Positions 1 through 44,683 of a stretch of DNA of 44,683 nt are shown one piece after another. Both the position numbers and the translations under genes were made by a program. Under the pieces are notes generated by a model. It saw only the letters and a list, made by a program, of their open reading frames with translations, made no database searches and was not told where the DNA came from. The first letter of the stretch is position 1. The number at the start of each line of letters is the position of its first letter. Source of the stretch: Octopus bimaculoides (taxonomy: Eukaryota); the NCBI RefSeq assembly GCF_001194135.2, contig NC_068993.1, positions 43,420,195 through 43,464,877 of the forward strand. Reading direction: 5' to 3'.

Positions 1-35
<35 letters not shown>

Positions 36-287
36 AGATACTTTTGAATGTATTTAATAGACACAGTCATCTTGCAGATAGCAACTTAACTTTAGTTTCT
101 ATTGAACATAGTTTCTGACCCGTTACTCAAGTGTAATGAATAATTACAGGTATTTGGTGCCATTTATGTGTCTGAAGTAACAAACCCATTTGTTACCATA
201 TTTCTGTTGTAATACACTACCTTTCAGTTGATTATGAAGATAATAAAGGATTTAGTAAAATAACTTTGCCATAAGGCTGGTATTCTG

Positions 288-429
288 TCTACAAAATCCA
301 CTTACAAGATTTTGATTTGCCCAGGGCTATAGTAGAAGACACTTGCCCAAAGTGTCATGCACCAGGACTGAACCCAAGACCATGTGCTTAGGAAGCAAAC
401 TTCTTGCTACGCAACCATGTCTGTGCCTG
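288..429 (-). mobile_element. SINE family A (tRNA-like head), 5' part
   Basis: Reverse complement matches the head seen in many copies: GGCACAG-ATGGTTG-G..AGAAG-TTGCTTCC..CACATGG...GGGTTCAGTCC...CACTTTGGGCAAGTGTCTTCTACTATAGCC. Confidence 0.85.
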
Positions 430-1695
430 TGAGAAAAATTTAGATATTAGTATTGTAGTTAAGTGAAAAATCTGCAAGTCTTATTCAGTGATTGAAAGAG
501 AAATATGAGGGTTTTTATTGTATTGTATATTTACATATGTATGCTTTGTATCGTATTTATCATCGCCATTCTCGTTGTTTGTCTAAACTCTGCAAATTTA
601 AAAAGGAAGCCCTCATAATTACATAAAAGCTTCTTCAATATTTGTTATATTCTTTAGCTATTTTTTTCTTTTTTTCTAAATCTGCTTTTCAAATATTTCA
701 TCAGATGGTGCCAAGATTGTGTCTTTTTAATGCATTTATTAGATATAATGTAGTGTATGTATTGTTAGAAAGCAGACATAAATCTCTATTGAATTATATT
801 ATTTTTGCAGTTGCACAAAACACAGATAGACATGCATTTTGGACAACAGAAGTTTTACTGCAAAAATAACACACAATACATCACTGCCTTATAACAAAAA
901 AAGTGAAATACACATTCTTAAACAATACAAAAGGATTTATTGGAAATAGATATAAGCTTAGAGGAATGCCGTTTCTATGCTGCTTGTAAAAGACGCAGGT
1001 CACTTAGAATATAAAGTCAAGGGATGCAACTGAATGTGGGAGAAGTATGTCAGTCTGCTGTAAATAGGAACTTTCCATTGCTGCCATATACAATGTGTAG
1101 CAAATATAATTCTAAAATTGTTCTGCTAGGAAAGATAAAACGAATATCTCTAGAATTATATAACTGTCTTTACCGAAGTAATAATCATACGAGTTCTAAG
1201 ACCACTTCCATATTAGCACTTTCCTGGATATTCAAAAGCATTCACTTCAACTCACTCAAATGTTGCCCGCTTTCAGATTGTGAATCTTTTCATTAGTTCT
1301 AATCAGTTTTGCATTGAAGAAATAGTTCACCTTGTCAAAATAGACTAAACAAGTGTCAGATTAAAGATAGAATTGGATTGGAAAGACATATTCAAAGAGT
1401 GTCTGAGTAGGAACTGCTGATTAATTCTCGGTGGATTAAAACTGAATAAGAAATGCTTCGTAGCATGGTTAAGACTTGGGAAGGTAACTAAGCAAGATGG
1501 AATAAGATCAACTAACATTGCTATAACGTACTATTTAACTAACAACAACCAACAAATATTGTTAAAAGTAATTTCTTATATTAACGTCTATATTATTATT
1601 ATGGTTGTTGTTGACTTAACACACGAGACTGTGATAAAACGAAATACTGCTTATGTATGAGTGTATATATAATCATTATTATTTTACAAGGTTAT

Positions 1696-2030
1696 GAAGT
1701 GCAGGTGTGGCTGTGTGGATTATGAGGTTTGCTTCTCAACCACATGGTTTCAGGTTCAGTCCCACTGTGTAGCGCCTTGGGCAAATGTCTTTCTGCTGTA
1801 GCACTAGGCTGACCAAAACCGTACCGTGTAAGTGAATTTGGTAGATGGAAAATGAAAGAAGCCCATCATGTGTGCGAATGTATATATTTGTCCCCTGATT
1901 TTGACATCATGATAGTTGCAAATGGGTGTCAGTGTCTTACAAGCAGTGTCAGTCCAGTATTTTGTGGAAACCTGTCTAACCATGGGGAAATATTACCTTG
2001 ATGGGGAAACTGGTGAGGGTTGGTAACCAG
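1696..2030 (+). mobile_element. SINE family A with tail type 2 (truncated)
   Basis: Head GTGCAGGTGTGGCTGTGTGG, B-box-like GGTTCAGTCCC, CCTTGGGCAAATGTCTTCT core, then the body shared with 9061, 27947 and 40984. Confidence 0.85.
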
Positions 2031-2065
2031 AGATATGTGTGTACACACACACACACACACACACA

Positions 2066-2399
2066 TAACGAAAATACGTATGGAGAAAATCACATCTTTA
2101 ATTGTGTACAAAACCAACAATTGTTTCTATTGTTTTAGCATATGTAAATATAAAAAATATCATTGAAGTTAATATTTCTGAAAATACATGTTAACATGTT
2201 TTCAAGGCAATCAAAAATTAGTTAAATGGAACTAATTTTGGATCACCTTGAAAACGTTATGTTAACCTGTATTTTCAGAAATATTAACTTCAATGATATT
2301 TTCTATATTTAAATATGTTAACACAATAGAAACAGTTGTCGGCTTTGTAAGGTGAATTCTACAATTAAAGATGCGATTTTCTCCATACATATTTTTGTT
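2066..2399. mobile_element. Foldback / palindromic MITE-like element
   Basis: Arms of about 160 bp are reverse complements around a ~6-nt loop at ~2224-2229. There is a perfect 35-bp match between 2154-2188 and 2268-2302. Confidence 0.8.
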
Positions 2400-2749
2400 G
2401 TCTAATACTCTGAATTTCTCGAAATTCTTCTAAATGATATTTCGATCTACTCGCCATACATGAGGAATTACCTTGGATGAGTTTTCTACTTGCATTGTTT
2501 GGTATCTGATTGTTAGATATAGTTGACCAAATTCATTTAAAACCGAGTGCTTTAGTGATATTTGCCTGGATTTTTTAATCCCTTTCTTTCTCTTTTTATA
2601 TGTGTATGTGTATGTACCAGCATATTACATTTGCTTTTCCTGCTGGTATGGGTTGGATGAGTTGTCATATTGCAAGTCATTTGTTATTTACAGTTACTGA
2701 TTGATCTCCAAGTTTGCTGGAGGACCAGGTCTCCCTTATACATTGCATT

Positions 2750-2837
<88 letters not shown>

Positions 2838-2857
2838 AGATACATGATGGACTTTAC

Positions 2858-2918
2858 CATCTATGGTGATGTCTGAGCATTTGACAACCGTTGCCTCTAT
2901 GCGAAACTCATCAACACC
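2858..2918 (-). CDS. Candidate small internal exon (GVDEFRIEATVVKCSDITID), product unknown
   Basis: On the - strand: poly-T acceptor TTTTTTTTAG|GGT, donor ATG|GTAAAG, 61 nt, only one open frame. No family recognised. Confidence 0.3.
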
Positions 2919-3266
2919 CTAAAAAAAATAAGTGTTGTTTATGTACAGAGCTTACCTCACACTCTCCTAATTATGTAACCTAAACTGATGCATAGTGTGC
3001 ATGCCAGAGACAAAGGGTTGCATGCCAGGGATGGCAGGAATGCTAAACCCGAGCATATAGATGCTGGTCTTCCTTACCATTAAGCTTCATCACAGCTAGT
3101 CTCCCTTATAGGCATCGCCTTCATCTTATGAAATGTTCCCCTTACAGAGATTTATTTGATAATATAAAACATATGCCTTAGTATATTACAGGCCCGAAGT
3201 GGATTACACAAAATAACATAGGCAATTGCAGTATGGTGCATATATACATACACACATACTTGTGTG

Positions 3267-3310
<44 letters not shown>

Positions 3311-4639
3311 TATTACAGATGTTGGAGAAACAAGTAATATTATCTTTATGCATTTATTTAACTAAATTTTCTTTACTTTAATTTTTCTCTTAATTTCTCT
3401 ATAACAACTATTTGTTTCTAGTTGAATGTCAGCAGTGTGACCTGGTCCGGAGTCACGAGTGCTCCTATTAAACATTTAAACATTACATCACAATAAATTA
3501 AATTAAATTATTAACTTTACAGAAACAGAAAAGAAAAAAATGTAAAGATATATATATTAGATAGATAGATAGACAGATAGACAGACAGGTATACTCTCTC
3601 TCACACATGCACATATATATATTTCATTTAATGGTGTGAAATTGTTTGGTTGAGAAAATATAGATCAGACTTTTTAATATTGGTGTATTGAATATGTCAG
3701 TGGTGCATTGCTGGAAGATTGGTATTTTACATTTTTTTTTTTTCTTTTTTTCATATCTTTTCTATTCAAAGAATTCGGAGAGATATTGTACAAATTGCTA
3801 AGATTCCAAAAACACATCATAAGAAAGGTACAAAAAAAAATAATAAATGCAGCCTCTTTCCTTTATATTGACAAACTTTTACACAGCTATCGTCTTTTTT
3901 ACTGCTCTCATTTTCGAAACAGATAATAGAAGACTTATTTTCACAGCTAGTGCAAAGCAACAGTTTGGCATTTTAATAGAATCTATTCCTGTGAAGTTAG
4001 CTTTCATTCATTTAGCCTGAAATTCTTAATTGTTCCTGTCGTATTTTAAGAAATTGATTCTCATAATTTACATCGGTCATCTTTATGACAAAACATTCTG
4101 ATCAGGAAATAGGGTTTCTAGTCTTTAGGCCCTCACAGCATTACAATTGCACTAAATTTTTTCTCTAATTATTTCATATTAATTTTCTTCACCTTTTAAA
4201 GAATTTTTATTATCTAAAAATCATTAGAAATTTTCAAGTAATTATAGAACCGTTATCTACAAAGAAAAAAATTTTCCTTTTTTTTTTTTTCATCATACAA
4301 AGAAATTTAATGTGAGATGCAAAGTTTTCCCAATAACCCTGATATATACTGTAGTGGGACTGAGTCATTTAACATAATTGTATTCATTAATCACTTTTGT
4401 CTTCGTTATGTTCTTTCAATCTAAACTTAGCAAATGTTCACCATTTCCACCACTGCTATCAGCACCACCACCACCTCCAGCTTCTTCTGCCACACAGTCT
4501 TTCTATTTATACTTTATTTTCTTTGCTGATTATGTGTAACAATCTCATTGTTATTGTCGTCTCTTATGTTAAGTTTATTAGAAACAGCTTCAATGAAGGC
4601 GCATACATATATTTTGTATGGGAACACACATATATGCAC

Positions 4640-4682
<43 letters not shown>

Positions 4683-5687
4683 ACTACTATGCAATGCACT
4701 CATTCATATAATATATATATATATATATATATGCACTGTATATACATACTTCTATGCAATGCATTCAGATCTATGCACTGTATATACACATTTTTATGCA
4801 ATACATTTGTGTTTATGCTTTCACACATTCTTCATTATCTCACACACACATTCATGCATGCATGCTTTCAAATATATATATATATTACACATATGCATTG
4901 TAACACATCTCCTGTGTACTCTGCCTGCCTCACACACACACATACACATACATACACACACACACACGCCGAGAGTAAATAGATAAAAAATAACAAAAAC
5001 AAAAGCAATCATCACCATTGCTTCTGAAATGTAGTTATTGAAATCTCTCTTTATCTGGATTTTTGTGGGGTTTTTTTCCCCCTGCTACCTCATATCACAC
5101 AACCCAGCTCTGAGCTCCAGGCTATTGTTAACCTAGTTCATTGTGAATCCTACTAGATTATGCTGGAAGAGCAGATTGCTGGATCTTGCACTAATGTCAT
5201 TTCTTCCTCATCACACCAAGCTCCTGCTCTCTCTCTCTCCCACACACACTCTCCCTCTTTCTCTTCTCTCTCCCTCTCACTCGCATCTCCCTGCCTTTTT
5301 CTCTCTACTCTCTCCTCTCCATCTCCCCCTCACACACACTCACACACTCTTTGTCTCCCAGTTTGACACAGATATCAGAATATCAGAAGAATTCCGTTTG
5401 TTACTTGTGATCCAATTCTAAGAGGCTGTTCTGCGATTCTCTGATTAAGGATTGCTTTTCAATTAATCAACTGTGATCTTCTCTAGATAAAAGTATTCCC
5501 AGAGCACTTACTGGCATTCTTGCTCAATTTAAGGGAACTTTTGTTTATTATATAAAGGAAAACTAGAAGTCTTTTCTTTTCACATTCTTACAATCTTACC
5601 ATTTACTCCTTTTAATAACATTTCTCTTCTTTCCAAACAAAACAGCATGTAAGATTTACACAAGTTTAATGGAAAGGTGAAAACTAC

Positions 5688-5689
<2 letters not shown>

Positions 5690-5763
<74 letters not shown>
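5690..5763. repeat. (CT)n microsatellite
   Basis: About 37 perfect CT units. Confidence 0.98.
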
Positions 5764-5766
<3 letters not shown>

Positions 5767-6039
5767 CTCACATACTTTTCTTTTTTTTACAAATATCAAA
5801 AATTAACTAATATTTAGGTCAAAATTTTTCTATTGATTATTTATTTAGTTCAATATATGCCTTTTGCATGTCTTCTTCTACTTGTGCATTTCATATAAAT
5901 AACTGCTTCAAAAGACATTTCTCTTGATGCATCTTTGAGTACATGTATTGTGTGAGATGCAAAGATGCAAGTATTGTTTTTGGGAAGTTTTTTTTTTTCA
6001 AGTGTATTTGTGTGTGTGAGAGAGAGAGAAAAGTAGATG

Positions 6040-6131
6040 TACAGATCAATATGCTCTATATGTATAAGCTATGTGTGTGTGTGTAACAGTAAGGTTGTGT
6101 ATCTGCATATACATTATGTATAGGAGTAAAG

Positions 6132-6162
<31 letters not shown>

Positions 6163-6480
6163 TAAAAGTGTGTTTGGGGAGTAAAATGTATGTGTAGGAG
6201 TATGTGTGAGGGAAGCAACGGTGAATGAGTGTATGTATGTGCATTGGAGTAAAGGTGTATTGGTAAGTGAATGTGTGCATGTGTGTGTGTATATTGAAGG
6301 AAGTGTGTGTGTGTGTATTGAAGTAAGGGTGTATTGGGGAGTAAATGTATAGGTGGGCGTGAAGGTGTGTGTGTGTGTGTAGGAATGAAGGTGACTGTGT
6401 ATATGTATAAGAGCCAATGTGTGTGTGTGTCTATAGAAGTGAAACTGTGTATGTATTTGAAGAAGTAAAGGCGTGTGAGC
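6040..6480. repeat. Degenerate (TG)-rich cryptic minisatellite
   Basis: TG runs punctuated by a recurring GGAGTAAA(GG)TGT motif at ~6122, 6177, 6247 and 6337, with a variant at ~6460. It explains the His/Thr-rich - strand ORFs. Confidence 0.8.
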
Positions 6481-6548
6481 AAAAAAACATATCTGAACCA
6501 CATTGTAAAAGTTCTGGTGATACAATAGCAAATACACTTTTGAGTGCA

Positions 6549-6772
6549 TAATAATAATAATAATAGTCCTTTCTACTATAGCCACAAGACCTGAAATCTT
6601 GAGGTGGTAGGGTGCTCGTCAATTACATCAGCCCCAGTTTCCTACTGGTACTTATTTTATCAACCCTGAAAGAATGAAACGCAATGTCAACTCCAGCAGA
6701 ATCTGAACTCAGAATCTGAAGACGAACAGAATGCTACTAAGCATTTTGTCTTGCATGCTAGCTCACTGCCTT
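6549..6772 (-). mobile_element. SINE family B
   Basis: Reverse complement of the family seen intact at 20338 (TTAGCATGC..AAATGCTTAG..TTCTGAGTTCA-ATTC..CTTTCA..GATAAAATAAGTACCAG), with a (TAA)n tail. Confidence 0.8.
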
Positions 6773-6787
6773 AATAATAATAATAAT

Positions 6788-6872
6788 TGTGTGTGTGTGT
6801 GCGTGTGCGTGTGCGCGAGCGTGCGTGCGTGCGTGCATGCGTGCGTGCGTGCGAGCGAGCGAGCGAGCGAGC
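6788..6872. repeat. Compound (TG)n-(TGCG)n-(AGCG)n microsatellite
   Basis: Directly visible, and unusually CpG-rich for this window. Confidence 0.95.
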
Positions 6873-7619
6873 AAAGCCAGTACATTTCACAGAAAGTACT
6901 GTATACTACTTATGTCCACACAATGTCCACTTTGCAATTCATATCTTAAAAGAATGTTAAATTGTGTATTAAAAAAGGACTTGGTGTTATATAGTACCGC
7001 CATCTTCCATATTACTGCCATCACCAATACCACCATCACCACTACCACCATCATCCCACTACTATTAGCATCATCATCATCACCATCAATATTTTAATGT
7101 CCATTTTTACATTTTTCCCAATATTTGATTGGACTACTACCTGGTCACAGTCTTTTATCATGTCTATAAAATAACAAAGGACTACGTATGTGTATGTGTG
7201 TCCACTTGACAACTAGTGTTGGTTTGTTTACATCTTTGTAACTTAGCAGTTCAGCAAAAGAGAGTGTTAGAATAAATACCAGACTTTAAAAGAAAGAAAT
7301 AAGTCCTGGGATCAGTTTGTTTCACTAAACTCTTCTAGGTAACGTCCCAGGATGGGTGCAGTCCAATGACTGAAACAAGTAACTGATAAAAGATATCCAG
7401 CATTATAATCAAATGAACACCTTTCTAGGCAATGCCCCAGTGGGGTTGCAGACAAATGACTGAAACCAATGAAATAGAACCATACCATATACTGTCTTGT
7501 ATATCGTCTGTTTCTGCTACTTTGAGTGATTATAATGGTTTCTGGTTTTAGACACTTCAGAACATAAAGAGCTGAAATACTATCCAACAAATATATCGAA
7601 ATCAATTATTATGCTAAAC

Positions 7620-7956
7620 CAGTGGTTCTCAACCTGGGTTCATGTGGCCCCTGAGGGTCCATATAAGATTTTTGGGGATCCATGTAATAAAATAATAAAT
7701 TTAGAATTCACAATAATATTTTAAGGGATCCTGAAAAAACTTTTATTTGGATGTATTCATTGATATGTATCGTAAGAAACAGATAGGTTTCTTTCTCTAT
7801 TTTACATAGTTCCACCTAAACAAGTTAATGTGAAAACCAAAATAGGAATTTTGAAAGAAATTTCTATAATTTTAAATACCAAATGACTATAGGGATCCAC
7901 CAGAATAAAATAGCAATGAAAGGGGTTCATAGATAAAATTTAGTTGAGAACCCCTG
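7620..7956. mobile_element. hAT-type (Charlie-like) MITE
   Basis: TIRs CAGTGGTTCTCAAC and GTTGAGAACCCCTG, with an 8-bp TSD TGCTAAAC/TGCTAAAT. CAG-initiated TIRs and 8-bp TSDs are characteristic of hAT elements. Confidence 0.9.
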
Positions 7957-8680
7957 TGCTAAATCATTTAATTTTTAAGACTGCTTCCCACAACTCGGTA
8001 CTAAATTATTTTTCTTTCCATAAGAGCTCCAGGTTGTATGTTTCATTTCATTAGTGCACAATTCATGGCTGCTTATTTTTCCCTACCACGCCTGGCAATC
8101 TACCAGTGATCTTATTGCACCTGTATGTTCACTGTATTTTCTGCACCAAATACACAGTATGGAGTCAGAAATTTTTCCTTTTTACATATTTACCCTGGCC
8201 CCATGGTTATCTCCCAGATGTTATTTTGTTTTTATGCTCCCCTGTGATTAAGTACTACTTAGGTCTTTGGTGTGTTGATCTTTAAACCTTTTAAGCTACT
8301 CTTCTTCAATTGGAAGTTTTTTTGTGTTTTTTCCTGTAGCTATTTGACAGATTCTGCAATAAGAACTCTGTTATCAGTACGTAAAAGCTCCCAAGTCAAT
8401 CCAGTGTGGAAACTTCTCCATTTTTTGCCTAGAGCTATAATCACCATCTTCTTTTCAGAAGATGAAGGTGTCTATAAGTGCAGAGCACTGGGAAACAAAC
8501 TTAAAAAAATAAATGCTGTACTTTACTACAGTGTTTCTCAAAGCTCTTTTCGTCTAACATATTCCTTCGTTATGTCCAACAGTATTAGCATACTCTCTCT
8601 CTGAAGAATATAGTATAAAATGGTTGGATAGCATAGAACAGACAATAAACATGTGTTATTTTGATATTAATTTAATTTAA

Positions 8681-8863
8681 CCCTTTAGCATTTTAACCAG
8701 CCATATCTGGCCCTGATATTCTACCAGTTTATGCTCAAACTGGCCAAACCCCGTCTCTTACACTTACTCTACAGTATCATACTAAAAGTAAATGAATAAT
8801 TGATTTCTAAGAATGTGAATAAATAAGCATTACATTTAACACAATAATCTGAATGCTAAAGAG
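8681..8863 (+). mobile_element. piggyBac-type MITE (TTAA|CCCTTTAGCATT)
   Basis: Left end TTAA-CCCTTTAGCATT, decayed right end AATGCTAAAGAG. It is the reverse complement of the copy at 11344-11523. Confidence 0.75.
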
Positions 8864-9060
8864 TCCAAATCACGCCATGGTCAACATTGCCTTTAATCCT
8901 CCTAGGGTCAATAGAAATAAAGAATCGGACCAATACTGGGGTTCATATATTTATTCGTTCCCTCCCACTAAAATTTCTGGCCATTTGTTTATGCAAAAAA
9001 TCAATTTAATTTAATCTACTGTTACATTTTTAAAGAAGATGGACTGGCACAGTTTCTGAG

Positions 9061-9440
9061 AGACAGACATGGTTGTATGGTTAAGAAGCCTGCTTCCCAA
9101 CCATGTGGTTTCAGGTTCAGTCCCATTATCGTGGCACCTTGGGCAAGTGTCTTCTACTATAACCCCAAGCCAACCAGAGCCTTGTGAGTGGATTTAGGAG
9201 GCAGAAACTGAGAGAAGCTCATTGTGTGTGTGTGTTTCTGTTTCTGTGTCCTAACATCAAGGGACATGAGTAAGTGAGTGTCACCATTGCACAAAGGATG
9301 TCATTCATCCCCAATCTTCCATTAAAATTAGTCCAGTTGTTTGGAAAATTAGCTTGCTTTGAAACAGGTGAGGATTGACAGCAGGAACAGCATCCAGCCA
9401 CCAACTCTCATTGGTTGAGCAAACATACAGCAAGAATACA
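9061..9440 (+). mobile_element. SINE family A
   Basis: Head AGACAGACATGGTTGTATGGTTAAGAAG, GGTTCAGTCCC and CACCTTGGGCAAGTGTCTTCTACTAT. Confidence 0.85.
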
Positions 9441-10639
9441 TGCTTTTATTATTTCACTTGTTTCAGTCATTGGACAGCAGCCATACTAGGGCTCTGCCTT
9501 GAAAAGTTTAGTCATTTTAATTGATCCCAGTGCTAATTTTCTGTCTTGTATTTATTCTAGTGGCATCTTTTTCTTTGCCAAACCATTAACTTAAAGAAAT
9601 GTAAATAAACCAACACCAGTCTGTCAAACAGTGAGAGATAAATGCACACACACACACATGCACACACACAAATTCTTCAATGATTTTACTTATGTTTTTC
9701 CATGCATGTGTTAGCTGAATATGTATTCAAGTATTGTTTTATAGCCAAATGCCCTTCCTGTCACTAACCTTCTCTTGTTCTTCACTTTTCAAGTAAGGGA
9801 TCTCTTACTTCACATGTGTTTGACAGATCAAAGCCAGTGAATCACATGTTGACAAGAAATGACAAAATATTTCACTGTTTGGAGTGCAATAGTTTTTTTA
9901 TATGAAGTATATTATCATCATTATTTAACATCCAAACTCCATGCTGTCATGGATTGGACGATTTGACAGGATCGTATGTGTCCAAGGACTGCATCATGCT
10001 CCAATGTCTGTTTTGGCATGGTTTCTACTGTCAGATGCTCTTCTTAATGTCAACCACTTTACAGTGTGGATTGGGTGCTTTTCTCATGCTACCTGCACTA
10101 TATTGGTTGCTATGCAGTTCACAGAACTACAAACCCTTGTTGGGATGGAGGTCAGCTTCATGCTGGTTGATGAGAGGATTGAAGTGTGAGAAGTGGGTGT
10201 AGTGTTGGTTCTTGTGGAGGATCTGCTTGGCTTCTCACATCTAGTAGGAGAAAGGGAAGGAAAGAGAAAATGAACAGTAGGAACTGCGAAAGATAGATAG
10301 ATAGATAACAGCAATGCTGTGCCTAATTGGCCCCAATAGACACAAGGTTAACTGATGAATCAGTTTGCAAGTTTGTATGAGAAAGAGATTGAGTGGATGG
10401 GAAGGAGAGGCAGATTGCCAAGTGTAGGGTTGAAGGGTAGATGAGCAAAGAGCCATAAGTTGGAGGGGATAGAGGTATGCAGAGGAGAGAGGGGTCAGGT
10501 AGCAAGAGTTGTAAAGAAGATAGAGTTGTCAGGTGGGGAAGATAAGAGAGAGAGATGACATGGTTGGTAGTCTGCAGGAGCTGGTGCTGGGGACGAGAAG
10601 AGGCAGGCCTAATGCATGGAAGTGGTGGGGATGAGTTAC

Positions 10640-10893
10640 TATAACAGCACTTCCAGAACTCGGTTTTGCTGACAAGGAAGCAGTCTTTGCAAGAACCTCA
10701 TATTGCCAGAGATCTGTCTTATGTTGTCTCCTCCATCAGGCTTAACCACTTCATTCCATGTCTTCCCGGGTCTCCCTCTTCCACAAGTTCTGGTCACATT
10801 TAGCAATTCAGCACTTCTCCATACAGCTGTTTTATCTATATGCATCATGTTTCCATACCAGCACCAACTCCTTTCTTGCGCACAACATTTGAA
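10640..10893 (-). mobile_element. RTE-clade LINE, 3' end of ORF2 (decayed)
   Basis: Translation QERSWCWYGNMMHID...TCGRGRPGKTWNEVVK matches the RTE C-terminal pattern RRLRWYGHVxRM...RGRPRKTW. Confidence 0.85.
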
Positions 10894-10920
10894 CACATGC
10901 ACACACACTGGACTATGCGC

Positions 10921-11071
10921 AGTTTCCATCTGCCAAATTCACTCATTAAGTTATTGGTTAACTTGAAGCAATAGTAAAAGACACTTGCCCAAGGTACTGC
11001 ACAGTGGGACTGAACACAAGACAACATGGATGTGAAATGAACTTCTTAACCACAAAGCTATACCTGCTCCT
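10921..11071 (-). mobile_element. SINE family A head
   Basis: AAGACACTTGCCCAAGGTACTGCACAGTGGGACTGAAC is the reverse complement of the family core. Confidence 0.85.
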
Positions 11072-11343
11072 GTATCACCTGATAATGTTTCTGTCTGTGA
11101 TTGAATAGCTTCTGCTTGAGCTAATAAAAAATATGACGGTTACCATATCAAACATGGTATGTATTATTGTAGGTGATTGGTATCTTAATACAAGCAAATC
11201 ATTGAATAACAAAATTAATGAAATAGAAAAAGAACTCTTGTGTATTTATTCAACTTACTCCAAGCAACTAAATCTGCTTTGAAACGGCTAAATCTACCCT
11301 GAAATACATCAGGTCATCTTTGAAAGGATGACCTCATGTTTAA

Positions 11344-11523
11344 CCTTTTAGCATTCAGATTACTCTGTCAAGTGTAATGCCTATTTATTTATTCATATTG
11401 TTTTAAATTAATCAAACATTTACATCATCAAAATTTTGAAGCTACAAGAAAATGCATATTTTTAGAATTACATTGTAGGGTGGGTGTGAGAAGCCAGATC
11501 TGACTGGCTTAAATGCTAAAGGG
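11344..11523 (-). mobile_element. piggyBac-type MITE
   Basis: TTAA|CCTTTTAGCATT ... AATGCTAAAGGG|TTAA: TIRs with TTAA on both sides. Confidence 0.85.
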
Positions 11524-11594
11524 TTAAAAGCTTTAATTTCATGATAACATCACCACACATAAAACAGCGATTAAAGTTAAATTCATCAGAGAGA

Positions 11595-11639
<45 letters not shown>

Positions 11640-13386
11640 GTTCATGGATGCATATGTTCAGCTTTAACTTTCCAGTATGTTGCAACAAAGGAAATAGAAA
11701 TATATCTCTGTTTCTATAAGAATGATTGGCAGCCAAAGTTTGCTCTCTTAAACTCAACAATTTCGGAAATAATTCCAGTGATAAAAGATCTTTTCAAATA
11801 TTTTTATATTTTATTCATATACCTTTTTATTTTTGGAATCTGCTGCTAACCAAAAATCAGTTCATTAACAGGATAGATACGATTAACATTTATAAATATG
11901 CATTGCAAGAGGGAATGTTATTATCTGCAAGACCTTCACACATAAACTCCTTTACCATTCTTCTTTCCAAACTGTTATTCTTTTACCAGTGACAATCTAA
12001 ATGTGATCAAACTATGTTATTCTGACCATTAAAATAATCTATTCAAAAGTTGTTTTGTTCAGTCTTTAGCCAAAGCTTTTCCATTTTGCAGAGAATATCC
12101 ATTTATAGTAAGTTTCTCTGGGAAAAAGAAGAAATGTCTTTTTATGACTGCCTTCACAAGATGTTCATAAACATTGTCAATTGTAGAAAATTTGATACTT
12201 ATTTTGCAGTTATTTCCTCAAAGTTATATTTGCATAGTGATTCTAGCTATTAAAATAACTTTGTAACTTCATTCAGCCTAATAAAAATATATTTATTATT
12301 TAAGCAAGTATCTTTGTGTTCATATTACCCCGTTCCAGCAACTTAACTCACATTTAGATAACTGCTGGGATGTAAAATTCCCTCTTATCTGTTTCATAGT
12401 TGCAGTGAGCCTGTAATGAGCAGGGAGAGAAAGAAGTTCTTTCCATCATGGACAACATTATAGCTACATATCGTGTTGGTTATTTTCTCAGTGTAGATAA
12501 GGAGCTAATGTATTCTTCAGTGCTAACTAAATCTTCTGGAAAACAACTGCTTGAAAATACATTTCCTTTTATGCTATAGCCATCTTTATAGTATATTCAT
12601 ATCATACATACATTCATTCATTCATTCATATGTATATGTGTATCCATCTATCTATGTGTGTATGTGTATCTGCATACACATATCTATATCATTGTACACT
12701 CTATATATGATTGATTACTCAGAAAAATATACATTAATATGCTTGTCATGTATTTCAGTTTATTATATACAGCTCATTTGTGTATAACTCAGGATAGATA
12801 CCCTATTGTTTAATAATTATCTCCCTTCTTTTTTTTTTACCTCTCTTTAGAATAATTCACTGCCACAAATCCAGCTCTAATCTGTCAATATTTACACATT
12901 TTTTCTTTATCTTTTTTTATGTGTATGTATGTGTGTATGAATGAATGTGTTTTTTGTGGATTGCTGAATAATATTCAGCTATTTTAATGAACTTTTCAAT
13001 ATCAGAATGGAATTTTCTGACTAGAAATGATGTAAGAAATGGGGAAGGTTAAGGGTGGGAAGGGATAAAATTCCATATCATTAAATGGATAGAGTATTAA
13101 AATTTATCTAACCTGAAAATACATGAATTGGGTTCTAAATTTTGTCCACCCCCACCCCTCGTGTTCTGTTCTTTATAAGCAACAGTGTAATTTATTTTCA
13201 TTCCTGGAGGTTTCAACAATAATAAATGATTCAAGCCAAGAACACAAAACAACCTAACATGACATTATTCCTCAAGCGAGAATTTTACTACTATATAAAG
13301 TCTCTATTGGATTTAAAGAAAGAAAAATATCTAAGAAAAAATTTTTTTTTTTTTTTATAGTTTCTTCTTCAATGAAACTTACCTAT

Positions 13387-13538
13387 GGACAGACATGGTT
13401 GTGTAGTTATACAAAGTTTACTTCGTGGCCATGTCATTCTGAGTTCAGTCCCAGCGTGTGTAACTTTGGTAAATGTCTTCTGTTATAGGCCCAGAACAAT
13501 CAAAGCCTTGTGAATGAATATTGTAGACGGAAGCCTGT

Positions 13539-13577
<39 letters not shown>

Positions 13578-13640
13578 TTGTGTGTGTGTGTATGTCTATA
13601 TATATATGTGTGTGTATGTATATATATATATTTATGTATG
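13387..13640 (+). mobile_element. SINE family A head plus internal (TG)/(TA) microsatellite
   Basis: GACAGACATGGTTGTGTAG...GAGTTCAGTCCC...CAAAGCCTTGTGAATG...GACGGAAGCC followed by (TG)n(TA)n. Confidence 0.8.
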
Positions 13641-13714
13641 TATTCTTTTATGTTTCACCCGTGAGGCTGTGGCCATGCTGGGGCACCGCCAGTGTAATCA
13701 CCTTTTAATTGACC

Positions 13715-14700
13715 AATTCTATGAGGTTGGCTTTTGGTAAAGGAGGGAGTTCTATATCACAGCCCTCTTTTGAATTTCTTGCCTTGATATTAGTTCATCT
13801 GGGATCCTGGACAGCATGAGGTCAAGTTGTTTTTTGAAAACCTCTACTCCCACTCCATGGAGATCCCTCAGATGTTTTGGCTAGGAGTTAAGTAGCTGTG
13901 AGCCCTAGAATCCCAAGCTATTGCAGAACATGGTCCTCGCCTTAGATGAGACAGCTGGGACTTTTGGAACAGTGCAGTGACGTCCATTTCAAGGTCCGGT
14001 ATAACTCTCAAGTCCAAAGTTTGGTGCCAGCCCCTCCAGTATCTTCCACACATATATCACTGCATACCTCTCCTGTCTTCATTCCAGAGAGTAGAGTCGT
14101 AGCTCTTTCAGTCTCTCCTAGTAGCACAGCTGTTCCATTGATGCAATCTTCCTTGTGTAATATCGCTGAACCACCTCAAGTTCTGCTATTAATCCTACAG
14201 TGTAAGGTGACCACAGTTGAGAGCAGTAGTCCAGGTGGCTGAGGACAAAAGTCCTCCCTAGGACCAGCATAGTTTCCTGGCCCCTTGTACTAAAGGTTCT
14301 CAGAATACATTCAGCCATTCGCCTGCACACTGCCACCATCTTAGTGACATGCATGTGAAATGAGGCATCGTTGCTCATATCAATCCCAAGATCACGCACT
14401 GTGATTCTAGGATTGCCGCTCCTTTCAGTCCAAAGAATTGTTGTTGTGACTTCTGAGCACCAATTAGATGGTAGCAGAGGGCGTGGGATTTGCTTGCATT
14501 AAATTGCATGTTGTTGTCTTCAGCCCATTTATATATGGCATGTAGGTCTTTCTGTAGAAGATTAGCATCAGCAGGTTATTTGACTGCTTGTACTACTTTT
14601 GTATCATCGGCTTGGCTAGTAAGTGTGGCTGTCTGTGTAACTGATGGCATGTCTGAAAGAGCCACCATGAACAGCAGTGACCCCAATACAGTTCCCTGAG
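13715..14700 (-). mobile_element. CR1-type LINE, 5'-truncated (RT motif C through C-terminus), frameshifted
   Basis: Peptides QGTVLGSLLF...TLTSQADDTKV (YADD motif decayed), RDLGIDMSNDASFHMHV, VLSHLDYCSQLWSP..IAELEVVQRYYTRKI and a YVWKILEGLAPN-type C-terminus are CR1-clade signatures. Confidence 0.92.
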
Positions 14701-14722
14701 TATTTGTGTGTGTGTATGTATG

Positions 14723-14755
<33 letters not shown>

Positions 14756-14757
<2 letters not shown>

Positions 14758-15040
14758 TAGTCATCATCATTTAATGTCCATTTTCCATGCTGGCATGGGT
14801 TGGACAGTTTGACTGGGGACTGGCAAGCCAGGAGGCCGCACCAGGCTCCAATCTGATCTGGCAATGTTTCTACAGCTGAATGCCCTTCCTAACACCAACC
14901 ACTCCAAGAGTGTAGTGGGTGCTTTATACATGTCATCAGCATGGGAGCCTGTCAAGCGGCACTGGCATCGGACACGTTCAAATGGTACTTTTTAAGTGCT
15001 GCCAGTACAGGAGCCAGTTGGGGTGGGGGCGCTGACTGGC
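14756..15040 (-). mobile_element. SINE family C (ends CCAACCCATGCCAGCATGGAAAATGGACATTAAATGATGATGAT)
   Basis: The same sequence recurs at ~9915-10090, ~37850-37990 and ~38080-38220, with a (GAT)n tail. Confidence 0.75.
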
Positions 15041-15234
15041 ATCAACAACGTTCAGAAATTATTTCAAAGTTTGTGTATTTCAACAGAAATATGGTAACAA
15101 ACGGGTCAAATAATATATTTTTATTAATCTGTGTGGAGTTACAAAGTTATTTTGCTAGAACCACAATGCAAATATAACTTTGAGATAGTAACTGCAAAAT
15201 AATTATCAAATATCCAAAACATTTCTATGAACTA

Positions 15235-15631
15235 AGGCATGGCTATGTGGTTAAGAAGCTCGCTGTGTAATTACATGGTTTTGGGTTCAGTTCAACTGCA
15301 CAGCACCTTGAGCAAGTGTCTTCTACCTTGAGTGAATTTATTAGATGGAAACTGGAAATCCATTATATATACATGTGTGTGTGTCTTTGTGTTTGTGTAT
15401 TACCCCCAGCACCACCTGTACCACCTTGCATGCACACCTCTTGACAACCTGTTTATGTTTAAGTCCCTTTATCTCAGTTGCTTGGCAATGAGGCTGATAA
15501 AATAAATACCTGACTTTCAAAAGAAAAACAAAAAGAACTGGGATTGATTGTTCAACTAAATCCTTTAAAGCAGTGCCCCAGCTTGACCACAGTCCAATAA
15601 CTGAAGCAAGTAAAAGTACAAAAAGCAAGAG
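15235..15631 (+). mobile_element. SINE family A with tail type 1
   Basis: Head AGGCATGGCTATGTGGTTAAGAAG. The tail ...CACAGTCCAATAACTGAAGCAAGTAAAAG matches the tail of the 32219 copy. Confidence 0.8.
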
Positions 15632-16379
15632 ATTTTTTTTTAAAGTTGGGGATAGTCTCTTCAAAATAGGGACCCTTGCACAAAGACCAAACAATGCAAT
15701 CTTTCAATAACAGAATCAAACCTAATCAAACCTGAACTGCACTATTATGAATCGAACCTCTTACCCACACAACCAGTCATGCTTCCACCTATCTTACTTA
15801 GTCATAAAATGGAATTCAATTTTTTTATCTTCTTTATCATTAATTACCATTTTGTTTGATTGTATTTGTTTGCTCTTTTCAGTGCCTTGAAGACTATGGG
15901 GCTGCGATTCTAGAATGTTAATTCAGACCCTCTGCTTCCTTTTATCCGTGACTGTATTTAGATAGATTAATTTTCTATACAAGACTTAATGAGAAGTCTT
16001 TTGATCCAGCATGTTACGTCTTCTGTTTATTCCTGTAAAAGAGTTTTTTAAACTAAACCAACGTTGCTCTAAAGTAGTCTGACTGTTGCCATTTTATTGA
16101 TCAGTTGACAGCAATTGCAAACAGCAGAGGGTTTAGAATAACTATGACTACATCATGGGGAAGGAAAGGGGCACAGAATTGAGAAGCAAGATACATATAT
16201 TTAAAAAAAAAAAAAAACAATTAATTTCTAGAGGGACAAAAGAAATCTTTCAGAACCATTTTTCAATGTACAGAACACAGGAAAGCTATAGAAAAAAGGA
16301 CCAAAGCTTCTCAATTCCTTGCCCTTTATCTTCCCCATAAGCTAGTGATACCTTGCCTTGAAAATGTTAAAATTTAGAT

Positions 16380-16635
16380 CAGTGGTTCTCAACTAGGGTT
16401 CATATGACCCTGGTGGGTGGGGGTTCATGTAAGATTTTGTTAAAATCTAAGTGCAATAAATTGCTTATACTTCCACAACACACAAAATATTTCAGCAATT
16501 TATTATATATTTCCTAATGATATCTAATTATGGAAATATAATAGGATTTTTTAAACATTACATGGCTTTGAGGAACCATCCAAGTAAAATAGAAACCACA
16601 GAGGATCATAGGCAAAAAATGGTTGAAAACCACTG
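16380..16635. mobile_element. hAT-type (Charlie-like) MITE
   Basis: TIRs CAGTGGTTCTCAAC and GTTGAAAACCACTG, with a perfect 8-bp TSD ATTTAGAT at 16372-16379 and 16636-16643. Confidence 0.93.
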
Positions 16636-16763
16636 ATTTAGATATTGTGGAATACAGCAATAAGAAATTAGTAATTCTTCAATGATTTATTTTAAATTTC
16701 ATGCTGGCTGATTGAATAAGCTGTCAGGCAAAACTTGACACAATTTATAATAAATTTGATTTT

Positions 16764-17673
16764 AAGCACAAGCATGGGTGTGTGGCTAAGAAGATCACTT
16801 TGTAGCACCTTAGGCAAGTGTCTTCTAAGTCTCAGGCTGACCAAAGCCTTGTCGGTGAACTTAATAGACAAGTGTGTGTGTTCATGTCTATGTTTGTACC
16901 CCACTGACTCTTGGCAGAGTTAGTATGTTTACATCATCATAACTTAGCAGTTCATCAAAAAAATCATTAGAATAAGTAAAAGTAAGGCTAAAGATTCCCT
17001 TTGGTTATGAATGACCAAGCCATTGCACCTAGAAAGTTCCCCTCCAAGGCACAAGTCCAGGCAGGGCTGTATAGGGAAGACCAGCAGTCGCCCATGCATA
17101 CCAGCCTTCCTTTGCCATGCCACCAACGTTATCCTAGGGAAAGACAAAGGCTGATACAACTTGGTACCTGTGATGTTGCAACTCATTTCTACAGTTGAGT
17201 AAACTGGAACAACGTGAAATAAAGTGCCTTGCTCAAGAACACAACACACAGCCCTATCCAGGAATCAAACTCACTACCTTATAATTGTGAGCCTGATGAT
17301 CTTACCACTGAGCCATGCACCTTCACTAGAATAAGTACCAGGGTTTTAAAAAATCAGGTACTGGGGTTGATTTGTATGACTAAAATTCTACTAGCATTGC
17401 CCCATCATGGCCACAGTCTAATGACTGAAACAAGTAAAAGATATAAGAGATGTAGGTTTGTCGGTATCATTGTGTTTGTGCCCCACCATCACTTGACAAC
17501 TGGCATTAGTTTGTTCATGTCCCCATAACTTAATAGTTTAGCAAAAGAAATGCAATAGAATATGTACCAGACTTTAAAAAACATGTATAAATACTGGGGT
17601 CAGTTTGTTTGACTAAACTCTGCTAGGCTTTACCCCAGCATGACCACAGTACAATGACTGAAACAAGTAAGAG
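16764..17673 (+). mobile_element. SINE family A interrupted by family D
   Basis: Head at 16764. The body resumes after 17326 and ends ...AATGACTGAAACAAGTAAGAG. Confidence 0.8.
16979..17326 (-). mobile_element. SINE family D (tRNA-like head), full-length
   Basis: On the - strand: GTGAAGGTGCATGGCTCAGTGG (A-box-like), GAGTTTGATTCC (B-box-like) and TGTGTTCTTGAGCAAGGCACTT. 11-bp TSD TAGAATAAGTA at 16968-16978 and 17327-17337. Confidence 0.88.
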
Positions 17674-18371
17674 ATCTGCTCTCAGTCAGTACTGAGTCAC
17701 CTTACTTGTAAATGTTCTGTTATTATTATTAAACTCGCTTGGAAATAATAAACTTCCAGTTTAACATATAATTCTTCAATGATGAAATAAAATGGTAAAA
17801 AAAGTAAGAAAGAACGAGGAAATGTATTGTTCTTGCATCCATGTTTCAAACTATATGTTAGATATAATTTGAATATTTCCCAAATAATTTTTTCTTTCTC
17901 TCCCTCTCTCGCTTTCTCCCCTCTCTCTCAAATATGTTATGTTTCTCTCATTCATATTAAATTAAAGACTTTCTTGAAAATATTTATCCCTCTGATATTG
18001 TTTCGTTATTTTGTTCACGTATTCTCTGTTCTTCATTTTGTAATAAAATCTTCCTTTCATTGTGTTAGAGACATATCATCATTAAGATAGATAAACATGG
18101 TGGGGGTGGGGGTGGAGATGATGGCAGTAATTATGGTGGTGGTGATAGTAGTAGTGACAGCAGTGGTTGTTGTTGTTGGTGGCGGTGGTAGTAGTACCAC
18201 CTTTATATTCTATAAGTAAAGTTTCATTAAGTTAATGGACAGACTTTCCTAAAAAGGGTATATATGTATATATATATAATGTGCACATTCACGCACATTA
18301 ATATATATATGTCCATATACCTACTTGCATACACTCATGTGCATATGTATTTATACATACTTATGTATGTT

Positions 18372-18403
<32 letters not shown>

Positions 18404-18852
18404 TATATATATATATTTCTCAAGTCTGTGATAGAAACAGAACCATATATTCTAGCATTTTGATTAGCAAATACAATGGCCGATATCATGCCCCAGTGGT
18501 TAAGAATTGAATAAAAATAAAGGATGAAGAAATGTTCTTCGTTTACCATTCTTCTATGGTTATGACCACAATCAGTATAACAAAGATCTTTAAAAATCTT
18601 GCCTTCTGGCAAAAGATTTCTTATCTTCATGTTTACAATCATTGATACTTTGTTGCAGAGTTCTATGACACTATCTCTATACCACGATATCAAGTTTCCA
18701 TTTCACATAGCTTTTCCTCTTAAATGTTTTCCGAGATCATACTGACCTTTTTTCCTTTTAAGTTTAGAGTAAATAAGTATCTTGACTTACGTTTCTTAAT
18801 CCTAGTTCTTATAAAATTTTCTCCATTCTCTTCTCTTTATTTTTTTCTGAAT

Positions 18853-18902
<50 letters not shown>

Positions 18903-19134
18903 NNNNNNNNNNNNNNNNNNNNNNNNNNNNNNNNNNNNNNNNNNNNNNNNNNNNNNNNNNNNNNNNNNNNNNNNNNNNNNNNNNNNNNNNNNNNNNNNNN
19001 NNNNNNNNNNNNNNNNNNNNNNNNNNNNNNNNNNNNNNNNNNNNNNNNNNNNNNNNNNNNNNNNNNNNNNNNNNNNNNNNNNNNNNNNNNNNNNNNNNNN
19101 NNNNNNNNNNNNNNNNNNNNNNNNNNNNNNNNNN
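18903..19134. other. Assembly gap (232 N) flanked by poly-T and (TA)n/(TG)n
   Basis: N run visible in the sequence. Confidence 1.
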
Positions 19135-19170
19135 ATATATATATATATATAAACACCCACATACACACGT

Positions 19171-19252
<82 letters not shown>

Positions 19253-20160
19253 TATATTTATATAATGGTGAAATTGAAGCAATATTGAAATAAGATTTTC
19301 AACACAGTATAAGATTCCTATCTGTTTCCTTCTCAACAAAACGTCTTATTCATTAACATTGGTATGCTCACTGAAGCTCAGACAGACCAGCCATCTATCT
19401 TATCCTTATTTTCAGGAATGCTAATGGAAAGAAAATAAACACAGAGCATGTGTTAAGACAAGAGTTCTGCTGAAATGGAGCTGTCTTGCAAGAACTGAAA
19501 ATTTCTTGTGTGCATGGCACAAAATACCGTCATTGGCCTCTTTTGATAATGAAAGTGTATTCAGCTATAAACCAGTGTTCCAACATTGTGTAATATTAAA
19601 CTCAAGTTATTTATTCCAAGTTCTAACATATTCTTGTTTAAATGTACTATTATTTGCCTGAATAAACCTTCTTGCCACACAATGTCATATGAAGCAAAAA
19701 CAAAAACTAATAGTGGTAATAATAATAATAATAATAATAATTCGAATGTTTGCTTCTGGTGTATAGTTTCACAAACTTCAATAGTTAAAGGAAGCTAGTG
19801 AAATAAAGCAAAAAATCGAAACAGAATTAGATTTTAAAATTATACAAACACTGTACTGTTTTGTGGTTATTGCTTGTTAGAACTATTTTAAGAAGGAAAT
19901 CAAAGTTAAAATGATAAGATGCAAAAAAAAAGACAAAAATAAACAAGGATTTTCTCTGAAAGACTGCAAGACTTTAATTTCAAATATATTATAAAAATTA
20001 TTATCACTGGTCATAAATTACACCATATAATTCACTTCACTTGAAGAACTAATAATTATGGCCTTCTACTTGTATTTTCATAAAAAAAAGTCTTTTTTGA
20101 ATCTCTTGTCCTTGTTACATCTTATCATCTGTGTGTGTCACCATTATTACAATGGCCTCT

Positions 20161-20756
20161 TATCATTATCCTCATTTAATGTCTACTTTTTCATGCTTGC
20201 ATGGGTTGAATGCAATTTGTTCAGCCAGATTTTCTACAGTCGGATGCCCTTCCTGTTGCCAACCCTCATCTATTTCCAAGCAAGATACATGTTTTTCACA
20301 GAATACTGTACATTACTTGTATTATTATAGTGCTAGTAAGGCAGCAAACTGGCAGAAACGTTAGCACGCCAGGCGAAATGATTAGCGGTGTTTCGTCTGT
20401 CTTTACATCCTGAGTTCAAATTCCGCCAAGGTCGACTTTGCCTTTCATCCTTTTGAGGTCAATAAATTAAGTACCAGTTAAATACTGGGATTGATCTAAT
20501 TGACTGCCCCCCTCCCCCAAAATTTCGGGCCTTGTGCCTTGAGTAGAAAAGATTATTGTAGTGCTAGTCATTTACAATGATCATGTGATGTCAAGACAAA
20601 GGCGCATACAAACAGCAAAATTCTTTTACTTCTATCTACCAAATGCACACACAAGGTTATGGTCAGTCTAAGATTATAGTAGAAGACACTTACCCAAGAA
20701 TTGAACCCAAGACCATATGGTTAGGAAGCAAGCTTCTTACAACACAGCCATACCCA
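20161..20756 (-). mobile_element. SINE family A with tail type 2, interrupted by family B
   Basis: Head at 20660-20756 (AGAAGACACTTACCCAAG...GAACCCAAGACC), tail at 20161-20320. Confidence 0.8.
20338..20551 (+). mobile_element. SINE family B, well-preserved full-length copy
   Basis: A-box-like TGGCAGAAACG and B-box-like GAGTTCAAATTCC. 17-bp TSD with one mismatch: ATTATTATAGTGCTAGT (20321-20337) and ATTATTGTAGTGCTAGT (20552-20568). Confidence 0.92.
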
Positions 20757-23240
20757 CTTATCTGTTTATTTGAAATTGTTTAGACATCACAATCTCCACA
20801 AAAACTCCCCACTCATTACTCACCAAATTTCTGTTCTTCTTCCTTTAACAAGCTAATAATAAAACATATTAAAAAACTGAGACAATTCTAAAGTAGTTTT
20901 TACTCTAAACCATTTTCATTTATTTGTTTATTGTTTTTAGCAATAGGAATTTCAATTCATGATTTGTCAGCTTCTAGATAGTTTTGTATTTTTTTCATTA
21001 ACTAAAATCAAATAGGAAGAATGAAATTGTTTTTAAAAAAATATTAAACAAAAAAATTTTCAAAATACTCATTGAAATTTGAGCCCTAATTAAAAATTTA
21101 ATATACAAAGCAAAATCAAATTTTAATCACTAAAAACTAAAAAAATTTTTTTTTCTTTTTTGAAATTGAATTTTAATTTCAGTTGGCAGTTTACCTTAGA
21201 TGTTAGTTTATGAAAACAATCAGTTTTACCAATTTGCAATTTTAAACAAAAAATATTTTGAAAAAATTATAGGACAATAAAAAAAATTTTAATTAGATTT
21301 TCCCATTCCTGAGATTTTTCACCCCCTTTTCCTTTTATCCTTGTTTCTTCTCTCCATGTTAGGTGATAGATTTAACACTCTGATTTAAGACCATCACATT
21401 CTTTTTCTTGAGTGCCTTTAGCAGAATTCATTCCAAAACTAACATGTTTGCTAGAGCTGTTTGTGTTGTGTATTAACCTCACCAATATCCACAGTCTTTG
21501 AGAGTATACAGTAGTCATAGATACTGCTCTTCATTCTCTTGTATAACCTATAAAAACATATGCACATACACAAGACGAATTTAAAACACCTGCAATCATT
21601 TCTTGCTTCTATGCTGGTCCTCTTTAATTAACCCTGGCTATTCACACAACTAGTTTTCTTTGCTCTACTTAAATTCTTGTATTTTTTTAATTGTTTACTG
21701 TAAAACGCAAAGAAGAAACTAAACTAAAAAGAAAACACTTAAGATAAAGAAAGTACATTGGTTTGGCCATGTCCACAGCAGTAATGTTAATGTTGATATT
21801 AAAATGTTTAGCAACTTCTAGCAAGTTGCTGGGTGGGATTTAGGAAAAACTGACTTTGGAAATTCCATTCTTGTTTGCTTTTGCACAAATCTTTTCTAGT
21901 GAACTGGTTAAGTAGTATTTAAACAACTGACATATTTCAGCTGCTAACCAAATAGCAGAAGCAATATGATGTCACATGCTGCTAACTTCTTTTCGTCACT
22001 AATGAATTTTTACAAAAATATATCTTGCTATATCCTTTCCTTTGGTTTCTTGCTGCGCTCCAGAATTATCTCTCTTCTTTTTTTTTTCCTCCTTGTTTTT
22101 TTTTTTTTTTGAGAACTTGTTTTATTTTTGTTAATTATTGAAAATGTAACTAATTATTTGCATTAGTAGTATTATTTAGAATCTCACACTATTTAATTTT
22201 AACATGTTTCTATTTTATTTGTTATTTATTATTGTTTTAGTCTTATCTATTTCCTGAAATTTCATTTATCTGCTATTCATCATATTCAACCTTAACTCTT
22301 CTTCGTTTATGCCTCGAGTAAATTTCAAGGGTTTTTTTTTCTCTTTGTTTCCTTAGTTTTTTTTATATTTTCTTTTTCAGTTTTAATTAGTTACGTATAT
22401 GATTCTTCTTTTTGTCTTTAATATTCCTACATATGTGCCACAAAGTTGAAGAACAAAAGTTTTTGTTTTTTTTTTGTTTTTTTTAAATTTAATGTTAATT
22501 TTCATTTTCCAACTATATAACATCTGCAGGAAATTCTTCAAACTATAGTTAATTACTTCGTGTTAGCATGAGTCTGTCTTTATTCTTGAAAATCTAATCA
22601 TGTAAAGAATCTTTGCAAAGAATCTGTCATTACCTTCATATTTTTATTTATTTATTTACTTATTTGAAATTTCTTAAATAAATATATATTGTAGTTTCTT
22701 TGTACACAACAAAATTTTCCAAACACTTACTCTATAGACATATGGTGCCAAGTTATTTAATTCTTGGTTGTTTGTCACCTAAAATGCTATCTTAGTCACT
22801 CAATATTAATTTAATTATTATTGCAGCTAAATGGCATCAACATAAAATGTCTTCTTTCCTCATTCTTCATTTTATTTCCCTCCAAAGACACACAGCAATA
22901 TTTGTTACAAGAATCTTGTATTTTTTTATATTTATTTAGTAATTTTATTACAGTTTAAGATTATCATCCGCTTCCTATAGATTTAAGTTTTGTCTAAATT
23001 GTTTTTATGAAATATTCTGACAAAATATACATCAATGGTTCCAGTGTATTAGTTATTGCATTAATTAGTTCTCTATGTTGAAAGTTATAAGAGTTTGGTT
23101 CCTAAACGATGCTCCATAAAAATAATAAAATTATATATCTAAAACTGTGGAATGTATGAAATGAAATTCTAAAACTAAAGTCTTCATAATTATGCTTTGT
23201 TTATTATATTAAAAAGTAATTATTTACAGTTATAGACTAT

Positions 23241-23405
23241 AGGGTGCAGGTATTGGCTGTAAGTTAAGAAGTTTGTTATTGAACCAAATGGTTTTCGGTT
23301 CAGTTCCACTTCACAGCATCTTTCACTATAGCTCCAAGCTAACTGATGCTTTATGAATGAATATGGTAGATTGGAAGTTGTACAAAGCCTGTTGTGTGTT
23401 CATAA

Positions 23406-23453
<48 letters not shown>

Positions 23454-24570
23454 ATATATGTATTTACCATATATGCACGTACACTGAACCGCAAAAAACA
23501 CAAAACGTGTGTGACTGAAATATGTTTTAATTTCATTATGTCAGAGATAAATTTTGATAAATCTGATAAAGTCAATTTCTTGGATGCACTTTGACTACAG
23601 TCTATGGGTCGTTGTCATCTGTTCTAGTAGTGGGTGGATCCAGCACATCGAGATTGTAGGGCATGTCATGTTCAGTACCATGTACGCCCTCCCTGGATGT
23701 TCAAAAAGCCATACACCATCGGTACATGGAGTGCATGAGGTGGTTCACAAGCCGTTGGCACCTGTTCCCACACCCTGAGGAAAGCTGCCTCCAGTTTCAC
23801 CCAAGTTGTCAGCCTTAGGACCACCTGGTTCAGCCATCTTCTGGATTTCATCCCACAGGTATTCAGTTGGGTTCATATCTGGGCTGAGAGCTGACCACAG
23901 CATGGTCCTGCTGTTGTGCTGACGCAGGAAGTCCATGGTGACTCTGGCTGTGTTCTCTCTATGTTGCTAATAATCAGGTCCTACCTGATGCGTCCAAATT
24001 ACAAATGCCAGGAATGCAGTTCAAGTTGATTTTTATACCCATAACCTCCACAAGATGCACATGCATTTTGGTTTCCATGAGAATTGTTTGCGACTGCCAC
24101 CCACAGCATTCAACACAGCTACTAAGTTGAAAGGTTTCCTGCAATTTGGGTCTCAGCCATAAACCAGCATGTCTTGGAATATCTACACTTACATCCCTGA
24201 AATAAATTTTCAGAATTTATCATATAAAAATGACATTTGAAAAAATTGCATTTCTTTTATGGTTCAGTGTGTATGGTAAATGCCATACATATATTTTTCT
24301 GTGTGTACATATATGTGCTTGCATATTTATATGTGTATGGTATATATTTCTGTATGTGTGTGTGTGTGTGTGTGTGTGTAGTAAGCATTTACATTCCACA
24401 CCAAGCTGCTTGACTGTTGATGTCATTTGTTGACATTTCCTGGTCAACAGATCATCAGAGTGAGATAAGAGCTCTCTTAAGCAACAGGAAAGGCTTCAGG
24501 CTGCAAAACATCTCTATAATATATAATCCTCTAACCCATGTATGGTAAAATGGATGTAAAGTGAATTAGT
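23241..24570 (+). mobile_element. SINE family A split by a Tc1 insertion
   Basis: Head at 23241-23400, (TG)n, then the Tc1, then a decayed type-2 tail at ~24350-24570 (TAACCCATGTATGGTAAAATGGATGTAAA). Confidence 0.65.
23482..24269 (-). mobile_element. Tc1/mariner DNA transposon, internally deleted, transposase relic
   Basis: TIRs TA|CACTGAACC..AAAA and TTTT.TGGTTCAGTG. The - strand peptide TARVTMDFLRQHNSRTMLWSALSPDMNPTEYLWDEI matches the Tc1 DD34E C-terminal motif WPxxSPDLNPIExLW. Confidence 0.92.
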
Positions 24571-24586
24571 AAATGATACTAAAATA

Positions 24587-26101
24587 CCGTAAAAACCTAT
24601 GTAATTTGCATACCTGTGTAATTTACGCAGGTGATTTCCAGGATAAAAATTGTTGAAAAAAGCTTCTGCTCATGTAAAATTCACACCCAAAAGTCTTCAG
24701 AATTGCCGATATGGCCAGGGGAAAAGGTTTTCAATTTAGTTGTATTTAGCAAAATTTCACTTGCTTATGATTAGATTTTATTAAATTTTCACTGAATAAA
24801 AATAATTTCTGTTTAACAGGTATCTTATTGAAAGCTATTAAATTACGAAGTTTTTGTGTTGTTTATAATAAACTTTTGCCCACAAGAGATTATGTCCAAT
24901 CTTTAGCATACTTCTGTATGTCTACTCAAATCACAATCACAAGAAAAGTTGTTGATAATTCTTACCAACAAAAACAAAGCTGATAAATATGCACAAGTGT
25001 TGCAAAATAAGTTTAATTACCAATAAACATCGGCTTGGATGACACTTTACTCAACCGACAGAGTAAACAAAATTCTGATTGGTCGAAAGTGTCTTCTTGT
25101 CTCAAGCTCTGATTTTCTGCCTATTCTTGTTGGAATCTTTGATGCAGAGTATCGAAATTTTAATCCCTTTCACACTTATGAAATGTCAAACAAACTTTAA
25201 ATTTGTCATTGCCATTTTAGCCAGGAGACCAAACTGATAGTTTGGTAACCCACTAACATAAACATTAAAATTCGAAAGGAAAAAATTAACAGCTTTGCAA
25301 GTTTAACTCAGTGTTTATTGAACAAGAAGGTGTGAAATTTAAGAAGCGACTTGTTAGAATATACCTGTCTGTAAGGAGACATAAACAAGAATAGCAAAAA
25401 TCTACTATACCAAAAGAACTGGTAATACATACATTACACGTGTTCTATGAAGAGAACATAAGATTGCTGCATAATTCAACATGAATGTGAAACAACATTA
25501 AACATTGTATAAGGTAAATGAAGGTTTCTGTAGGAACGCTAAGTCATATTCACTTTGTGAGTTTACATGAGCAAGGATGAATTATGATGTTGTTGTTGTT
25601 GTTGTTGTTGACATTAGATGCAGTAAGAGCTGATAGCAGCTGTGAGGAATTTCATTGCAACATGGAGAAAGCGAGCAAATAGCTTCCTGGTGCAAATGCA
25701 AACTAGACTCCTTAAGCGGAGAAAAACTAATCTATTTAAGGAAATTACTGGGCTCCATTGCGATAGGTAGAAACTCCAAGCAATGTAAAATATGGCCTGG
25801 ACCATGATTACCAGCATGAACATCAAACTTCAAAAAGTAGTTAACCATTTAATGGTTCTAGTAAATTTATACAGAAAAAGTAAGCATTATACTGTCCAGC
25901 ATAGATAAAAGTCAATTTCATTATATTTTCTCTGTAAAAACCTGTTCTGACATTAAATGAGTCAACTTCCCGCACGTCATTTTTCAACAAAAATTTTTTT
26001 TTTAAATTCTGGAAATGATCTACTCATGTAATTTATGCACTCCCTAAAGTTTATTTTTGTTTTTGCGAAAAAGAAGTGCATAAATTACATGGGTTTTGCA
26101 G
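24587..26101 (+). mobile_element. pogo/Tc2-like DNA transposon, decayed and internally deleted
   Basis: Left end TA|CCGTAAAAACCTATGTAATTTGCATAC; the right end reads in reverse complement CTGCAAAACCCATGTAATTTATGCAC. There is further subterminal inverted similarity (ATTTCCAG..AAAA..TGTTGAAAA). The relic peptide at ~25630-25790, AAVRNF..IATWRKRANSFL...GLHCDR*KLQAM, resembles a Brinker/CENP-B-type pogo N-terminus (recognised from memory). Confidence 0.6.
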
Positions 26102-26491
26102 TTTATAAATGCCTCTCAATATAATTTGTTGACGTTATTCACAAAGTGCACCAAAATATAAAAGGAAAAAGTTTGTTTTGGAGACACCTTTGTTAAATAT
26201 GATATAGAGGTAATTGTAATTTTTTATAAAATGCTTTGTTTAATTTTGTGGTGTCTTGAGAGGGTCATTATGCTAATAATAAAATTCACACACACACACT
26301 GGTTCTATTTTACTTCGTTATTATTTATCTGTCAATTGGTAAACTATTAACCAATTTACTGTTTAATTAATCATTCTGTCAGTAATGAAAGAAGTGAAAT
26401 AGAATCAATGCTTGTGTTTATTCTTGGCATAATGACCCTCCTGAGATAACAAAATTATGCTTGAACATATAATTTCACATAAAGAACCTAG

Positions 26492-26626
26492 CAAACCAAA
26501 TCCACAACCAAAATATAACTAAATGACATCTTTTTCTTATTTTATTTTAGGTAAGTTTGATTCAACATTCTTCCTTCTGAATTTACTGTGAATTTACAAC
26601 ATTATTGGCTTGAATAAAAGGTAAGA
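26492..26626 (+). promoter_or_regulatory. Candidate recursive splice site (ratchet point) with 70-nt RS-exon (26551-26620)
   Basis: No AG between 26492 and 26548, TGAC branch-like motif at 26524-26527, then CATCTTTTTCTTATTTTATTTTAG|GTAAGT. A second donor AAG|GTAAGA follows at 26621. The 70 nt contain stops in all three frames. Confidence 0.55.
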
Positions 26627-26782
26627 AGAATTAAATAAAGCTAGTTTTTCAGGAAACCATGTATGATGCAAAACCTTGGGGTTTAATGATGGGTGGCACC
26701 TTACTGGGTGTTAAGTAAATATGGTTGTAAGTAATTGTATTGTGAAGCAACACTTAGGTAAGATACTGTGGTATCAGTCAAC

Positions 26783-27106
26783 TTAAAGACTAGACTGTGG
26801 ATTAAAGATGAGACTGGATTAAGGACAAGACTGAGAATTAAAGACGAAACTATGAGTCAAAGACTAGACTGATGACAAAAGATGAGACTGTAGATTAAAG
26901 ACTAGACTGAATTACAGACTAGACTGTGGATTAAAGACTAGACTGATGATGAAAGATGAGACTGTAGATTAAAGACTAGACTGAATTACAGACGAGACTG
27001 TAGATTAAAGACTTGACTATGGATTAAAGACTAGACTGGATTAAAGATTTGACTGTGGATTAAAGACTAGACTGGATTAAAGACTAGACTGGATTAAAGA
27101 CTAGAC
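26783..27106. repeat. Minisatellite, 17-20 bp unit (G/TG)GATTAAAGACTAGACT
   Basis: About 17 units visible, including a ~75-bp higher-order duplication. Confidence 0.95.
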
Positions 27107-27653
27107 CAATGATAATTAGCAACAATCTTCATTAGTTGTGATTCATTGGCATTTGTCTGCCTTAAAAGTTAACAACACCATTGTGTGTGTGTGTGTATGG
27201 CTGGGTGTAGCCAGTTTCACATAACATTTACTACTGTTCCTGGTTCCTGCTTTATGTACTTATTCAGTGAAGTCCAGGACTGGTAGATGTTATTATAGTT
27301 TATGTATGTAAACAATTTGTACTGTTTTGATACAGATGTCGTTCTCTCTCTCTTTCTCTCTCTCTCTGCTACATACAATCTTTCTTTTCTTCATATTTTT
27401 GCTCTTCTCTGTTCACACTGCCTCATACTGGCCCAAACAACACACTTCCATCTGCTACTAAAGATTCCAAACACACATACATATATATATATAATCTGGT
27501 TGTTATGATATAACATTTAAATTCTAAGTTATTATCTGTCAATTACTTACTTCTTAGAATCACACCCTGTCATCTGTTAGCTGTTTGTTGACCTCAGTAA
27601 GCAACAAAATTCATTTAACACCAATGAAAATTCCTCCTAGAGACAAAGTTACC

Positions 27654-27698
<45 letters not shown>

Positions 27699-27946
27699 AT
27701 GATTACTAGTTCCTGTTGCATTTCTATCAATTTGTCTTGAGAGACTATGATTACATAAAGTTTTAATTGGGAGGATGTTTTTTATTGTTGGTCTTTTTAA
27801 ATTGTGTTACTTAAATTCTTTTTCTGTTTTATTACAAATATATCAGTAAAAAAAACAGGCTTTTGTCTGTGACAAATTTAGTTTGTGGAATAAAAATGTA
27901 GTTGAAGGAATTTCTAGGTATCAGAAAAGTTTCAAATAGCCTTTAT

Positions 27947-28338
27947 AGGTGCAGGCATGGCTGTGTGGTTGAGAAGTCTGCTTACTAACCATATAATTTT
28001 AGATTCAGTCCCACCATACCACAAATTGGGCAAATGTCTTCTACTACAGCCCTGGGCCAACTAAAATCTTGTGATTGGATTTGGTAGACAGAAATGTATG
28101 TGTGTGTGTGTGTACCCTTGTCTTGGCATCACATAATGGTTACAAATGAGCATCATCATATGAGTGATATTGTTCATTTCCAGTCTTCCATGGGAAACAT
28201 TTCTGGCTATGAGACATGTTAACTTGCTTGGAAATAGGTGGGGGTTGGTGACTGGAAGAGCATCAGGCTGAAGAAAATTTTCCTCAGCAAATTCCATCCA
28301 ACCCATGCAAGTGGACATTAAATGTTGATGATGATGAT
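27947..28338 (+). mobile_element. SINE family A with tail type 2
   Basis: Head AGGTGCAGGCATGGCTGTGTGG, ending CCAACCCATGCAAGTGGACATTAAATGTTGATGATGATGAT. Confidence 0.88.
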
Positions 28339-28734
28339 ATCAAGCTAAACGGGTCTCACTAGCTTGGCAGGCACTATACAGATCATGAATGTGTCTTATC
28401 CACCACTGACAAATTATACAATGTGGACTGGAGCACAACACTGTCCTTGGACTTATCAAATATTTGTCTCTCTGTCCAACTCATGGTGACATGGAAGGCA
28501 AACATAAAATGATGATGATGATCTCACTTATTTAAGAGTTTGTGCAACTTATTAAAGAGGGTTAGAAGAGGTCATTTTGAACCATAAAGCTTCTATCATA
28601 TGTAGGATCCATTCTGGATAAAGTCTGATATTCTAGTGAATATTTTGCTTCCCTTTGCCCCCTCCCCCCCATGCTTGTTTCCTCCTCACCATCTGAAGCT
28701 CCAATTATGAGTGAACCTACTGTACCACAGAATA

Positions 28735-29110
28735 TAAGCTTTTATCTTTTACTTGTTTCAGCCATTTGACTCTGGTCATGCTGGAGCACCACTTGAAGAG
28801 TTTTAGTTGAATAAATTGACCTCAGTACTTAAGCTGTTTTAAAGTCTGATACATATTCTATTAGTCTGTTTCAGTAAACAGCTATGTTATAAGGACATAA
28901 ATAAATCAACACTAGTTGTCAAGTGGTTAGGAAAGTGGCATGACAAACACAGACAATAAAGATGCATATATACATAAAATAGGTTTCCACACAGTTTCCA
29001 TCTACCAAATTCACTCACAAGACATTAATCAATTAGGGCCTGTAGTAGCAGACACTTCCTTGAAAATATGTGGTTGCAAAGCATGCTTCTTAACCAACCA
29101 CACTGCTTTT
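28735..29110 (-). mobile_element. SINE family A with tail type 1
   Basis: The tail TTTTACTTGTTTCAGCCATTTGAC..CCATGCTGGAGCACC is the reverse complement of the 32219 tail. Head at 28985-29110. Confidence 0.82.
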
Positions 29111-29339
29111 GCCAAATACCATAAATCTTCAGGCTTCTTAGGAATGTCTCTCACTGATTCTTTAATCTTTTGTTAGGACAATTTCCTCAGTGTCATTTAC
29201 TATATATATACACACACACATGCATATATGTACACATGCACACACATATATGTATACACATACATATATATGATACATATACACACATGTACACATACAT
29301 CTGTGTGTGTATGTATGTACACATATATATCTGCGTACA

Positions 29340-29371
<32 letters not shown>

Positions 29372-29853
29372 GTATACCTACATACACACATGCACACACA
29401 CACACACGTATATAGTGTTACCTATTAGACATATGAATAAGATATTCAGTTCATATACAGTCCTATATTTTTCTCTGACAGTCTATCAATGTAATGAATG
29501 CTTACCAATACAATAGGAAGAATACAGATTCTCATAGTTGCTATATTCCATATTCTGGGACAATCTATTATAACAATCACCCCCACTGTTTACATACCCG
29601 TTTCTGCTGCATTCTTCTAATCTTAAAAACCATTGATGTTTTCCTAAACAGGAAATGAGAGAGAGCCATTGGTGAATTTCTTTACTCCGTATCTTCGATA
29701 TGCTATTGTAAATGAGAAAGAAGAAAAATCCAGACTGATATTTTGTTTTTCATTTGGCAATATATATGTAAATGTGTGCATATAATAAATAAATAAATAT
29801 ATATATATATGCACACACATGTGTTTGTTTATATGTATGTATTCATATGTGTG

Positions 29854-29920
<67 letters not shown>

Positions 29921-30654
29921 GTGATATAATATAAATATATATATGTATATATAATATGAGATCTTGTCATAGTAGTAACGGGCAAATGACATATATACCT
30001 ACTTTAGCTTTCAATTGCACCAACTAACTATTTCTTTTCATCCAACTGAATAATGAATTGGAATTCAACTTGCTTTCTTTCGTTTTTCTTTTTTGTCATT
30101 TTTCTTAAATATATTCTTCTACAAAAGAGAAGAAAAAACAACAAAATAGTGAGTCACTGATGAGATATTATTGGCAGAAAAGATAACAATTCTTTGTAAT
30201 GGACTTCCATTGCTAAACATGTCTGCATTAATTTTAGTGTTCATCACATACTTATATATTTATATCTATAAGATTCTGAGGTATTTTAATAGCTTCACAG
30301 AAGTGTTATGTTGGTACACTTAAAATTCAGCAATATTGAAAGTACCTATTAAATTGGCTATTCTTCTAATAGACCTTCAGGGATATATAAATGCTTATTT
30401 ATTATCAAATGCTGCCCTACTTTTAACTCTTTAAACAATGTCATTGCATAGCTTTAACATCTGCATAATTAACAATAGCTTTCATACTTCTATGTATTAT
30501 ATCATATAAAAGGCTTCAATGCTATGAAATATGCAGCGTTATGAAATTATATTGTAGACACCTGTGTAACATCTAAAGATCCATCAGAGACGCAGTAACA
30601 GAAGTAATTAGGCAGAACGGAATTTGAACTAATTGGTTTTAATTATCTGAAATT

Positions 30655-30820
30655 AGGTGCAGGCATGGTTGTATGGCTAAAAAGTTTGCTTCCCAACCAT
30701 CTAGTTTCTGGTTCAGTCCCACTGTATGGAGCCTTGGGTGAGTGTCTTATGCTATAGCCCAAGGCCTGTCAAAGCCTTATGAGTGGATTTGTTAGATAGA
30801 AACTGAAAGAAGCTTGTAGT
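30655..30820 (+). mobile_element. SINE family A head
   Basis: AGGTGCAGGCATGGTTGTATGG...GGTTCAGTCCCACTG...AAAGCCTTATGAGTGGATTTG. Confidence 0.88.
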
Positions 30821-30841
30821 ACATATATGTAAATATATTTT

Positions 30842-31165
30842 GAAGGCACATGGCCTAGTGGTTAGTGTTGTGCTCGTAATCACTAGATAGTGGGTTTGAT
30901 TCTCAGACAAGACGATGCATTGTATTCTTAAGCAAAACTCTTCATTTCACCTTGCTCTGTGATCATTTTGATGTCTGACACATAGCACACTTGTACACCT
31001 GCACAAGCAATATCAGTTTGATGTCAGGAGTGAACTTATGTAAACGCAAACATTTGATTATTAATGAGTAGGTAGTTCCATTCATCAAACAACTCATCTG
31101 TGTGGTTGTTCTGCAAGAAATTGCAAAATCCTCATCCATTGTTTAATGACAGGAGAGTCTATATA
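30842..31165 (+). mobile_element. tRNA-headed SINE related to the family D head, with a different body
   Basis: GAAGGCACATGGCCTAGTGGTTAG...GGGTTTGATTCTC...TGTATTCTTAAGCAAAAC. The body motif TTAATGAGTAG..TTCCATT.ATCAAACAACT recurs at ~35210. Confidence 0.65.
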
Positions 31166-32218
31166 TTATATCAACAGATAGATACATGTGTGTGTTTACA
31201 TGAATGAGTTCATGCTTCTCTCATCTACACATGATTGTTGACAATGGCTTTGCTAATTGTGTCATTTTCTTGCAGCCTTTGTAAACAAAAGGCTTGTTCA
31301 TACAGTGTTGTTTTGTTGTTCAGTAAATAGATTGTGAGATTATTACTTTGCTTGGAGACTGATGGAGATTGACATCATGAAAGATAGCTCTTTCATGATG
31401 TCAAAAGAAAACTCCACCTCATCCTAGTTCATCCAAGCATGGAAAAGCAAACATTAAGGCAATGATGTAGACTTGAAATCTTTATTCTTTTCTTATTTCA
31501 TGTTATATTGAGCTCTTTAGGTATCACATCATTGCCACATATATTAATAGAATAATTTATAAGGTGGTAAAACTGGCAATCATCAGAGTGTTGAACAGAA
31601 TGCTCTGCAGCATTTGAGAGAAGCCTGCATCAGCACAATGACTGGTACAGCCCCCACTCTCCCTCCTGCTCTCACATTTTGGATTTTCTGTTGGATCATG
31701 GATAAGAGTAGGTGCTGAGATGATATCTATGTCAGCTTGCAAGTATACAGACACCTAAAATAATTAACAAAAGCATGGAACATTCTCTGAGGTCACACTT
31801 GCCTGTGAGTGTTGGCTATGGTCAATATGCCAAAAGGAGAATGTAACTTGTGAAAACATACACTAATTTGAATAACATTTGTTAAAATATTCATTCATTT
31901 ATTGCTGGTAACATATCTAATTATTTCAATCAACAAGACTACTTCCGTCACTTCAAATAGCAGAGGGGTTGGAGTAGCATAAAGAAACAATAGCAACATG
32001 ATTATAAGAGGATGCTTGTACATATTGATCTTTGGCTCACTGTGGTTATAGTGGAAGATTGTTCATGCTCACAATCACTGACAATATGTACTTTCTGTGA
32101 AACAACAGACAAGCTTCTGTGTTGTCACTTGACTTGCTAAAAGTAGCGGCTATATTTCTCACATCACACACACCCAAATGTCTTAAATAAGAAATTGACT
32201 CGTATGATATATAAGTCA

Positions 32219-32376
32219 GGCATAGGAGTGGCTGTGTGGTAAGTAGCTTGCTTACCAACCACATGATTCCGGGTTACCAACCACATGGCACCTTGGGCAA
32301 GTGTCTTCTACTATAGCCTTGGGCCGACCAAAGCCTTGTGAGTGGATTTGGTTGACGGAAACTGAAAAAAGCCCAT

Positions 32377-32424
<48 letters not shown>

Positions 32425-32632
32425 TGTGTGCCTGTGTTTGTCCCCCCAACATCGCTTGACAACCGATGCTGGTGTGTATATGTCCCCGTAACTTAGCAGT
32501 TCAGCAAAAGAGACTGATAGAATAAGTACTAGGCTAACAAAGAATAAGTCCTGGGGTCGATTTGTTTAACTAAAGGCGATGCTCCAGCATGGCCACAGTC
32601 AAATGACTGAAACAAGTAAAAGAGTAAAAGAG
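32219..32632 (+). mobile_element. SINE family A, best-preserved copy (tail type 1)
   Basis: Retains many CpGs, has an internal (TA)n and an (AGTAAAAG) tail. The B-box is replaced by a 14-bp local duplication. Confidence 0.92.
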
Positions 32633-33478
32633 AATATATCCTACATACTTCTAAATGTTAATGGAGTAGTCATAGTGAGAATATCTTTGCTCATAGGCCT
32701 GTGCAATCAAGGTTGAACTGGTGCTAAAAATCAAAAATTACATACACTTGATCAATATTTACAGTTACCAACTTAAGAGGGTGGATTGGCAGAACAGTAA
32801 GAACATTGGACCAGATAACTTATTGTATTTGTTTAGACTCTTTGCATTCTGTGTTCAAATCCCATCTTGGTTCACCTCAGTGGTAGACATAACATAACCT
32901 ATTGGTCAGTTTAACACTATTTGGCATCTTAAGTGCCTGTAACAGAATCCACTTTGATACAAGCATTCAGACCATGATTCTAGTTTGAGGATACCTTCCT
33001 TCCCTCCCTCCGTTTACCAAAGCAGACATTGGTACATGACAAGTCGTCCAACTCGTGATATCCTGTCAAATTGTCCAACCCATGCCAGCATGGAAGACAC
33101 ACATTTGATGGTGGTGATGATGATGCTATTGTTGTCATCTCTACCAATAACATACACTTGTGACATTTTCATTCTCTATTAGTGACTTCCATTCTCTGAA
33201 GTCTCTAAAATATGTTTCCAGCCCTTAGGAAAAGCCTGATGTGTTGTACTATCAGAGTGATCCTGAAGCTCTTTCTTCATAGTCTATGTATCGGTTTCAT
33301 CAATATAAAGTAACTTCAATTTATCCACATATGGGCTTCTTTTAGCCACATTATTCTTAGCTGAACTCGAATTTGCCAGTATCAAAAATATCTTCTGTTG
33401 GTGTGAAAATTCGAAGAAACTATCCCATTAATCCTTCATGTTTTCAATCATCAGATCATATTTGCATCAGGTACTTAC

Positions 33479-33572
33479 CACCACTTGAGTGAACCAACTC
33501 TAATGTTGACATTACAACTGGATGCTCACTATTTTCAAAGACATGTGGAATAAAAAGATCTTTTTTTTTTAA
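33479..33572 (-). CDS. Candidate internal exon (LKKKDLFIPHVFENSEHPVVMSTLELVHSSG), product unknown
   Basis: Acceptor CTCTTATTTGTTTTTCAG|, donor GTG|GTAAGT, 94 nt, single open frame. The acceptor lies in antisense SINE-tail sequence, so it may be fortuitous. Confidence 0.3.
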
Positions 33573-33744
33573 CTGAAAAACAAATAAGAGTTGGTGACAG
33601 GAAGAGTATCTGACTTTAAAAATCCTGCCTCTAATAAATCTCACATCAAAAACTTTTAGCTTTGCTAGAAAAATGTGTGCTAAATGAACAAACATACTTT
33701 TTCTTAGTTAAATTTTTGCAGTACTATTTTGCTAGTTGTCACTG

Positions 33745-33916
33745 TAATGCACACACACGCAAACTTTATATAGCTGGACCTATAACACACATACACTAGC
33801 TTTATGTAGTGTACCTATAACACACACACACACTAGTTTTATATAGCTGTTAATACAATACATATGCACACACACACACACTTTAGCTTTACGGTGACAT
33901 CTTGCTCATTAGAGCT

Positions 33917-33953
<37 letters not shown>

Positions 33954-33998
33954 TAGCTTTATATATTTGTAGTTGTAGCACACACACCAGCTTTACAT
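33745..33998. repeat. Degenerate minisatellite: (CA)n + TAGCTTTATATAGCTG-like unit
   Basis: The motif recurs about six times between CA runs. Confidence 0.75.
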
Positions 33999-34900
33999 AC
34001 ACATTCCTTGTGCTATTTAGTTCAAGGGAAATATTTGTTAATGGACACTCATTGATGTTTCTAAATTGGCAGAATTGTTAGAGCATAGAATACCTTTGAG
34101 GTGTTTGTTCCAACTCCCTGTTCATTGAGTTCAAATTGTGCTGATGTTGGCTTGGCCTTTCATTGTCCTTTGAGGGTCAGTAAATAAAAGTACCAGCCCA
34201 GGGTGGGAGTTTGGCTGACTGAATTGTTAGAGCTATAGGAGGGGGATACCTTATAATATCTGCAGCAGCACTCTACATTTTTGAGTTCAAATTCCACCAC
34301 TTGACACCAGCAAAAAAAAGAAAACGAAAAACAGACCCTTCATGACCCAGTAAAATGGTGACAAACTTGGGAAGTTTCATAACTCCAGAAGTTCCTAATC
34401 AATTAATTACTGAAGTAATTCAGCTTATTATTTACCTTGGCTATGTGCCAGCTGGCAGGAGAAACAGCAAGACAACTTTCAGTCCTTAGCTTCTAATGTT
34501 AGAGCATGAATGTTTCCTAGCTTAATTTTTACAGAAATAATCGATGTCTCCTGACTTGTCACTGATCCTGGCATAACATGGAATATTCCATGGACATGGA
34601 ATTACAGCTAATTGATATATTCTCTGTATTCTTGCTTCTAGTCTCTTTCTGTTTGTCTTTGTTTTAATGTGCAATGTGGTGGAATATTTTCTGTTGAATT
34701 CATACTCAACTCATCCGTAATCTTGCAACTAAAACAAAATATTGTTAGATTTTAATTAATTATTTCTCGTTATGATGAACTGTTTGCATACTTCATTATT
34801 CAGCATTTCCTTGCAAAACAGATAAATCTTAGGTGAAATGAATGAACTGTCAACTATGTCTGCTTCTTCATCAAGATATATCAGCCTCAAAAACAGGTCA

Positions 34901-34984
34901 GACAGATGCTTGGCCAAGTGGTTAAGAAACTCACTTCACAGCCATGAGGTCCCAGGTTTAATCTTACTGTCTGGCAGCTTTGAT

Positions 34985-35024
<40 letters not shown>

Positions 35025-35090
35025 AAACCCTTAAAGTGACCTGAGCCTTGTGAATCTGAAATTTAGTAGATGGAAACTGAGTGGAAGCCC
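34901..35090 (+). mobile_element. Decayed SINE family A head with internal poly-T
   Basis: GCTTGGCCAAGTGGTTAAGAA...CCAGGTTTAATCTT...GAGCCTTGTGAATCTG..GTAGATGGAAACTGA. Confidence 0.65.
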
Positions 35091-35959
35091 TTCTAATTCA
35101 TCGTACCTGTAACTCAAAGAGCCAACTTTGTTTTATATTGCATTTCACTAATTCAATTTAAGAATTATATCATGGTATCTGTGGAATCCTCAGCCATTTC
35201 CACGTTAATTTAATGAGTAGTTCCATTGATCAAACAACTGAAAGCTCATCATCATAACCAACCGACAGAGCTTCTGTCTCAGAGACAGTAACAGAAGGAG
35301 TTATACACTTAAATTTCTATCTTACAAATAAAGTGTAATTTAAATAATATTATCCTTTAAGAGTATTTCACTGGTGGGGTTTTTTTTTCCTGAAAATGAC
35401 CTAATTCTCTATTTCACTTTAATATTTGGACTGCATGATTCTTTATGTGAATCCATGTTAAAATAGATTTTCTTGTATCTCATTATGCCAATAATAAGCA
35501 TACACTCACCAGTTCTATTTCTTTATTATTCATTAATTAGTTAATTATTTAACCTATTAACAAATAATAAAGAAACAAACGAGAACCAGTATGTGTGTTT
35601 ATGATAAGCATGATGACCCTTCCAAGATACAATAAAATCTTATTTGTATAATTTTTGAGTTATTTTGTTTTGTTCTTAATATTTCAAAAATACCAACCTT
35701 TACTCTAAACCATACACTTTACAGATTTTAAGTTTTGAAGCATGAATAAAAAGTAATTTAAATTTCATTTCATTTTGTCCATTCCATTCCATTCCATTCC
35801 ATTCCTCCAACAAATTAGACTAGATTGTTAATTAAAGTTTTGTTGTTCTCTCACCAGGTGCTATATTGCTGTTGTAAGGTCACAGCTAAGACTTGATCAC
35901 TTTGATTGTCAAATTAATATAATGCTTTGCTTGTCAATGTTTGTTCATTTCCACTCAGA

Positions 35960-35961
<2 letters not shown>

Positions 35962-36041
<80 letters not shown>
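35962..36041. repeat. (ATT)n microsatellite
   Basis: About 26 units with one GTT interruption. Confidence 0.98.
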
Positions 36042-36042
<1 letters not shown>

Positions 36043-36559
36043 CAAGCGGACTTTAAATACATCACAAGATCCATTTCGAAATTGTTCCCAGTATTGTTCA
36101 TTTCAAAACATACCATTAGTGTCAGTGCATTAGTAGTTTAATAAAGTACTAGCCATCTTCTAGAGTAGGTCATCTGTCAATTATTGACTTTCTACTTTCT
36201 GGCTTCAGTACATAGTTTGGCCCTTTCGTGTGGAAGTAACTTGAAAGGCAATATACAGTACTTCTAAAGTTAGTTATAATCTAATCATATTAACCAAGTT
36301 ATTTCAATTATTATCACTGATTTGGAACACTGGTGCATTATTATTGCTTTGTTTTCTTCTGGAAATTTCTTGGAAGGATAAACCTATTACTTTCTGAAGA
36401 AAGCAAATAATCTACAGCTTTGAATTAAAATATTTATCTCCCCCCGCCTCCCCACCTCGCTTTCTCATCACTCCATCTCCATTTCTTTCTCTCTCTCTTT
36501 CTCTTCTGTCTCTGACATATAATTTGTTATTACCATTTACCTTTTACTTGTTTCAGTAA

Positions 36560-36617
36560 TTGGACTGACCAAAGCCTTATGAGCTTGTTTTTGTGAATGG
36601 AAACTAAAAGAAGCCCA

Positions 36618-36671
<54 letters not shown>

Positions 36672-36905
36672 CTTGTGTGTGTGTGTCTATCTTTCCTTCT
36701 CTTGACATGTGATTATTGTAAATGAACATCACCATCATGGAAGAAGTGTCCTTCATTTCCAGTCTTCTGTGAAAAACATGCCTGGCCATGGGGAAAATGT
36801 TACCTTCCTTGAATATAGGTGAGAGTGAGCAACTGGAAGAGCATCCAGCCATACAAAATCTAATTCAATGAATTCCATCTAGCATATAGAAACATGGAAA
36901 AATAG
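36560..36905 (+). mobile_element. SINE family A body and tail type 2, with long internal (CA)n
   Basis: GACCAAAGCCTTATGAG...GAAACTAAAAGAAGCCCATC(CA)n...GGCCATGGGGAAAATGTTACC. Confidence 0.8.
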
Positions 36906-37984
36906 TCATTAACACAAAGATAGATAGACAATTTGGATTAGGATTGAACTTACTATCATATTTTTTATTATACAGACTTCAAAGCTTTTTATCCACTACT
37001 CCACCAGGTAGATGTAAATATCTCTTTAAGACTGTTTGAAACCAAAACACAGTATGCTACCCATGATTATGATTGACTATAGTAGATATTTTATTTCCCC
37101 TACTGGAGTGACCTTTGATCACAGACATTCTACATCCTACCCATGACCATAACTTTTTTTTTTTTTAGATATATATATCTATATATAACTAGGACTACAT
37201 TGTCTAATGTATCCTTTTTTTTTTTTTTTTCAAAGACAGTAGAACGTGACTTCAAGGAAATTTGACTGCTATTTTTAGCAGACCGAGTGTCCATCCACAT
37301 AGTTGCTCCCCTTTATTGACTCATAGTTTGTTGGTTTATGGTGTTTGGTTGTCATGGAGATTCCTCATGAAAATGTTTTAGCATGAAATTTAGATTAATA
37401 TAGTTAACTATATTCCAGATAGGTTATTAGATTTGATGACTGGTTTATATACTTAGAAATCTTCTTCAACATCCGCATTCATTAACAGGAACTTCCAATG
37501 ATGACTTTAATGATTTTGGCAGAGTTTCAAAGAATCAACTCCTGCCATTAACTGCAACGGCTGCAAATTGGCAGAGTTGTTAGATCATGGAATAGAATAA
37601 AATGCCTTGCAGTATCAGTTCTGACCATCTATTCTCTGTGTTCAAATCCGGCCTAAGTCTACATTGCCTTCAATCCTTTTAGGGTTGATAAAATATGTAC
37701 AAATCCAGAGTAAGTGGATTAGCAGGATTGTTAGAGGGTTCTCAGACACTGCAAGAAACCTTAAAATAACTGTCTTGACTGCTTGCAATATTTAGCAGTT
37801 TGTGTGTGGAGCAAGGCACCTCAAATGTTTATTCCACTTATATATCTTTATCGTCATCATCATTGTTTGGCATCCGCTTCCCATGCTGGCATGGGTTGGA
37901 CAGTTTGGCAGGAGTTGGCCAGCCTGGGAGGATGCTCTTCCTAATGTCAACCACTTTACAAAGTGTGCTAGGTGTTTTTTTTTA

Positions 37985-38021
<37 letters not shown>

Positions 38022-38027
38022 TGAGAA

Positions 38028-38037
38028 NNNNNNNNNN
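38028..38037. other. Assembly gap (10 N)
   Basis: N run visible in the sequence. Confidence 1.
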
Positions 38038-38697
38038 TATATATATATATTCCTCATATTTGAGATGTGTGTCTTTTGCCCATCACCATGGTTTGACAGG
38101 AGCTGACACACCAAAGAACTGCAGCAGGCTCCATTGTCTACTTTGGCATGGTTTCTACATCTGGATGCCCGTCCTAACACCTATACTTTACAAAGTATAC
38201 TGGGTGCCTTTTATATAGCACCAGACAGAGCCTGAAATTTTGTGGGAAGGGGCTAATCAGTTATATCAACCCTGAAAGGATAAAAGACAGAATTTGAACT
38301 CAGAATCTAAAGAACTGGGACAAATGCTGCTAAACATTTTGTCCAGCATGTTAATGATTCTACTAGTTCATCACCAAATAATAATAATATTGTACTAGTC
38401 AGTCAGCAATCAGTATATCTGCTAATTTCTATTTACCAGAAGTATTTAACATTTAAATTATTCATTAAAATAGTCAAGATGTAATTTGCACCAACATTAG
38501 TTTTATGTATAAAGATTTGCTAAAAAAATTCTTTTTTTAAATAAAAGCAGCTGTGATTAGCTTTTAGTTATTTTAAAGTAGTAACATGTCAAATTAATCA
38601 AATTAGTGAAGAAAAAATAGAATGTTTAGCCAGTGGATAAATATATATACTACCTGTCTGTGTAAGTTTGTATGTGTGCACTTCTATGCTTGCATAT

Positions 38698-38754
<57 letters not shown>

Positions 38755-38848
38755 TAAACAGACAGATACAAAGCATATGTATGTATATATATATATATAT
38801 CATGCTGACCTATATATGCATCTTTATTTCTTGCTCTGCATGTGTATG

Positions 38849-38889
<41 letters not shown>

Positions 38890-39424
38890 TAATCACTGAA
38901 GCAAGCATAATACACTGTATATTGTTATTTGTTCTGATGAACTGTCACCTACGAACTGCCTCGCCAATAGACAGCTAATCTCTCTTAGAATCAATGTATC
39001 TCTTTCTATAACCTATTAGAAAATGAAATGAAATTATTTTTTTTTCTCATCTTCTCAAACTAAATTAGTGCTGAAACTAATTATTTTACTTCCTATATTT
39101 TTTATTCCCACCTGATGAGAATTTATCGACTAAGCAATGATTTCTTTTTCTTGTTTCCTTATTTTTTTTTTATAATTTCCCACGCAATTTTTATTTCATT
39201 CATTCATTTTTCTTCTTTACAAATATTCATTTATTCACTTAACAAATCTTCATTCCAGTGAAGGATTTTTTTTTCTTTTTTACTTTAAAACTACTTGACC
39301 TAACTAAGGTTACAGAAAGATTTCAAACTGAACATAAAACCAAACAGCGATATTTTATTAATATTATACAAATATACCTTCATTCTTATCTTTACTAATT
39401 TAACAAGTTAATGATTCATATACC

Positions 39425-39745
39425 TATCTGGTCAGGTGACTTGTCCAGGCCAGTGCAACTCTTCCATGCCAGATGTCCCAATCTTCCATAAGTCTTTCAT
39501 ATCCTTAACTTGATGTCCAGTGTCTTTCACAACTTGATCAATATATGCCCTTCATGGTCTTCTGATATCTGTATATCCATGTGTAGGTTTCCAAAGAAGG
39601 AGATTGCTGGATATTTCATCCTTGCTTCTTTAGTTGTGTCCTGCATAATGTGTTCTTTTTTTCTCAGATTGCTAAAGCGACGATAGGAAGATTGCCATAC
39701 AGTCACTGCTTTGTAGAGTGTTGCTGCTAAGAAAGATCAATAACT
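39425..39745 (-). mobile_element. RTE-X/RTE-like LINE 3' fragment
   Basis: The - strand peptides YGNLP...KRTHYAGHN*RSKDEISSNLLLWKPTHG..RRP*RAYIDQVVKDTG..MEDWDIW match the pattern LYGNLP..RRLRFAGHCxRSxxE..SxLLLWxPxHG..GRPxxTYIDQL. Confidence 0.82.
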
Positions 39746-39803
39746 GCACAAGTTAATGACAATACTGCATAAAACTTTGTTGTTGTTTTTCTTTTTTTTT
39801 TAG

Positions 39804-40027
39804 TCTTTCTATTATAGGCACAAGGCCTGAAATTTTAGTTGGGTGGTGGAGCTAGTCAATTGCATTGCCTCCTGTTCTCGACTGGTACTTGTTTTTTTTT
39901 TTTACCCTGAAAGGATAACAATCAAAACCAACCTTGACAGTATCTCAATTCAGAGCATGAAGCCAGGTGGAATGCTGCTAAGCACTTTTGTCCAATCTGC
40001 TAACAATTCTGACAACTTGCTTCCTTA
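39804..40027 (-). mobile_element. SINE family B
   Basis: Reverse complement of the 20338 family (GGCACAAGGCCTGAAATTT...CTGGTACTT...CCCTGAAAGGAT). Confidence 0.82.
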
Positions 40028-40714
40028 TATTATTTTATAATATAGAAATTGGTTTGTGTTTTGTTTAAAAGAATTTTCACCTGCTTGCAATGTTTACTTC
40101 ATAAATGTTAACTATCTCTTACACATGGATATTGTTGAAAGTTTATTGAGTACCATGTTTCAGAAGTTAAAAAAATTAATAATTTCATTTTATTTTTTAA
40201 TAGCTTCTAGCTGCAGATTACATTGATTTCAAGAGAGATCGGTTGTCTATTACTGCACTTTGTTGGTGATAGACCATTATAACAATTAACAATATGCACA
40301 TTATACACTTTGGTTTATACCATATGAGATGTGTGTGTGTGATCTTGACATCCTGTGATCATTGTGAACAAGTATTTCCCTAATTGAAGTGGGGAGTAGT
40401 GTCCTTCATATCTAGCTATGGGAAAATATTATCTTATTTGACAACAGTTAAGAGTTGGCTATAAGAAGGGTATCCTGCCATAGAAAATCTGCTTCAACAA
40501 ATTCCATTTGACTCCTATAAACATGGAAAAAGTGAATGTTAAAAGTGCTATTATGATGATGATGATGATGATAAGTATGAGTGTGTGTATACATATCACA
40601 TGACCAACCAGACTATCAAATGTTATACAGCGCTGGTCACAATGTGCTTTGCATCATTTTAGCCATTGAATGATGCCACCCCACTGGCTAGGCAAGCAGG
40701 CCAATTGATAGATT

Positions 40715-40962
40715 CTTTTATTCTTTTACTTTTTTCAGTCATTTGACTGTGGCACCACCTTTAGTCGAGCAAATTGACCCCAGAACTTATTCTTTGTAAG
40801 CCTAGTACTTTTGCCGAACTGCTAAGTTATGGGGACATAAATGCACCAGCATCGGTTGCCAAGCAATGGTGGCAGGGACAAACATATACACACACATACA
40901 TATATATATATAAATAAATGACGGGCTTCTTTCAGTTTCCATTTACCAGATCCACTCACAGA
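40715..40962 (-). mobile_element. SINE family A, head-truncated, tail type 1
   Basis: Close reverse-complement match to 32340-32620. Confidence 0.88.
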
Positions 40963-40983
40963 TAGATAGATAGATATCTTATA

Positions 40984-41415
40984 GGGACAGGTTTGGCTTT
41001 GTGCAGTTTGCTTCCCAACACATGGTTCTAAATTCAGTCCCACTGTGTTATACTTTGGGCATGTCTTCTGTTTTAACCCTGAGCTGACCAAAGCCTCATG
41101 AGGCAGAAACTAAGAAAAGCCCATTGTGTATGAATATATACATGTGTGTGTGTGTCTGTATGTTTGCATCTCCTTGTCTTTATGCCACATGATAGTTGTA
41201 AAATGATTGTCACTATCATACAAGCAGTGTCATCCATTTCCAATATTCTGCAAGAATGTCTGGTCAGAGGAAATATTATCTTGCTTGGAAACAGTTGAGG
41301 ATTGGTGACAGGAAGAGCAAAGGCTATGGAAAATCTACCTCAATAAACTCCATCCTATTCATGTAAGCATGAAAAAGTGGGCATTGATGATGATTTTGAT
41401 TATGATGATGATGAT
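40984..41415 (+). mobile_element. SINE family A with tail type 2
   Basis: Head, AAATTCAGTCCCACTG, body, and a (GAT)n tail. Confidence 0.85.
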
Positions 41416-41613
41416 CACAATGTAAAATTATTAGTCATTCATCTTAGAAATAACAAACATTTAAAAAGAATTGTCTTCAATTTCATTCTATTTTTAAAAT
41501 GTTACATATTTAGACTGTAGCGGAATAATATTATAGCTGATTATTGGATATTATTTATAAACTGCTTTTATCAGCTATTTTAAATATTTTAAGTTTTGTT
41601 CTTTAATCCACTC

Positions 41614-42734
41614 TTAACCTTTTTAATACTAACCTGCCTATGAATATCCTGTATCTATAACAAAAACTTCCTGTTTTAAAGTAATCTAAATTAAAGTCTC
41701 CCTTCAAAATTTCATTTTAACTTATGTCCCAAACATCACTTTAATGATAATTTTACTAAATTCTTCGCTGTTTTAAAATTAGTTGAAACGAAGAATGAAT
41801 TTGGTCAAAAATATGATAATAATAGTGTTAAAGACCACTGCCTTGCTGCCCTAACATTTGTAATAATATTACTGTTCAATATTATACATGCTTAAAGGCA
41901 GCAAGCTGACAAAATCGTTAAGCATGCTGGGCAAAATGCATAGCAGTGTTTTGTCTGTCTTCATGTTCTGAGTTCAAATGCTGCCACGATTGACTTTACC
42001 TTTCATCCTCTCAGGGTCAATAAAATGAGTACCAGTTGGATATTGGAGTCAATTTAATCAACTTAGCCCCTTCCTTGAAATTGTTGACCTTGTGCAAAAA
42101 TTTGAAACTAATATCTACAGGAAACCTTTTTCCCCCTCACCTAGATATTCCCTGTTATTCACAGCTCTTTAAACCCTTTTGATATCAGCACACCTGATAC
42201 TGTCTTTGATTCTCTGATACAAACTTCCTGTTTTAAAGTAATCTGGATTAAAACTTCTCATGAAAATTTTCATGTTAATGTATGTCCCAAACACCAGCTT
42301 CATAATAACAAAGTTAGATTACTAAATTTTTCATTATTTTCGATCTTTTTGATACCAACTCACCTGAGACTACCCCTGATTCTTTGATGCAAACCTTCTT
42401 TAAAGTGGTCTAAATTAAAACCTTCCTTCGAAATTTCTTGTTAATTTTATGTTTGAAAGCCATCTTAATAATTACAAAGCTGTTTTGCTAAATCCTTCAT
42501 TATATTCAGTATTAATTAAAACAAACACAGTGTATGTCAACAGAAATATGGTAGCAAAAGGATTAAAGTGACCTAAATTAAAATATTCAATCAAAATTTC
42601 ATGTTAATTTATGTTCCAAACACCATCTTAATACAAACAAAATTATTTTACGAAATTGTTCATTATTTTCAAAAGTTAACTGGAATGAAAACAAAAAATG
42701 CATTTCAACAGAAATTTGGTTACGAAAGGGTTAA
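41614..42734 (+). mobile_element. Cluster of four related piggyBac-type MITE units (one SINE B inserted at 41895-42110)
   Basis: Repeated AAACTTCCTGTTTTAAAGTAATCT..ATTAAA..AAAATTTCATGTTAAT.TATGT.CCAAACA. The ends resemble TTAA-CCCTTT and AAAGGG-TTAA (42725-42734). Confidence 0.75.
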
Positions 42735-43678
42735 GCAACAAAGTTCAGTTTTATCTGAGATAGAAAATTGATGGACTGTCTAAAATAGTGTTCCAGACAA
42801 TTAGTTTGCTCTCTGGAAAGATAATACACATATTAACTTGTTGAAATGGTGCTAAAAAAAATAAAATTAGAAAAGTACAAGTATTATTTTTACTATTTAT
42901 TAATAGTATAATTCTTAGTGACAAATAATAATTACCAGGAGAATTATTATATATTCTTCTGTTTGGATTCATTTTATTGGAAGATGCGTTTTTTTTCCCC
43001 CTCTTATTCTTTCCAGTTATAATTTTGTTTGTTCTGGCATCATCTTTGTTCTATTTATTGTCACTAACCAAAAGTTTGAAGCTTCTTTACATTATTATAT
43101 TCTTATCATATATGTATGTATGTAGAAATATATATATATATATATCGCTCACATTTTGGAAAATAACAAAAACCTTCTATAAACTCTTTTATTCCATAGC
43201 AATATCACACTAGATTATTTAGTTATTTTCTTTGTTACAAAAGAGGAGAAACTGTTCTGTGAAAGGAGAAGAAAATAATGACACAACTACTATTTTCTAA
43301 AGATCGTTTAAACTGACTGACAATACTATATTGATAGCTTCTTCATATATCATTTTTTTTATTTCTTATGTATTCTTTTTTTTTTTCTGCATATTTAATA
43401 CTATGCAACATATTGTTGAAAGCTGTGTCATTTTTACATTTGGAGAAAAGATCATTGGCAAGGCACTTCAATTCACATAATAGAGTATGTAATTGCAAAT
43501 CTTAGCATAAAGAAGAATGTATATATGTGAGAAGCTGTGATTGTATGTGCATACATGTATATATAGATATATCACGTGGGTAAACACATATGAACTTAGT
43601 ATTAGCCCAGATTATGTCAAACTTAATAACACTAATATATATATTTACATATTTATAATGTCTGTCTGTCTTTGTGCA

Positions 43679-43730
<52 letters not shown>

Positions 43731-43816
43731 CATACATATATGTACTTATATATGTGTAGGTGTATGTGCATTTGTATAGGTGTGTGTGTATATATGTGTG
43801 TTTATAATGTTTTTCC

Positions 43817-43857
<41 letters not shown>

Positions 43858-44274
43858 AGAAACTGATGAAGCAGATTTAGTTTATAAGAAGTATAGTAGG
43901 AGGGTTGGGCATCTTTGGAGGAGTAGTTAAGAAATGAATCAACTCAATAAGGTGCAGTAGAACTGTGAATGTATACACAGGGACTTATTGTTGCAATATT
44001 ATCAGTTTAAGCTGCTAATTTTACCTTCTCTCATCTACCTTAGGAAGGAAATTAGGTTAAAGAATAACAGAGGATTAAATGAGATTTGGTTTCTTGTAAT
44101 AATCCTTAGAGGTAATATATCAAATGTTCTTTTAAATTAAAATTAATATTACTGGTCCAGAGATAAGAATATCTCGTGATGGCTCAGAAGAAAATGCTGT
44201 GTGTGTGTGTCCAACATACTAACAATTCTGCCAGCTCATCACCTTAATAATAATAATAATAATAAGTAAGTAAG

Positions 44275-44420
44275 TAGTACAGCTGTTGTAAGTAATTTAC
44301 TTCATAACCATGTGATTTAGGCTTCAGTTCTACTGTACAGCACCTTGGGCAAGTGTAGTCTACAATAGACTAACATCAACCAGTGCTTTGTGAGTGAATT
44401 TGGTTGATGGTAGCTCTAGA
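44275..44420 (+). mobile_element. Decayed SINE family A head
   Basis: GGCTTCAGTTCTACTGTACAGCACCTTGGGCAAGTGTAGTCTACAATAG. Confidence 0.75.
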
Positions 44421-44683
44421 AGACAGCAGAGTATCAGGTAATATACCTTGTAACTTTTGTTCCTGCTCTTTGTATATAGAGTTCAAATCCTGCTGATACC
44501 TACATGGATGGTAGACTTTAATTTGTTGCCCTATTCAACATCACCTGCTGATCCTTGGGCACCTGTAATGAGGTCCACACTGTTGCAAATATTCAGGTCA
44601 GGTCTCTGCTTTAAGGTTATCTTGCGCCCTCCCTCCCTCCCTTTCTCCCACCAGTTTCAGAAACCCTTGAGTGCTTAGAGACT

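What the first reader, a model, noticed from the sequence alone, without database searches (positions are those of the whole stretch)
26492..26626. Candidate recursive splice site with a poison RS-exon in a probable cephalopod long intron
Seen in the sequence: a 57-nt AG-free zone, a branch-like TGAC, an uninterrupted pyrimidine tract, TAG immediately followed by a perfect GTAAGT, and a second strong donor (AAG|GTAAGA) exactly 70 nt later. The 70 nt have stops in all three frames and lie in sequence with no recognisable repeat. Established: this is the architecture of recursive splice sites (ratchet points plus RS-exons) in long Drosophila and vertebrate introns, where the reconstituted donor is used and the frameshifting exon is normally skipped. 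Inference: recursive splicing may operate here on the + strand. I know of no characterisation of it in molluscs, but that needs a literature check.
Basis: partly seen in the sequence, partly recalled or inferred. Interest (0 to 1): 0.75.

Follow-up and report, generated by a model that had tools for sequence, protein, structure and literature searches.

The report
Unproven recursive-splice-like motif, octopus-type DNA
The sequence pattern is really there and looks exactly like a recursive splice site with a short poison exon, but nothing I could test shows that it sits in a transcribed intron, so it is still an untested candidate that could equally be a chance motif beside a transposon.

Summary
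There is a 57-nt AG-free zone (26492-26548), a branch-like TGAC (26524-26527), TAG|GTAAGT (26548-26556), AAG|GTAAGA exactly 70 nt later (26618-26626), and stops in all three frames between them. One correction: the pyrimidine tract is 17 of 19 pyrimidines, broken by A at 26539 and 26544.

This is the best recursive-site-like motif on either strand. Its core is expected only about 0.003-0.02 times per 44.7-kb window. That still means hundreds of chance copies in a genome of about 2.5 Gb, which is an assumed size.

The interpretation cannot be decided with these tools. The window has no detectable coding exon. It is dense in repeats: SINE copies, LINE and DDE remnants, microsatellites. No cephalopod genome or RNA data were reachable, so strand, intron status and conservation are untested.

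A foldback repeat (26241-26503, possibly to 26536) runs into the acceptor half, and a minisatellite starts 130-160 nt downstream. The core and the 70 nt are single-copy in the window.

My estimates:
- fortuitous, unselected motif: about 0.5
- true recursive site: about 0.3
- ordinary or cryptic exon: about 0.1

No paper in the searched library describes recursive splicing in molluscs.

The parts
26492..26548 (+). AG-free zone of 57 nt upstream of the acceptor-like AG. Its 5' end (to 26503, possibly to 26536) lies in the tail of a repeat copy.
   Evidence: for the zone; for the repeat overlap
26524..26527 (+). Branch-point-like TGAC. Its A at 26526 is 24 nt upstream of the acceptor G, inside the -36 to -21 range reported for fly recursive branch points.
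   Evidence: for the sequence; (Duff et al. preprint) for the range
26530..26548 (+). Pyrimidine-rich tract, 17 of 19 pyrimidines, interrupted by A at 26539 and 26544
   Evidence: 18 of 20 pyrimidines before the AG, the highest of 253 AGGT sites
26548..26556 (+). TAG|GTAAGT: acceptor-like AG directly followed by a consensus donor. This is the candidate ratchet point, with the splice junction between 26550 and 26551.
   Evidence: chance estimates
26551..26620 (+). Candidate 70-nt RS-exon. Its length is not a multiple of 3 and it has stops in all three frames. It is single-copy in the window and shows no significant RNA structure.
   Evidence: fold z-score +0.31
26618..26626 (+). AAG|GTAAGA: second strong donor, 70 nt after the first. 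It ranks among the four best donor-like sites on the + strand.
26613..26639 (+). Poly(A)-signal-like hexamers around donor 2: AATAAA at 26613-26618, ATTAAA at 26630-26635 and AATAAA at 26634-26639. A G/T-rich stretch follows at about 26660-26720. They matter only for a minor rival reading.
   Evidence: AATAAA background of 61 per strand per window
26241..26503 (.). Foldback (MITE-like) repeat copy directly upstream. The hairpin spans 26241-26457. Homology to the second copy, at 35392/35424-35638 on the - strand, is clear to 26503 and weak to 26536.
   Evidence: MFE -79.3 kcal/mol, z -9.9
26752..27106 (.). Minisatellite with a 19-nt unit and 36/74-nt higher order, firmly from 26783. 26752-26771 carries a third AGGTAAG and may be a degenerate first unit.

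Best explanation
Most likely this is a fortuitous, unselected pairing of splice-site-like motifs in AT-rich, repeat-dense non-coding DNA of an octopus-type genome.

How it could arise (inference): a T-rich tract lies next to, and perhaps partly inside, the tail of an old foldback transposon copy. It happens to end in TAG and abut GTAAGT. A second donor-like 9-mer lies 70 nt on.

On this reading the site is either not crossed by a + strand pre-mRNA at all, or is used only as splicing noise.

Shown: the motif, its rarity per window, the neighbouring repeats, and the absence of detectable coding exons.

Inferred: the absence of selection and of use.

The margin over the recursive-splicing reading is small.
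For: - AGGTAAGT occurs at exactly the frequency that composition predicts: 1.66 expected and 2 seen.
- The full core is expected 0.003-0.02 times per window. That scales to hundreds of chance copies in an assumed genome of about 2.5 Gb.
- The window shows no coding exon. Ten long ORFs are absent from the protein collection. A 70-ORF chimeric query against 5.8 billion proteins found nothing at E <= 0.001.
- About 19% of the window is repeated within itself. It carries SINE copies, a LINE reverse-transcriptase remnant, a weak DDE remnant and about 50 tandem-repeat rows. This looks like gene-poor or deep non-coding sequence, where intergenic is at least as likely as + strand intron.
- The acceptor half overlaps a foldback repeat. 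Fly ratchet points, in contrast, are described as ultraconserved unique sequence (PMC8605326).
- The third AGGTAAG, at 26756, may be only a degenerate first unit of the minisatellite, a weak 14-of-20 match. If so it needs no functional reading.
Against: - This is the single best recursive-site-like motif among 253 AGGT sites on both strands.
- It is followed at 70 nt by one of the four strongest donor-like sites on the + strand, p about 0.01.
- The full architecture is expected only about 1-2 x 10^-4 times per window.
- It matches the published anatomy of ratchet points with cryptic RS-exons point by point.
- The AG|GTAAGT core is not shared with the other repeat copy.
- T exceeds A by 4.1% in 8 of 9 5-kb bins, and the LINE remnants lie on the - strand. 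Both are what + strand transcription would give under the vertebrate pattern, which I state from my own knowledge.
Confidence: 0.5

Rival explanations
1. A true recursive splice site (ratchet point) with a cryptic 70-nt RS-exon in a long + strand intron.

Proposed steps:
1. The 70 nt are recognised by exon definition through the acceptor at 26550 and the donor at 26621.
2. The upstream exon is spliced to 26551, which regenerates a donor (exon end|GTAAGT).
3. That regenerated donor outcompetes GTAAGA at 26621, so the frame-breaking exon is removed together with the rest of the intron.
4. If the exon is included instead, its stop codons would trigger nonsense-mediated decay.
For: Every sequence-level feature is met.
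- Juxtaposed acceptor and donor, with 18 of 20 upstream pyrimidines and a 57-nt AG-free zone.
- A branch-like A at -24, inside the reported -36 to -21 range.
- A short out-of-frame cryptic exon with a strong downstream donor. Fly RS-exons are about 50 nt, poorly conserved and out of frame.
- The architecture is rare under all the null models tried.
- An exon-free stretch of at least 44.7 kb would suit the long introns in which such sites occur: 11-133 kb in flies.
- The positive T-over-A skew on the + strand.
Against: - There is no evidence that any transcript crosses the site.
- There is no annotation, RNA or conservation data.
- The G/C skew points the other way.
- The acceptor half abuts or overlaps a transposon copy.
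- Vertebrate genomes of similar size have very few fully suppressed intronic ratchet points: nine were noted definitively. If octopus is vertebrate-like, the prior is low.
- The two donors score about equally in their genomic context, 6.34 against 6.39, so dominance of the ratchet-point donor is not shown.
Confidence: 0.3
2. An ordinary or cryptic cassette exon (26551-26620) that is actually included in some transcript. It could be an untranslated, lncRNA or repeat-associated exonised exon, or a regulated poison exon. It would use the 26550 acceptor and the 26621 donor conventionally.
For: - A strong acceptor-like site and a strong donor lie 70 nt apart, a normal internal-exon size.
- Pyrimidine-rich tails of repeats are a known source of new acceptors (my own knowledge), and one lies directly upstream.
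- Mammals have many expressed RS-exons, potentially more than 6,400.
Against: - An exon that begins with a perfect GTAAGT would tend to be re-spliced out.
- There is no coding potential, with stops in all three frames.
- The wider 70-ORF query, which did not include this stretch because stops in all frames leave it no ORF long enough, found no protein match anywhere in the window.
- No transcript data are available.
Confidence: 0.1
3. A cryptic intronic polyadenylation site kept silent by U1 snRNP binding (telescripting-like). The two donor-like sites bracket the AATAAA/ATTAAA hexamers and block cleavage at about 26655-26665. Alternatively, the module is a short alternative terminal exon.
For: - Three poly(A)-signal-like hexamers lie within 27 nt around donor 2, and a G/T-rich stretch lies downstream.
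- Two top-ranked U1-complementary sites lie within 100 nt of them.
Against: - AATAAA occurs about once per 730 nt on this strand (61 in the window), so the hexamers are unremarkable in A/T-rich DNA.
- The arrangement was noticed after the fact.
- The reading also needs + strand transcription, which is not shown.
Confidence: 0.04

Closest known systems
Drosophila intronic ratchet points with cryptic RS-exons (Ubx, kuz, Bx, luna; Burnette 2005, Duff 2015, Joseph 2018/2021, Pai 2018)
   Same: - Tandem acceptor|donor, (Y)n-YAG|GTAAGT.
- A short cryptic exon (about 50 nt in flies, 70 nt here) ending in a second donor.
- Exon content that is out of frame and carries stops.
- A branch-like A in the -36 to -21 range.
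- A surrounding exon-free stretch longer than 40 kb.

   Different: - Fly sites are defined by junction reads, saw-tooth coverage, lariats and ultraconservation. None of these could be tested here.
- Fly sites are unique conserved sequence. This one abuts a foldback repeat and a minisatellite.
- The host gene and strand are unknown.
Vertebrate RS-sites and RS-exons in long neuronal genes (Sibley 2015; Blazquez 2018)
   Same: - YAG|GT junction.
- RS-exon defined by a downstream donor.
- Competition between the regenerated donor and the RS-exon donor.
- Inclusion introduces premature stop codons, the 'poison' outcome.

   Different: - Vertebrate sites were found from RNA data in genes longer than 150 kb (my own knowledge). 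Only nine fully suppressed intronic ones were noted definitively.
- Here there is only a motif.
Pseudoexons: fortuitous acceptor-donor pairs in long introns, for example in DMD
   Same: Good splice-site-like motifs at exon-like spacing in deep non-coding sequence, normally unused or used at noise level. PMC7175933 is listed; I did not read it in detail.
   Different: Typical pseudoexons do not start with a consensus donor. That feature is what makes this one look recursive.

Membership tests
Recursive splice site (ratchet point) with RS-exon | [quoted passage not shown] | tested here: met
   TAG|GTAAGT at 26548-26556. 18 of 20 upstream bases are pyrimidines. The AG-free zone is 57 nt. The A of TGAC lies at -24.
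Recursive splice site (ratchet point) with RS-exon | A downstream donor that defines a short cryptic exon, usually out of frame or carrying stops | tested here: met
   AAG|GTAAGA lies 70 nt downstream. 70 mod 3 = 1. There are stops in all three frames.
Recursive splice site (ratchet point) with RS-exon | The regenerated ratchet-point donor is at least as strong as the RS-exon donor | tested here: inconclusive
   PWM scores are 6.34 (TAG|GTAAGT) and 6.39 (AAG|GTAAGA) in genomic context. The real -3 to -1 bases would come from an unknown upstream exon. The PWM was taken from memory.
Recursive splice site (ratchet point) with RS-exon | Lies inside a long intron of a gene transcribed on the same strand | not testable with these tools
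   No coding exon was found in the window. No cephalopod annotation was reachable. The strand skews conflict.
Recursive splice site (ratchet point) with RS-exon | RNA evidence: exon-to-site junction reads, saw-tooth read density, lariats | not testable with these tools
Recursive splice site (ratchet point) with RS-exon | Evolutionary conservation of the acceptor|donor core above its flanks | not testable with these tools
   Exact-match scans for the site in genome contigs and viral contigs found nothing. The metagenome scan for the repeat motif gave only chance matches. None of these collections is expected to hold cephalopod genomes.
Recursive splice site (ratchet point) with RS-exon | Unique sequence, not a copy of a dispersed repeat | tested here: inconclusive
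   26537-26751 has no second copy in the window. 26243-26503, and weakly to 26536, aligns to a second foldback copy that lacks the AG|GT core. Genome-wide copy number is unknown.
MITE-like foldback element (upstream neighbour only) | Long inverted-repeat hairpin, and more than one dispersed copy | tested here: met
   Arms are 26246-26283/26417-26454 and 26290-26319/26388-26417. MFE is -79.3 kcal/mol with z -9.9. A second copy at about 70% identity lies at 35424-35638 on the - strand. Target-site duplications were not determined.

The most novel reading that the evidence does not exclude
This is a working recursive splice site with a suppressed 70-nt poison RS-exon in a long intron of an octopod gene. 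As far as the searched library shows, that would be the first such site described in a mollusc, and the first outside insects and vertebrates. It could also have been assembled next to, or partly from, a foldback transposon.
Probability: 0.3. Interest if true: 0.55.

Novelty: new member of a known kind. Interest (0 to 1): 0.3.

Why it matters
Recursive splicing has been characterised in flies and vertebrates and is thought to help process very long introns accurately. Cephalopods have large genomes, and from my own knowledge many long neural genes.

Showing ratchet points with RS-exons there would extend the mechanism to a third major animal lineage. It would also offer a sequence rule for finding more of them.

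If the site is real, a single site adds one data point, not a new principle. If it is a chance motif, it illustrates that even a perfect (Y)n-TAG|GTAAGT plus downstream donor is expected many times in a genome of this size. Motif-only calls need transcript or conservation support.

The novelty label 'new member of a known kind' applies only if the site is real. My single most likely reading is a chance motif.

Tried and rejected
- **Looking for the host gene.** Ten long ORFs are not in the protein collection. A chimeric query of 70 non-repeat ORFs (3,910 aa) gave no hit. Pfam on ten ORFs gave only a sub-threshold DDE_3 match. No exon was found, so gene and strand remain unknown.
- **Looking for other copies or orthologues.**
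  - A metagenome scan with the foldback motif gave 43 loci, none similar to the window beyond the pattern.
  - Exact scans for the site in genome contigs and viral contigs gave nothing.
  - Contigs carrying related LINE copies (Logan SRR11869391/SRR11869384, ENA ERZ23578778) match only the LINE, at 67-79% DNA identity.
- **Third protein search.** I ran no further search on ORFs next to the site. One search showed that non-coding ORFs of this genome are not in the collection.
- **A structured RNA at the site.** Rejected. The fold z-score is +0.31, and there are no Rfam hits at gathering or relaxed thresholds.
- **A ~70-nt tandem periodicity to explain three AGGTAAG within 210 nt.** Rejected. 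The segments are not similar. The third copy may belong to the edge of the minisatellite.
- **A U1 snRNA pseudogene on the - strand (ACTTACCT).** Rejected on reading the sequence. The flanks do not continue the U1 sequence, and Rfam finds nothing.
- **Strand inference from SINE orientation.** 13 copies on + and 8 on -, which is uninformative.
- **Literature search for the SINE core sequence.** No hit.

Full report
**1. The observation**

Reading 26300-26800 and checking by script confirms the coordinates.
- The last AG before the site is at 26490-26491. 26492-26548 is therefore AG-free for 57 nt.
- TGAC is at 26524-26527. Its A lies 24 nt before the acceptor G at 26550.
- TAG at 26548-26550 is directly followed by GTAAGT at 26551-26556.
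- AAG|GTAAGA is at 26618-26626.
- The interval 26551-26620 is exactly 70 nt and has stops in all three frames.

One detail is not right. The pyrimidine tract (26530-26548, CTTTTTCTTATTTTATTTT) is 17 of 19 pyrimidines, with A at 26539 and 26544. It is strong but not uninterrupted.

**2. Is it more than chance?**

The 8-mer AGGTAAGT is seen once per strand. First-order composition predicts 1.66 for both strands together, so the 8-mer alone is nothing.

The combination is rare.
- Of 253 AGGT sites on both strands, this one has the most pyrimidine-rich upstream 20 nt (18 of 20).
- It is the only site with at least 15 of 20 pyrimidines and a GTRAG donor.

Three null models were used for the core (at least 17 of 20 pyrimidines plus AG|GTAAGT).

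| Null model | Expected per window |
|---|---|
| Markov simulations, order 1 and 3 | 0 in 800 |
| Shuffling within 30-150-nt blocks, keeping local composition | about 0.003 (0.04 for at least 15 of 20) |
| Real fraction of pyrimidine-rich 20-mers times Markov probability of the 8-mer | about 0.02 |

A rough donor weight matrix, with frequencies from my own memory, ranks AAG|GTAAGA and TAG|GTAAGT fourth and fifth of 2,637 GT sites on the + strand. A donor that good within 120 nt downstream has a probability of about 0.01.

The full architecture is thus expected about 1-2 x 10^-4 times per window. Scaled to an assumed genome of about 2.5 Gb (about 56,000 windows), chance still gives roughly 170-1,100 core matches and about ten full architectures.

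The 57-nt AG-free gap is not unusual in itself: 5% of gaps on this strand are that long.

A third AGGTAAG at 26756 may be a degenerate first unit of the adjacent minisatellite. I do not count it.

**3. Surroundings**

The site sits between two repeats.

*Upstream.* 26241-26457 is a foldback element. Its arms pair at 79-80%. It folds at -79.3 kcal/mol, against -39.4 for shuffles, z = -9.9.
- A second copy at about 70% identity lies at 35424-35638 on the - strand.
- Local alignment of the two copies runs from 26243 to 26536. It is convincing to 26503 and weak from there to 26536.
- The repeat therefore certainly covers the first 12 nt of the AG-free zone. It may reach the TGAC and the start of the pyrimidine tract.
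- The other copy continues with TTTTCAGGAAAAAAAAACCCC. The AG|GTAAGT core is therefore not a feature of the family, as far as two copies can show.

*Downstream.* A minisatellite with a 19-nt unit and 36/74-nt higher order occupies 26783-27106.

*Between them.* 26537-26751 has no other copy in the window, no significant RNA structure (z = +0.31) and no Rfam match.

**4. The window as a whole**

The window is 34% G+C, carries about 50 tandem-repeat rows and has a 242-N assembly gap.

About 19% of it is repeated within itself. This is mainly a SINE family with at least 21 fragments, 13 on + and 8 on -.

There is a decayed LINE reverse-transcriptase remnant at about 13755-14770 on the - strand.
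- Its best named relative is an Octopus 'jockey-like' protein, XP_014783059.1, at 57% identity.
- The best DNA matches are anonymous contigs at 67-79% identity.

There is also a weak DDE transposase remnant at 23748-23966 on the - strand.

From my own memory, the SINE resembles the abundant octopus SINE. 'Cephalopod' is plausible but only weakly shown.

I found no coding exon.
- Ten long ORFs are absent from the protein collection.
- A chimeric query of 70 non-repeat ORFs found nothing among 5.8 billion proteins.

The window is therefore either part of an intron longer than 44.7 kb or intergenic.

Strand hints conflict.
- After masking simple repeats, T exceeds A by 4.1% in 8 of 9 bins. Under the vertebrate pattern (my own knowledge) that fits + strand transcription.
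- C exceeds G by 2.9%, which points the other way.
- The LINE remnants and the long T runs lie antisense to +. This is weakly consistent with a + strand gene, but there are too few of them to count.

**5. Comparison with what is known**

Fly ratchet points are tandem acceptor|donor pairs in introns of 11-133 kb. They are detected by junction reads, saw-tooth density and lariats, and their branch points lie at -36 to -21.

They need a short cryptic RS-exon of about 50 nt with its own donor.
- Its content is poorly conserved and out of frame.
- The acceptor|donor core is ultraconserved.
- The ratchet-point donor is generally the stronger of the two.

Recursive sites show about twice the conservation of control AGGT motifs.

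In vertebrates about 400 YAG|GT junctions were studied, and RS-exon inclusion introduces premature stops. Only nine fully suppressed intronic sites were noted definitively.

The candidate meets every feature that is purely sequence. None of the defining functional features could be tested: host intron and strand, RNA evidence, conservation.

**6. Weighing**

Conditional on the features seen, the question is how many real sites of this quality an octopus genome holds, against the chance number.
- If octopus resembles flies, where recursive sites occur in a large share of very long introns (as I recall from Pai et al. 2018, not checked in the excerpts), real sites would match or outnumber chance ones.
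- If it resembles vertebrates, chance dominates.

I added a low prior that an exon-free 45-kb stretch is a + strand intron, and a small penalty for the transposon overlap.

My estimates:
- fortuitous, unselected motif: about 0.5
- true recursive site: about 0.3
- conventional or cryptic exon: about 0.1
- silenced poly(A) site or other: under 0.1

These are judgements, not computed posteriors.

**7. Novelty**

The library holds no paper that links recursive splicing with octopus. With molluscs or cephalopods there are only incidental co-mentions, and the one I checked (cephalopod) was in the reference list only.

If real, the site would be a new member of a known kind in a new phylum. That would interest splicing specialists, but it is expected given that the mechanism is regarded as unified across metazoans.

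As it stands it is a good motif-level candidate without functional support. The interest score of 0.3 reflects that.

Noticed in passing
window 26241-26457 (and 35424-35638, - strand): A long foldback element with a stem of about 105 bp. MFE is -79.3 kcal/mol, z = -9.9. A second diverged copy lies 9 kb away. It looks like a MITE. If transcribed it would form long double-stranded RNA, a possible substrate for small-RNA or editing pathways.
   Followed up: partly
window 26783-27106 (possibly from 26752): A minisatellite of about 17 copies of a 19-nt unit (TTAAAGACTAGACTGTGGA), with 36- and 74-nt higher-order periods. Its possible first, degenerate unit carries a third AGGTAAG.
   Followed up: partly
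window, for example 32217-32633, 9053-9392, 27930-28335, 40714-41415: A SINE family with at least 21 fragments (13 on +, 8 on -). It often has an internal (TA)n/(TG)n stretch and its own GGTAAGT donor-like motif (for example at 32239). From memory it resembles the abundant octopus SINE.
   Followed up: partly
window 13755-14770 (-) and 10640-10940 (-): Frameshifted LINE reverse-transcriptase remnants. The best named match is an Octopus jockey-like protein at 57% identity. Related copies on anonymous Logan and ENA contigs match at 67-79% DNA identity.
   Followed up: partly
window 23748-23966 (-): A short ORF with a Tc1/mariner-like DDE motif (…SPDMNPTEYLWDE…). The Pfam DDE_3 match has E = 0.034, below the curated cut-off.
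   Followed up: partly
window 18903-19144: An assembly gap of 242 N. It is flanked by a 51-nt T run and by TG/AC microsatellites, so the record is a scaffolded draft at this point.
   Followed up: no
whole window: A consistent + strand excess of T over A (4.1%, in 8 of 9 5-kb bins after masking simple repeats), together with an excess of C over G (2.9%). The + strand is pyrimidine-rich throughout. The cause is unknown: transcription, repeat content or replication.
   Followed up: partly
window 26613-26639: AATAAA, ATTAAA and AATAAA hexamers bracket the second donor-like site, with a G/T-rich stretch 20-80 nt downstream. This is probably just A/T-rich background (AATAAA occurs about once per 730 nt).
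   Followed up: partly
window 13376-13384 (- strand): The only other TAGGTAAGT in the window lies on the - strand, at the left edge of the SINE fragment at 13388-13634. Fewer than 15 of the 20 bases upstream of it are pyrimidines.
   Followed up: no
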